A stretch of 53,737 bases of DNA from Pseudomonadota bacterium (lineage in GTDB: Bacteria > Pseudomonadota > Alphaproteobacteria > Rhizobiales > Segnochrobactraceae). Shown here piece by piece: positions 1 through 53,737 of this stretch. A program made the position numbers and the translations under genes. The notes beneath the pieces are model-generated. The model did no database searches. It saw only the letters and a program-made list of their open reading frames with translations, and was not told the origin of the DNA. The stretch's first letter is position 1, and each line of letters opens with the position of its first letter. The DNA is taken from assembly GCA_023442215.1 (NCBI GenBank), contig JAEZMP010000216.1, forward strand, positions 1 through 53,737. The letters are read 5' to 3'.

Positions 1-49
1 GGAAAGGCGCTTCCGCTGTGCGCCCGCCCGCCGTAAAAGGCGGGATCGA

Positions 50-126
50 GGCCCCGTAGCTCAGCTGGATAGAGCAAGTGCCTTCTAAGCACTAGGTCGC
101 AGGTTCGAGCCCTGCCGGGGTCGCCA
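50..126 (+). tRNA. tRNA-Arg (anticodon UCU), intact, integration target
   Basis: Cloverleaf: acceptor GGCCCCG/CGGGGTC+GCCA, D-arm GCTC..GAGC, anticodon arm AGTGC-CTTCTAA-GCACT, T-arm GCAGG-TTCGAGC-CCTGC. Confidence 0.97.
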
Positions 127-127
127 C
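109..127 (+). repeat. attL core GCCCTGCCGGGGTCGCCAC
   Basis: Identical to 53200-53218; corresponds to the tRNA 3' end plus one base. Confidence 0.93.
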
Positions 128-150
128 TGCCGAGCGACGGCTATTGATAT

Positions 151-1230
151 CTAACGATTTTTCGTCTTTTGCCCCTCACCTGAAACGAGGTGAGGGCGTG
201 TGACGTTCGACAAGCGTTCCGCCGCGGCCTTCGCCAAGCGCTTCTGGTTCGCCTTCTTCGTGTAGTGATCGGCCATCCTTCCCGACGTCCAGCCGAAGAG
301 CGCCATCATCTCCTGGTTGGATGCTCCTGCCTCGGCGGCCCGCACGGCGCCAGCTTTCCGCAGACCGTGAGCAGCACCTGGGCACTTCGCTTCCCGGCAT
401 GCTTCCCTGAACCAGTTACCGAAGCTCTCCTTGACCCAGGGCTGCCCGGACAGCGTCGCCAGAATTGCAAGGTCGCCGGTGGGGCCCGCCGCCATGGAGA
501 CGGCAAGCTGGGGCAGGATGGGGATGCAGACCTCGTCCCGCGTCTTCTCCATCCGAATGACGAACATCCCGTCCCGGATATGCTGCTTGCCCAGCTTCAC
601 GGCATCGCCGCGCCTGAGCCCGGTATAAAGCAGCACGTCGAAAGCCAGCCGCTCTCGCGTTCCGAGTGGCCACCTTTCCTCGAAGCGGGCGAGCTCCTCC
701 TCGGTCCAGGTATGGAAGCCCTCCTGGTCGCGTCCCAGTTTGAGGCGCGAGACGCCTTTCGTGGGATCCTCGTCGATCAGGCCCCCGTCCCCCGCAGCCC
801 AGCCGAAGAACACCCGCATGGCCTTGAGGAAGGTGTTGGCGGCGTGCGGCGTGTCCTTGCGACGCTCTCGGCCGGCGACGATGTCGGCGGGAGCGAATTC
901 GGAAACCAGCTCCGTGCCGGACGTCGCGATCACGGCGCGGTAGACCGCCTCGCGCTGGAGACGTGTCGCAGGAGACAGCCCCGCCCACGCCGAGCTTGCC
1001 CGGTATCGGTCCAGCGCCCATTCCAGGGTCATGCGCGTGACCTTGCGCTCGGCCGGCGCAGGGGTGCCCTCGATGGCAGCGCGATACTCGCGCCAGAATT
1101 CGTCCGAACCGTAGGCGGACTTGAGCCGCGTGCGCGGTCCCTTGCCCTTGCGCACGTACCACACCACGGCACCGTGGCGGGTGACCTGCTGAACGAGATG
1201 TGGCGGGCGGGGGCGCGGCATGCCGTCCAT
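151..1230 (-). CDS. int: Tyrosine recombinase / phage integrase
   Basis: LYTGLRRGD (R), AHGLRK (H-x-x-R), FGW...HY (W/Y) catalytic motifs; adjacent to att. Confidence 0.95.
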   Translation of the reverse strand: MDGMPRPRPPHLVQQVTRHGAVVWYVRKGKGPRTRLKSAYGSDEFWREYRAAIEGTPAPAERKVTRMTLEWALDRYRASSAWAGLSPATRLQREAVYRAVIATSGTELVSEFAPADIVAGRERRKDTPHAANTFLKAMRVFFGWAAGDGGLIDEDPTKGVSRLKLGRDQEGFHTWTEEELARFEERWPLGTRERLAFDVLLYTGLRRGDAVKLGKQHIRDGMFVIRMEKTRDEVCIPILPQLAVSMAAGPTGDLAILATLSGQPWVKESFGNWFREACREAKCPGAAHGLRKAGAVRAAEAGASNQEMMALFGWTSGRMADHYTKKANQKRLAKAAAERLSNVTRPHLVSGEGQKTKNR

Positions 1231-1409
1231 TACAGCACCCGTATGCGCCTCGGCTCAACCGGGCGATTCGGCGTCGGCAAATTCTCCGCCGGGACAACTT
1301 CAGCGACACCCCGCACCAGATCCACGCGCACGGCCATCCCGACGCGCTTGGCTGCGGCGAAGACGCGGGCAAGGTCGGCCTAGGTGAAAAGGGCGGGGCG
1401 GCCGGACAT
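1230..1409 (-). pseudogene. Excisionase-like small gene interrupted by TAG at codon 10
   Basis: Reads MSGRPALFT*ADLARVFAAAKRVGMAVRVDL...RIRVL; TAATG overlaps with both neighbours; TAG at 1380-1382. Confidence 0.7.
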
Positions 1410-1633
1410 TAATCTCGCGCTCCTATCGCTAGGAGATGCTCAGCCACCGCACGCGCCTGATCCTTCGTGATGCGGCGGCGCACCTTGCGGGACACCTGGT
1501 CGCCCGTGACGTCGAAATAGATGAAGGCGACATGGAAATCGTCGGCGTCTTGGATCTCAAAGCTCTCCGCGTGCTCGACGAGGTGCCAAGGGCGGTCGGG
1601 AAGCTGGTTGATCATGGTTTGTTCTCTCCCCAT
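1409..1633 (-). CDS. Hypothetical phage protein
   Basis: 74-aa ORF in the operon, stop overlaps the next start. Confidence 0.7.
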   Translation of the reverse strand: MGREQTMINQLPDRPWHLVEHAESFEIQDADDFHVAFIYFDVTGDQVSRKVRRRITKDQARAVAEHLLAIGARD

Positions 1634-1800
1634 GAGGCGTCTGGGTGGCTCCGGCCGAGGCGATTTTAGCAGCAGCCCGCCGCTCCGCTATCTGATCGGA
1701 TGTCGGAGCGCGCTTGTCGTTGACATTCCGATCTCGGCAATAGCCCCAATCTCGGCAGGCACCGGGCGAACGGCAGCGGGCGTCGGGCAGGGCTCCGGTG

Positions 1801-2382
1801 TCATTGCAAAAGCTCCTTCAGGGCGGCGTCGCGAGCGGCGCTGAGCTCGGCCATGGCGTCGTCCGATCCCCCGTGATCGGGGTGACGCTCCTTAGCGAGG
1901 CCGCGATAGGCCGTCTCGACCATCTCGGGGGTAATCGGCCGGCCGCCGGGGATGAAGCCCAACACCTCGCGCCAAGGCCGCCGACCCGGCACCGGCAATG
2001 CGGGGATGAAGCCCTTGAACGTCGCGCGCACCAGCGAGAGCGTTCCGTGCCGCAGCTCGGTTCGACGCGCCTCGAGCACATGGTGGATCGCCTGGAGGTT
2101 CGCCGCCGGCGTGTCGTATCGGTCCACCGGGATGCAGCGCTGCTCGCCGTCCCAGGTGAACCACACAGCGACGCCTGGGTCCGCCGGCCGGCTTTCGCCC
2201 AGGGATACGTTGGACGACAGCACGATTCCTGCGACCGGGCTCCCGCTGTCGCGCCCGAAGGCCAGGAGCGAGGAGCGCACATTCTCCAGCGCGCCGGCGA
2301 GCGTCGTGCGGAACTGGCCTTTCTCGCGAGTTCGCGCCCGGGGAAAGCCCTCGGGCCAAGAAAGTGGGTAGGCAGCGGTCAT
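1801..2382 (-). CDS. J-domain (DnaJ-like) protein
   Basis: C-terminal AYRGLAKERHPDHGGSDDAMAELSAA with HPD motif. Confidence 0.85.
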   Translation of the reverse strand: MTAAYPLSWPEGFPRARTREKGQFRTTLAGALENVRSSLLAFGRDSGSPVAGIVLSSNVSLGESRPADPGVAVWFTWDGEQRCIPVDRYDTPAANLQAIHHVLEARRTELRHGTLSLVRATFKGFIPALPVPGRRPWREVLGFIPGGRPITPEMVETAYRGLAKERHPDHGGSDDAMAELSAARDAALKELLQ

Positions 2383-2798
2383 CGAGCTGCCCTCGCCCTG
2401 GTCTCGGCGATGACCGCCTCGGCCCGGTCCTCATCCCCGGTGGCGCACCACAGAGCGAGGGCCAGCACGAACGGGTCGATCCGGTGGAGCGCCCAGAAAG
2501 CCTCCTCGCCGATCCGGTGCTGGGCTTGCACGTCGTCCTGATGGTGATGCCGGCAGAGCGGCACGGTCCATTCGTCGCTCGGCCGCTCGGCGCCGCCGGT
2601 CTCGCGCTTCCCGTGGAAGGCGGAGGCCATGCGGACGTGGGCTCCTTCCACCTGCTTCCGGGAGCCGCAGACGCAGCAGGGCAGGGAGCGGATGAACTTC
2701 AGGTGCTGCTGATGCAGCCGACGGGGCCGGCGCTTTCCCTTGGGTGGTGCGGCGGCGAAGGCGGTGGCGGGGCGAACGATGCGCATGGGGCGGCTCAT
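2379..2798 (-). CDS. Zn-binding HNH-like nuclease (DUF968-like)
   Basis: PCCVCG, AHVR, PLCRHHH motifs; ATGA coupling at 2795-2798. Confidence 0.75.
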   Translation of the reverse strand: MSRPMRIVRPATAFAAAPPKGKRRPRRLHQQHLKFIRSLPCCVCGSRKQVEGAHVRMASAFHGKRETGGAERPSDEWTVPLCRHHHQDDVQAQHRIGEEAFWALHRIDPFVLALALWCATGDEDRAEAVIAETRARAAR

Positions 2799-3394
2799 GC
2801 GGCGCACTCCCAGGCACCGCGCTCCTGCAGCCACGCATGGAGCCGGCGGCAGCGCTGGAGATCGTCCCACGCGCCGTGCGTGCCCTCGCGGGGCTTCTCG
2901 CCCAGCAGGATGGAGCAGGCCTCGTCCAGGCTCGGCCACTTGAAGGATCCGTCTTCCCGGTCGGCCTCGATCCGGCAGAAGGGCGTGGCCGCCTTCATCG
3001 TGTCCACGAACTCTAACCCAGGACGGGTCCAGAGCTTCGTCTCCTTGCCCCGACGCAGCAGCATGCCCTCGATGATCTGCCGGTCGAAGTCGATCCCGTG
3101 GCCCACAACCATCTCGGACTGCGCCGCGAGGCCGCAGAGCACCCCAAGCGCGGCCACCTCGGAGAGACCCCGCTTGGCAGCGAGGCGGGTCGAGATGCCG
3201 TGCACGGCCTCGGCGCCGGCGCGCACTTGGCGCCCCTCCGCCTTAATGTGCAGGTGGAAGAAGTCGCTTTCCGTCTCGTCGATCACGAGCTGGGCAGCGA
3301 TGCTCACCGCCCAAGGCTGGGAGGGATCATCCAGCGGACGATCCCGTTTCAGGAGGTCGGACGTCTCGGCGTCCATGAACAGCACGGCGCTCAT
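2795..3394 (-). CDS. DEDDh 3'-5' exonuclease
   Basis: DAETS (ExoI), GHGIDFD (ExoII), HGAWDD (ExoIII). Confidence 0.88.
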   Translation of the reverse strand: MSAVLFMDAETSDLLKRDRPLDDPSQPWAVSIAAQLVIDETESDFFHLHIKAEGRQVRAGAEAVHGISTRLAAKRGLSEVAALGVLCGLAAQSEMVVGHGIDFDRQIIEGMLLRRGKETKLWTRPGLEFVDTMKAATPFCRIEADREDGSFKWPSLDEACSILLGEKPREGTHGAWDDLQRCRRLHAWLQERGAWECAA

Positions 3395-4569
3395 GCTCCT
3401 GCGAGCTCCCTGACCTGAAGGGCGACGTCCTCGGCGGAGATCTCGCCCTTCAAGCGGCGCACGTGCAGTGCGTAAATCTCTCGGAGGATGGCGGTGTCGT
3501 CGTCGGGCGGGGTTCCGTCGAGCTTGCCCGTGAAGGCTTCGTGCAGCCCTTTGAGGCTGGCCGACTTCACCGCGCGAGCAAGCGCTTGGTGGTAGGCAGT
3601 GAACTGTGCGGAGGACAGGCCGGGCTGGGGCTGGGGGGCGGATGCACCCGGCCTGTCCTCCTGCTCGCCGGGCGACTCCGGCGAGGTCGCGGTGGGGGTG
3701 TCGAGCACCTGCTCTTCACCCACCTGTTCTTCATCCTGCTGCTCGCCGGCGGTCTCGCGTTCGACGTGCTCAAGCGAAAAGCCGGGCTTCGGCGTGCCCG
3801 CTTTCAGACGGGACGCGAGCGTCGGGCGCTCCGGCGTCACGTCGCGGATATCGCGATAGTCGGCCTCGTCCTCGATGCGCAGCGCGTCGGCGAGCTCGGG
3901 GGACGCGGGCATGCGCTTCATGAGCCGGCGGATGACGGTCTTCTTCGCCATCTCGCCCTCGTCGGTGCCCCAGGGCGTGGACTTGATCTTGCCGTCCTTG
4001 AATGCCTTCCAGCCGTCGGACCGGTCACGGATGCGGTGAACCTCCCGGAGGGACATCACCTCGAAGTCGGTCTCTCCGCCGGCCAGCTTCACCACGGCGT
4101 AGTAGGCGTAAGCCTCGCCGCGGTCCTGCGCGAGGTTCGGTTTATGATGCAGGCGCTTGTTGTCGCCCAGCACGCACTCGAACTCGTCGCGCTCGCACAC
4201 CTCGTGGGCATAGGAAGCGGCAATTTCGCCGGACTGGCGGCCGAGCTTGATCAGGCCGCGGTAGCCCACGCGGAGCTGCGGGGCGAGGCGGCGCTCCTGG
4301 TTATTCCAACCGGTGATGAGGTAGGCCTCGCCGAGCTGGGGATCCAGGAGCAGGCCCAGCGCCGCGGCTTTCGACACCTCATTGAACACGGCCTCGGGGT
4401 CGCACTTCAGCAGGTTCGGGTGCTGGCGCAGGGCGATGGCGAGGTTGCGCTCGAACCGCTCTGGCTTCACGTGGGTGGGCAGGGAGGCGAACAGTCCGCT
4501 CGCCCGCTCGGGCGGCAGCACCTGGGCCCTGAAGGCCTCGAATGGGCCCGTGGTGGCGACCTGGTTCAC
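3391..4569 (-). CDS. recT: RecT-family single-strand annealing protein
   Basis: LGEAYL, GYRGLIKL, EMAKKTVIRR motifs. Confidence 0.92.
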   Translation of the reverse strand: MNQVATTGPFEAFRAQVLPPERASGLFASLPTHVKPERFERNLAIALRQHPNLLKCDPEAVFNEVSKAAALGLLLDPQLGEAYLITGWNNQERRLAPQLRVGYRGLIKLGRQSGEIAASYAHEVCERDEFECVLGDNKRLHHKPNLAQDRGEAYAYYAVVKLAGGETDFEVMSLREVHRIRDRSDGWKAFKDGKIKSTPWGTDEGEMAKKTVIRRLMKRMPASPELADALRIEDEADYRDIRDVTPERPTLASRLKAGTPKPGFSLEHVERETAGEQQDEEQVGEEQVLDTPTATSPESPGEQEDRPGASAPQPQPGLSSAQFTAYHQALARAVKSASLKGLHEAFTGKLDGTPPDDDTAILREIYALHVRRLKGEISAEDVALQVRELAGA

Positions 4570-5492
4570 GCCGCGTCCTCCTGCGGGAGGAGGCCCACGT
4601 CGGTCTCGGCATCAAGGCGCTTGCGCAGCCATTCGGGAATGAACAGCTTGGCCTCGCCCTCGAAGGCCGGCCACTCGCCGCTCTCCATGCAGCGCGCGAA
4701 GGTATCGATGGCGCGCCGCACCCGCCGGCGCGCGTAGCCGATCCAGCTTGCGTCCACCTCCACGATGCTCACCGCGTAGGGCGGCACCTTCTCGACGCAC
4801 ACCAGCACGAAGGCGGTCATGTCGATGTTGCACACGGCCTTCAGACCCATGCCAGTCAGGGCGCCGGCCATGTCATAGCCGCGTTCAAGGATCGCGCGCT
4901 CCATGGCACGCGGCGCGGCGTCGGCGGCCGTCTTGAGATCCACCACCACCCCGTCGCTCACGGGAAGGACGTCGGGCCGAATCTTCAGCCAGATGCCGGT
5001 GACGGGGTCGCGGTAGATGATGGAGCGCTCGACCTCGCCCTGAAGGAGGCCCTGGCGCACGAGCGGGTGGCGCGCCAGCGAGGCGGCGATCCCCTTGATG
5101 TGCTGAACCTGGTCGGGCGCCAGGACTGTCTTGCCCGCCTCACGCTGGAAGTCGCGCCATTCGCGGGCAGCCTTGGTGCGATAGTCCGGATACTCGTCCG
5201 GCCGCACGACGAAGCGCTGGCGGAAGCCGGCCTCGCCCAAGAGGAGGGTGTGTGCTGCTTGCCCGAAGTCGAGGGCATCGGACTGCTCCTGCTCGATCCG
5301 CTGCGGGTTCAGATAGCTGGTGGCCCAATAGTGGGCTGGGCTGCGCAGCTCGATCGTGCGCAGGCCAGAGGAGGACACACCGGGGCCGTCGGTGCAGTCG
5401 CCGTGGTAGCGCTCGATATCGAGGGCGTAGACGCCGGGCTCCGTCACGCGCTCGAACGGAAGGAGGGGGTGGATGGGGAAAGCGCTCGTCAT
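4566..5492 (-). CDS. RecE/ExoVIII-like PD-(D/E)XK exonuclease (DUF3799-like)
   Basis: YH..SSSGL, FGQAAH, KIRPD, DLKT motifs; directly upstream of recT. Confidence 0.88.
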   Translation of the reverse strand: MTSAFPIHPLLPFERVTEPGVYALDIERYHGDCTDGPGVSSSGLRTIELRSPAHYWATSYLNPQRIEQEQSDALDFGQAAHTLLLGEAGFRQRFVVRPDEYPDYRTKAAREWRDFQREAGKTVLAPDQVQHIKGIAASLARHPLVRQGLLQGEVERSIIYRDPVTGIWLKIRPDVLPVSDGVVVDLKTAADAAPRAMERAILERGYDMAGALTGMGLKAVCNIDMTAFVLVCVEKVPPYAVSIVEVDASWIGYARRRVRRAIDTFARCMESGEWPAFEGEAKLFIPEWLRKRLDAETDVGLLPQEDAA

Positions 5493-5493
5493 G

Positions 5494-5691
5494 TCACACC
5501 AGCTCCTTCTCGACGGCCAGCCATTCGGGGAGATCGACCACCCAGCCCTGTCCGTCTTCGTCCGCACGGGTGAGTTCGATCTGGGACAGCGGTAGCCACA
5601 CGGTCTTCCCGGTGTTGTGGTCGCGGACCTGGACGGCGCGGTCGCCGCGCACCAACAGGTCCACGTTGATCTCCACGAGGTTGGACTTCAT
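5494..5691 (-). CDS. Hypothetical phage protein
   Basis: 65-aa ORF (WLPLSQI, LPEWLA) with RBS, in the operon. Confidence 0.75.
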   Translation of the reverse strand: MKSNLVEINVDLLVRGDRAVQVRDHNTGKTVWLPLSQIELTRADEDGQGWVVDLPEWLAVEKELV

Positions 5692-5701
5692 GGCCGGGCC
5701 C

Positions 5702-6796
5702 TCAGTAGGTGATCGCGACGTGCGGGACTTGCCCGGCCGCAATGAGGTCCACCACCTGCGCCGCCAGATCGGACGGGATGCCGATGCCCTCTATGGCGCG
5801 AGCCGCGTCGCGGTGGACCTTGTCCCGGTGCGGCTTGTTCGCCTCGCGCTTCGCCGCCGCGGCAGCTTCGGCGGCCTTGGCCTGCTCCGCCTCGTGCTTC
5901 ACGCGCGCCTCGGTCTCGCGGGCGCGCTGCTCGGCCGCTTCCGCCTGCCGCTTCAGCTCCTGCTCGCGCGCCTCGGCTGCTTCCCGCTCGCGCCGGGCGG
6001 CTTCCTCTGCGCGCCGGGCGTCGGCAGCGGCTTTCTCCTCGGCGTCGCGCTTGGCCGTCTCCGCAGCCTCGCGAGCGATACGCTCTTCGCGGTCCTTCTT
6101 GTCCCGCTCTTCCTTCTGGCGGCGCAACTCGGCGAGTTCGGCCTGCTCGGCCTCGTAGCGCTCACGGGCCTCGATGCCGGCGCCGAGCTGGAAAACGGCG
6201 ATCTCCTTGGCCCGGCCATAGGCGGCCTCGTACTCCTCGCAATCGGGGCCGATGACGATGGAGTTCAGCTCGTCCAAGGCGGCGCGCATATCGGCCGCGG
6301 AAATCTGGAGCTGGCTCTTGGCGCCGAGCTGCTCAATCCGGGCGATGGCGGCCTTATGGGCGGCGACGCGCTGCTCCTCGGCCTGCTCCCACTCCGTGAG
6401 GGGCTTGCGCACCTCGTCGGCCCAGGCGTCGAGGGTGTCGCGGGCGTGCTTGCGCGCCGCGTCGATCTTCTTCGGAATCTCCTTTTGGGCGTCGTTCAGC
6501 GCCTTGCCGGTGCCGTCGAGATAGGTCTTCACCTTCGTGATCTTGAAGGCGAAGGACTTGACCTCGGCCCGGCCCTTGGCAGTGGAGATGTCGGCATCGA
6601 AATCGTCGATCTCCTTGCGCACCATGGCGAGGTAGGGATCGAGCGCGTTCGGTGTGGTGAAGACGGCAAGCGCGTTCTGCTGCTCGATCTTGATGAGATT
6701 CATGTCCATGGGTGGCGCTTTCTTGAGGTTGGCGACGACGCCGGCCGCGACCTCTCCGATCGAGCGGAAGGTGGGCGGCAGCGGCCGGCGGGTCAT
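5702..6796 (-). CDS. Coiled-coil phage protein (start may be 6708)
   Basis: Long Ala/Glu/Arg/Lys-rich helical region, VRKPLTEWE; typical position upstream of recE/recT. Confidence 0.8.
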   Translation of the reverse strand: MTRRPLPPTFRSIGEVAAGVVANLKKAPPMDMNLIKIEQQNALAVFTTPNALDPYLAMVRKEIDDFDADISTAKGRAEVKSFAFKITKVKTYLDGTGKALNDAQKEIPKKIDAARKHARDTLDAWADEVRKPLTEWEQAEEQRVAAHKAAIARIEQLGAKSQLQISAADMRAALDELNSIVIGPDCEEYEAAYGRAKEIAVFQLGAGIEARERYEAEQAELAELRRQKEERDKKDREERIAREAAETAKRDAEEKAAADARRAEEAARREREAAEAREQELKRQAEAAEQRARETEARVKHEAEQAKAAEAAAAAKREANKPHRDKVHRDAARAIEGIGIPSDLAAQVVDLIAAGQVPHVAITY

Positions 6797-6808
6797 GGGG
6801 CGCAGGCC

Positions 6809-7240
6809 TCAGGCGGCCGCAGATTCGGGGGCGGCGGCCGGGGGCGGCTCAGGGGCCACGTAGGGCTCGAACTGCCAGCTCTCGCCCCACCAGGCGCACA
6901 CCACGCCGTCATCGGCGACGGAGGCCGTGCGCATATCGAGCCGCGCACCAAAGGCGGGGTTGCCGTAATCGGACGGCTTCGTGGACCCGGCGACCGGAGC
7001 GTCCAGGGGATCGTCGATCACCTCGAGGACAACATGCGGATGGCCGACGCCGATGAGGTTGTGATGAGGGCGGGGCGTCACGAGGTCCCCCGGCTGGAAC
7101 GGACAGCCCGCGGCATAGCGCTGCGCAACCTCCTTCAAGGTCACCGCCTGCTCCTCGGCAGATGCCAGTCGGAAAGGCCGCGGACTGCCTTCGGTGATCA
7201 CCGCAACAAGTGCTTCAGCAAATCCCATCTTTCCCTCCAT
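6809..7240 (-). CDS. Hypothetical phage protein
   Basis: 143-aa ORF, operon orientation, coding-like composition. Confidence 0.7.
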   Translation of the reverse strand: MEGKMGFAEALVAVITEGSPRPFRLASAEEQAVTLKEVAQRYAAGCPFQPGDLVTPRPHHNLIGVGHPHVVLEVIDDPLDAPVAGSTKPSDYGNPAFGARLDMRTASVADDGVVCAWWGESWQFEPYVAPEPPPAAAPESAAA

Positions 7241-7293
7241 GGATGGCCCTTGGGCCGTTGAGGCGGCGGGCTCAGCGGCCGGCCGCAGGTTGG

Positions 7294-7407
7294 TCAGAGC
7301 CGGTTGCGGCGCCGGCCCCTAATCCAGTTAGAGGCGTCCGCCAGCAGCACGCCGAAGGCGATGGCGAGCGCGAGAGCGGTGGCCGAAGTTGCGAGGACCG
7401 CGATCAT
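7294..7407 (-). CDS. Small membrane peptide (37 aa)
   Basis: MIAVLATSATALALAIAFGVLLADASNWIRGRRRNRL; ATGA overlap with upstream ORF. Confidence 0.55.
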   Translation of the reverse strand: MIAVLATSATALALAIAFGVLLADASNWIRGRRRNRL

Positions 7408-7655
7408 CGGGCGCTCCAGCCGGAGGCGGCCGCGACGAAGAGCTGGCCCGGCAGCAGGGAGAGGGTGAGCCCCGCCGCCACCGCCTGGGTCGCGATGACG
7501 GCACCGGCAAGCACAGCCTCGGCGAAGGGGGAAAGGGTTGGAGCCGCCGCGCCCGGATCAGGGCATGCGGAAAGGCGCGGCGGCTCAGGCGCGGCCACGA
7601 TGGCGGCGCTTGTCTTGGACCTGCGACGACGCAGGAAGGGCAGGGGAAGGCGCAT
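7404..7655 (-). CDS. Hypothetical protein with hydrophobic C-terminus
   Basis: 83-aa ORF tiling the operon. Confidence 0.55.
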   Translation of the reverse strand: MRLPLPFLRRRRSKTSAAIVAAPEPPRLSACPDPGAAAPTLSPFAEAVLAGAVIATQAVAAGLTLSLLPGQLFVAAASGWSAR

Positions 7656-7658
7656 GGG

Positions 7659-7880
7659 TCAGCCCGCCCGCCGAATGGGGGTGCGGGCGCGGTGGCCCTC
7701 CAGCACCGTGTTGATCGCGTCGGCCAGCTCCTGAGCCAGAACCGGGCTTTCAACGCGCATGCTGATGCCGTGGAAATTGAACCGGTCCATGCGGATCGTC
7801 AGGCTGTCGTCGATCGCACGCGCCTCTTCGGGAATTCCAAGGACGCGGAACTCGCACTGGATCTCGTCGTGCTTGCTCAT
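7659..7880 (-). CDS. Hypothetical phage protein
   Basis: 73-aa ORF, AGGAG RBS, ATGA coupling. Confidence 0.7.
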   Translation of the reverse strand: MSKHDEIQCEFRVLGIPEEARAIDDSLTIRMDRFNFHGISMRVESPVLAQELADAINTVLEGHRARTPIRRAG

Positions 7881-8299
7881 GCGGCGCTCCTGTCGGCGGC
7901 GAGGGCGGCAAGGCGCGCGTCAACCCGCGCCAGTTCGGCGTTCACGCGCTCGCTGCCGCAGGCCTGGAACAGGCTATCCGGGCAGGTGAGCGGGTTGCTG
8001 ATCCGGGCGCGCCAGTCGAGGAGGTCTTCGATCTCACGCTGCGCCTCGGTAAGCCGGGCGCGACGGTCGCGCTCCACGGCGAGGGATTGGGCCGCCTCGG
8101 CGGTCGCCCGCGCCCAGGCGCCGGCCTGACGGAGCAAGTCCTTGTCGCTCGGGCGACACTCGGGAGAGCGCTTCTGCCAGGAGGCGCGCCAGGCGAGGTA
8201 TTGCTCGTTGGCCAGCGCGGCGACGGCTTCCTGGTCGATCTCCAGGCGTGGGGTGAGGAGGGAGCGCGGGTGCGGGTCCGTCCTCTCGATGGTCGTCAT
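7877..8299 (-). CDS. First gene of PL operon, hypothetical
   Basis: ATG at 8299 preceded by GGGGAG RBS, just downstream of PL. Confidence 0.7.
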   Translation of the reverse strand: MTTIERTDPHPRSLLTPRLEIDQEAVAALANEQYLAWRASWQKRSPECRPSDKDLLRQAGAWARATAEAAQSLAVERDRRARLTEAQREIEDLLDWRARISNPLTCPDSLFQACGSERVNAELARVDARLAALAADRSAA

Positions 8300-8327
8300 G
8301 GCGTCCGCTCCCCTTTCGATGGGGAGA

Positions 8328-8388
8328 TTGCTACACATCGTAGCTACACCTGTCAACTACGATGAGTAGCAATTTCTTCGGATCGTAG
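8328..8388 (-). promoter_or_regulatory. PL/OL: promoter with CTAC-N5-GTAG operators
   Basis: Operators 8331-8343, 8357-8369 and degenerate 8376-8388; -35 TTGACA (8356-8351), 17 bp spacer, TAGCAA; same layout as PR. Confidence 0.85.
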
Positions 8389-8397
8389 CTATGGTGT

Positions 8398-8778
8398 GTT
8401 TGCCCGTCGGGCGAACCGCATCGCGAGGAGCATGCGAAATCGAGTGGCGGCAACGATTCCCTGAGAAGGGTCCCGGCTGAGTAGGCGGGGAATCGTCTGG
8501 CGGATTACCGAGGCGCCGGGTGAAAGAGGGAGTGGGTCACAGTCCACGCCGAACCAAAGCGGCGGACCCCGACGCAGGGCACTGCGGACGAATACGGCGG
8601 CAGGATGCGGCGAAGCGCCCGATAGGGCCGCAGCTCGCATGCGAGACGTGGGGGTGTCCAAAGCCTCCCCTCGGCCAGCATGCAGCGGAACCTGGTTCGT
8701 GCGACGACCGGCCGGCCCTTGATGGCACGCCGGCGGAAGGCCGCAGTGCCGCGCACGCACCGGGAGACGCTGCATGTT
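8398..8778 (+). ncRNA. Candidate large structured non-coding RNA
   Basis: More than ten nested helices, an 11-bp helix 8677-8687/8768-8778, a perfect 10-bp crossing pair 8578-8587/8741-8750, GAGA tetraloop, G-U pairs on + strand; no convincing ORF. Confidence 0.65.
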
Positions 8779-8964
8779 CTAAGCGGCTGGTATGGCTGGG
8801 AAAGTAAATCGTAAATGACAGAATAATAATTGGTGTAAAGAGAGAGTATATCTTGGGAAAATCTAGTGGTTTATCTTATCTGAACGTCCAGGTTGTGAGC
8901 TGCCTGCGCGTGGCAGCGGCGAACATCGGCCTGACAACGAAATCAAGCGCCTCGTGACAGGCTG

Positions 8965-8979
8965 GAACAAAAAGAGAAC
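8965..8979. promoter_or_regulatory. Alphaproteobacterial LexA (SOS) box
   Basis: GAAC-AAAAAGA-GAAC, about 60 bp upstream of the DUF5131 start. Confidence 0.8.
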
Positions 8980-9040
8980 AATTCCCAATTAACCGGACGT
9001 GAGTCGTTGGTTCGCCACAGTGCAGGAGGAGGATGGAGCA

Positions 9041-9790
9041 ATGGCAGAAACGTCGATCGAGTGGACAGATGCGACATGGAACCCTGTGGCGGGCTGTTCC
9101 GTGATGTCTGCCGGCTGCACGAATTGCTATGCTATGCGCATGGCGGCGCGGCTGGAGGCTATGGGCGTCGACAAATATGCGGGTCTCACCAGGAAGAGTG
9201 GGGGGCGCGCGAAGTGGACTGGAAAATTGTTCCTCGACGAGAAGGCGCTATCGATCCCGGCCGGTTGGTCGAGGCCGCGCAATGTATTTGTGAACTCGAT
9301 GTCCGACCTCTTCCACGCTGATGTCCCGCGGCAGTTCATTCACCGCGTTTGGGAAGTCATGGAACGAACACCGCGGCATACTTACCAGATTCTGACGAAG
9401 AGGCCTGATCGTATGGCCGAAGTGTTGGGTGATGGATTTAAGGTGTTACCAAACGTATGGCTCGGAACTAGTGTCGAAGATGGTCGGGTTCTTCATCGAT
9501 TGGATGATCTCCGCCGAGTTCCCGCAGTTGTGAGGTTTGTGTCGTTCGAGCCCTTGATCGGCTCGGTCGTGGCCGGAAATCTTGAAAGGATCCAATGGGC
9601 CATCGTCGGTGGCGAATCTGGCCCAGGCGCTCGACCTATCGAGCAGGTGTGGGTGGATGAGATCTTCGAGATGTGCGCAGACGCTGGGGCAGCATTCTTC
9701 TTCAAACAGTGGGGTGGGTGGAACAAGAAGGCCTCAGGCAGGTCCTATCGTGGCCGGACGTGGGAAGAGATGCCTTCCGCTACAGCTTAA
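9041..9790 (+). CDS. DUF5131 (phage Gp37/Gp68) three-Cys radical-SAM-like protein
   Basis: IEWTDATWNP, GCx6CxxCYA, FVNSMSDLFH, LTKRP, VGGESG, FFFKQWGG. Confidence 0.92.
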   Translation: MAETSIEWTDATWNPVAGCSVMSAGCTNCYAMRMAARLEAMGVDKYAGLTRKSGGRAKWTGKLFLDEKALSIPAGWSRPRNVFVNSMSDLFHADVPRQFIHRVWEVMERTPRHTYQILTKRPDRMAEVLGDGFKVLPNVWLGTSVEDGRVLHRLDDLRRVPAVVRFVSFEPLIGSVVAGNLERIQWAIVGGESGPGARPIEQVWVDEIFEMCADAGAAFFFKQWGGWNKKASGRSYRGRTWEEMPSATA

Positions 9791-10608
9791 AGCAAGGGCA
9801 TCTGCTTGTCCGTGTCGCCGGCGATTCCCCAAAAGCGATGAGCCAGCGCGTGGCTCGCGATCAGAAGTAACCAGTACAGGTGTTGATCTTGCGACCCCTT
9901 GAGTACCTTCATGTGTGGAGAGGCTGAAAATCCAGCTTGAGAGACAATCTGTTTCCAGTGGCCTAGTATTTGTGTCCTAATACGACGTGCGCCTTGATCG
10001 AGTGCAACTGCATCTCTCCATCCCGGAGCAAACGCATCGAGAGCCGATTCTTTTGCGGCGATGTTGCGACCAAGGTTCCTTTGAAAGTCCATCTTGCTTA
10101 GATGGACCAGGACATCCATCCGCTTTCGCCGGGCAAGGGATTGGAGAATTCGAAAATCCAATGCGCCGAGGCTGAATGGGTCGACGAATGCAAAATAGAG
10201 GCTGTGGGGACTCGATCGCTCGATCATTTGCCGCACGGTTTCCACAGCGGGCCCGCGGAATGGCGTAACCGGAGCGCCTGCTCTTTGTAATCGCGCGGTC
10301 GCTGCGGTAAGACGCACTTCGTCAATGTCGCCGATTAAGACCTGAGAGAATGGCGCGCCACTCCTTACGCTTTCACGCCAAGCTGCTACACAACTACCGT
10401 CGACAAATTCCTGGCCTCTAATGGACGCCCGACCAGGACCGCAGAATAGATCGATGTAGATTGCACCACCCTTTCCAGGGCCGATAAATTTCTTCCGTGC
10501 CGCGTGAGAAATGTCGATATAGCGGCACAATTTTTCGTGTTTGTCCCTTACCCACGGGCCGACATCTTCGGCTGGCAATCCATCGTCGCCTTCGACCAGC
10601 TGCCCCAC
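9787..10608 (-). CDS. tcmP: Three-Cys-motif partner protein (SAM methyltransferase fold)
   Basis: W..DKH..L..Y, YIDLFCGPG, FAFVDPF; neighbour of DUF5131; GTG start with GGAG RBS. Confidence 0.85.
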   Translation of the reverse strand: MGQLVEGDDGLPAEDVGPWVRDKHEKLCRYIDISHAARKKFIGPGKGGAIYIDLFCGPGRASIRGQEFVDGSCVAAWRESVRSGAPFSQVLIGDIDEVRLTAATARLQRAGAPVTPFRGPAVETVRQMIERSSPHSLYFAFVDPFSLGALDFRILQSLARRKRMDVLVHLSKMDFQRNLGRNIAAKESALDAFAPGWRDAVALDQGARRIRTQILGHWKQIVSQAGFSASPHMKVLKGSQDQHLYWLLLIASHALAHRFWGIAGDTDKQMPLL

Positions 10609-10737
10609 ATCAGTCTCCGGTTTTGCAATGGGAGCGGTGGGGCTATAACAGTCCCATACACCGCGAGTGACAGAATACTCTCTGGATTCGCCTATAGCGT
10701 GCAAGCGCGCCAAGTTCCTTCCCCACGGGAAATGGGG

Positions 10738-11946
10738 CTATTCCACCGTGCATCGAATCTGGAACGTGTAGCCCCGGCCAGCCGTGGCGATGTCCGTCGG
10801 ATCCAGCTTCGCAGTAGCCTCGCTCTCGCTCGGGTCGATGCCGTTCGCCCGGAGAAAGCTGGCAGCGATGTCCGAGCGGATCGCATAGTTCACATTCTGG
10901 GGTAGGGCGCCGCTCGCCTCCAGAGTGGCCACGTCGTCCAGCCGCGCGCGGGTCACGCCCACCAACTGGCCGGACGTGTTCACCACCGGCCCGCCGGAGT
11001 TGCCCGGCTGGATGGGTGCTGAAAGTTGGAAGTGCCGCGTGTCACCGCCGAGGCCGGAGAGAGAGGACACCTGGCCGCCGGTGAAGTTCAGGCCATTGTC
11101 GATGATGCCGGGCAGGGGGAAGCCGAGGGCATAGACGAACTCGCCAAGCTTGAGCGAGCGTCGTGCGAACTGTACGGACTCGGTCCTCTTCGGCTCGGTG
11201 AGTTGGACCAGAGCGAGGTCGTTTGTCTTGTCGCGTGCCGTGATGCGGGCTCGCCCATAGCCTTCGATAGTCGCTGACGTGCAGCCCTCCACTACATGTG
11301 CATTGGTTAGGCCGGTCCCCTCATTCTGAACGAACGTCCCTGACCCGAATGCGGCCCCTTTTGAGGGCTTGGGGGCCGGGGTTGTTTTTGCGGAGGATTG
11401 AGGCCCTACCGGTGCACTTGAAGGCGGAGCGGATCGCTGCGAGCCTTGTTGATCGGCTTTCGCGTTGTTCCCGGCGCAGACCAGTAGGTCTGTCAACATC
11501 CGCGCTGTGCCGGTCAAATTGAAAGACGTTTCAAAGCCCGATGTGGAAACGTTGAGGCGATATCCAGATCTAAAGTTATTGAAGAGGTCACTACTATCTG
11601 GAAGACCGATTCGGATCATATTATCTATCGGAGAATAGCCTTGATATATAAAGTTCTTTGAACCATCTATATTCATATAAACCGAAACCCTATCTCCCTT
11701 TCGATAGCGGACCCGGCTGCCAGAAAAACTAATTGCCCAGTCGAAATTCTTTGAAACGGAAAAAAATACATTTGTCCCGCTTTTATACTCCCCCATAGAC
11801 ACGCAGCTCACAAACGCGCCATCCGTGTCACTGACATTTTTTGAAATTTCCCATTCCCCACTGTAGCCAAGAACGATATTCTTCGCCTCGGCATAATTTG
11901 AAAAGAATAAAAGTAGGGCCGGAAATGCCAATTGGCTGAAATGCAT
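10738..11946 (-). CDS. Exported trypsin-like (S1C) serine protease with N-terminal domain
   Basis: Signal peptide; TNAHV, DLAL, GNSGGP catalytic triad motifs; no PDZ domain. Confidence 0.9.
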   Translation of the reverse strand: MHFSQLAFPALLLFFSNYAEAKNIVLGYSGEWEISKNVSDTDGAFVSCVSMGEYKSGTNVFFSVSKNFDWAISFSGSRVRYRKGDRVSVYMNIDGSKNFIYQGYSPIDNMIRIGLPDSSDLFNNFRSGYRLNVSTSGFETSFNLTGTARMLTDLLVCAGNNAKADQQGSQRSAPPSSAPVGPQSSAKTTPAPKPSKGAAFGSGTFVQNEGTGLTNAHVVEGCTSATIEGYGRARITARDKTNDLALVQLTEPKRTESVQFARRSLKLGEFVYALGFPLPGIIDNGLNFTGGQVSSLSGLGGDTRHFQLSAPIQPGNSGGPVVNTSGQLVGVTRARLDDVATLEASGALPQNVNYAIRSDIAASFLRANGIDPSESEATAKLDPTDIATAGRGYTFQIRCTVE

Positions 11947-12725
11947 TAGAGCCTCGATATCCTGCAGATCACCCGACCAATGATCCTAACTTGTTCGAGC
12001 GCAAGCTGCCTGTTTGAATGCATCGGGTTGTCCGAAATGACCTCGACCATGACGGGGTCTTCGGTCCCCTGCACATATTGGAGTCGCTTTACCTGGACCC
12101 CCGTCGGACCTGTGATGGCGTAGAGGCCATCCTGCGACAGGGTGTTCTGTCGCCGGTTGATGAGCACGCGGTCGCCGGCTGTAAGCGTTGGAATCATTGA
12201 ATCGCCCTCGACGGGAAAAATCTCCACGTCGATCTCGCGGGCACGCAGTTCGCTGTGGAGGAAATCCTGCGGCACCCGCCATGTGGCCCGCAGGTTATCC
12301 ACCACCTGGCCGTCGATGACGATCTCGGGGGCAAATCCGCCCGGACCGTGGCCGCCGATGACATCCACCTCGACCAACTCGCCGGGTTCAAGCTGGCGCC
12401 GCGCCTTCTTGCGGGCGGCCTTCGCCTGATCGGGATCCGGAGGGAAGTCAGGCTCCACGTGATAGTCGCCGTTGGCGATCTGCTCGCTTGCGACGTGTTC
12501 TGATCGAGATGCTTCGCCGTGGTACAACCAAAGCATGTCGCCGCCGAACCACCGCGCGTACTTCCGCGCGGTGTCCTCGTCGAAATCTCGGCCACCGGCG
12601 TGCCCAGCCCGCTCATGCGCATTGTAGCTGGAGACCTTCGCTCCAAACTGGAGCGCAGCCTCGCGGGAGGACTTGAAGCCCGCACGCACCCTCAAAAATT
12701 TCAGTCTGTCGCCGCGTGTTTTCAT
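11946..12725 (-). CDS. cI: CI-like repressor (HTH + S24 peptidase)
   Basis: N-terminal HTH, GDSM and VKRL autocleavage motifs; divergent from cro. Confidence 0.92.
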   Translation of the reverse strand: MKTRGDRLKFLRVRAGFKSSREAALQFGAKVSSYNAHERAGHAGGRDFDEDTARKYARWFGGDMLWLYHGEASRSEHVASEQIANGDYHVEPDFPPDPDQAKAARKKARRQLEPGELVEVDVIGGHGPGGFAPEIVIDGQVVDNLRATWRVPQDFLHSELRAREIDVEIFPVEGDSMIPTLTAGDRVLINRRQNTLSQDGLYAITGPTGVQVKRLQYVQGTEDPVMVEVISDNPMHSNRQLALEQVRIIGRVICRISRL

Positions 12726-12732
12726 CTGCCGC

Positions 12733-12792
12733 ATGGTAGCGACGAAGTTGCTACGCGGGGTAGTTGACGGAAAAATCTACGTAGTGTAGCAA
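12733..12792. promoter_or_regulatory. PR/OR and PRM region
   Basis: Operators CTAC-N5-GTAG at 12751-12763 and 12777-12789; TTGACG-17-TAGCAA rightward; TACCAT (-10 like) leftward at 12738-12733. Confidence 0.85.
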
Positions 12793-12799
12793 CGTAGCT

Positions 12800-13036
12800 A
12801 TGATTGACGCGGCATACATCATCGGGTTGTGGCCCTCCGTTAAGGCCTTCGCCGAAGATCACGGCATTAAGGCCACTCATGTCCATGTCATGAAGGCGCG
12901 GCGTTCGATCCCGCCGCCGAGGTGGCCGACCACGCTTGCTGCCGCCAAGAGGCGCGGCATCGATCTCACCCTCGAAATGCTCGTTGAAGCCCATGGGGGA
13001 GAGTCCTCGGAGACCCCCGCCGCCGAGGTGGCGTGA
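12800..13036 (+). CDS. cro: Cro-like repressor
   Basis: 78-aa HTH-like protein (II.LWPS..AFA.D.G...W/R.SIP..W) divergent from cI. Confidence 0.85.
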   Translation: MIDAAYIIGLWPSVKAFAEDHGIKATHVHVMKARRSIPPPRWPTTLAAAKRRGIDLTLEMLVEAHGGESSETPAAEVA

Positions 13037-13455
13037 TGCTCGCCATCCGCATCGAGCTTTGGCCCGGCGGCGACAAGAGCCAGGCCCGGACCATCGCGGA
13101 AGCGACGGTCACCAACATCTCGGGCCTCGACGACGTCTCCGATTATCAGGTCGCCGCCTTGGAGACAGCCAGCGAAGTGACCGGGCTCCCGGCAAGGGCC
13201 GGCGGCTTCGTCATTCCCGGCCATCCGCGCAAATCCACAGTCTGGTTGCTGGTCGCCAAGGTCGCCATGGCGGCCGCCCGGCGCTTCACGCCTGATCCTG
13301 TTTCTGTGTCCCGCGACCCCGGCGCCCGCCTGCCAGCACCGCGCCGTGTCGCTCCCGTCCACACTGATCCGTCTCCTGTGTCCATCTCCGTGCTGGAGCC
13401 ATCCAAGCACGGAGAAATTGGGAGATGTCCCAAAAGTCTTGGGAGCAGCACATGA
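13036..13455 (+). CDS. Hypothetical phage protein
   Basis: TGATG coupling with cro; N-terminal ~85 aa look globular (IELWPGGD). Confidence 0.65.
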   Translation: MLAIRIELWPGGDKSQARTIAEATVTNISGLDDVSDYQVAALETASEVTGLPARAGGFVIPGHPRKSTVWLLVAKVAMAAARRFTPDPVSVSRDPGARLPAPRRVAPVHTDPSPVSISVLEPSKHGEIGRCPKSLGSST

Positions 13456-13838
13456 GTGCCCTCGCCGAGGAAATGCAGGACGGCCTCCGCGCCGTCGCTG
13501 GCCCAGGTGGCAGCGTGAAGGAACGCATTTCCCGAGCGGCGCGCCGCACCGGCCTCGCCTACTGGCGGGTCTTTGACCTTTGGTACGGCAAGGCGCGCCG
13601 CATCGACCCCCACGAAATCGAGACCGTCCGGTCGAAGCAAGAGCAAGAGGAGGCCCTGCGTGCCGACACTGACGAGCTACTCGCCCAGGTTCTTGCGCGC
13701 GTGGCTGCTCTTGAGGCGGCTCTTGCCGATCAGCGCGCGGGCGCGGCTGCGGGATCGGGCGCTGCGGCAGTCGGACCGGGCGGCTTGGTGGATCGCGTTC
13801 TGGGGCGGCCTTCGGGACCGCTGATTGGCGGGCGCTGA
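13425..13838 (+). CDS. CII-like HTH regulator
   Basis: SVKERISRAARRTGL..RVFDLWYGKARRI; position after cro. Confidence 0.65.
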   Translation: MSQKSWEQHMSALAEEMQDGLRAVAGPGGSVKERISRAARRTGLAYWRVFDLWYGKARRIDPHEIETVRSKQEQEEALRADTDELLAQVLARVAALEAALADQRAGAAAGSGAAAVGPGGLVDRVLGRPSGPLIGGR

Positions 13839-14032
13839 TGCTGACCGGCGACGAACTCCGGCGGATGCACACCGCCCTCGGCACGGTGCTGAAGACCTGC
13901 ATCCGGGATCGCCGCGCGCTCGCCCGCAAGGATGCGGAGCACCTGCTTCCCGACCTGGAGAAGCTCCACCAGCACCTCGGCGACGCCGCGAACAAGAGGG
14001 GAAAGAGCCATGGCGCCGCAGAGGCCGGTTGA
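13838..14032 (+). CDS. Hypothetical phage protein
   Basis: 64-aa ORF with TGATG coupling. Confidence 0.65.
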   Translation: MLTGDELRRMHTALGTVLKTCIRDRRALARKDAEHLLPDLEKLHQHLGDAANKRGKSHGAAEAG

Positions 14033-14258
14033 GGGCCAAGACGTCCAGAAGGTCGCGAGCCGGTTCGATCCCCAGCCCGGCCTCGCCACGCCCGAGGACT
14101 TCCGGCGCGCGGCGCATGCCGACCAATACGAGCTGCTGCGCACGGATGTCTTCGACATCGCGGAGCGGGAGCGCATCGAGCGGCGCATCGCTCGCTTCAA
14201 CTCGATGGCCCGCCGCCTGGAGTGGATGGCAGCCCGGCCGGGGAGGGCGGTGGCATGA
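14010..14258 (+). CDS. Hypothetical phage protein
   Basis: GAGGGG RBS, ATGA overlap with the next gene. Confidence 0.6.
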   Translation: MAPQRPVEGQDVQKVASRFDPQPGLATPEDFRRAAHADQYELLRTDVFDIAERERIERRIARFNSMARRLEWMAARPGRAVA

Positions 14259-14872
14259 GCGCTGCCATCGAGAAGAAGGCTCACGTGTGGGAGCGCGACC
14301 AGCTCGATTGGTATGTGGAGCCTCCGGCCGCGACCGAGGCGCTGCTCACGGCCGAGCGCTTTTCCGGGCGTGTGTTCGATCCCTGCTGCGGGCAGGGCAA
14401 CATCGTGCGGACGCTGATTGACTGCGGCGTGCAGGCCTATGGCTCGGATATCCGCCAGCGGGTCTGGCCGCAGCCCTCCTGGTTCGTCGCAGAGGCGGAC
14501 TTTCTGGCGGGCGATGCCAATGGGCCTCATCCGAACATCGTGATGAACCCGCCATTCTTCCGCGCAAAGGGCGCCGAAGCCTTCATCCGCCATGCCATCG
14601 GGCAAGCGAGCGCCAAGGTCGCGGCTTTCGTGGATGTGCGCTTCCTCGCCGGTGCTGATCGGGCGAACGGCCTCTTCGCCCAGCACCCGCCGCACCGCAT
14701 CTGGGTCATCACGCCACGGGTCTCGTGCCCGCCCGGTGCCTACCTCGCCGACGGCGGGAAGGCCGGCAACGGCTCGTCCGACTGGTGTTGGCTGGTGTGG
14801 GACCTGACCGCGCCGCCTGCCGCCCGCTCCGAATTCGGCTGGCTCCGCCGGCCCACCACCAAGGCAACGTGA
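14255..14872 (+). CDS. Amino (N6A/N4C) DNA methyltransferase-like protein
   Basis: FDPCCGQG (motif I) and MNPPF (motif IV). Confidence 0.8.
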   Translation: MSAAIEKKAHVWERDQLDWYVEPPAATEALLTAERFSGRVFDPCCGQGNIVRTLIDCGVQAYGSDIRQRVWPQPSWFVAEADFLAGDANGPHPNIVMNPPFFRAKGAEAFIRHAIGQASAKVAAFVDVRFLAGADRANGLFAQHPPHRIWVITPRVSCPPGAYLADGGKAGNGSSDWCWLVWDLTAPPAARSEFGWLRRPTTKAT

Positions 14873-14882
14873 GGAGCACACC

Positions 14883-15530
14883 ATGGCACGTCCTAAAGGG
14901 TCGAAGAACAAGCCGAAGATCGTCCCGGCGAACACGAATGCATCGCCGCCGCCACCGGCGAACCACAACCAGCTCACGGACGAGCAGCAACAGGCTCTCT
15001 TTGAGCAGCACAAGAAGAAGTTCGAGCACTTCCTCGCGCTGAAAAAGAAGGCCGACGCGGACTTCAAGAATGCCTGCAAGCTCGCGAAATCCGAGCTGGG
15101 TGACGGCGCGGTGGACTCCATCAAGGACGCCATCGAGCTGGAGAGCGAGGAAGGCGAGGCTCGCTTCAAGGCGCGGATGGAGCGCCAGATTCGCGTCGCC
15201 CGCTGGCTGGGCCTCGATGTCGGCGTCCAGGGCGAGCTGTTCGGCGCGGACCGCACGCCGGGCGATGACCGCGCCTTCGGCGAGGGCAAGCGTGCCGGCA
15301 TGGCGGGGCAGGAGCGCCGGCCGCCCTATGACGCCGCGACCTCCCAGTCCCGCAAATGGATGGAGGGTTACGACGCCGGGCAGGACGTGAACCGCTCCCT
15401 GATGAAGGACGCCATCAAGCCTCCCAAGGCAAAGGCGGACGCTCCGGCCACCGATCCCTTCGACGATGCGCTGCCCGCCGGCCAGTCCGACAAGGATTGG
15501 GAAGCCGCAGCCCCGGAATCGGTGGCCTGA
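14883..15530 (+). CDS. AT-hook / GapR-like / RMF-like multidomain protein
   Basis: RPKGSKNK start, helical core, RAFGEGKRAGMAG..PPY..WMEGY. Confidence 0.6.
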   Translation: MARPKGSKNKPKIVPANTNASPPPPANHNQLTDEQQQALFEQHKKKFEHFLALKKKADADFKNACKLAKSELGDGAVDSIKDAIELESEEGEARFKARMERQIRVARWLGLDVGVQGELFGADRTPGDDRAFGEGKRAGMAGQERRPPYDAATSQSRKWMEGYDAGQDVNRSLMKDAIKPPKAKADAPATDPFDDALPAGQSDKDWEAAAPESVA

Positions 15531-15531
15531 C

Positions 15532-16155
15532 ATGCGCATCGCCGGCCTTGATATCGCGACCAACACCGGCGTGGGCCTCATCCTCGGCGAGGAGGTCCGC
15601 GCCCTGAGCTTCCGCCCGAAGGAGAAGCGGCCGTTCGGCCTCGGCCCGGGCGAGGTGGACTTCGCCTATGAGGGCCGGCTCGCGCGTGAGTTCCGGGACT
15701 GGCTGCGGCCGCTGCTGGTGGCCGAGGCCATCGAGGCGGTGGGGATCGAGAAGCCGCTCCCCCCGAACGTCACCTATCGCAAGCCCATCGTGGACCGGAA
15801 CACGGAGTGGGCCGGCACCGCGATCCGCTACGAGGAGAAGGGCGGCACCACCATGGCCACCATCTTCCGCATCTACAGCTTCGTGGGGGAGGCGTGCGAG
15901 CTGTGCGCCCGCCTCAACATCCCCGTGCACGTCTTCTCGCAGGACGCATGGCGCAAGAGCTTCCTCGGCTTCTCGAAGGCGCCCAAGGGCACCACGGACG
16001 GCTCCGCGTGGCTCAAGGCCCAGGCGAAGGCCCAGTGCGGCCGGATCGGGGTGGAGGTGAAGAACGCCGACGCCGCCGATGCCGTGGGAGTCGTCTGGCA
16101 CCTGCGCGGCATCGTGGACCCGATGAAGCACGGGCTCTTCGCGGCGGCCGAATGA
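15532..16155 (+). CDS. RuvC-like Holliday junction resolvase
   Basis: IAGLDIATNTG, VGIEKP, NADAADA acidic motifs. Confidence 0.82.
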   Translation: MRIAGLDIATNTGVGLILGEEVRALSFRPKEKRPFGLGPGEVDFAYEGRLAREFRDWLRPLLVAEAIEAVGIEKPLPPNVTYRKPIVDRNTEWAGTAIRYEEKGGTTMATIFRIYSFVGEACELCARLNIPVHVFSQDAWRKSFLGFSKAPKGTTDGSAWLKAQAKAQCGRIGVEVKNADAADAVGVVWHLRGIVDPMKHGLFAAAE

Positions 16156-16162
16156 GCGGGCC

Positions 16163-16525
16163 ATGGCCACAGAGCTGGAGCGGCTGCGAGAGGAGAACGA
16201 GTTCCTCAGGCTGAGGGTGCAGGAGCTGGAAGGTTTGCTCCTGAACGCCGACCTGCCGCCGAGCCTGGGCCTGTCGCGGACGGCGGGCCGAGTGCTCTCG
16301 CTCCTCCTGGCCCGGACCATCGTCACTAAGGAGGCGGTCATGACGGCGCTCCACAGCATCGCGGTGGAGGACCCGCCGGACGACAAGATCGTGGCCGCCT
16401 TCATCTTCAGCCTGCGGCGCAAGCTCGCACCGCATGGCGTGGCCATTCACAGCAAGGTCGGGCGCGGCGCGCCCGGCTACTGGATCACCAACGAGGACAA
16501 GGCAAAGGTGAGGGCGTTGTCATGA
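16163..16525 (+). CDS. Stand-alone OmpR/CtrA-type winged-helix protein
   Basis: VTKE..PDDKIVAAFIFSLRRKL..GRG; no receiver domain. Confidence 0.78.
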   Translation: MATELERLREENEFLRLRVQELEGLLLNADLPPSLGLSRTAGRVLSLLLARTIVTKEAVMTALHSIAVEDPPDDKIVAAFIFSLRRKLAPHGVAIHSKVGRGAPGYWITNEDKAKVRALS

Positions 16526-17727
16526 GGGAAGACGACTCCGACCACATCGCCGGCGAGCTGACGAAGCGGATCGAGCAAATGCTCGACACCTATGCGCCCG
16601 GCTGGATCGAGCACCGCGGCAAGGCCTACCTGACGTCAAAGGGCCCGAAGAATCTGGGCAGCTTCCAGGTGAACCTCCAGGGCCAGCACCGGGGACAGTT
16701 CTACCGCTTCTCCCAGCAGATCGGCGGCGGCCCGGTGAAGCTGCTCGCCTACCTCCTGAACGGCACGGTGGGCGAGCCCGGCCGGGAGGACTTCCGCCGC
16801 GCCTTCGAGGAGGCGCGTGCCTTTCTCGGGATCCGGGGGCAGGTGGACCACGAGGCCGCCGCCCGCGCGCGCCGGGAGAGCGAGGAGCGTCGGGCGGCTG
16901 CAGTGCGCAAGGAAGAACAGCGCCGCGCCCGCCGCGCCGACACCGCCGGGGAGATTTGGGGCGAGTGCGTGCCGATCGCCGGCACTCTGGCGGAGCGCTA
17001 CCTGCACGGCCGCGGCATCCCCACGCCGCCCATGGGCTGGCCGGATGTGCTCGGCTTCCATGCGGGCCTCGAGTACGAGCTCGAAGCGGAGTGGCAGGAC
17101 GGTCGCAAGGTGCGCGATGGCCGCGTGTTCCCTTGCCTCGTCGCCCGGGTGCAGGACATGGCCGGCGACACCATCGCGGTGTGGCGCATCTTCCTGAACC
17201 CCGAGACCGCCGGGAAGGCGCCGGTCAAGAGCCCGAAGGTGGGCTTCGGCCCGGCCCGCGGCGGTGCGGTGCGCATTGGGGGGCTCGCCGAGATGATCGG
17301 GGGCGGGGAGGGGCTAGAGACCGCCTTGGCCGCCTGGAGCCTTGAGAGCTATCGGCACCCCGTCTGGGCGATGCTCTCAACCTCCGGGATGATGACCTTC
17401 GAGCCGCCGATTGAGGTGCAGCGCCTGCGGCTTTATCCCGACGGTGACCTGCCGCGTCGGCTGGATGACGGCTCCATAGGTACGGCGCCTGGAATTGCGG
17501 CGGCGTGGAAGCTGCGGGATCGGCTCGCGCCGGCCGGCATCCCGACGGTGATCAACCAGCCGCCGTTCAACAGCGACTTCCTGGACGTGTGGAACGCGGT
17601 GCGGGGGGAGCGTGAACCTCGTGCTGTCCCTTTTCCCTGGAATTGGCCTCCTCGACATGGCTTTCGAGGAGGCCGGCTTCTGCGTCGTCCGTGGACCCGA
17701 TCTGCTGTGGGGAGGCGATATCCATAG
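16522..17727 (+). CDS. Toprim-type primase
   Basis: AERYLHGRGI, GEGLETALA, YPDGD, DFLD. Confidence 0.85.
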   Translation: MREDDSDHIAGELTKRIEQMLDTYAPGWIEHRGKAYLTSKGPKNLGSFQVNLQGQHRGQFYRFSQQIGGGPVKLLAYLLNGTVGEPGREDFRRAFEEARAFLGIRGQVDHEAAARARRESEERRAAAVRKEEQRRARRADTAGEIWGECVPIAGTLAERYLHGRGIPTPPMGWPDVLGFHAGLEYELEAEWQDGRKVRDGRVFPCLVARVQDMAGDTIAVWRIFLNPETAGKAPVKSPKVGFGPARGGAVRIGGLAEMIGGGEGLETALAAWSLESYRHPVWAMLSTSGMMTFEPPIEVQRLRLYPDGDLPRRLDDGSIGTAPGIAAAWKLRDRLAPAGIPTVINQPPFNSDFLDVWNAVRGEREPRAVPFPWNWPPRHGFRGGRLLRRPWTRSAVGRRYP

Positions 17728-18370
17728 CTTCCATCCGCCCGCCGGGTCCTTCGCAGGCGTGATTGGCGGGCCGCCCTGTCAAGCGTTCTCCCGCCTGCGG
17801 CACATCGTGGAGGCCAACGGCTATCAGACAGCGCCAAACCTCATCCCGGAATATGAGCGAGTGGTCGCTGAAGCTCTGCCGACGTGGTTCCTAATGGAGA
17901 ACGTCCCCGAGGCACCGGAGCCAGGGGTGGACGGCTATAGCGTGACATCCACCATGTTGCGGGATGTGTGGGTGGGCGGCGTGACGGACCGGCTGCGACG
18001 TTTTTCCTTCGGGACCCGGAGCAATCGGCCATTGCGCCTGGACGTGGAGACGCTCGCTCTGCACTCCCCCGACCCGGAGCACTCGGCCCTCGCGTCTGGA
18101 GGTGGCCGCCCCGTTCCTGTTGCTGTGGGAGGCAGCGGCAAGCGGAAGATCAGCGCGAAATCGGCACTGAAGAACTATGGCTATAAGACCACCGGCGCAT
18201 TTGTGAACCACTGCCGACTGCAAGGACTGCCCGAGGGTTTCGACCTGCCGCCTTTCACCACAGCGGCGAAGGTAAAAGCCGTGGGAAATGGTGTTCCGCT
18301 AGCAATGGGACGTGCGGTCGCAAAGGCAGTCGTGTCGGCTCTCACAAGCCGAGCGGAGGCCGCGGAGTGA
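17612..18370 (+). CDS. DNA cytosine-5 methyltransferase
   Basis: LFPGIG, GGPPCQ, MENV, RLRR, RLQG, GNGV; GTG start. Confidence 0.9.
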   Translation: MNLVLSLFPGIGLLDMAFEEAGFCVVRGPDLLWGGDIHSFHPPAGSFAGVIGGPPCQAFSRLRHIVEANGYQTAPNLIPEYERVVAEALPTWFLMENVPEAPEPGVDGYSVTSTMLRDVWVGGVTDRLRRFSFGTRSNRPLRLDVETLALHSPDPEHSALASGGGRPVPVAVGGSGKRKISAKSALKNYGYKTTGAFVNHCRLQGLPEGFDLPPFTTAAKVKAVGNGVPLAMGRAVAKAVVSALTSRAEAAE

Positions 18371-19284
18371 CCGACCTCGTCCTCACCTCACCCAAGGCTC
18401 CGGGTCGGCCTCGTGTTCGGCGTGGCGGCTGGTCATGGGGGCCGGTCGAAAGCGCCAAGCTGCGTGTGCTCTCGCTCGGCGCCGGCATCCAGTCCACCAC
18501 CATCCTGCTCATGGTCGCGCACGGCGTGCTTCCGTCCCCGGACCTCGTGATCTTCGCAGACACGGGAGCTGAGCCGCCGGCGGTCTATGAGCACCTGCGC
18601 TGGCTTTCCTCACCGCAGGTGCAGCAGCTTCCCATCGTAACCGTGACGGCTGGGGACATTCTGCATGATCTGCGGGAGCAGATTTCCGGAACGCGGGTTG
18701 CCCACGGCGGACGAGCTCCATCGGCACCATTCTTTGCCAAGGGTAGGGACGGGGCAGCCGCTCCGATCAGGCGCCAATGCACCGGCAGCTACAAGATCGA
18801 GCCCATAAACGCGGAGGTGCGTCGCCGACTCGGGTTCAAGCCGCGCCAGCGCATCCCGGCGGGCTCGGCCGAGATGTGGATCGGTATCAGCACCGATGAG
18901 GTGGTGCGTGCCGGTGCGGCGCATGAAAGCTGGATCGTCAACCGATATCCGCTCCTTGAAATGCGCATGTCCCGTGGGGATTGTGAGGAGTGGCTGCGGC
19001 GGCACGACTATCCGGTTCCGCCCAAGAGCGCATGCGTCTTCTGCCCTTATCGCACCAATGGCGAATGGCGTCGGCTGCGCGAGCGTGACCCGACGGCTTG
19101 GGCGGTCGCGGTCGAAATTGACGCGCTGATCCGTGGTGGCTTCGTCCGAAACGAGCGGGGCACTTCGACGGGATCGCTATTCGTCCACCGCTCCATGATG
19201 CCTCTCGATCAGGTCGACCTCCGCACGGACGAAGAGGTCGGCCAAGGCATGCTCATGGTCTGCGAAGCGGGGTGCGGGCTGTGA
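18367..19284 (+). CDS. PAPS-reductase-like (PP-loop) phage protein
   Basis: SLGAGIQST, FADTGAE, RRQCT, SACVFCPY, C-terminal CEAGC. Confidence 0.75.
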   Translation: MTDLVLTSPKAPGRPRVRRGGWSWGPVESAKLRVLSLGAGIQSTTILLMVAHGVLPSPDLVIFADTGAEPPAVYEHLRWLSSPQVQQLPIVTVTAGDILHDLREQISGTRVAHGGRAPSAPFFAKGRDGAAAPIRRQCTGSYKIEPINAEVRRRLGFKPRQRIPAGSAEMWIGISTDEVVRAGAAHESWIVNRYPLLEMRMSRGDCEEWLRRHDYPVPPKSACVFCPYRTNGEWRRLRERDPTAWAVAVEIDALIRGGFVRNERGTSTGSLFVHRSMMPLDQVDLRTDEEVGQGMLMVCEAGCGL

Positions 19285-19289
19285 GCAAA

Positions 19290-19544
19290 CTATGTCCTAT
19301 CTCTCGCGCGAATGGGCTCGCGCGTGACGCTTTCGAACATCTCGAATCCCCAATGCCGGTTGTCTCTTACGATGTAGTGGATATTCTGTTTTTCGTCGAA
19401 GAGCCATCCACTCGGCGGCCCATACTGTGCTTCAACTATATCGAGCAACTCTTCTTTTGTATCAAATACCCTCTGAACTCCGTTTTTCACCCATTCCTTA
19501 TCGCCCGCGATGCGCTCGTAGATCATGAAGCAATAGAGCGGCAT
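19290..19544 (-). CDS. Small antisense-oriented, lower-GC hypothetical gene
   Basis: 84-aa ORF filling the gap between two + strand genes. Confidence 0.55.
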   Translation of the reverse strand: MPLYCFMIYERIAGDKEWVKNGVQRVFDTKEELLDIVEAQYGPPSGWLFDEKQNIHYIVRDNRHWGFEMFESVTREPIRARDRT

Positions 19545-19582
19545 TGGTCCCGGCCCTTCCCTACCCTTGAAGGGGAGCGATA

Positions 19583-20938
19583 ATGTCCCGCCGTGAGCTC
19601 CCCCACAACCTTGCCGCCGAACGCGCGGTCCTGGGCGCTTGCCTGAAGAGCGACACCGCCTTTTGGGGCGTGGCCGACCGGCTGCGCGCGGACCAGTTCT
19701 TCCACCCGCTCCACCAGCAGGTGTTCTCGGTCATCCGGGACATCTGCACCGAGGGCCGGCTGTCCCTGTCTCTCGTCGCCTCACGCCTGCCTGCGGAAGA
19801 CGAAGAGGGCCGGTCGATGATGAGCTACCTCGCGGTGCTCCTGAAGGACGCGGAGGACGTGGGCTCGGTCGAGGACTTCGTGCCTGACATCGCCGAGGCG
19901 GCGGCGCGCCGGCAGCTCATCCACCTCGCCGAGAGCGTGCTGAAGGGGGTGAAGGCCGGCGAGAAGGGCGCGATGGACATCGCCGCCGATGCGAGCGCGG
20001 CCATCCTCGACGTGATGCAGGTGGCGAGCCCCAAGCGGCCCCAGCGGATCGGCGACCTCGCCCGGAGCGTCGCCGGCGCCTCCCGGATGGCCAACGAGCG
20101 GGATGTGATGCCCGGCTTCGGCACGGGCATTCCCAGCCTGGACGAAATCGTCGGCCGCATGGGGGCCGGCGACCTGATCTTCCTCGTCGGCTCGCAGGGC
20201 GACGGCAAGTCGGCCCTCGCCATGCAGGTGGGGATGCACGTCGCCATGTCCCGCCCGGTCCTGCTCTGCCAGATGGAGATGACCGCGGAGCAGGTGGCTG
20301 CGCGCGAGCTTGCCGCTGCCTCAGGCATCACGGTGGGCGAGATTCAGGAGGGGGCGTTCGATTTCGCCCAGCGGGACGCCATGCTCCAGGCACAGCAATG
20401 GCTCGCCGGTCCGGACATGATGGTGCTGGACGATTCCCGCATGACCATCCGCCGGATCAGGGCCCACTGCATCGCGCTGAAGCGCACCCGCGGGCTGGGC
20501 ATGCTCATCATTGACCAGCTCGACAAGATCAAGTCGGAGGCCCGGCACAAAGACCGCTTCGAGCGCCTGGCGGAGATCACCGGCGACCTGAAGGTGCTGG
20601 CGAAGGATCTCATGGTGCCGGTCCTGGTGCTCGCCCAGCGCACCCGGGGCGCCCAGCGGCGGGACGATCCCACGCCCCAGATCAACGATGCCGACGCGCC
20701 GTCCATCGAGCGGGACGGGGACATCGTGCTCGCCGTGTGGCGCAAGGAAAGCTGGCTGCGCCAGAACCGGCCGCACAAGGACGCCGGTGCTGAGAAGCAC
20801 GGCAACTGGGAAACCCAGCTCGCCCTCTGCGCCGGCAAGGCCCAGGTGATCTCGCTCAAGCACAGACGCCGGAAGCCATTTGAGGAGCGGACGCTGGAGT
20901 GGATCGGCAAGCTCACCCGCTTCAAGGAGCTGACATGA
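19583..20938 (+). CDS. dnaB: DnaB-like replicative helicase
   Basis: PHNLAAERAVLG, GSQGDGKS Walker A, EM, IIDQL, LAQ, IERDGD. Confidence 0.92.
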   Translation: MSRRELPHNLAAERAVLGACLKSDTAFWGVADRLRADQFFHPLHQQVFSVIRDICTEGRLSLSLVASRLPAEDEEGRSMMSYLAVLLKDAEDVGSVEDFVPDIAEAAARRQLIHLAESVLKGVKAGEKGAMDIAADASAAILDVMQVASPKRPQRIGDLARSVAGASRMANERDVMPGFGTGIPSLDEIVGRMGAGDLIFLVGSQGDGKSALAMQVGMHVAMSRPVLLCQMEMTAEQVAARELAAASGITVGEIQEGAFDFAQRDAMLQAQQWLAGPDMMVLDDSRMTIRRIRAHCIALKRTRGLGMLIIDQLDKIKSEARHKDRFERLAEITGDLKVLAKDLMVPVLVLAQRTRGAQRRDDPTPQINDADAPSIERDGDIVLAVWRKESWLRQNRPHKDAGAEKHGNWETQLALCAGKAQVISLKHRRRKPFEERTLEWIGKLTRFKELT

Positions 20939-21717
20939 CCCGCGCAGAGAAGCTCATCGCCGCCGCCCGCCTCGCCCGCGCTCGGAAGGGCTACGAGCGC
21001 TCGCTCGCCCATGACCTGGAGCGGGAGCATGCCCGCGCCATGATGTACGGCGCGCAGGACTGGGACGCCGGCCGGGACACCGAATGGGCGCGGGCCTTCC
21101 TCGCGCTGCGCACCAAGGTGGAGGGGGCGGAGACCGCCAAGCGGAAGGCCGCTGATCCGCTCAACCTCACCGGCCACACCAAGCCCACCAAGCCGGGCAA
21201 GGTGGAGCGGAGGGCGCGCGCGAAGGCTCGGCCGAAGCAGGAGATGGTGGTGGACCCGGACGGCATCTTCCGGAAGGTGGAGGTAAAGGGCGTCTCCCTG
21301 CGCGGCCTGGAGCGACACCAGATGCGGGCCGCAGCCGATTTCGAGCGGGACTGGAACATGGCCTTCCGCTCCCTGCGCTCCCGGGGCTTCGAGCCTGCGG
21401 TGGACGGAGGAGGGCACGGAAGCCGCGAACATCTTGCCCGCGTCGAAGCGCAACGGCGGCTCCGCGCGCTCGAGGAGCGGCTGGGCGAGCGCGACTGGAT
21501 CATCCTGAAGGCGGTGGTGCTCTACGGCGCCGGGCCGGCCGAGGCGCACCGTCGAGGCGCCCCGCAGCACGTGGTGGTGAGCCACGGGATTAAGCGGGTT
21601 CTGAACCGGGTGGCGGGGTTCTACAGGCCCGGAGCATGCCATCGCGATGCCTTGCTCGAAGCGTGCGCGAGTCTCGTCAACGAGATGGAAAAGGCTCTCG
21701 AACGAACAGAGGCGTAG
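20935..21717 (+). CDS. Putative late regulator / antiterminator-like protein
   Basis: Last early gene; Q.RAA..F, PAVDGG, C-terminal HTH-like segment. Confidence 0.6.
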   Translation: MTRAEKLIAAARLARARKGYERSLAHDLEREHARAMMYGAQDWDAGRDTEWARAFLALRTKVEGAETAKRKAADPLNLTGHTKPTKPGKVERRARAKARPKQEMVVDPDGIFRKVEVKGVSLRGLERHQMRAAADFERDWNMAFRSLRSRGFEPAVDGGGHGSREHLARVEAQRRLRALEERLGERDWIILKAVVLYGAGPAEAHRRGAPQHVVVSHGIKRVLNRVAGFYRPGACHRDALLEACASLVNEMEKALERTEA

Positions 21718-21760
21718 ACGCTATGGCGTCTGAAATTCGTTGATTGATTTTTTCGGGTGT

Positions 21761-22126
21761 GCCTAAGTTGCGCGAAGGGCGCCGGCTTTCGCCGACGCCC
21801 CCAAGCGCGCACCAGGTCCGACCGGGAAGTTGAACCCTGGTACGTCACTCGCGACGCGGGCTGTCCTACCTCGTAGGCAGTCCGCGGCAGTGAGAGCAAA
21901 CATGCTCCCATTTTCCATAACGGAACCGCCGGTAGGCGATTACACGCACGGGCATGTGGATCGGGCAAGAGCGCATCTGCGCCTCCATGCTCGGCCCCGG
22001 GGGAATCCCGGTCTCCTCCAGCGATTTCCGCCGAAGCGGATTTCAGGGAGGCGGCATCGCAGGGGAGAAGGCCCCGACTCACATTCAGGAAAATAGCACG
22101 CAATTTTGGGCCGGGGGAACTCGTGC
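21761..22126 (+). ncRNA. Second candidate structured non-coding RNA
   Basis: About nine back-to-back hairpins, mostly + strand G-U pairs, no credible ORF, TTGATT..TAAGTT promoter-like sequence at 21740-21769. Confidence 0.45.
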
Positions 22127-22182
22127 CGAGAAAAACTACTTTTGCGGCAGACCTTTACCCGCTATCCCCACCATCCTCTCTG

Positions 22183-22842
22183 TTATCCACACCTCCCTGT
22201 TCCCGTGCTTCGCTGGTCGTTCGCAAAGGAAGTTTTTGAGCAGGTGGGAGTTCGGCGGGATGACTGGCAACGCTTCTTCTTTCGGCAAGACTTATCCTGC
22301 TGATCCAGAGGAGCGCCAATCACCCCTGGTTGGAATTGGGTGGCCCACTTTTCAAGTTCATTTATGATTGAAATATCGGAAATATTCTTGTGCCCTTGAT
22401 TGCTTTTAACGACCGAAGGTACGATGTGTGGGGGCAATTCTTGAATATTATCTCCGAAATACCAAAATTTGTTCATAACTAGCATTCTGTCTACGGAAGT
22501 GTCGTCCGCAAAATGCTCCGGTCCGTGCCGGCGGTTTCGCAATTGAACGAGGTGTCCGCCTGCATTGCGAACATAGATGCGATCTCCCGCTCCATGGGGC
22601 GAGGAGTCTTTTTCTTTAAACCTCGGATCCCGAGCATAGGCGTCCAAGTCCAGAGCTTCGCTTACTTGGCCCAGAAAACAGACGGCTTTCGAGTTGACGC
22701 CGGTCCGGTGGGTGCCCAGCACCCAGCTCCCAACTTGCGCGACCTTTCGAATTCGCGGCTTGCAGCAGGTGAGCGTCAGAATGCCGCCATAGGGGTTGGG
22801 GGCAAACCCGTGGTCTACTCTAACAACATAGCTTCGCAGCAT
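22183..22842 (-). CDS. Nucleotide-modification-associated domain 2 (Nmad2)-like protein
   Basis: SYVVRVDHGFAPNPYGG.LTL.CCKP.IRK.A.VG.WV.G, GD.IY, FWYFG; lower GC. Confidence 0.8.
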   Translation of the reverse strand: MLRSYVVRVDHGFAPNPYGGILTLTCCKPRIRKVAQVGSWVLGTHRTGVNSKAVCFLGQVSEALDLDAYARDPRFKEKDSSPHGAGDRIYVRNAGGHLVQLRNRRHGPEHFADDTSVDRMLVMNKFWYFGDNIQELPPHIVPSVVKSNQGHKNISDISIINELEKWATQFQPGVIGAPLDQQDKSCRKKKRCQSSRRTPTCSKTSFANDQRSTGTGRCG

Positions 22843-22922
22843 GGTGCACCCCGACATTGTCGCCAGCCCGGTTTGAGCTTCGGTGTCCTTTAGAAAAAAT
22901 CAACTCCGGATGGATGCATGAA

Positions 22923-22952
22923 TTGACCTCGGACTCGGTTCGTGATTCGTTC
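22923..22952 (+). promoter_or_regulatory. Putative late promoter overlapped by a LexA box
   Basis: TTGACC at 22923-22928; GTTC-GTGATTC-GTTC at 22938-22952. Confidence 0.7.
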
Positions 22953-23008
22953 TAGGCATCCTCCATGAATCGGTCTTGCGTCGACCTCCGGGGACGGACC
23001 AGACGCAT

Positions 23009-23052
23009 AGCCCCGCCGCCGCGTTTGCTCCCTCTTTCGCGGCGGCGGGGTT
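23009..23052. other. Strong 15-bp inverted repeat
   Basis: AGCCCCGCCGCCGCG / CGCGGCGGCGGGGTT; no long U-tract. Confidence 0.7.
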
Positions 23053-23057
23053 CGCGG

Positions 23058-23330
23058 CTACGACTCCATACGCTCGCCGGTGGTCGTTTCGCCCACACGC
23101 TTAAGATGAAAACCGGGGTCGAACGCGGGGGTTCGCCCATGGGGACCTTTGCCGGCCGGTCCGATCCGAGATCGAACCCATTTGTCAGCCTGACCCTTGG
23201 CGGCAACGAACGCAGACACGGGAATGGCCAGCGTCGAAACGATGGCTTCCAACGCCGCGATCTGAGCTGCCTGTTGGTCGACGCGGTCAACAAGCAGTTT
23301 GATGTATTGCTCGGTTTCCTGTGGGGTCAT
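23058..23330 (-). CDS. Hypothetical protein
   Basis: 90-aa ORF with amphipathic N-terminus, ends beside the hairpin. Confidence 0.5.
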   Translation of the reverse strand: MTPQETEQYIKLLVDRVDQQAAQIAALEAIVSTLAIPVSAFVAAKGQADKWVRSRIGPAGKGPHGRTPAFDPGFHLKRVGETTTGERMES

Positions 23331-23458
23331 TTGATCGGCTCGTTGGTCTGATTGCATTATGCAACTCAGCCGCGACCTTAGGCCCTGAGACTTGATGGCG
23401 ATCCACAGGTTTGCCATGCCTCCGTCCGGCGAAATCAAACGGAATTCAAACAATCAAA

Positions 23459-23785
23459 ATGGCTGCCCCCCGCGGAGGTAAACGCCCCGGCGCTGGTCGG
23501 CCGAAAGGCTGTAAGACCAAGCGCCGGCAGGAAGTCGCGCAGCGCGCGGTTGCCGAGGGCATTACGCCGATTGAGGTGATGCTCCTGGCAATGCGCGAGG
23601 CGGTGGGGCGCAACGAAATGGCCGAAGCCGCGAAGTTCGCGCAGATGGCCGCGCCCTATATCCATCCTCGGCTCCAGGCGATACAGCACACCGGCCGGGA
23701 AGGCGGCCCCATCGAGGTGGCGGACATGAGCCGCAACGACCTCGCCCGGCGCATCCTGCACATGCTGAGGCCGGACAAGCCCTGA
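23459..23785 (+). CDS. terS: Terminase small subunit
   Basis: RGGKRPGAGRPKG, AAPYIHPRL, HTG..GGPI. Confidence 0.82.
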   Translation: MAAPRGGKRPGAGRPKGCKTKRRQEVAQRAVAEGITPIEVMLLAMREAVGRNEMAEAAKFAQMAAPYIHPRLQAIQHTGREGGPIEVADMSRNDLARRILHMLRPDKP

Positions 23786-23810
23786 GCTTTCGAGCACCTG
23801 ACGCGTTCCC

Positions 23811-23833
23811 GCCCGCCCTGCGCGGGCTTTTTT
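23811..23833 (+). terminator. Intrinsic terminator after terS
   Basis: GCCCGC-CCTGC-GCGGGC-TTTTTT. Confidence 0.75.
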
Positions 23834-23867
23834 GTGCCCACAGCAACCAGCAACAAGCGAGGGTCTA

Positions 23868-24149
23868 ATGGCCTACGACGATTATCTCTCGATCCACGGG
23901 CGCAAGCTCGGTGTCACCCGCTCCCAGCCCACGCGCCTGGTCCTCGATGGCGTGCCGCAGCCGCTGGCCTATAACGACTCGCCGGTGCTGCCGTCCTATG
24001 ACGTGGCCGGAGCGCCCTCGGCGGCCGCCTCCGGCGCCGGCACCATGATCTATGTCACCAACGGCGCCGCCGGCGCGCCCATCGTCGCCTATTCGGACGG
24101 GGCGAACTGGAAGCGTGTCGATACCGGCGCCACCATCGCTGCGGCCTGA
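23868..24149 (+). CDS. Small virion (decoration/fibre-like) protein
   Basis: GTMIYVTN..AYSDGANWKR pattern. Confidence 0.65.
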   Translation: MAYDDYLSIHGRKLGVTRSQPTRLVLDGVPQPLAYNDSPVLPSYDVAGAPSAAASGAGTMIYVTNGAAGAPIVAYSDGANWKRVDTGATIAAA

Positions 24150-24151
24150 CC

Positions 24152-24601
24152 ATGACCGTCATCGCCTACCGAAATGGGGTGATGGCGGCCGACCGCGCCG
24201 TCACCTCGAACAATGGCATGCTGGCTGGCGGGGTCGCCAAGATCACGCGCACCTCCGCCGGCTGGCTGGTCGGGGCCTGCGGGCACCTGTCGGCGATGGC
24301 GGGTGTCCGCGAATGGGCCGAGGCTCTGCTGCACATGGGCGACGAGTTCGTGCCGCCGCGAGGCAACCTCGCCGACATGGATGCGATCTTCGTCTCGCCG
24401 ACGGGGCGGGTGCACTATTTCGACGGCCATGGCTTCCCGGTCGAAGTGACCGGAGAGTATTTCGCCGTCGGCGGGGGCGAGTCCTACGCCATGGGCGCCA
24501 TGGCCGTGGGCGCGGACGCCATCCAGGCGGTGCAGGCGGCGTGCATGCTCGGCGCGGGGCTCGGCGGCGGCATCGACGTGGTGAGGCTCACGGGTGCCTG
24601 A
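24152..24601 (+). CDS. Ntn-hydrolase (HslV/proteasome-beta-like) protein
   Basis: MT-VIAY..MAAD..K..G and FAVGGG..AMGAM. Confidence 0.75.
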   Translation: MTVIAYRNGVMAADRAVTSNNGMLAGGVAKITRTSAGWLVGACGHLSAMAGVREWAEALLHMGDEFVPPRGNLADMDAIFVSPTGRVHYFDGHGFPVEVTGEYFAVGGGESYAMGAMAVGADAIQAVQAACMLGAGLGGGIDVVRLTGA

Positions 24602-25545
24602 CCTCGCCGACGTGCGGCAGATGCTCGATGGGCTCCCGCCCGAAGAGCTCGCCCGCCTTAAGGCGCAGGTGCGCGCCGCGGTGCCGGACCTGTGGGTGCC
24701 GAACTTCGGGCCCCAGCTGGCTGCCCAGAACAGCCCTGCAGACGAACTGTTCTATGGCGGTGCCGCCGGCGGCGGAAAGAGCGACCTCCTGCTGGGCCTC
24801 GCGCTGACGCAGCACGAGCGGTCCATCATCTACCGCCGCCAGTACACGGACCTGGGCGCCCTCGTGGACCGCTCCGGCCAGATCGTCGGCCACACCGACG
24901 GGCTCAACCGCTCGCCGCCGCCCATCTTCCGCCTGCCCGAGCGCATCGTGCAGTTCGCGGCCATGGCGCGCGAGGAGGACAAGCAGGCGTTTAAGGGCCG
25001 GCCCTTCGACCTGATCGGCTTCGACGAGCTGCCCGACTTCACGGAGAGCCAGTACACCTTCGTGACCGGCTGGAACCGCACCTCCAAGGTGGGCCAGCGC
25101 TGCCGCGTCGTCTCCGCTGGCAACCCGCCCACCACCGTGGAGGGGTACTGGATCATCCGCCGGTGGGGGCCGTGGCTCGATCCGCGCCACCCGCGGCCCG
25201 CCAAGCCCGGCGAGCTGCGCTGGTATGCCATCATCGACGGCGAGGATACGGAGCTGTGGGGGCCAGGCCCGGTCTACCACCCGAAGACGGGACAGCCGGT
25301 CATCAACCCCGCGACGGGCGAGCCGGTGCTGGCGCGCTCGCGCACCTTCATCCGCTCCGGGGTGGCCGACAACCCGGACATGATCGACGCGGGCTATCAG
25401 AACACGCTCGCAGCCATGCCGGAGCCCTACCGCTCCGCCTATCTCGAAGGCCGGTTCGACGTCTCCCTGAAGGACGACGAGAACCAGGTGATCCCCACGC
25501 GCTGGGTCATGGAAGCGCAGCAGCGGTGGACGGCGGACTCTCCGT
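24594..25545 (+). pseudogene. terL: Terminase large subunit, ATPase half only
   Basis: GGAAGGGKS, IGFDE, AGNPP; terminase-like sequence stops after VIPTRWVMEAQQRW, no nuclease domain. Confidence 0.85.
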
Positions 25546-25954
25546 TCGGGCGCGCCTGGTGCAGGATGACAAGGACCAGAGCGACGGCGCCGAGCTTTTG
25601 CGCAAGGACTGGGGCCACGAGTTCGGCCGCAACATCCAGACGGTGCAGGCCCTCTTCGAAGGCAACGAGGAGCTGTTCGGCGCCATCATGGGCGCGCGCG
25701 GCGCCGACGGGAAGAAGCTCGGCAACAACCCCGATGTCCTGCGCTTTCTGGTGAACATCGGCGTCAACGCGAATCCCTCCATTCGCGAGTATGCCGGCGA
25801 CGGCTCCGTCACCCTGGCCAGCGCCGCCGAGCGCATCAAGGAAATCGAGGACCTGCGAACCAAGGACTGGTCGAAGTACCGCTCGCCCGCCATCCAGGAG
25901 GAGTATTCCCGCCTCCTCTCCTATATGGAGGCCCGCGGCCAGAAGGTTGCGTGA
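25540..25954 (+). pseudogene. C-terminal fragment of head scaffolding protein
   Basis: LRKDWG.EF..N, LGNNPDVLRFL, ERIKEIE; no start codon for this frame; directly upstream of capsid gene. Confidence 0.75.
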
Positions 25955-25960
25955 TGGTTC

Positions 25961-26006
25961 TTGCCTGAATCATCAATATTCGTTACATAGAGTTCGCTTT
26001 TCGTTC
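25961..26006 (+). promoter_or_regulatory. Putative capsid promoter with LexA box
   Basis: TTGCCT-17-TACATA in an AT-rich patch; GTTC-GCTTTTC-GTTC at 25992-26006. Confidence 0.7.
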
Positions 26007-26014
26007 CTGATCGG

Positions 26015-26101
26015 GGCCACCCCGGCATCGCCGGCCGCCTGAGACGGAACACCCGCGCAAGAGCGGCAGCGGCGCCAGCCGGCCACCCCGCATCGAGCGG
26101 C
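26015..26101 (+). repeat. Three tandem CACCC + hairpin units in capsid leader
   Basis: Units at 26015-26035, 26046-26066 and 26081-26101. Confidence 0.7.
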
Positions 26102-26135
26102 AGACCCCCGACATCGTCAGATCTGGAGAACAGTC

Positions 26136-26984
26136 ATGGCCGATACGGCTCCCATGACCGTTTACCGCCGCGAGTGGGTGAAGGTGTTCGAACAGCGCAA
26201 TGCGCTGCTGCGCGACACCTGCATCACCGAGGGCATGATCGCCGGCAACCAGGTGGTGTTCCCCCTGGGCGGCTCCGGCGGCGCCTCGGCGACCACGCGC
26301 GGCATGAACGGTCGCATTCCCGCCCGCAAGAACAACGTCCAGCAGATCACCGCTCCGCTGGTCGAGGCCCACGACAAGGTGGAGCAGACCCGCTTCAACT
26401 TCTTCACCGCCCAGGCCGACATGCGCCAGCTCCAGCAGGTGGAGTCGGTGGGCGTCATCAATCGCGAGATCGACGACGTCATCATCGCCGAACTCCAGCA
26501 GGGCACGCAGGACACGGGCGCCGCCAAGAAGGCGAGCCTCAGCAACACGCTGCGGGCGCGCACCATCCTGCTGAACAACAAGATCGATCTGGATGGCAAC
26601 ATCCACTTCGTCATCTCTCCGGCCTATGAAGCCTACATGCTCCAGGTGCCGGAGTTCGCGTCGTCCCTCTATCGGGGCGCCACCCCGCTCACCGCCGGCG
26701 GGGCCTCCCCGCAGGAGGGCAACCGCTACATGTACGCGGGCCTGAAGTGGATCGTGCACAACCGCCTTCCCGGCGTGGGCACGGCCAACGAGACCTGCTT
26801 CATGTACCACAAGAACGCCCTCGGCCATGCCATCGACACGGCCGGGATGAGCACGGCCGCCGGCTACAACGAGGAAGACGACTTCTACTTCTTCCGGGCC
26901 TCCGTGTTCCACGGCGCGAAGCTGCTGCAGAACAGCGCTCTCGTGCTGGTGGCGCACGACGGCTCCGAATACGTGGCGGAGTGA
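26136..26984 (+). CDS. Major capsid protein
   Basis: 282 aa, GGAG RBS, strong codon bias, position after scaffold, INREID..II. Confidence 0.85.
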   Translation: MADTAPMTVYRREWVKVFEQRNALLRDTCITEGMIAGNQVVFPLGGSGGASATTRGMNGRIPARKNNVQQITAPLVEAHDKVEQTRFNFFTAQADMRQLQQVESVGVINREIDDVIIAELQQGTQDTGAAKKASLSNTLRARTILLNNKIDLDGNIHFVISPAYEAYMLQVPEFASSLYRGATPLTAGGASPQEGNRYMYAGLKWIVHNRLPGVGTANETCFMYHKNALGHAIDTAGMSTAAGYNEEDDFYFFRASVFHGAKLLQNSALVLVAHDGSEYVAE

Positions 26985-26988
26985 GCCC

Positions 26989-27249
26989 ATGGCCTACAAT
27001 CGGGACAGCCTTGTCACCGTCTCCTTCGAGCCCCTCGGCGGCGACTTCAAGATGTGGCGCTACGGCAGCACGGACGCGACCGCGACCGTGGCCGGCGCCG
27101 GCTACATCGCGGATGCGCTGAAGATGGGCATGAAGGTGGGGGACATCGTCATCGTGTCGAAGACCGACACCAACGCCATCACCTTCCATCGCGTCACGGC
27201 GGTGTCGGGCACCGGCGCCACCCTCTCGGCGGGCCTCGCCATTACCTGA
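26989..27249 (+). CDS. Small head-associated protein
   Basis: 86 aa between capsid gene and terminator. Confidence 0.7.
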   Translation: MAYNRDSLVTVSFEPLGGDFKMWRYGSTDATATVAGAGYIADALKMGMKVGDIVIVSKTDTNAITFHRVTAVSGTGATLSAGLAIT

Positions 27250-27274
27250 CGGCCCGACCATCGCTGAAACACAC

Positions 27275-27308
27275 GCCCCGCCGGACCCTCTCGGCGGGGC
27301 TTTTCTTT
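27275..27308 (+). terminator. Intrinsic terminator after capsid genes
   Basis: GCCCCGCCGG..TCGGCGGGGC-TTTTCTTT. Confidence 0.85.
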
Positions 27309-27318
27309 GGAGCCCAGC

Positions 27319-27792
27319 ATGTACAAGCCGTTCGTGAACGACCTGAAGGAGACGCCCTTTGCCTGCGTTTCCTACACCATCAAGGTGCCGGCGGGCGTCC
27401 ATATCGACGATCTGTCGAACCCGACGTGGTGGACTCACATCCGGGCGCTTCTGAAGCCCGGCGCCCTCGTGAACATCTTCGCTCTGGACCAGTCCCTCGA
27501 CGTCGAGCTGCGGGTTCTGGCAGTGGACGTCGCCGGGCCGAAGCTGCGTGTCCTGCGCGCCTATGCCGATCCCGTCGCCATGGAGCGGCTGGTGGAGCAG
27601 CGCGAGGCCTCCGCCGAGGAGCGCGCGCAGCGGCCGGCCTTCTTCGCCAAATGGCAGGGGCCGACGGCCAAGTGGTGCGTGATCCGTACCGAGACGCTGG
27701 AGGTGGTGGCCCGCGAGCTGGCGACGCGTGAGGACGCGGTGGCCGAGGTGGAGCGCCTCCTGGCCGAGCAGGCCATGGCGGTGGTGGCCTGA
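27319..27792 (+). CDS. Hypothetical virion-module protein
   Basis: 157-aa ORF with GGAG RBS. Confidence 0.75.
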   Translation: MYKPFVNDLKETPFACVSYTIKVPAGVHIDDLSNPTWWTHIRALLKPGALVNIFALDQSLDVELRVLAVDVAGPKLRVLRAYADPVAMERLVEQREASAEERAQRPAFFAKWQGPTAKWCVIRTETLEVVARELATREDAVAEVERLLAEQAMAVVA

Positions 27793-27793
27793 C

Positions 27794-28426
27794 ATGGCCT
27801 CGGTCCTGTCGATCTACAACTCCGCTTTGACGGAGCTGGGCCAGCGCACGCTCGCCGACATGCAGGACACCGGGGGCGGGGAGGCGAAGCGCCTCCTCGA
27901 CCGGAACTGGTGCGACGTGCGGGACCGGTGCCTTGAGGCCGGCTCGTGGTCCTTCGCCCTGCGCGCCGTGATGATCGACCCGGAAGAGGGGTTCACCCCC
28001 GCTTTCGGCTATGACCACGCCTTCGCCAAGCCCTGCGACTGGAAGCGCACGCATGTGATCGCTGCCAGTGAGCAGATGCGAGCCGGCCTCGTGCCCTTCC
28101 TCGATCAGGGCGGGCACTGGTACGCTAACATCAGCCCGCTCTACGTGCGCTACGTCTCCTGCCATGACCAGTTCGGCGGGGACGTCGGGCAATGGTCCGC
28201 CCACTTCGCGCACGCCATGAGCCTCATGCTCGCCGCCAAGATCGCGCCCAAGGCCATCGGCAGCAAGGAGGCGGCGGTCACGCTGGAGAAGGCGGGCGAC
28301 AAGGCCCTGGTGGAGGCGCTGGCGCTCGATGCGGGCAACCTCGGCTCCCAGCCGCTCCCGACGTCCTCCTGGGTGAACAGCCGGCGCGGCCGCTGGCCTA
28401 ACGCCTACGGCTCCGCGAGGTCCTGA
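27794..28426 (+). CDS. Tail adaptor (tail tubular protein A-like)
   Basis: IYNSALTELG, WSFA, F..A....LAAKIA; size and position. Confidence 0.82.
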   Translation: MASVLSIYNSALTELGQRTLADMQDTGGGEAKRLLDRNWCDVRDRCLEAGSWSFALRAVMIDPEEGFTPAFGYDHAFAKPCDWKRTHVIAASEQMRAGLVPFLDQGGHWYANISPLYVRYVSCHDQFGGDVGQWSAHFAHAMSLMLAAKIAPKAIGSKEAAVTLEKAGDKALVEALALDAGNLGSQPLPTSSWVNSRRGRWPNAYGSARS

Positions 28427-31413
28427 TGGCAACGCTGCGTCCCGAAGTCGTCACCTTCAACAGGGGCGAGGTGGCGAAGACGGCGCTCGCCCGCGTCGAT
28501 CTCGCCCAGATGCGCCTCGCCGCAGAGCTCCAGCGCAACTTCGTACCGAAGACCTATGGGCCCATGCTCATGCGGCCGCCGCTGGAGTTCCTGGAGCCCA
28601 TCGCCGAGCATGGCGCGCGCTCCAAGATGGTGCCCTTCGTCTTCAGCATGGAGGACATGGCGCTGGTGGAGTTCTGCCGGCTGGGCATGCGCTTCTGGCG
28701 GCAGCGGGACGGGGTCACGGTGGGCGAGCACCCGGGAGACCTCATCGAGCGCCTGGAGCCGATCCAGCGGGGTGATGCCGGCGCCGCCTTCGTGAACGGC
28801 AACTGGCTCAACGGCCTCACCGGCTGGTCCTCGTGGGTGTCGGGAAACCCCGCGGATGCGCCGGCGCCGGAGGACGACGACAAGCCGTCCTTCGATATCG
28901 GCGACCTGTCCGACTGGCTGAACAACCTGCTGAACGGCCTCGGCGCAGCGCAGACGGGCGGCGGTTCCTCGGGGAGCACCATCACGCCGATCTATCCCAC
29001 GGCGGTGGCCGATGGTCGCGGCCTCGTCCTGAACGTGATTCCCCGCGGCGGATCGGTCCGGGTGTGGCAGACCATCCCCATTGGCGCCGGGCGCGCCGCG
29101 GTGGGCGTGCGCATTGACGTGACGCGCGGGCCGGTCATCTTCCGGGTGAACACGCCGTCCGGGCCCGCCGTCTTCGATACCGAGCTGGACACCGGCTACC
29201 ACTCCATCGTGCTCCCGCCGGACCTCGGGGATTACACGTTCGAGTTCGAGAGCCGGCTCCAGCGAGAGATCATCGTCAAGTCCATCGCCTTCGAGCCGGC
29301 GGGGCCGCTGCTGCTGCCCTACTATGCCGACGGCGGCTACAACGCGGACTATTATTCGGGCGACTTCGCCAACCTGAAGCGGCTGCGCTGGTACCAGTCG
29401 GGCGACCAGATGTTCATGGCGCGGGAGAAGCGCGCGCCGAGCATCCTGGAGCGCCGCTCGCCCGTCTCCTTCTCCCATGTGATCTACCGGCCAGAGGACG
29501 GCCCGTTCTCCGCCGACGTCACGGTGAAGCAGGTGAAGCTCCGGGTCGATGTGACCGAGGGCAACGGCCGAATTTTCGCGGACCGCCCCTTCTTCCGCGC
29601 CGGGCACCTCAACGCGCTCTTCGAGGTGTTCAACCAGAACTACAACCAGACCTTCACCCTCGGCGCCTCGAACGCCTACACCGACCCCATGCGGGTGACG
29701 GGGACCTGCTTCATCCAGAACGACCAGCTCTTTTCCGAGCGCTGGATCGTGACGAATTATCAAGGGTTCTACGACGGCTCGGCCTACCACATGGTGTCCC
29801 GGGACGATCCCGACGGCGGCTACAAGATCAAGGGTGATCCCTACGCCGCGAACATGTCGAAGAACACCTTCACGAAGAATAACGCCTCGATCAACAAGAG
29901 CGAGAAGACCACCGACTTCATCACCGACAACAACGCGATCAACTTCCACAAGTTCGGTTTCCGGGACGGCACCTATCGGTCCGGCTCCCTCACCGTGAAC
30001 CAGCAATATCCCTGGGGCGGCGGCAAGGGGCGGTGCCGGATTACGCGGGTGGTCTCGTCCACCGAGTGCGAGATTGAAGTGCTCAAACCCTTCTTCAACT
30101 CCACCTTCTCGGACTTCTGGAAGGAGGGGGAATGGTCGGATTACCGGGGCTGGCCGACGGCCGTGGGCATCACGGAAAGCCGGCTGTTCTGGGCCAAGGG
30201 CGACCAGATGTACGGCTCGGTCTCGGACAATTACGTGTCCCATGACATCGAGGCGAACGACAGCGGCGACAGCGCGGCGATCTCGCGCTCGGTCTCCACC
30301 ACCGGCACCATCGACAACATCCGTTTCATCCTGCCTATGTCCCGCCTGGTCGTGGGGACCGAGGGCAGCATCTCCTCCATCCGCTCCTCCTCCTTCGACG
30401 AGCCGCTGACCGGCGGAGCTTTCACGCCGCGGCCGGCGACTACCCATGGCACCTCGCCCGATGTACAGCCCTGCCGCCTCGACGCGCGGGCGATCTATGC
30501 GCATCGTTCCGAGACGCGGCTCATGGAGTTCAGCTACAGCCCGCAGGTGCAGGATTATCAGGCCCGCGACCTGAACCTCTTGAACGACGAAATCCTGGAG
30601 GGCGTGGACGCCATCGCCATTCAGCGCCAGCCGGACACGCGGGTGCATGCCATCCGGCCGGATGGCACCGTCGCCATGTTCATGACCGACTTCCTCGAGG
30701 AGGTGGACTGCTGGTCCACGGTGGAGACGGACGGCGTCATCGAGGACGTGGCGGTGCTGCCGGCCAAGGGCGAGGATGCGGTCTATTACATCGTCCGCCG
30801 CACCACCGCCGACGGCACGCGCCGCTATCTGGAGAAGTGGGCGCGGGAGAAGGAGGGCAAAGGCGGGCTCGTCGGCGGCGACTGCTTCATCCGCAGTCCG
30901 TCCACGCCTGACGCCTTCCGCCACCTCGAAGGCAAGCAGGTGGTGGCCCTGCGTGGGGACGAGGTGCTCGCCGACGGCAGCGACTACAAGCCCTATGGGA
31001 CCATCAGCAACGGCCGCCTCGTGCTGGACGGCGCGGCGGTGGTGGTCTCGGCGGACCTGAAAGTCGGGCTGCCCTACCGCGCCCGGTACAAGTCGCCGAA
31101 GCTCGCCTATGGCGGGCGGATCGGCACCGCGTTGTTGCAGAAGAAGGCGGTGAAGTCCTTCGGCTTCGCCCTTGCCCATGCGCACAGGAAGGCGCTGCGC
31201 TACGGGCCGGATTTCGACCTTATGGACCCCATGCCCACCATCGAGGGCGATGAGATCCAGGCGGAGGATGCCGTCTACACGGTCTATGACGCGCCCATGG
31301 GCATGTGGGGCGGCGGCTTCGACACGGATTCCCGGATCTGCCTCGAATGCGTCGCGCCCTATTCCGCGGCGGTGCTCGGCACCATCTTCGGGATCACCAC
31401 CAATGAATCCTGA
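28426..31413 (+). CDS. Tail nozzle (tail tubular protein B-like)
   Basis: TFNRGEV, GWPTAV..ESRL, VGLPY; 995 aa. Confidence 0.85.
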   Translation: MATLRPEVVTFNRGEVAKTALARVDLAQMRLAAELQRNFVPKTYGPMLMRPPLEFLEPIAEHGARSKMVPFVFSMEDMALVEFCRLGMRFWRQRDGVTVGEHPGDLIERLEPIQRGDAGAAFVNGNWLNGLTGWSSWVSGNPADAPAPEDDDKPSFDIGDLSDWLNNLLNGLGAAQTGGGSSGSTITPIYPTAVADGRGLVLNVIPRGGSVRVWQTIPIGAGRAAVGVRIDVTRGPVIFRVNTPSGPAVFDTELDTGYHSIVLPPDLGDYTFEFESRLQREIIVKSIAFEPAGPLLLPYYADGGYNADYYSGDFANLKRLRWYQSGDQMFMAREKRAPSILERRSPVSFSHVIYRPEDGPFSADVTVKQVKLRVDVTEGNGRIFADRPFFRAGHLNALFEVFNQNYNQTFTLGASNAYTDPMRVTGTCFIQNDQLFSERWIVTNYQGFYDGSAYHMVSRDDPDGGYKIKGDPYAANMSKNTFTKNNASINKSEKTTDFITDNNAINFHKFGFRDGTYRSGSLTVNQQYPWGGGKGRCRITRVVSSTECEIEVLKPFFNSTFSDFWKEGEWSDYRGWPTAVGITESRLFWAKGDQMYGSVSDNYVSHDIEANDSGDSAAISRSVSTTGTIDNIRFILPMSRLVVGTEGSISSIRSSSFDEPLTGGAFTPRPATTHGTSPDVQPCRLDARAIYAHRSETRLMEFSYSPQVQDYQARDLNLLNDEILEGVDAIAIQRQPDTRVHAIRPDGTVAMFMTDFLEEVDCWSTVETDGVIEDVAVLPAKGEDAVYYIVRRTTADGTRRYLEKWAREKEGKGGLVGGDCFIRSPSTPDAFRHLEGKQVVALRGDEVLADGSDYKPYGTISNGRLVLDGAAVVVSADLKVGLPYRARYKSPKLAYGGRIGTALLQKKAVKSFGFALAHAHRKALRYGPDFDLMDPMPTIEGDEIQAEDAVYTVYDAPMGMWGGGFDTDSRICLECVAPYSAAVLGTIFGITTNES

Positions 31414-31771
31414 AATCCGCCCCCTGGTCCCTGAGGACCTGCCGCGGCAGTGTGGCCGCGCGGCCGACGAGCGGACCGTGGGACTGATCGGCTTCGTGGA
31501 CGGGCGCTTCGTCGCGGCCGGCGGCCTCGACTACTGCGAGAGCGGCGAGGTCATCGCCTGGTGCAAGGTCACGCGAGAAGCGCGGCGCCACCGGATTGCC
31601 TTCTGGCGGGAGTGCCGGCGGGTGCTGGAGGCGGCGCGCGAAGCCGGCCACGAGCGGGTGCTGGCCGTCGCCTCCCCGATCATCCCGACCGCGCCCGCAT
31701 TCCTCGCCCGCCTCGGCTTCCGGGAAGTGGGGACCCGCTTCGGCATGCGCCTCTTCGCCTGGGAGCCCTGA
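31403..31771 (+). CDS. Acetyltransferase-fold virion assembly protein (T7 gp13-like)
   Basis: FLARLGF; position after nozzle. Confidence 0.7.
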   Translation: MNPEIRPLVPEDLPRQCGRAADERTVGLIGFVDGRFVAAGGLDYCESGEVIAWCKVTREARRHRIAFWRECRRVLEAAREAGHERVLAVASPIIPTAPAFLARLGFREVGTRFGMRLFAWEP

Positions 31772-31773
31772 CG

Positions 31774-32232
31774 ATGTTCGCCCCCTTGATCGGTCTCCTC
31801 GGATCGGCGGTCTCCGCCGTCGGCACCATCGCCGCCGGCAATGCCCAGGCGGCGGCGGCCGAATACCAGAAGAAGCAGGACCTCATCAACGCGAGCCAGG
31901 AGCAGGCGGCGGCCCAGCGCAAGGCCGAGGGCGAGCGGATCAAGACGAACCGCTTCATCTCCTCGCAGAAGGCAGCGGCCGGGCTCTCCGGCGGGACCAC
32001 GGCAGATCCATCCACTTTGAACCAAATTGGAGCGACCCAGCAGGAGGGCTCGCTGCGGGAGCAGTTCACCCTCTACGAAGGGCAGGAGAAGAAGCGCCAA
32101 TGGCTGACGCAGGCGCAGGCGGAAGACATCCAGGCCAAAAACGCGAAGCAGGCCGGGATGCTCGGCGCCGCGGGAACGATCATCGGTGGGCTCGGCGGCG
32201 CCGCCAAATCCTGGTCCTCGGCCTACGGGTGA
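31774..32232 (+). CDS. Internal virion/ejection protein (gp14-like)
   Basis: Gly/Ala hydrophobic termini, Gln/Ala-rich core. Confidence 0.8.
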   Translation: MFAPLIGLLGSAVSAVGTIAAGNAQAAAAEYQKKQDLINASQEQAAAQRKAEGERIKTNRFISSQKAAAGLSGGTTADPSTLNQIGATQQEGSLREQFTLYEGQEKKRQWLTQAQAEDIQAKNAKQAGMLGAAGTIIGGLGGAAKSWSSAYG

Positions 32233-32236
32233 TGCC

Positions 32237-35026
32237 ATGGTGAAGATCCCCGATATCGAGGATTTCAGCTCCCGCCGCGATTTCGGTGTGGACCGGGATG
32301 TTCGTCCTGCGGTGACGCAGGCCAACATCTCCAATGCCGGTGCGCCAGGCGCGGCACTCGCCGGGGTGGGGCGGGCCATCGCCGGCCTGGGCGGCGATCT
32401 TCAGGCGGTCGCGGATAAGCAGAAGGCGGAGCAGGATCAGCTCGCCGGCTTCAAGGCCCAGACCGGCTATTACGAGATGCTGGGCAACATCGACCGGGAG
32501 ACGGCGGAGGCCAAGAAAAGCGCGGCGCCCGACGGCACCGGCTGGGACCAGACGTCTGCCGGCATCCGCCAGCGCAACACCACCTCGTTTCTCAACGGCC
32601 TGACGGATCCGAAGCTGCGCGCCCGCTTCGAGCCGCACATCGCGGAGGTGAACCGGACCTATGAGACGAGGGACCGCTCCTTCGTCGAGCAACAGCGCAA
32701 CGGCTTCTACAAGGCCGAGATCGACAAGTACGGTGGCGCCACGGCTGTGGCGCTGGAGAAGAACCCCGACAGTTGGAACGACGTGGTGGGCGGATTCGCC
32801 CAGCTCCTCGCCAAATCGGGTCTGCCGGAAAAGGACCGCGAGGCGGTGCTGGACAAGGGCACGCGCCAGTTTGCCCAGGCCCGCATTCGAGGGCTCACTG
32901 CGCAGGGCCGTTTCGACGAAGCCAAGGCCTTCGCGGATCAGGAGGATGCGCGCGAGGCCGCGCGGGTCGGGGTGACGCCATCTGCTCCACGCGCCGGATC
33001 GCCTCCCCGCGCTGGCGCGATGGATCCCCGCACCGTGCACAGCATGTTCCGCGCCGAGGTGGAGAGGCAGGGCCTTGTCGGCATGGTCCCAATGGACGGG
33101 CCGAAATACGGCATCCGCACCGGGTCGGCAGAGGAATGGGCGAACTATTTCACCGGGCTCGCCAAGCACGAGAGCGGGCTGAAAAACAGCACCGTGGGCG
33201 ACGTCGGAGATTTCGAGGGCGGCTCTCGCGGGTTGCTCCAGCTCTCCTATGCCGACGCGCCGCGATACGGGCTGAACGACGGCAAGCCTTTCACGCCGGA
33301 GCAACTGGCCGACCCCGCGCAGAATGCAGCAGCGGGCGTCGCGATCACGAAGCAGCTCGTTGACAAGGCCGGGACCATCCGCGGGGGCGCTGGAAAGTAT
33401 TGGGGGCCTATCACAAAAGAGAACTGGACGCCCGGCAACGGGCGGGACCGCGACCTGCCATGGAACGAGCTCAGTTCGGGCCAATCCCCCGTGCCGGTCC
33501 AGGGCTCTCTCACCCTCGGCGCCTATGCAACATCCCTCCAGAACCAGCAGCAGCACGCCCAGCTCCAGCAGCAGAATGCCGAGCGCGCGGCGCTGAAGCA
33601 GCAGCACGAGGCCTGGGTCAACCAGTTCGAGTTCGGCGTAATCGACGGCAAGGTGGGGATGGCGGATCTCCAGCTTGCGCGGGACAACGGCCTCGTAACC
33701 GATGCGGGCGAATACCAGAAGCTGGAAAAGCTGATCGAGGATCGGCAGGGAGAGACGAACATCTTCGCCGACGTCATCGACAAGATCGACGGCCAGAACA
33801 AGGCCTATGCGTTCGACCCGCTGGACAAGGACGACAAGAAGGCGGTCGAGGCCTACTCGCAGGCCTACAAGCTGGGCGAGGGGATCGGGAAGCAGGACCC
33901 GTCAGTGATTAACCGGGCGTCGAACGTGGTGGACCGCACCGGCATGATCCCGCGGGACGTGGTGGGTCCGTTGCAGGCCAAGTTCCGATCCACGGACGTG
34001 GGCGCCTTCACCTTCGGCATGCAGGCCATGCAGGCGCTGTATCAGCGCAGCCCAGACGTGTTCGCGAAGACCTTCGGCGAGAAGGTCACCCAGAGCGTGG
34101 CCACGTGGGGCCAGCTGGCGCCGTATCGCTCGGCGCAGGAATCCTTCGACCTCATCAAGAAGGATTCAGACCCGGCCGCCGCGGCACAGAAGGAGAAGCT
34201 CCTGAAGGAGGCGGACAAGGCGATGAAGGACGCGCCGATCACGGCCGCCGACCTGCCCGCCATCTTCTACGGCAATATGGATTACGAGGGGCCGGCCTCG
34301 AAGGACCTCGGCCCTTGGGATAAGGACCGGTGGGCTGGCGGCCCGCCAATGGCGCCGGCGCAGTCGCAGCTCCAGTTCGACTATGCCAAGCTCTACCGTG
34401 AGAACTATGCCCTTGCCCAAGGCGATGCGGACGTGGCCAAAAAGACCACCATCCAGCAGATGCAGCGCATGTGGGGCGAGACGCGGGTCCATGGAGCCGG
34501 CGGCTCCTCGGCTTGGGGCGTGTTCGGCCTGCGGGACCGGGTGGTGAAGTACCCGCCCGAGCGGTTCTATCCGCCGGTGGACGGCTCCTATGACTGGCTC
34601 AAGGGCGCCGTGGAAGACGCGGTGAAGGGAAATGCGGAGGCGGTCGCGGACTGGGAACTGCTGCCGGTGCCGGAGACCGCCGCCGACGTGAAAGCCGGAT
34701 CCGCGCCCCGCTACGGCATCATGGTGAAGAACGATGCCGGCGTATGGTCAGAGCTTCGGGACCAGTCCAACCAGCCCCTGTTGATCGACTTCGACCCGAA
34801 GGCGAGCCGTCGCGCCGGCCAAGACAAGGCGCAGCAGGAGGCGGCGGTCGCGGCGGGGCGGCAGGCGGCAGCTGGTGATGCGAACCGCGACCTCTACCAG
34901 GCTGGCGGCAACCCCTTCGCTCTGATGCCGCAGGAACAGGTGGCGCCCGGTCCCGAGGTGAACGCGGCCATGCAGCGCCGCTTAGGCCCGAAGACCGGCG
35001 TCGGAAGCGCCAAGATTCCGGAGTGA
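32237..35026 (+). CDS. Internal virion protein with lytic transglycosylase domain
   Basis: KHESGL, SRGLLQL, L.DP..N. Confidence 0.82.
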   Translation: MVKIPDIEDFSSRRDFGVDRDVRPAVTQANISNAGAPGAALAGVGRAIAGLGGDLQAVADKQKAEQDQLAGFKAQTGYYEMLGNIDRETAEAKKSAAPDGTGWDQTSAGIRQRNTTSFLNGLTDPKLRARFEPHIAEVNRTYETRDRSFVEQQRNGFYKAEIDKYGGATAVALEKNPDSWNDVVGGFAQLLAKSGLPEKDREAVLDKGTRQFAQARIRGLTAQGRFDEAKAFADQEDAREAARVGVTPSAPRAGSPPRAGAMDPRTVHSMFRAEVERQGLVGMVPMDGPKYGIRTGSAEEWANYFTGLAKHESGLKNSTVGDVGDFEGGSRGLLQLSYADAPRYGLNDGKPFTPEQLADPAQNAAAGVAITKQLVDKAGTIRGGAGKYWGPITKENWTPGNGRDRDLPWNELSSGQSPVPVQGSLTLGAYATSLQNQQQHAQLQQQNAERAALKQQHEAWVNQFEFGVIDGKVGMADLQLARDNGLVTDAGEYQKLEKLIEDRQGETNIFADVIDKIDGQNKAYAFDPLDKDDKKAVEAYSQAYKLGEGIGKQDPSVINRASNVVDRTGMIPRDVVGPLQAKFRSTDVGAFTFGMQAMQALYQRSPDVFAKTFGEKVTQSVATWGQLAPYRSAQESFDLIKKDSDPAAAAQKEKLLKEADKAMKDAPITAADLPAIFYGNMDYEGPASKDLGPWDKDRWAGGPPMAPAQSQLQFDYAKLYRENYALAQGDADVAKKTTIQQMQRMWGETRVHGAGGSSAWGVFGLRDRVVKYPPERFYPPVDGSYDWLKGAVEDAVKGNAEAVADWELLPVPETAADVKAGSAPRYGIMVKNDAGVWSELRDQSNQPLLIDFDPKASRRAGQDKAQQEAAVAAGRQAAAGDANRDLYQAGGNPFALMPQEQVAPGPEVNAAMQRRLGPKTGVGSAKIPE

Positions 35027-35032
35027 TTGTCC

Positions 35033-38000
35033 ATGGTCGATGAAACCACCTTGCCGGTGTCCTCCGGCGAGGCGAGCCCGGCTGCGCCCGCGCCTGAAGA
35101 GCAGGGGCCGGTGGCGCCGACGAAGAGCTATCGGCTCACCCCGCGCGCGCCGGGCGGCACCTTTCTCACCCAGCCGGCCGAGCCGTTGCGTGAGGAGGAG
35201 GGGCCGCCCATTCCTCCGCGCGGAATCGGTGGGGGCATCGCCGACTGGATCGAGAACCAGCGGCAGGTGGCTGGCACCGTCGGCTACGAAAACCCGGTGG
35301 TGTCCACGGCCCGCTCCTTCGCCGACCACATGGGGCTGAAGCGGGACGAGAGCTATGACCCCTGGCCGGACATCGAGGGGACCGAGTTCGCCAGCAACCG
35401 CAACTTCATGCGCGAGGCGATGTTCGTCGGCTCCCGTGCCGAGCTGGACCTGCTGAAGCGGCGGCACCTGGAAGAGCAGCAGAACGACGAAATCCGCTCC
35501 CAGAACCCCGTCTCCACCTTCGTGTGGGGACTGCTCGGCGCGCCGTTCGACCCCACCAACCTCCTGCCCGGCGGCGCGGTCTATCGGTCGGGGCGCCTTG
35601 GTCTCGGCATCGCACGGAGCGCGCTTGAAGGCGCCGCCGCCGGCGCGGCCGGCGGTCTAGCATCGGAGATGATCGCACGGAACACCATGCACACCCGGAC
35701 CCCGCAGGATCTCCTCACTAGCACCGCAATGGGCGCGGGCTTCGGCGGACTGATCGGCATCGGCGGCTCGGTCCTCGGCGAAGTGCTCGGCCGGTCCGCC
35801 TCCCAGCTCTCCAAGGCGGAGTTCAACCGCCTGGCCCAGAACATCGAAGTGGGGCCGCGGCCGGTCTTCGACGACGTGCGACGCCAGCTTGTGGACGCCG
35901 GGCTGCCAGAGGAGGAAGCCGCAGCGAATGCCGCCATCTGGCAGGCGCGCTATGCGGCCCGTGCGGACCGGCGCGGCCTCGGAGAGAGCGCTTTCGACCT
36001 CTATCGGAAGGAGAGGGTCGAAGTGCAGGCGGGCGAGGCGCCGGAAGCGCTGGGCGAGGCACAGCTGGGCCAGTTCGCGGGTCCCCGCGCCGGGACCGCC
36101 GATCCCGCCAAGCTGGCGAACGCCGAGGACATGGAGCGCCGCGGCTGGGACAAGGACGCCGTGTGGATGGCCACTGGCTGGGGCAAGGGAGCGGACGGCA
36201 AGTGGCGGTTTGAGATTCCCGACGATCTGAAGGGCATCGGGGCCGACGTGCCGGACAGGCTACGCGCCATCCCTGCCGGCCATGGCATTCGCCTCAGGGA
36301 GCTCTACCGCAACCCGGATCTGGAGAAGGCCTATCCTCAGGTCTTCGATCTGCCTGTGGCGACGACTTCATGGGCGGACGGGGCCTTCGATGAGAAGGCC
36401 GGCGTCATCTGGCTTAATCCGGAGGCACCGGTGGAGCAGGTGCGCCTGGCGCTGCTTCACGAAATTCAGCACGCCATCCAGGCCGAAGAAGGCTTCGCGC
36501 GCGGGTCGAACTCCCGGGTTGCTGGAGCCTCCGCCGAGGCGGCATCTGGCCGGATGGCCGGCGCCGCGGAGAAAGTGCAGGCGCGCGTGGCGCTGCTGGG
36601 AGAGAGCCCCGAGAGCGCCGCGGCCTTCGTTGCGAAGCACGAGCGGCTCGACGCGGAAGAATTGGCCCAGTGGGCAGGAAAAGCGCCCGACGAACTACGG
36701 GCGATTCGCGACGAAAACAGGCCGGCGGAGGTGTATAGGCGCAACGCCGGGGAGGTGGAAGCGCGGAACACCGAGGCCCGTTCCGTGATGAGCGGGGAAG
36801 AGCGGCTTTCCTCTCCGCCTTGGGACACGGAGGATGTACCGCGGGACCGCCAGACCCTTTACCAGTCCACCAGAAACACCGGCTCTCGGCGGGTTCCCAT
36901 CGAGATCGATCCGGCCACCCCTATCCCTGTGTCCGACCTCGGCAGGCGGGTGAGGAGCACCAACGAGAAGGCTGTGGATATTCTGCGGTCCAAGGCCGGC
37001 GAGCATGTGACCGCCTTGGGCCAGAAGATCACGGTGAGCGTGAACGCCAGCAAGAAGCTGATCTCTCAATTCACCAAGGATCTGCGTCCGACCATCGTCC
37101 AGCATCTCGACGAGGTGCTGCGGGGCACCGTCATGTATGGGCGCATGGACGACTTCAGGTATGGCGTCGCCCACGTCCGCATCGATGGCAAGGACTATGT
37201 GGTTCGACTCGTCGTGAAGCACGGCGAAGACGGAGTGGACCGGGTCCATCAGTTCGAGGGGTTCGATCTCCCGCCGGGTGGTGCTGGGCAGAGGGAGAAG
37301 GTGCCTCCACTTACGGCGGGAGAAGAAACCCCATTTCCGAAGAAGGCGGGAGGCGGGCCTGCAAAAACGGTAGATGATCTTGTCTCAGTCTACAAGGACC
37401 TCCCAGATCACACCTATTCGCGGTTTCAGGCCGGCGAGGGCGCGCCCCGGGGCGCCATCACGATGGAGAGCAACCGCGCGCTGATCGAGCTGTTTCGCGG
37501 GCGCGACCAGTCCACCTTCATGCACGAGTCTTCCCACCTCTGGCTTTCCGAGCTGATCCGGGATGCCGAGGTGAGCCCCGCCGTGAAGGAGGACCTCGAT
37601 CAGGTGCTCACCTGGCTGGGGGTGGACGACGCCTCCAAGATCGGCCGGGCGGAGCACGAGAAGTGGGCGCAGGGCTTCGAGCAATACCTGCGGGAGGGCA
37701 AGGCCCCGTCGTCGGCGCTCCAGCGGGCCTTCGACCAGTTCAAGGCGTGGCTCTCCGCCATCTACAAGAGCCTGAGCGACTCGGCGAGCCGATCCCGGAT
37801 GAAATCAGGGGCGTCATGGACCGGATGCTGGCCGCCGAAGAGCGGCCGGACAGCGCCGGCGGGTTCGGGGCCTCCGGTGGCGCCGCATATCGGTGGGAGG
37901 AAGGCAACCGACTGACGCCCTCCCTCGGTGTCGCGGAGGTGGCCGGGAAGACGCCCATCTACGGATCGCCGATCGCCTTCGTGCAAACCTCGCCTATCGC

Positions 38001-41000
38001 CGCCACTCGTCGCGCCGCGGAATGGATCGGCGACGGGCGCCTCTCCTACGCGAAGAACGCCATTGGCGTGCCGACGGCGGCGAACGAGGCCATCGGCCTG
38101 CGGGGTAACCTCGACGACGTGAAGCGCCTCGCTCGGGCGAAATATGCCGCCTACACCCGCACGCTGGAGGATCTCTACAGCCAGTACCGCTTTGGCCGGC
38201 ACAAGAGGGTTGGGGACAACGTGCGACAGATGTTCCCGGACCAGCTGCATCTCGACTTCGCCGACTTCAAGTCGGAGGTGTTTCACGCCGCCAACATGGG
38301 CGACAAGCACGCGATCCCTGAGGTGGCGAAGGCGGCCGGCGAGTTCCGGAAGATCGCCGACGCTCTGGCCGATAAGGCGGTGGAGATCGGCATCTGGAAC
38401 GAGAAGCCCAGTCCGGCGGGCACGCTCTCCTACGCCACGCATATGTTCACCACCCGCCTGGTTGGGAAGCGGAAGCAGGAGTTCGTCGCTGACGCCCAGG
38501 CCTTCTATGCGGCGGACCAGCAGGTGAAGTCCCGCCTTCAGTCCCGCATGCAGGAGCTGGCTCAGCAGCGGGACGAGATGGAGGTGCGGGCCCGCAAGCT
38601 CCAGGGCCGCATGGACACGGTGGATCGGCAGGAGCAGGAGCTGGCGGTGCGCACCAGCGAGCGGGGCATGGAGGCCCGGCGGGCCGGCCGGCGGGCGGAC
38701 CAGCTTGATGGACTGGCCACGGGCGCGGCGGAGCAGGCCTCTTCGCTTGATGAGTTCGTGGGAGCGGTGAAGGGGGACCTCAACAGTCCCGAGGCACGGG
38801 CAGAAATCGATGACCTTCGGGCCCAGGCGCGGGAGATGACCCGTCTCGCCAAGCCCCGGACCCAGGCGGACATCGCCCGCGCGGCCCGGTTTGAGCGAGA
38901 TGCGGTGCTCTCTGGTGTCCGGCTCGCCGCAGAGATCGTGATCGGCCGCAAACGGTCGTATGAGCCGCCCTCCTTCCTGCGCTGGATTGCACGGCAGGGT
39001 GGGATCAGCGACCCGAATGGTACCCTGAAGGGGAGCGATATCACCCTGCGCGGCGTCGTCTCCGCGAAGGGGCGCAGCTTCGATCAGCTCGGCGAGCGCA
39101 TCGCGGAGGAAGCCGGCGGGCTGCTCCCGGGCCGGCCGGGGGCGAACGAGGTGGAGGACTGGATCGTCCAGGCAGCGCGCGGCGAGGAGCCCGGCTGGTG
39201 GACAGCGCGCCACCTGGATGCCGAGCACGCGGGGCAGTCGCGGGTCGCGCAGGAGATCCAGCAGATGGCGGCCGAGCGCGGCGTCACGCTGCGGACCCTT
39301 GATGACGTCGCCACCTTCCTGCGCGGCGAGGAGGGACGGCCGCAGACCCTTGAGGATCTGGAACGCCGGGTTGCCGGCGAGGAGGGCTTGCGCTCGGAAG
39401 GCATGACCGGCGGGGCGCTCGCCGAGGAGGCGCGGCAGGCACTGGAAGGGGCACTGGGTGATCGCGCCTCGGCTCGGGCTGCGGTGCGCGACGCGATGGT
39501 GGCGCTCGCCGGCGTGCGCCGCCGGATGGGCCGCGCCGAGACGAAGGCGGAGGAGGCGCTGCGCGCGCTCACCGCAAACACCGACCGGCTGGAGACGCTC
39601 TCGGATCGCGCCATCGATCTGTCCGTGCGGCGTCAGATGCTCGAAGCCGCCATGGCGAACCATGAGGCGGAGGCCTCCGCCTTGCGGGGCAAGATGGAAG
39701 AGGTGGTGGGCGCCTGGAACGGCAACAGTTCGAAGGGCGCCAAGCGATCGCTGGCAAAGAGGGAGGCGGCAGGTGAGGGGATGCCGGCCGACGCTCCGCG
39801 GCTCAAGACGGCGGACGCGGCCGTAGATGATGCCATGGAGGCCATCCTCAAGACGCGCACCGACCTGACGCCGGATGAACTGCGCGCCCGGGCGGAAGAG
39901 ACCTGGCAGCGCGTGGTGAGCACACCGGCGGGACGCTTTCCCTACGACGATCAGGCCACCACCGGCGAGGCCATTCGCTCGGGCAAGGAGGAACTGGGCC
40001 GGACCTTCCAGGGGCGGACCTTCGCCATGCCCTTCGAGACCAAGGCCAAGTGGCTGGAGACAGATATCGAGCACGTCGCCCGGGTAATGATCGAGCAGAT
40101 GGAAATGGACATGGCCATCGTCCAGCGCTTCGGCTCGGTCACGGACGTGGGCGGCGCGAAGCAGATCAGCTCCGATGGTACCATGGTGTTCAAGGAGATC
40201 GCCGAGGAGGCCCGGCGGCAGATGGACCAGTTCGCCGCGGACTATCGGGCCAAGAACGGCCGAGAGCCGACGGCGAAAGAGATCGAGGCCGCGAACGAGC
40301 GCATCAAGAAGCGGGCCGACCACGACATCGAGACGCTCATGAAGCTGCTGGAGAGGCAGCGCGGGTTGTTCGGGATGCCGGACAACCCGCAGGGTGTCGG
40401 CCATCAGGCAGCGCGCGTCGCCCGCGGCTTCAACATCCTCACCTCCCTCGGCTCGGTTGTGATCTCGGCCATGTCCGACCTCGCCACGCCGCTGGTCCGC
40501 CACGGCATGGTCGAGCTGCTGGGCGATGGCTGGGTGCCCTTCGTCACATCCATCGGCCGGGAGGTTGGCGGGCGGGCCAAGGAGGAGCTGAAGCTGATGG
40601 GCGTGGGGCTCGACCTGGAGCTGAACGCCCGCATGGCGGCATTCTCGGATGTTCTCGACGATTACGGTCGGGGCTCGCCGCTGGAGCGCGCGGTGGGTGC
40701 GAGCGTCAACAAGTTCATGGCTCTTACCATGCTGCCGCAGTGGACCGACATGGGGGAGCGCGTCGTCGGCTACACCGTGATGAGCAAGACGCTCAAGGCG
40801 GCGCAGGCGGCGACCGAAGGCAGGCTGTCGGCGCGCCAGCGGGAGATGCTCGCCGACCTCGGCATCTCCGAGCCCATGGCGGCGCGCATCTGGAAGGAAT
40901 TCGCCGCGGACGGGGGAGGGGAGCGGTTCAACGGGCTGTGGCTCACGAACACCAGCGCCTGGCAGGACCAGAGCGCTGCTGAGGCCATGAGCATCGCTGT

Positions 41001-41637
41001 TGGCCGCGGGGTGGAGCGCTCCATCGTCCGGCCGGGCATGGAGCGGCCGTTCTGGTCGCAGGGCAACGAAGTGGGCCGGCTGGTCTTCCAGTTCCAAAGC
41101 TTCATGACCGCCACGGCGCAGACGGTGACTCTGGCCGGCATCCAACAGCGCGATGCCCGCGCCATCATGGGTTTCGCCGCCATGATTGGGCTGGGCGCAA
41201 TGAGCTATGCCGCGCGGCAGGCGGTGCAGGGGCGGGAGATTCCGACCGATCCGGTGAAGCTGGTGGTGGAGGGCCTGAGCACGTCGGGCCTGCTCGGCTG
41301 GCTCGATCAGGTGAACACGGTGGCGGAGAAGGCCACCGGCGGTCACGTCGGTCTTTCCCGGCTCACTGGGGAGATGACCTCGAAGCACCAGAACTATGGG
41401 CTGGCCGGCACGCTCGGCGGACCCATCGCGGGCAAGGCAGAGGACGCCTTCACGGCTGTGCAGAATTTCAGCAAGGGCCAGGGGAGCGGCTACGACGTCA
41501 ACAAGCTGCGGCGCTCCTTCCTGCCGGGCCAGAACTTCTGGCTCTTGCGCGGCGCCATCGACAATCTCGAAGACGGTCTTACAACGGCGCTCGGCTTGAA
41601 GCCGCGCAAGCGCACCCTCAAGGTTGGCGCGCAGTAA
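35033..41637 (+). pseudogene. Giant polyvalent ejection protein (~2200 aa) split by a 1-bp frameshift near 37780
   Basis: Two overlapping ORFs join as WLSAIYKSLSD-LGEPIPDEIRGVMDRML if one base is added; HEIQH and HESSH motifs. Confidence 0.8.
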
Positions 41638-41649
41638 AGGATCACCATC

Positions 41650-41790
41650 ATGGGCGAAACGATGAGAAATCTGGTCGCCGCCGTTCCGGTATGCGCTTCC
41701 CTCCTCTTTGCCGCGGCCTTCATGCTGATGCTCGCAGCAGGGTGTATATCGCTTGTATACACCTTCCTCCGATGGGCCGGGCTGTTCTAG
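41650..41790 (+). CDS. Small hydrophobic membrane protein (46 aa)
   Basis: MGETMRNLVAAVPVCASLLFAAAFMLMLAAGCISLVYTFLRWAGLF; AAGGA RBS. Confidence 0.55.
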   Translation: MGETMRNLVAAVPVCASLLFAAAFMLMLAAGCISLVYTFLRWAGLF

Positions 41791-41821
41791 CATTGCCCAT
41801 GCGGAATCAAGGGGGCGGCAA

Positions 41822-42874
41822 ATGTCCGGCAACGATGTCGTGCCAAGCGAGGGTGGTGTTCTTGACGAATTCGGGAGCGGCTTAAAAAGCATCCCTGGGG
41901 CGGTGAAGGCTATAGCCCGTCTTGTCGGGATGGGTGCCGATACTGCCATCAGTTGGCTCGACGTCCTGAAAGCGTCGGGAGAGCAGAAGGCTTCCGCTAT
42001 TCGAAACGACACCGCCTCTGCGCTAGCTATTTCCAAAGCGATCACCAAGGAGGCGGTCAAGCACGCATCAGCAGATGAAGCACTTGCGGAGCGAGCTGTT
42101 GCAACGTTCATGAGCGACGCGATGCGAAAGCAGGAAAATCGCGAGAGAGTTGCGAAAGCAGCAGTCGAAGATCTGGAGGCCGATCCGCCCCCCGGCGATA
42201 CCGGTGGGCCGAGCGATGATTGGATGAACCGGTTTCAACGATATGCGGAAGATGTTTCCTCGGAAGATGTACAACGCATGTGGGGGCGTGTTCTAGCTGC
42301 AGAGATCAGGCGGCCTGGCATTGTGACTAATCGTGTTCTAAGAACAATTGATGAAATTGACACAGAAACGGCTATTATATTTAATAAATATGGATCAAGT
42401 ATCTGTGGAAAATTCATAATTAGATGTATTTCAGGTAATATTGATTTTTATTCGCTTTCAAAATTATCACAGGCAGGTATTTTGCTGCCTGATGCGGTAT
42501 TAGGTGGTCATGTTGCAAGTTTTGCAAAAGTAAAAATAAATACTGGAGATATCGAATGGGCTATTTATAGTGAAGAATATTGCATATCATTTCCGATTAA
42601 TGCAGATATAAATAAAAATATAATATCAAGAAATATCCTAAACGAAAAAATAAATGCACCTCCGGTCAGATCAGATGGAAAGACTCCTGTAGTCGATGTT
42701 TATACACTTACAGACGTTGGATTTTATATATCAAATATAATATTTAATAATCAATATGAAAATTACATAAATTATGGAAAGCTAATTAGCTCTGAAATTG
42801 GCAATGTTGTCGTGGCGCTATATAGAAAATCAGCGGACGGACACTTCGAGCTCGTCAAACGCATTGGGGCTTGA
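41822..42874 (+). CDS. DUF2806-like moron protein
   Basis: RKQEN, DDWMNRF..A.DVS.E.VQ.MWG.VLA.EI..PG; AT-rich 3' half. Confidence 0.8.
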   Translation: MSGNDVVPSEGGVLDEFGSGLKSIPGAVKAIARLVGMGADTAISWLDVLKASGEQKASAIRNDTASALAISKAITKEAVKHASADEALAERAVATFMSDAMRKQENRERVAKAAVEDLEADPPPGDTGGPSDDWMNRFQRYAEDVSSEDVQRMWGRVLAAEIRRPGIVTNRVLRTIDEIDTETAIIFNKYGSSICGKFIIRCISGNIDFYSLSKLSQAGILLPDAVLGGHVASFAKVKINTGDIEWAIYSEEYCISFPINADINKNIISRNILNEKINAPPVRSDGKTPVVDVYTLTDVGFYISNIIFNNQYENYINYGKLISSEIGNVVVALYRKSADGHFELVKRIGA

Positions 42875-42887
42875 TTGCCTCAAATTG

Positions 42888-42915
42888 AAAAAAGCCGTCC
42901 TCTGGGCGGCCTTTT
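42888..42915. terminator. Bidirectional terminator-like hairpin
   Basis: AAAAAA-GCCGTCC-TCT-GGGCGGC-CTTTT. Confidence 0.7.
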
Positions 42916-42934
42916 GCATTTAAGGATCAGCAAC

Positions 42935-44116
42935 ATGGCAATCGTCGATTTGGCCGCCGGCTTCATCACGGCCGCGGCCATCAAGGGACCGTGCCGCGTG
43001 GCCACCCCTGGCGTGAACATCGCGCTCAACGGGCTCGCGGTGCTCGATGCCATCACGCTGATCGATGGCGACCGCGTACTGGTGAAGGACCAGACCGCGA
43101 AGCACGAGAACGGCATCTGGATTGCCCGGGCAGGCAACTGGGAGCGGGCAGGGGACTTCGACAGCACGAAGGAGGTGACCCGGGGCACGCGCGTGTTCGT
43201 GACCGACGGCTTCGCTTCGGCCAACACCGAGTGGTGGGTCTCCTCCCTCAACCCCGTGCCGGTGGGCACCGGCTCCATTACCTTCGCCCAGGCCTCGACG
43301 GCGGGCGCGGCGGTACCCCCGGCGCGGAAGGTGGAGGCGGGGAAGGGGCTCTCTGGTGGCGGCGACCTGACACAGAACCGGACCCTCAACCTCAACATCG
43401 CCGGCCTCGACACTCTCGGCGCGGTGGACCCAGCCGCCGATTATGTGGCGGTGGTGGATGCCAGCGACTCCGGCAAGCAGAAAAAGGCGCTTGCCGGCCT
43501 GATTGCCGCGGCCGGCAGCGTTCCCGCCTCCCGGGAGATCACCGCCGGCACCGGCCTTTCCGGCGGCGGGGCGCTGGCTGATGACGTCGCTCTGGCTCTA
43601 GATCTGTCCGAGGTGACGGCGAAGGCGAACATTAACTTCGCCACGGATCAGTTCGCGCTCCACGATCCCGCGGCGCCTGGCCCGGCGCGGTCTCCCGTCC
43701 CTACCTTTGTCGATGACATGGCAAAGCGCCGAGCGGCGGGCTCGGACGCTCTCGCTCTGGCGGCGTCAGGCGCGCGGGCTGACATCCTGGTGCAGGAGGA
43801 GGCAGTGGCCCTCGCCGGTGCAACCTCCGATTCCACCATCACAATCCCAGCCGGAGCCATTCTCCTCGCTGTCTCGACGCGCGTAACAGCGGCGGTCACC
43901 GGCGCTGGGTCCTTTGACGTCGGTACGGCCGACGATGGCGACGTCTTCGCCGCCGCGCTGCCCACGGGAGCCGGCTCGACGAACATCGGCTCGGTCGGAA
44001 CCGGTGTCTTCAATGTCGCCCGCGTCGTGCGGCTCAAGGCCAACGGCGGCAACTTCACCGGCGGCGTGGTGCGCGTCGCCCTCATCTACATCCGCATCAC
44101 CCCGCCCACCTCCTGA
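42935..44116 (+). CDS. Tail fibre protein
   Basis: GDRVLVKDQT..ENGIW, repeated AG.GLSGGG.L units. Confidence 0.8.
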   Translation: MAIVDLAAGFITAAAIKGPCRVATPGVNIALNGLAVLDAITLIDGDRVLVKDQTAKHENGIWIARAGNWERAGDFDSTKEVTRGTRVFVTDGFASANTEWWVSSLNPVPVGTGSITFAQASTAGAAVPPARKVEAGKGLSGGGDLTQNRTLNLNIAGLDTLGAVDPAADYVAVVDASDSGKQKKALAGLIAAAGSVPASREITAGTGLSGGGALADDVALALDLSEVTAKANINFATDQFALHDPAAPGPARSPVPTFVDDMAKRRAAGSDALALAASGARADILVQEEAVALAGATSDSTITIPAGAILLAVSTRVTAAVTGAGSFDVGTADDGDVFAAALPTGAGSTNIGSVGTGVFNVARVVRLKANGGNFTGGVVRVALIYIRITPPTS

Positions 44117-44124
44117 GGTGCACC

Positions 44125-44490
44125 ATGACCTCCCCAGTTCGATACGAAATCCAGAAGGTCGCCGTTGTCGGCCTGCCGGGGGCCGCCGATGACGGGCGCC
44201 CGGCTCCCGTTGAGGGCACCTTCATTGCCGACGGATTGAGCGGCCCCTTCCGGCCGAATGCCGGCCAGGTGTTCAATGTCACCATCTCCGGGGACTTCGT
44301 GGCGACGCTGACCCTCAAGCGCTCCTTCGACGGCGGCGTGACCAAGCACGAGCTGACCGCCGGCGGCGAGACCATCTACGTCTGGACGGCACCGGCCTCC
44401 GAGCGGGCGGAGGAGGGCGAGCCGGGCGTGGACTATTACCTCGAGTGCTCCGACTTCACCTCCGGCCCCGTCAGTTATCGGATCTCCTGA
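44125..44490 (+). CDS. Hypothetical virion-associated protein
   Basis: 121 aa, GAGG RBS, RSFDGG. Confidence 0.72.
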   Translation: MTSPVRYEIQKVAVVGLPGAADDGRPAPVEGTFIADGLSGPFRPNAGQVFNVTISGDFVATLTLKRSFDGGVTKHELTAGGETIYVWTAPASERAEEGEPGVDYYLECSDFTSGPVSYRIS

Positions 44491-45566
44491 TGAGCATGGA
44501 CACCACTGCGCAGCAGCTCGCCGGCAGCGCGCTGCGCTCCATCCGCCGGCTCAACCCCCTCGGTCGCGCGAAGGTCGCTCCCCAGCGCCATGTGCGCGTG
44601 CTGGCCGGCATCGATAGCCTCACGGCCGGCGGCGGGGATCCTGTGTCGTCCTATATTCCGTCGCTCACAAGCCGGCTCAAGCGGCGCCTCGGCGATGGCG
44701 GGCCGGGCCTCGTGTGGTTCGACGCGCTTCAGCCCGGCTTCTACAATGGGGCCACCAGCGGCACCGTGACCCCCTTCCTTGTTGGGAACCCCGCCTGGGA
44801 CAGTGGGCCGCGATCCCATTCCTTGTGCGGGCTGGGAACCTCCTATGTCGGCGTCGCCGGTGGATATGCAGGCTTGGATCCCGGCGTCGCCTGGGACCGA
44901 TGCCGCGTCTATTTCGAGCTCGGTGCCGGCGGCTCGTTTGGTGTGGTCTCCGCCGGAGACGGCGCGACCGGTGCAAGCGTGGATGGCACGCGCTATCCGA
45001 CTGGAGAACTCTGCGCCGTGGACATCTATCAGGACGGCGTCGCCGCGACTGGGATCGCGGTTTTCTCGATCACCGGAACTGTCGTGCTGTTCGGTGCCGA
45101 TTTCCTGAGGGATGGCGGCGGGGCGACGCTCTCCAACTGCGGTATCTCCGGGACTTATCTCTCGGAGCACGCCAGCGTTGATGATGCCTGGGGCCGCAAG
45201 TGGATGGAGATGCTGCGGCCGGACGTCTACCTGCTCAACGGCGGGATGAACGACCGCGTCACGCTCGATGACGGCGGCTATGGCCACCTGATCGACAAGC
45301 TCGTAGGCCGCTGGCAGAGCGGGGGCGCCCACGTCATGCTGGTGCGTCCGAACGATAGCTCCGACGCTGGAAGCACCTTCCTTGCAAGGTATGACCGCGT
45401 CCTCAAAGGCGTGGCTTTCGCCCGGGGCTGCGGTTACCTGGATGACCGGGACGCCCTAGGTGCCTATGCGGCGGCGGTGGCGGCGGGGTTCATGGCAGAC
45501 ACCGTGCACCCCAACGCGACCGGCAACGGGCGACGGGCGGCGGCCTACGACAAGGCGCTGTTCTGA
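44490..45566 (+). CDS. SGNH/GDSL hydrolase
   Basis: GIDSLT, GISG, GMND, DTVHP blocks. Confidence 0.85.
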   Translation: MSMDTTAQQLAGSALRSIRRLNPLGRAKVAPQRHVRVLAGIDSLTAGGGDPVSSYIPSLTSRLKRRLGDGGPGLVWFDALQPGFYNGATSGTVTPFLVGNPAWDSGPRSHSLCGLGTSYVGVAGGYAGLDPGVAWDRCRVYFELGAGGSFGVVSAGDGATGASVDGTRYPTGELCAVDIYQDGVAATGIAVFSITGTVVLFGADFLRDGGGATLSNCGISGTYLSEHASVDDAWGRKWMEMLRPDVYLLNGGMNDRVTLDDGGYGHLIDKLVGRWQSGGAHVMLVRPNDSSDAGSTFLARYDRVLKGVAFARGCGYLDDRDALGAYAAAVAAGFMADTVHPNATGNGRRAAAYDKALF

Positions 45567-45594
45567 TCGCTCGCTGAACTTCCTAACCGCCATG

Positions 45595-45617
45595 GCCGCC
45601 CTTGAGGCGGCTTTTTT
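45595..45617 (+). terminator. Intrinsic terminator
   Basis: GCCGCC-CTTGA-GGCGGC-TTTTTT. Confidence 0.8.
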
Positions 45618-45715
45618 GTGCCTGGGCGGTGAGCCGGGCGACCTATGGGGGCAGACCGCCCGGCTCCCGTCCGCCCCAGTGTCAGGGCTTGGGGCGAACG
45701 CCTTCCTTCTACCAC

Positions 45716-45737
45716 GGCCGCCTCCAGGCGGCCTTTT
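45716..45737 (+). terminator. Second intrinsic terminator before lysis genes
   Basis: GGCCGCC-TCCA-GGCGGCC-TTTT. Confidence 0.7.
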
Positions 45738-45763
45738 CATTTCCAGCAACCGATAGGTGATTC

Positions 45764-46711
45764 ATGGTCGCGCAGAACTTCGCGCCGTCGCTGGCGTGCG
45801 TCCTCGTGCATGAGGGCGGCAAGGATGATGACCCGAACGATCCCGGCGGTCGCACCGCCTATGGCGTGATCCAGCGGCGCTACAACCAGTACCGTAAGGC
45901 CAAGGGCCTGCCCGTTCGGGACGTGTGGGACATCACGCCCGCAGAGCGGGAAGAGATCTACAAGGTCTATTACTGGGACGTGTGCCGCGCGGCGGACCTC
46001 CCCGCGGGGCTCGATTATTGCGTGTTCGACGCTTGCGTGAACAGTGGTGACGCGCAGGCGGCGAAGTGGCTCCAGCGCGCGCTCAACGACGTCCGCGCCA
46101 AAACGGGGCAGGGGACGATCGCGGTGGACGCCCGCATCGGCGACGGCACGGTTCAGGCGGCCAACGAGATCGATGACGTGGACGCAGTGATCGCGGCCCT
46201 CTCCGAACGCCGGCTGGCCATGCTTCAAAACCTCAAGACGTGGAGGCTCTACGGCAAGGGCTGGGGCCGCCGCGTGGCCGACGTAAAGAAGCTGGCCCAG
46301 GCGGTAGCGCGCGGCTCGGTTCCCGCCCCGACGCCGGCCGGTTGGGTCAAGGCGCCAGACAAAGCTCCTGCTGCTGCTGGCGGCTCTCCCACCTCGCCCA
46401 AGGCACTGCCGAGCGACGCCAAGCCGCTGCCGAGCCCTACGGGTGGCGTTGTCGCTAGCACCATCGGCACCGCAGCGTCCGGTACCACTGCTGTGACCAC
46501 CCAGGCCGCGCCTTTGCAGGGGCGATCTGCGACCTTCGACTCTATCCTGTTCGGTCTTCTGGCGCTCGGTGTGCTGCTTACGCTCGCGGGTGGTGCTTGG
46601 GCCTGGTGGGCCAGCCGGAAGGCGAAGCAGATGGTGGCCGAGCTCGATATCGGGCCTCCTCCCGCCGTGGCGAATGACAACGCGGCCGCACCGGCTGAGG
46701 CGGCGGCCTGA
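45764..46711 (+). CDS. Endolysin, GH108 family, with C-terminal transmembrane helix
   Basis: HEGG..DPGG.T.YG, FDACVNSG, YGKGW.RRV; hydrophobic helix near C-terminus. Confidence 0.9.
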   Translation: MVAQNFAPSLACVLVHEGGKDDDPNDPGGRTAYGVIQRRYNQYRKAKGLPVRDVWDITPAEREEIYKVYYWDVCRAADLPAGLDYCVFDACVNSGDAQAAKWLQRALNDVRAKTGQGTIAVDARIGDGTVQAANEIDDVDAVIAALSERRLAMLQNLKTWRLYGKGWGRRVADVKKLAQAVARGSVPAPTPAGWVKAPDKAPAAAGGSPTSPKALPSDAKPLPSPTGGVVASTIGTAASGTTAVTTQAAPLQGRSATFDSILFGLLALGVLLTLAGGAWAWWASRKAKQMVAELDIGPPPAVANDNAAAPAEAAA

Positions 46712-47091
46712 TGCAGTGGCTTCTCTCCATCATCCCCTGGTGGCTCTATGCCATCTGCGCCGTGGCCGCCTATGTCGCGGCCCGGCGCTATCTCGGCGAG
46801 AAGATCGCCCTCCTCTATGCCATCGCCGCCGCGGCCTGGGTGGCGATGGACTATGGCGGCGACGCCCGGGAGGCTTGGCTTCGCGAGGGCGGCCAGGTCG
46901 CCGTCGATCAGGCGGACGCCGCGGCCGCAGGCGCATCTGCCGCCCACGCCTCCGCGCTTCAATCCCAGCTCGATCAACAGGCACGCAAGCTCAAGGAGGC
47001 GACCGATGCGCTGGAATCTCTTGCCGGCCGTCCCGGCTGCTCTGCTGATGATGTCCTTGACCGGCTGCCAGGATGGGGTGGCCGGCCTTAA
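46711..47091 (+). CDS. Inner spanin (Rz-like)
   Basis: N-terminal TM segments, coiled coil, C-terminal Cys. Confidence 0.65.
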   Translation: MQWLLSIIPWWLYAICAVAAYVAARRYLGEKIALLYAIAAAAWVAMDYGGDAREAWLREGGQVAVDQADAAAAGASAAHASALQSQLDQQARKLKEATDALESLAGRPGCSADDVLDRLPGWGGRP

Positions 47092-47272
47092 GCGGTCCCT
47101 GCCGCCGCTGCCGGCCGCCTGCAAGCCCGTCGATTCGCCGGTGATTCCGCGCGGAACTGACGCAAGGGTGGCCCTCGCCAGGGTCGGGGCCGCCTTCCTT
47201 CAGGCCAATGGCCATCTCGCCGCGTGCCGCGACTGGTACGAGGCGGTGCGCGCTCAGTTCGCGAAGGGGTAA
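47006..47272 (+). CDS. Outer spanin lipoprotein (Rz1-like)
   Basis: AAGGAGG RBS, lipobox LTGC, Pro-rich, overlaps the 3' end of Rz. Confidence 0.72.
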   Translation: MRWNLLPAVPAALLMMSLTGCQDGVAGLKRSLPPLPAACKPVDSPVIPRGTDARVALARVGAAFLQANGHLAACRDWYEAVRAQFAKG

Positions 47273-47275
47273 CGC

Positions 47276-47623
47276 GTGGCCGATCTTCCGCCCGAGCCGA
47301 CAATCCTCGGCATCAAGCTCGCCCACCTCGTCGCCGGCGCCGCCGGCGGCCTTGCTCGCTCCCTGACTAATCCAGGAGGGTCGATCATGCGCCACATCAC
47401 GACGGCCGTCGTCGGCACCATCGTGGCGGGCTATGGGACGCCAGCCGCCGCTGCTGTGACCGCCCGATATTTTGGGGTGCCGGATATCCCCGTCGCCTCC
47501 ATGGAGGGCATGGTCGGGTTCGTCCTCGGCCTCATCGGAATGTCGCTGTGCGAGGCGCTGCTGCGTTGGGCGCGCATCTGGCGTGATGGGCCGCCGCCCG
47601 CGCTTCCGCCTCCCATTTCCTGA
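47276..47623 (+). CDS. Putative holin
   Basis: 115 aa with two to three hydrophobic helices, in lysis cassette. Confidence 0.7.
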   Translation: MADLPPEPTILGIKLAHLVAGAAGGLARSLTNPGGSIMRHITTAVVGTIVAGYGTPAAAAVTARYFGVPDIPVASMEGMVGFVLGLIGMSLCEALLRWARIWRDGPPPALPPPIS

Positions 47624-48035
47624 GACCGCCGTTGCGCCAGGAGGAGCTTGGACCGCCGCCTGCTCCATGGCATCCCCAACTAAGCCGCTCTCCTTCGAGA
47701 GTGAAGGGTCCTTTTTGCGTCAACGCCCCTACGGCGGTTCCAATCCTAAACTGTGGATCTCATCTCCATCAAACTGAGCAACCGCGCTGCAAGCTCCGAC
47801 CAAACAATTGGGAGGCGCTCAGAGCCGATGCAAGTGCACTCTGAAGACGGTGATCACTTTGAGTTTGGAACCACTAGGCGAACCGGGTTATGCCGGACTA
47901 GCACTGGTGGCATGCTGAAATGCAGCACCCGGCCCATCGTGGCCAACTGAACCCGATAGGAGGTCGGCTACCGTTGTGTTTCGATGGATTGCCGGAAAGG
48001 ATCGGGCGAGGGATTCGGTTAGACAGAGGGACGAG

Positions 48036-49199
48036 ATGCGCATCGCAGGATTGTTCGCAGGCATCGGAGGGCTAGAGGCCGGCTTAGCTGCCGCGGGCCA
48101 TGAGACCACCTTGCTCTGTGAGATCTGGGATCCTGCGCGCGCCGTCCTTTCCGCCAAGTTTCCAAACGTTGATCTCCGGCGCGACGTTGTAGACCTTCCC
48201 GACCTGCCCGCCACTACCGAAGCGCTGGTCGCGGGCTTCCCCTGCCAAGACCTCAGCCAGGCCGGCCTGACGGCTGGAATCGTCGGCCAACGCTCGGGTC
48301 TTGTAGGGCACGTCTTCCGTCTGCTCGACCGTCAACGAGTGCCTTGGGTCATCCTTGAGAATGTATCCTTCATGCTCCAGCTAGACCGAGGCCGCGGTAT
48401 GCGGACTTTGGTGGAGGCGTTCGAGGAGCGCGGTTATCGCTGGGCCTACCGCGTTGTAAATTCACGGGCCTTCGTACCTCAGCGTCGCGAGCGCGTAGTC
48501 GTAGTTGCAACTCTGACGGACGTGGACCCTGCGTCAATTCTATGCGTCGACGACGTCGAGGCGCCGAAAGCACCGACCTCGCTCGACACCCACGCACATG
48601 GCTTTTACTGGACCGAGGGAATCCGTGGCCTCGGATGGGCGCCGGACGCAATTCCGACGCTCAAGAATGGCTCGACTGTGGGCATTGCATCGCCACCCGC
48701 GATTCTCATGCCCGACGGCAGAGTTGTGACGCCAGACATTCGTGACGCCGAACGGCTCCAGGGCCTCGAAGCGGACTGGACTGAGCCGGCGGAGGCAATC
48801 GCGCGGCGTTCGATTCGTTGGTCGCTTGTTGGCAATGCGGTGACCCGACCGGTAGCTGCCTGGCTAGGGGGGAGATTGCAGCGCCCTGGCGCATACGATC
48901 CTGCTCGGGATCGCCCCGTTCCAGCAGATGGTCGCTGGCCGCGATCAGCTCGCTTTGACGGTAAGCGGCGCCACCTGATCGAAATCGGCGCCTACCCTGT
49001 CTGGCGCGAACGCGATCCCCTAGCCGATTTCTTAAAGTTCCCCGGCAAGCCACTCTCTGCGAGGGCCACCCGTGGGTTTCTGTCGAGGACCGAGCGAAGC
49101 CAACTGCGCTTTATGCCAGGCTTCCGCGAGCGGGTCAGGGCACACCTCAACTCCGTCGAACGGATCGATGCCGATGCGCTGGCGATCGCGGCGGAGTGA
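48036..49199 (+). CDS. dcm: DNA cytosine-5 methyltransferase (cargo)
   Basis: LFAGIGG, GFPCQD, LENV, PQRRER, ERLQG, GNAV. Confidence 0.92.
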   Translation: MRIAGLFAGIGGLEAGLAAAGHETTLLCEIWDPARAVLSAKFPNVDLRRDVVDLPDLPATTEALVAGFPCQDLSQAGLTAGIVGQRSGLVGHVFRLLDRQRVPWVILENVSFMLQLDRGRGMRTLVEAFEERGYRWAYRVVNSRAFVPQRRERVVVVATLTDVDPASILCVDDVEAPKAPTSLDTHAHGFYWTEGIRGLGWAPDAIPTLKNGSTVGIASPPAILMPDGRVVTPDIRDAERLQGLEADWTEPAEAIARRSIRWSLVGNAVTRPVAAWLGGRLQRPGAYDPARDRPVPADGRWPRSARFDGKRRHLIEIGAYPVWRERDPLADFLKFPGKPLSARATRGFLSRTERSQLRFMPGFRERVRAHLNSVERIDADALAIAAE

Positions 49200-49251
49200 G
49201 AGCGACGCAATGCCCAACTGAGCGCAACAAGGCAGTCTGCGGAGAACGACG

Positions 49252-50817
49252 GTGTCAGAGGGAACCGACGAGGAATTGGATCGCAATCGCCTTGCACTCC
49301 GCGAGCTCGGGAATCTGCTCGGCACGGTCGACCTTAGTGCCCCGAGCGCCAACAAGTTCGACCAAACCCGAGCCTGGATTGCCGCCCGAACGGGACAACA
49401 ACCGCAGAATGTTGCCGTCTACTGGGTCAGTAAGCCCGGCAACTTTGACGTTCGGTTCCGGCAACCGGGAGTGCTACGAGACCAGCCGGTCTTGGGCGTC
49501 GCGCTCGTGCCTATGGGCAAAAACCTAGAGGCATATAGAAAGCCCGCCCAGCGCCTCGTCCAGAATGGGCCCTTTCACGCACTCGCGATATGTGTGCGAA
49601 CCGCTGACGGCTGGGAAGGGATGGCCGCCTACGTTCGGGAGAATTCAGATGTGGACGCGACCGCTGGAGGGCTAATCGACCCGGATCGTGTGGAAGCGAT
49701 TGTGGATTCTTCGCAACGACCCGACGAAGAAGTGGAAGGGTTCGACGGACCTTTGCCAACGGTTGGCTGGGGCGAGTATCCACTTGATGCGGTCTTTGTC
49801 CGAACCGAGACACGAACGGTCACGGAAGTGGTGAAGCGGATCCGCGCAGGACGTTATCAACTCGACCCGGATTTCCAGCGTGATTTCGTCTGGTCTCAGA
49901 CCAAGCAAAGCCGGTTAATTGAATCTTGTATGATGCGGATCCCTCTCCCAGTCTTCTATGTTGCTGAAGCCAAGGATGGCAGTATTATAGTGGTTGATGG
50001 CCTCCAGCGTTTGACTACTTTCGCCCGCTATCTAGATGACGGATTTACGCTAATCGGTCTGGATGATCCCGAGCGAAATGTGCGCCATCCACTGTCGGGC
50101 CTACGTTTTTCCGATCTACCGGTAGCGCTAGCCGAGCGAATTGAAGACACGCAATTGACCCTCTATGTGCTAGATGCCAAGGCCCCTGAGAGAGCCAAGC
50201 TGGACATCTTTGAACGGGTTAACAGTGGCGTTCCGCTCAGCCGGCAGCAGATGAGGAATTGCCTCTTCAATGGACCTGCCACCACGTGGTTGAGGGAGGC
50301 TGGGCAAAGCGCGACGTTTTTGGAAGCGACTGGGAAATCGCTTGATCCGAAAACAATGCGCGATCGGGAGGCAATCAACCGATTTTGTGCGTTCTACCTG
50401 CTCGATTGGAAGAGCTACCGGACCGGCGACATGGACGGTTTCCTTGCGCAAGCACTGGAGCGTATGAATGAGGCCGGGACCGAAGAGCTGCAGTCACTCT
50501 CGCATGCATTTTCAAGGTCAATGAAGGCGAACCTCTTCCTGTTCGGAAAACATGCCTTCCGCAAGTCGTTGGCTGAGCCCGACATAGACGCATTTCGGAC
50601 TGTGATTAACATTGCATTGTTCGACGTGTGCTCTGTACTCCTCGCAGACGCGGATCACGGCAAAATCGTGAACAATGCGCAGGCGATCCGGAAGTGTTTT
50701 GGCGAGCTCATCGCGCAGGAGGAGTTCAACCACTCAATCACGTACTCGACCAACAGTACACGGCAAGTCCGCACCCGCTTCGAACGGGCTGTGGCAGCGA
50801 TCGAGGAGCTGTTGTGA
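49252..50817 (+). CDS. DUF262 (ParB/Srx-fold) protein, Menshen NsnA-like
   Basis: PDFQRDFVW, LIES, VDGLQRLTT, IFERVNSG. Confidence 0.85.
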   Translation: MSEGTDEELDRNRLALRELGNLLGTVDLSAPSANKFDQTRAWIAARTGQQPQNVAVYWVSKPGNFDVRFRQPGVLRDQPVLGVALVPMGKNLEAYRKPAQRLVQNGPFHALAICVRTADGWEGMAAYVRENSDVDATAGGLIDPDRVEAIVDSSQRPDEEVEGFDGPLPTVGWGEYPLDAVFVRTETRTVTEVVKRIRAGRYQLDPDFQRDFVWSQTKQSRLIESCMMRIPLPVFYVAEAKDGSIIVVDGLQRLTTFARYLDDGFTLIGLDDPERNVRHPLSGLRFSDLPVALAERIEDTQLTLYVLDAKAPERAKLDIFERVNSGVPLSRQQMRNCLFNGPATTWLREAGQSATFLEATGKSLDPKTMRDREAINRFCAFYLLDWKSYRTGDMDGFLAQALERMNEAGTEELQSLSHAFSRSMKANLFLFGKHAFRKSLAEPDIDAFRTVINIALFDVCSVLLADADHGKIVNNAQAIRKCFGELIAQEEFNHSITYSTNSTRQVRTRFERAVAAIEELL

Positions 50818-51983
50818 TGTTGGACAGGGTCCATCTGCGTAAATTTAAGTGTTTCGAGCAACTCACGCTGCCGCTGCCGAGTCTTACGCTTCTAACCGGC
50901 TTTAATGCATCGGGAAAGTCGACATCGCTGCAGCCGCTGCTGCTCCTAGCCCAAGCTATGAGGTCAGGCAGGCCGAGCACCAGCGTTGCCCTCAATGGGC
51001 CACTCGTTCGGCTCGGTACACCCGGCGAGGTCTTCAACGAACACTCCGCCGGAAGCTCCCGAAACCTGTCGATAGGCGTCGGCGCGGACACGTTGGACGC
51101 GTGGTGGCACTTCGGTGCAGAGGACCGGAACGTCGGCTCGGCCCTTACCTTGGAGAAGTTCGAGTTCGCCAGCACCTCAGGCGGCGACCACATGATCGAC
51201 GGCTGGCCGAACCTCACCGGGCTCAAGGCCGCGCATCGGAACTTGTTGGAACACGTCCGGGAATTGGTTTTCTTGAGTGCAGTCCGGGTCGGTACCGCCG
51301 ACACTTTTCCGGCTATTGATATAACAGACCCGGTTCAAGCAGACGTCGGCGTCCAGGGCGAGTACGCTGCATGGTGGTTCCAGCGCCATCTTGACGACGA
51401 AATTGTTCCTGCTCGCAGACATCCGCGCGAGAAAGGGACGACGCTGAGGCGGCAGTTTAACGCCTGGGCGTCGGAGCTCTTCCCGGGAACCGACGCTAAC
51501 GCCCAACGCATCGCACGAACGTCTCTACTGCGGCTCGAACTCCGGACCCGTACAACTGAAGATTACCGTCGGCCCTTCAACATCGGCTACGGCCTGACTT
51601 ACGCGTTCCCTGTGCTGGTTGCTCTCTTGTTGGCGAAAGACGGGCAAACGATCGTCGTCGACAGCCCAGAGGCACACCTCCATCCTAGCGGCCAGTCCGC
51701 TATGGGTCGGATCCTTGCTACGTTTGCGGCCGCAGGCGTTCAAATCGTCGTCGAGACACACAGCGACCACCTGCTCAATGGAGTGCGGCGCGCGGCTTCG
51801 TCCAGCATCGTGTCGCCCCGCGACGTTGGGATCCACTTCTTCAGGTCCACAGAAGCTGGCGCTGACGAGCCCCGCGTAACTGCAATTTCAGTGGATGCCG
51901 CAGGTTCGTTGGATCAATGGCCATCCGGGTTCTTCGATCAGGCGGATATCGACCTCGCATCACTCGCAGGGTGGGACAGCTAG
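50817..51983 (+). CDS. AAA/ABC ATPase with DUF3696-like tail, Menshen NsnB-like
   Basis: GFNASGKST, DSPEAHLHP, ETHSDH, WPSGFFDQ. Confidence 0.88.
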   Translation: MLDRVHLRKFKCFEQLTLPLPSLTLLTGFNASGKSTSLQPLLLLAQAMRSGRPSTSVALNGPLVRLGTPGEVFNEHSAGSSRNLSIGVGADTLDAWWHFGAEDRNVGSALTLEKFEFASTSGGDHMIDGWPNLTGLKAAHRNLLEHVRELVFLSAVRVGTADTFPAIDITDPVQADVGVQGEYAAWWFQRHLDDEIVPARRHPREKGTTLRRQFNAWASELFPGTDANAQRIARTSLLRLELRTRTTEDYRRPFNIGYGLTYAFPVLVALLLAKDGQTIVVDSPEAHLHPSGQSAMGRILATFAAAGVQIVVETHSDHLLNGVRRAASSSIVSPRDVGIHFFRSTEAGADEPRVTAISVDAAGSLDQWPSGFFDQADIDLASLAGWDS

Positions 51984-51985
51984 TG

Positions 51986-52945
51986 ATGTTTTTCTTAAAC
52001 GATCTTTCGATTGATGGGCAGTTCTCAGATCCGGGCGCCTTTATATTGGAACTTCGCCGGCTGCTCGACGCCCGTGAGAGGTCTGGGCTGGTCAAGAAGA
52101 GTCTGCTCTGCTCCCGCTTGCTAGGAGATCGGCCAGCGACGGCAACCCAGACATTTCGGGCCGTGGTGCAGACGCATAGCGACAAAGATTTAAGGCAGCG
52201 GATACTAAGATGGGTCGGCCAGTCTGGCCCATTTTGGGAGGACGAACAGGCGACTGTACCCGACGATCTGTTTTATTTCAACGAAGATGACGTCACCCTA
52301 CAGGGGTTGGGTGAGGCCGCCCGCCGGCGCATCCTCGGTGCAAAAGCCGCTGTCTACAGCCTACCGGGCTCTGGCAACGGCTGCGACGCGGACCCTCTCC
52401 TGGTCACCCACGGGCTCCTTGAGGATAAGATCGGCGAAATCGAAGTACCAAACCACATTTCGGTCGAGAGCATGGAAAGCGCTGCGAAAGAAGCGTTGCC
52501 CACGCCAAAAAATTGGACTGAGTTGCTCGCTACGGTCGAGGCTGCTTTTGAGGCAGTCACCTTGTCGCAGGACATCGCGGGCGTCTTAAGACCTCACCCG
52601 TTTAGCCAAAACGTCGCCGATCGGGTCTTGGAATTGGTTGGAATACTCGATCAATTGGTCAAGAGTCGAGACGAGCGTCGCCAGTACACAGATGTTAGCT
52701 ACGGTCTAATCGCCAACTTTTTTTCTGGAAGCGCCGCAAGATTTACCGACGAATCGGCGACGAACAAGCACAAGTATCGAGCCGAAATGACGTTCCCGGA
52801 CCCCGATGCACCAGGCAGTACGGTTTTCTGCCCCTTTCACGGCAAGATCAACCAGCCTGCTTACCGGATACATATCCGGTGGCCATTGGAGGCCCAGCAC
52901 GACAAAATCCTGATCGCGTACATTGGCCCCAAGATCACGGTATGA
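51986..52945 (+). CDS. Putative effector with C-terminal RelE-like RNase fold, NsnC-like
   Basis: ES....Y...F, HGK....RIH, IAYIGPK; third gene of the operon. Confidence 0.65.
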   Translation: MFFLNDLSIDGQFSDPGAFILELRRLLDARERSGLVKKSLLCSRLLGDRPATATQTFRAVVQTHSDKDLRQRILRWVGQSGPFWEDEQATVPDDLFYFNEDDVTLQGLGEAARRRILGAKAAVYSLPGSGNGCDADPLLVTHGLLEDKIGEIEVPNHISVESMESAAKEALPTPKNWTELLATVEAAFEAVTLSQDIAGVLRPHPFSQNVADRVLELVGILDQLVKSRDERRQYTDVSYGLIANFFSGSAARFTDESATNKHKYRAEMTFPDPDAPGSTVFCPFHGKINQPAYRIHIRWPLEAQHDKILIAYIGPKITV

Positions 52946-53199
52946 GTTTTCACAGCACGCCAATTGAGCGCGCCGGGTTCGGGGCTCCAGAATGCGCGCC
53001 CATTTGTCCGAAGCGCGGCCAATCTTCCGGCGACGCGGGCAAGCGCGCGACAACTGACCTTGCGGCTCAAAGACCTGTCTTTTGGGGGCTTTTGCGTCCG
53101 TGACGGTGAGGGGACCCGAAGAAATAGCTTAATAGAATCAATGGGGCGGGATTCGCCCTCACCTGAGCTTAAGCGCTTGATATAGCCTAAAAATACGCG

Positions 53200-53218
53200 G
53201 CCCTGCCGGGGTCGCCAC
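53200..53218 (+). repeat. attR core
   Basis: Exact copy of 109-127. Confidence 0.93.
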
Positions 53219-53408
53219 GCCCAGATCTTTTTCCATCCGTCCAATATGCTTGACCGTGGCTCACGCTGTGGATGCCGCGCGGGATGGGGACCAAGCGACA
53301 GGGCTGCGGCTGCACCCGCTACCAGTTTGGCGACCAGCGGAGCATGAACGCGGACTGCCGCTGGCGCATGTCGGACGGCCAGCCCGCCGTTTCCGGGTGG
53401 CACACAGG

Positions 53409-53737
53409 CTACTTCTTGGCGCTGGCGCCCGCGTTGAACTGGTAGTTGCCCTCAAATTGGTCGAGAACGACGGTGTTGGGTGGGTTGGAGTCGGCGGTGG
53501 CCGTCAGAACCATCTCCTGGTCCAGCTTGCGTGATCTGAACTGCCATCCGGTCGGCAAGGTCAGGCGCTTGCCCAGGGTGGGCAGGTTTTCGATGGTGTT
53601 ATTGGGGTCTACCTTCAGGGACAGGCTGAACATGGTGTAGACGGCGCCCTCGGGCGTGATCAGCTCGTACACCGTTTCGCCCGCATTGAAGATCATGGCA
53701 CTGGTCCGCTTCGAGACCATCGGCCGGTAGGTCGGCA
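53409..53737 (-). CDS. Host hypothetical protein, 3' part (runs off the window)
   Basis: Open frame from window edge to stop at 53409, outside attR. Confidence 0.7.
   Translation of the reverse strand, partial: PTYRPMVSKRTSAMIFNAGETVYELITPEGAVYTMFSLSLKVDPNNTIENLPTLGKRLTLPTGWQFRSRKLDQEMVLTATADSNPPNTVVLDQFEGNYQFNAGASAKK

Follow-up and report, generated by a model that had tools for sequence, protein, structure and literature searches.

A structured non-coding RNA, probably with a gene of its own, beside the left operators of lambda-like phages of Xanthobacter-type alphaproteobacteria

The window analysed here is a stretch of DNA of 53,737 nucleotides, in which the segment 8400-8800 is non-coding and harbours an RNA element next to the left operators of a temperate phage. 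A pattern search revealed two operators of the form CTAC-N5-GTAG, O1 at 8331-8343 and O2 at 8357-8369, the latter being also recognised on reading the sequence, and an operator-like site with one mismatch, O3, at 8376-8388. Two more copies of the pattern, at 12751 and 12777, lie between the repressor gene and the cro-like gene. The pattern has 13 matches as compared to 4.9 expected, and none of 100 shuffles reaches 13. O1 lies within the spacer of the putative leftward promoter PL (8328-8356, minus strand), which is composed of a -35 box TTGACA (reverse complement of 8351-8356), a 17-nt spacer, and a -10 box TAGCAA (reverse complement of 8328-8333). PL stays below the promoter-scan threshold in the window; we infer that it drives the leftward early operon, the first ATG of which is at 8299. 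Divergent from PL, a predicted sigma-70-type promoter of the RNA occupies 8367-8395 on the plus strand (-35 TAGCAA at 8367-8372, a 17-nt spacer, and -10 TATGGT at 8390-8395), and its -10 box places the RNA start near 8402. The last three bases of O2 are the first three of this -35 hexamer, the centre of O2 is about 39 bp upstream of the predicted start, and O3 falls within the spacer. On the far side of the element, a separate promoter-like site is found at 8954-8982, and a DUF5131 gene (9041-9790) begins about 260 nt downstream on the same strand as the RNA. The DUF5131 and TcmP genes of the window are both real.

The placement beside the left operators and divergent from PL, described in the initial annotation for this window, is the same in every locus that carries the element, which always lies at the constant border of a cargo island whose content varies. 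A -10-like hexamer is in place in all homologues (TATGGT, TATGTT, CATAGT, TACTGT, and TATCGT), while the operators differ: four types were found (CTAC..GTAG, GGGTA..TACCC, CTTGA..TCAAG, and GGTGACA), three of which occur in the close clade. Sites homologous to O2 are present in other loci; among the loci compared, a counterpart of O3 was seen by eye in L021 only. The window's own RNA promoter does not reach the threshold of the promoter scan, and the same tool detects the homologous promoter in loci L029 and L020, where the -35 box is near consensus and sited within an operator. The RNA would be transcribed from a sigma-70-type promoter whose -35 box overlaps O2 and whose spacer contains O3, so that the phage repressor would directly set the RNA level. 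Judged from this geometry, lysogenic expression is plausible. The near-consensus -35 box within an operator in L029 and L020 appears to fit plain repression, and hence lytic expression, better than activation. We lean slightly towards lysogenic timing, with early-lytic expression having little short of an even chance.

The carriers of the element are a small group of lambda-like phages. Searches that began from a neighbouring protein, from exact patterns in the DNA, or from BLAST of genomes led to eight other loci with it, seven of which have distinct sequences (L017 and L028 appeared alike). These loci are Xanthobacter-type prophages and fall into two clades, between which the core is about 65% identical. 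Cultured lysogens with the element are Xanthobacter flavus and X. tagetidis, and BLAST shows one copy of it in its own genome. In the genomes sampled it occurs in 3 of 32 of one genus and in 4 of 401 of the family, a narrow range which limits the general reach of the finding. Positions 8453-8672 of the window are 97.7-99.5% identical in L015, L016, L017, L021, and L028 and 94.5% identical in L020, as compared to 90.9-94.4% for the flanking genes in the three loci examined for this (L015, L016, and L017). The core is nearly invariant across phages whose operators differ; this near-identity could in part come from recent recombination rather than selection.

Wider searches added little. BLAST of the element against INPHARED phages and PLSDB plasmids gave no match, and two exact patterns had no matches each in metagenome_contigs. 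The window's own family (11 genomes) and a sample of the order (401 genomes) yielded only GC-rich matches of 22-50 nt, which were judged to be chance after alignments at five loci showed no further likeness. The conserved stretch UACCGAGGCGCNGGNUGAAANAGGGA used as a search pattern in IMG/VR matched the six family loci only; L025, an IMG/VR match to an 18-mer, was dropped as it shares only a 19-nt stretch. A junction-motif pattern aimed at further clades returned only five already-known loci. When 151 genomes of the order were searched with a covariance model for the 3′ domain, G401 was the sole accepted match, two 28-bit matches (G902 and G850) being rejected since they are without every other family motif and resemble coding DNA. 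Three related phages (G530, G496, and G633) share the exonuclease; there is no element within the 12 kb examined from each, nor a common gene in its place.

Three parts make up the fold of the RNA: a junction at the 5′ end, a pair of covarying hairpins at 8534-8569 and 8603-8635, and a 3′ domain (8677-8778) arranged as a three-way junction. The initial annotation had proposed a non-coding, multi-domain structured RNA on the plus strand by the left operators, and this is borne out by the fold and by compensatory changes, through which the helices are retained in two clades. An alifold analysis reveals changes on both sides in 22 of 102 pairs; with no more than two known clades, few independent events lie behind the compensatory changes. 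The RNA opens with a variable leader (8402-8452), differing in sequence and length between homologues, in which two pairs are compensated within the close clade. It holds the previously noted hairpins 8398-8416 and 8417-8436, which do appear in the minimum free energy (MFE) fold of 8398-8778 but lie in a part whose sequence or length differs between clades; the predicted start near 8402 falls within the former. The 5′ junction (8453-8519) has an outer helix (8453-8458/8491-8496) and three hairpins: H1 (8459-8462/8467-8470; 94% paired, no double change), H2 (8471-8474/8488-8491 plus 8476-8478/8484-8486; 92% paired, no double change), and H3 (8497-8502/8514-8519), which is weak in clade B with 89% paired. 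Both of the 9-nt arms proposed earlier, 8453-8461 and 8488-8496, are found where they had been placed, and the MFE fold of 8398-8778 contains the CCCU-GAGA-AGGG hairpin. Alignments show that the mostly unpaired stretch UACCGAGGCGCNGGNUGAAANAGGGA at 8505-8531 is conserved and common to both clades.

In the middle of the molecule, the stacked hairpins M1 (8534-8538/8565-8569) and M2 (8547-8551/8560-8564) have 100% of cells paired and both-sided changes in 3 of 10 pairs. Hairpin M3 (8603-8611/8627-8635), with a conserved 15-nt loop, has 98.8% of cells paired and both-sided changes in 3 of 9 pairs. Comparative support for the hairpins at 8534-8569 and 8603-8635 is strong. Taken together, the 5′ and middle helices are 95.7% paired, with 6 of 36 pairs changed on both sides, a level that 5 of 500 shuffles reach. 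The linker that follows (8636-8676) differs in sequence in clade B, with a 13-nt gap, and includes the 3′ strand 8668-8672 of the closing helix GAGGG/CCCUC (8526-8530/8668-8672) drawn earlier around this domain. That helix does not hold up, since three of its five pairs are broken in both clade-B sequences (two of the nine sequences). Neither does the palindrome 8634-8645 proposed earlier, which lies in a region whose sequence or length varies between clades. Of the palindromes GGCGCC (8512-8517) and GCAUGC (8637-8642), clade B is without the second.

The 3′ domain (8677-8778) comprises a stack of three helices followed by a three-way junction. The stack is formed by S1, a 9-bp stem (8679-8687/8768-8776, extendable to 8677/8778), and by S2 (8691-8696/8759-8764) and S3 (8698-8703/8752-8757). 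The junction carries the arms S4 (8705-8706/8734-8735, 8708-8712/8729-8733, and 8714-8717/8724-8727) and S5 (8739-8740/8749-8750). The three stacked helices listed in the initial annotation (8677-8687/8768-8778, 8691-8696/8759-8764, and 8698-8703/8752-8757) are all in the MFE fold. For 8672-8780 the folding z-score is -3.20, equalled by none of 200 shuffles. Across the homologues 98% of 200 cells are paired and 9 of 25 pairs have changed on both sides; none of 500 shuffles reaches this level, and slid controls are 34-44% paired. S1 in clade B has an entirely different sequence, yet the 9-bp stem is retained. Comparison gives the 3′ domain strong support. Beyond it, a conserved tail, UGGUAUGGCUGGGAGG in the close clade (8786-8803), may pair with 8670-8677, and similarity to other phages stops just past it.

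A long-range pseudoknot between the two domains had also been put forward. Its arms, GGCACUGCGG at 8578-8587, within the conserved strand GACGCAGGGYRCKGCGGACSAAU, and CCGCAGUGCC at 8741-8750, which overlaps the loop and 3′ strand of S5, do form a perfect 10-nt complement, but their pairing across the nine sequences is no better than that of shuffles, 332 of 500 of which reach it. A perfect 10-nt inverted repeat arises by chance in 264 of 2000 dinucleotide shuffles (13%). Both clades retain just one half of it, GGC(A/G)C / G(U/C)GCC (8578-8582 with 8746-8750), and the variable pair of this half, 8581/8747, is A-U in one, G-C in three, and A.C in five of the nine sequences. The 10-nt pseudoknot of the window is thus unproven.

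Short contigs from RNA-type libraries give a weak hint that a discrete, stable RNA of about 258 nt (8522-8780, plus strand) may arise by processing, the primary transcript perhaps being trimmed to this size. Contig X20, from a metatranscriptome, is 257 nt long and spans 8522-8779; contig X15, from another study, is 256 nt long and spans 8525-8780; both lie entirely within the element. Contig X16, which is probably DNA, continues across 8522. The contigs have a depth of 2-3.5 and come from four runs, so that uncovered parts carry no meaning; X20 alone is recorded as RNA, and such libraries can include DNA. Most of the listed sequencing runs contain about one third of the sampled words, which is roughly the share expected from the conserved core.

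No described family accounts for the element. A cmscan-type search of Rfam 15, both at the gathering score and at E up to 10, found no family that matches it; the models covered include those for tmRNA, RNase P, SRP, 6S, riboswitches, self-cleaving ribozymes, and group I/II introns. At the gathering score the sole match in the whole window is a tRNA at 50-123. At E up to 10, the segment 8200-9100 gave two chance matches, both outside 8398-8800, and the segment 1380-1900 of the clade B locus L029 gave a single 12.6-bit match on the opposite strand. ARAGORN found no tRNA or tmRNA gene, permuted tmRNA included, in 8000-9200, and a literature search of titles and abstract openings returned no description of such an RNA. 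A permuted 5S rRNA was also considered and rejected: only pieces of 9-14 nt (E of 1.8 or more) align with the 5S rRNA of Xanthobacter flavus, and GAGUAGG sits here in a hairpin loop, unlike in 5S. Hammerhead and HDV-like topologies, compared by eye with their consensus features, do not fit.

Several known systems share features with the element. GOLLD and ROOL are among the Rfam families, and the element has no Rfam match of any kind. As described in a recent preprint, these are large, multi-helix, pseudoknotted, prophage-encoded non-coding RNAs of about 660 to more than 800 nt, often near tRNA islands, said there to lack a known function or protein partner; the level of GOLLD rises in phage lysis (bioRxiv 10.1101/2024.12.08.627333). 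The present element, too, is a multi-helix prophage RNA, but it is only about 330-400 nt long and is located in the immunity switch's operator region. The immunity antisense RNAs c4 of P1/P7, CI of P4, and sar of P22 are under about 100 nt and pair with sites in the phage's own early transcripts, thereby defining immunity specificity. Like them, the element is an RNA gene within a temperate phage's immunity region, and its RNA may be released from a longer transcript. In contrast to them, its longest perfect complements in this window outside 8350-8850 are 12 nt, about what chance would give by estimate: complements of at least 11 nt elsewhere in the window number 25, as compared to about 24 by a rough estimate made with no shuffle control. 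Also unlike them, its core is 94.5-99.5% identical across the three operator types of the close clade, with no change that accompanies immunity specificity. With lambda PRM at OR the element shares divergent back-to-back promoters over three operator sites, which are spaced much like those of OR as seen from PRM, the sites here being centred at about -65, -39, and -20 from the predicted start; the -35 box of the window's RNA promoter is likewise weak and overlaps the middle operator. The differences are that the product is an RNA instead of the repressor, that the operators are the left instead of the right ones, that the third site is seen only in the window and L021, and that activation by the repressor is only putative here.

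The functional strand is the plus strand, as the initial annotation held. The folding z-score of 8398-8778 is -1.78 on the plus strand, which is more than chance (4 of 100 shuffles are as good), and +0.08 on the minus strand. One-sided changes read as G-C to G-U on the plus strand, and the 200 cells of the 3′ domain contain many G-U/U-G pairs versus three A.C. That the minus strand might instead provide a structured 3′ end, terminator, or insulator of the leftward repressor/cargo operon before the left operators is very improbable. This operon does read toward the element, and the complement of the 3′ domain folds fairly well (z -2.36), but a large number of conserved G-U pairs would turn into A.C mismatches there, and it is the rightward promoter that is conserved. 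A decayed or unrecognised protein-coding gene deserves practically no credence and is already contradicted by the sequences compared. Open frames run across the element at 8389-8775 (minus) and 8520-8807 (plus), and homologues retain long open frames, but none has a Pfam or PHROG match, frame-breaking indels separate the clades, and changes occur as compensating pairs. Codon-like conservation was looked for and not found: any codon periodicity is at most weak, the variable columns show no preference for one codon position (13/13/19, 15/19/14, and 10/14/9), and in each frame there are about three non-synonymous changes for every synonymous one (46 to 13, 54 to 22, and 37 to 12). A 29-codon frame from the ATG at 8392 was dropped because a 1-nt indel breaks it in L016 and L017. 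Equally as improbable as the minus-strand role is a mainly DNA-level module boundary for cargo swapping by homologous recombination, with no RNA function. Similarity between phages stops at about 8801-8854, right past the element, the cargo beyond differs from locus to locus, and identity is higher in the core than in the genes that flank it; recombination, however, leaves unexplained the compensatory pairs, the G-U strand bias, and the fold kept at about 65% identity in clade B. A boundary role and an RNA function are compatible and not mutually exclusive.

Transcription could also extend beyond the element. It is rather unlikely, though less so than the alternatives just weighed, that the element forms the structured beginning of a long early transcript which runs rightward into the cargo, is antisense to the repressor operon, and acts by cis antitermination or interference, after the models of put RNA in HK022 and of convergent promoters in phage 186. 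A scan of the window, L029, and L020 found no terminator-like site 3′ of the element, and for this reason the RNA could belong, as its 5′ part, to a transcript that reads through beyond the element. The repressor operon and the RNA promoter are convergent, and the promoter in L029 and L020 appears strong and lies under an operator. HK022 put RNAs, too, are structured phage RNAs directly downstream of an early promoter, but they are short two-hairpin RNAs of about 70 nt, far exceeded by the conserved part of about 330 nt here, and act in cis on the polymerase that continues into the early genes, whereas the genes downstream of the element differ at every locus, are mostly convergent, and form no common operon. 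The point at which conservation between phages stops also speaks against a long transcript, as do, weakly, the contigs from two studies that end at 8779 and 8780, the foot of S1. A cis-regulatory leader or riboswitch for DUF5131/TcmP, the pair with which the initial annotation suggested the RNA might work, is scarcely credible and is already contradicted by the loci compared. It is favoured by the same-strand DUF5131 gene about 260 nt downstream in the window, but a separate promoter-like site lies at 8954-8982, no riboswitch family matches, and tblastn finds DUF5131, TcmP, and the protease in none of the other loci searched, which include all RNA-bearing ones. As the DUF5131/TcmP pair occurs in this window only, its link to the RNA is unsupported. 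The far-side gene differs, is convergent, and is unrelated in L015, L016, L017, L020, L029/L032, and L031, the loci which this reading took in (L021 and L028 were left out), and no recurring same-strand downstream gene was found in the loci compared.

We consider it reasonably probable that 8400-8800 encodes, as a gene standing alone, a structured non-coding RNA of a previously undescribed family, in lambda-like temperate phages of Xanthobacter-type alphaproteobacteria. As to its role, the best reading is a repressor-controlled, stand-alone, folded RNA predicted to act on a conserved partner: it would bind, as a folded RNA, some partner that is conserved in the phages concerned or in their hosts, and its action would be neither long antisense pairing nor that of a leader of the next gene. 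There is a small chance that this is a new ornate class of phage RNA with an activity of its own, either self-assembly or cleavage near 8522 directed by the 5′ part. If it self-assembles, one molecule would pair with another through the 8578-8587/8741-8750 complement or through the palindromic loops, in the manner of phi29 pRNA, ROOL, or GOLLD; if it cleaves, the conserved 5′ part would direct a precise cut near 8522, releasing the 258-nt RNA. Were either activity true, an RNA at the left operators would fill the slot given to the repressor gene at OR in lambda-type switches, and the left half of the switch would have an RNA, instead of a protein, as its second output.

New bacterial RNAs of large size and intricate fold are rare finds, and among the earlier ones several proved to be ribozymes, sensors, or cages that assemble themselves. 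What is new here is a conserved gene for a folded phage RNA, with no match to a described RNA family, back-to-back with the early leftward promoter. It is experimentally tractable, offering a defined genetic switch, a predicted repressor-controlled promoter, cultured lysogens, and a few clean covarying helices. If the repressor truly drives this RNA, the direct outputs of a lambda-type switch at the left operators can include an RNA.

A structured RNA gene on the + strand at ~8400-8800 was found to represent a real RNA family of narrow range. The window is a prophage adjoining a tRNA gene (50-123). Its leftward early operon, which includes a DUF3799/PD-(D/E)XK nuclease gene (4566-5567), has its upstream end at ATG 8299, and from 8300 to the start of DUF5131 at 9041 there is no credible gene. 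Across ~8800-11946 the G+C content drops from ~70% to 40-60%, which marks a cargo island comprising DUF5131 (9041-9790, + strand), a TcmP partner protein (9787-10713, - strand; TIGR04474, with 145.7 bits where the cut-off is 53) and a 402-aa trypsin-like protease (10738-11946, - strand). An S24-type repressor gene (11946-12734, - strand) and then a cro-like frame follow. The motif CTAC-N5-GTAG occurs at 8331, 8357 and 8376 (O1, O2 and O3, of which O3 has one mismatch) and recurs at 12751 and 12777; the window holds 13 matches vs. 4.9 expected, a number reached in 0 of 100 shuffles. This setting thus bears out the labels "left operators" and "immunity region" of the initial annotation.

The right control region (12735-12805) mirrors the logic of the left one, with TTGACG (12764-12769), a 17-nt spacer and TAGCAA (12787-12792). 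Since the predicted start lies approximately at the ATG of the cro-like frame (12800), the cro-like mRNA may be leaderless. TAGCAA fused to the operator GTAG half is also seen in the predicted leftward early promoter PL and in a candidate leftward repressor promoter. The AT-rich spacer holds a GC-rich hairpin, GCUGCCUGCGCGUGGCAGC, without a U-run (8899-8917), and a promoter-like site, GTGACA-17-AACAAT (8954-8982), lies upstream of DUF5131.

Searching the window's own family and the order samples at the DNA level returned short GC-rich matches alone, judged to be chance. Searches with the neighbouring 140-aa protein identified three IMG/VR contigs that bear the element, and exact patterns led to two further viral contigs and to the genomes of Xanthobacter flavus and X. 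tagetidis. With X. flavus as its centre, a genome BLAST recovered the element from 3 of the 32 genomes in that genus and from 4 of the 401 genomes sampled in that family. Two of these four genomes, represented by L029 and L030 (the latter identical in DNA to L031), belong to a divergent clade B, which is ~65% identical to the other clade in the core. An 18-mer match, L025, was dropped as chance. Exact-pattern scans of metagenome contigs gave no match, and neither a junction-motif pattern nor a covariance model of the 3' domain added a clade. Three related phages share the nuclease; the element was not found within the 12 kb fetched from each, and they have no common gene at its place. The left operon of the window shares ~94% identity with a prophage of X. 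flavus, a species apparently filed under a different, much larger family, and no second copy of the element was seen in the window's own family (11 genomes) or the order sample; this points either to a mis-binned contig or to a phage with a wide host range. The assembly consists of 705 contigs with 3.9% contamination.

Several observations demonstrate that the element is non-coding. Codon-position G+C at 8410-8800 is 0.57-0.80, i.e., the periodicity is weak; in neighbouring genes the top position has 0.80-0.88 and the bottom one ~0.4-0.65. Open frames across the element have no Pfam or PHROG match. Variable columns among close homologues are spread evenly over codon positions in the three frames (13/13/19, 15/19/14 and 10/14/9), non-synonymous vs. 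synonymous changes number 46 vs. 13, 54 vs. 22 and 37 vs. 12, and clade A (the close clade, including the window) differs from clade B by indels that would disrupt a reading frame.

The pairing pattern establishes the fold. Close-clade identity over 8453-8672 amounts to 97.7-99.5% for five loci and to 94.5% for L020; for the flanking genes it is 90.9-94.4% in the three loci compared (L015, L016 and L017). RNAalifold with 9 sequences predicted 102 pairs, of which 22 show changes in both partners; the covariation counts rest on few independent events because the sequences come from only two clades. The 25 pairs of the 3' domain are paired in 98% of 200 cells and 9 changed on both sides, a score reached by 0 of 500 shuffles; sliding the partner by 1-3 columns gave 34-44% pairing and at most 1 pair changed on both sides. 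This count excludes the basal stem S1 (CAUGCAGCG/CGCUGCAUG in clade A, UGGCAGGAA/UUCCUGCCA in clade B), since MAFFT aligns it out of register between the clades. The 36 pairs of the 5' and middle parts are 95.7% paired with 6 changed on both sides (5 of 500 shuffles reach this); their support stems from M1/M2 (8534-8569) and M3 (8603-8635), and the 5' junction hairpins H1-H3 reveal no double changes. Where only one side of a pair has changed, the + strand shows G-C to G-U, and many G-U pairs are conserved; the functional strand is therefore +, and the strand preference noted earlier is borne out across homologues.

The arms and helices named in the initial annotation are present in the window sequence, and the single-sequence folding signal for 8398-8778 is modest (z of -1.78 for the + and +0.08 for the - strand; -3.20 for the 3' domain, 8672-8780). 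Not all of them survive comparison. The proposed closing helix, 8526-8530/8668-8672, has 3 of 5 pairs broken in both clade-B sequences, and the palindrome falls within a linker (8636-8676) that differs between clades. As for the proposed long-range pseudoknot (8578-8587/8741-8750), one half, GGC(A/G)C / G(U/C)GCC, has been retained by both clades; the rest is not, and the whole does no better than shuffles (85.6% of cells paired, the same reached by 332 of 500). A perfect 10-nt inverted repeat arises in 264 of 2000 dinucleotide shuffles, so its perfection alone weighs little. The variable pair, A-U in the window, G-C in L021, L029 and L031, and A.C in the other five, is at most suggestive of a pseudoknot, which would compete with S5, a small hairpin. 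At 8512-8517 and 8634-8645 there are self-complementary stretches situated within or close to loops: GGCGCC (8512-8517) is kept in both clades (GGCGCU in L031), and CUCGCAUGCGAG occurs in clade A only. These palindromes could allow pairing between two molecules.

Four sequencing runs were compared, all as contigs. X15 holds a 256-nt contig (8525-8780), X20, a metatranscriptome with a 92% relative, a 257-nt contig (8522-8779), and X17 a 151-nt contig (8606-8756); X16, probably DNA, has a contig running across 8522 (8455-8668). Because contigs of two studies end at the same two places, there is a weak hint of a discrete ~258-nt RNA, which would start immediately ahead of GAGGG (8526) and extend to the base of S1, at a contig depth of just 2-3.5 and with contigs that carry no strand information.

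In every locus the element adjoins the operators and is divergent from the early leftward operon. The operators of the RNA-bearing loci belong to four sequence types, and the window's repressor matches that of L015-L017 with only 42% identity over 59 residues. A -10-like hexamer (TATGGT, TATGTT, CATAGT, TACTGT or TATCGT) is always at the same place, with a -35 17 nt upstream that overlaps an operator. A promoter scan detects the putative RNA promoter in L029 (GTGACA-17-TATCGT) and L020 (TTGATA-17-CATAGT) but not in the window, where the -35 is TAGCAA. The window's operator centres lie at ~-65, -39 and -20 relative to a predicted start near 8402, a spacing resembling lambda OR as seen from PRM. 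We infer from this arrangement that the repressor sets the RNA level. A weak -35, as present in the window and in L015-L017, L021 and L031, would favour activation, i.e., lysogenic expression; L029 and L020 have a near-consensus -35 within an operator, which would favour repression, i.e., early-lytic expression. In the related phages, an additional gene of 99-118 aa (L015 3688-3993, L016 3727-4026, L017 3640-3996), absent from the window, separates the operators from the counterpart of the window's first leftward gene.

On the far side, similarity to other phages stops past ~8801-8854. There, L015-L017 encode a small membrane protein plus a protein of 211-229 aa, L020 has an 87-aa frame (HicB-like by eye, no NCBIfam match), the L029 locus (L032) has a 263-aa frame (outer-membrane protein by eye) and then large ATPase-like genes, and L031 has 344-aa and 125-aa frames (methyltransferases by eye); the next gene is convergent in each. 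The initial annotation had the RNA possibly working with DUF5131/TcmP. DUF5131, TcmP and the protease had no counterpart in the related prophage loci fetched up to that comparison, so this partnership is not supported. A leader or riboswitch role is likewise unlikely, since the neighbours are convergent and differ among loci, DUF5131/TcmP being present in the window only. The element is independent of both operator type and neighbouring cargo. In L032 (G561:C6, ~10600-16600, clade B) the 263-aa frame precedes large genes of 249, 567, 195 and 817 aa, the last with a start resembling an SMC/AAA-type ATPase; this cargo may be a defence island.

We infer that the repressor would control the RNA via O2 and O3 and that the RNA would be processed to ~258 nt. 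The folded RNA would act on a partner that these phages or their hosts have conserved, because the core is nearly invariant across operator types and no complement longer than 12 nt lies elsewhere in the window. No Rfam 15 family matches the element, and ARAGORN finds nothing. One near kind is formed by small antisense RNAs that act in immunity, those of P1, P4 and P22; two of their defining features were looked for here and not found. The closest known kinds are GOLLD and ROOL, large ornate phage RNAs which bioRxiv 10.1101/2024.12.08.627333 describes as prophage-borne, multimeric and of unknown function. In comparison, the present RNA has a smaller size, a different placement and no sequence relationship to them. 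Titles and abstract openings in the literature searched contained no description of it. Overall, the element represents a structured phage RNA family that is genuine and new; its range is narrow, and its position, embedded in the phage switch, is unusual.
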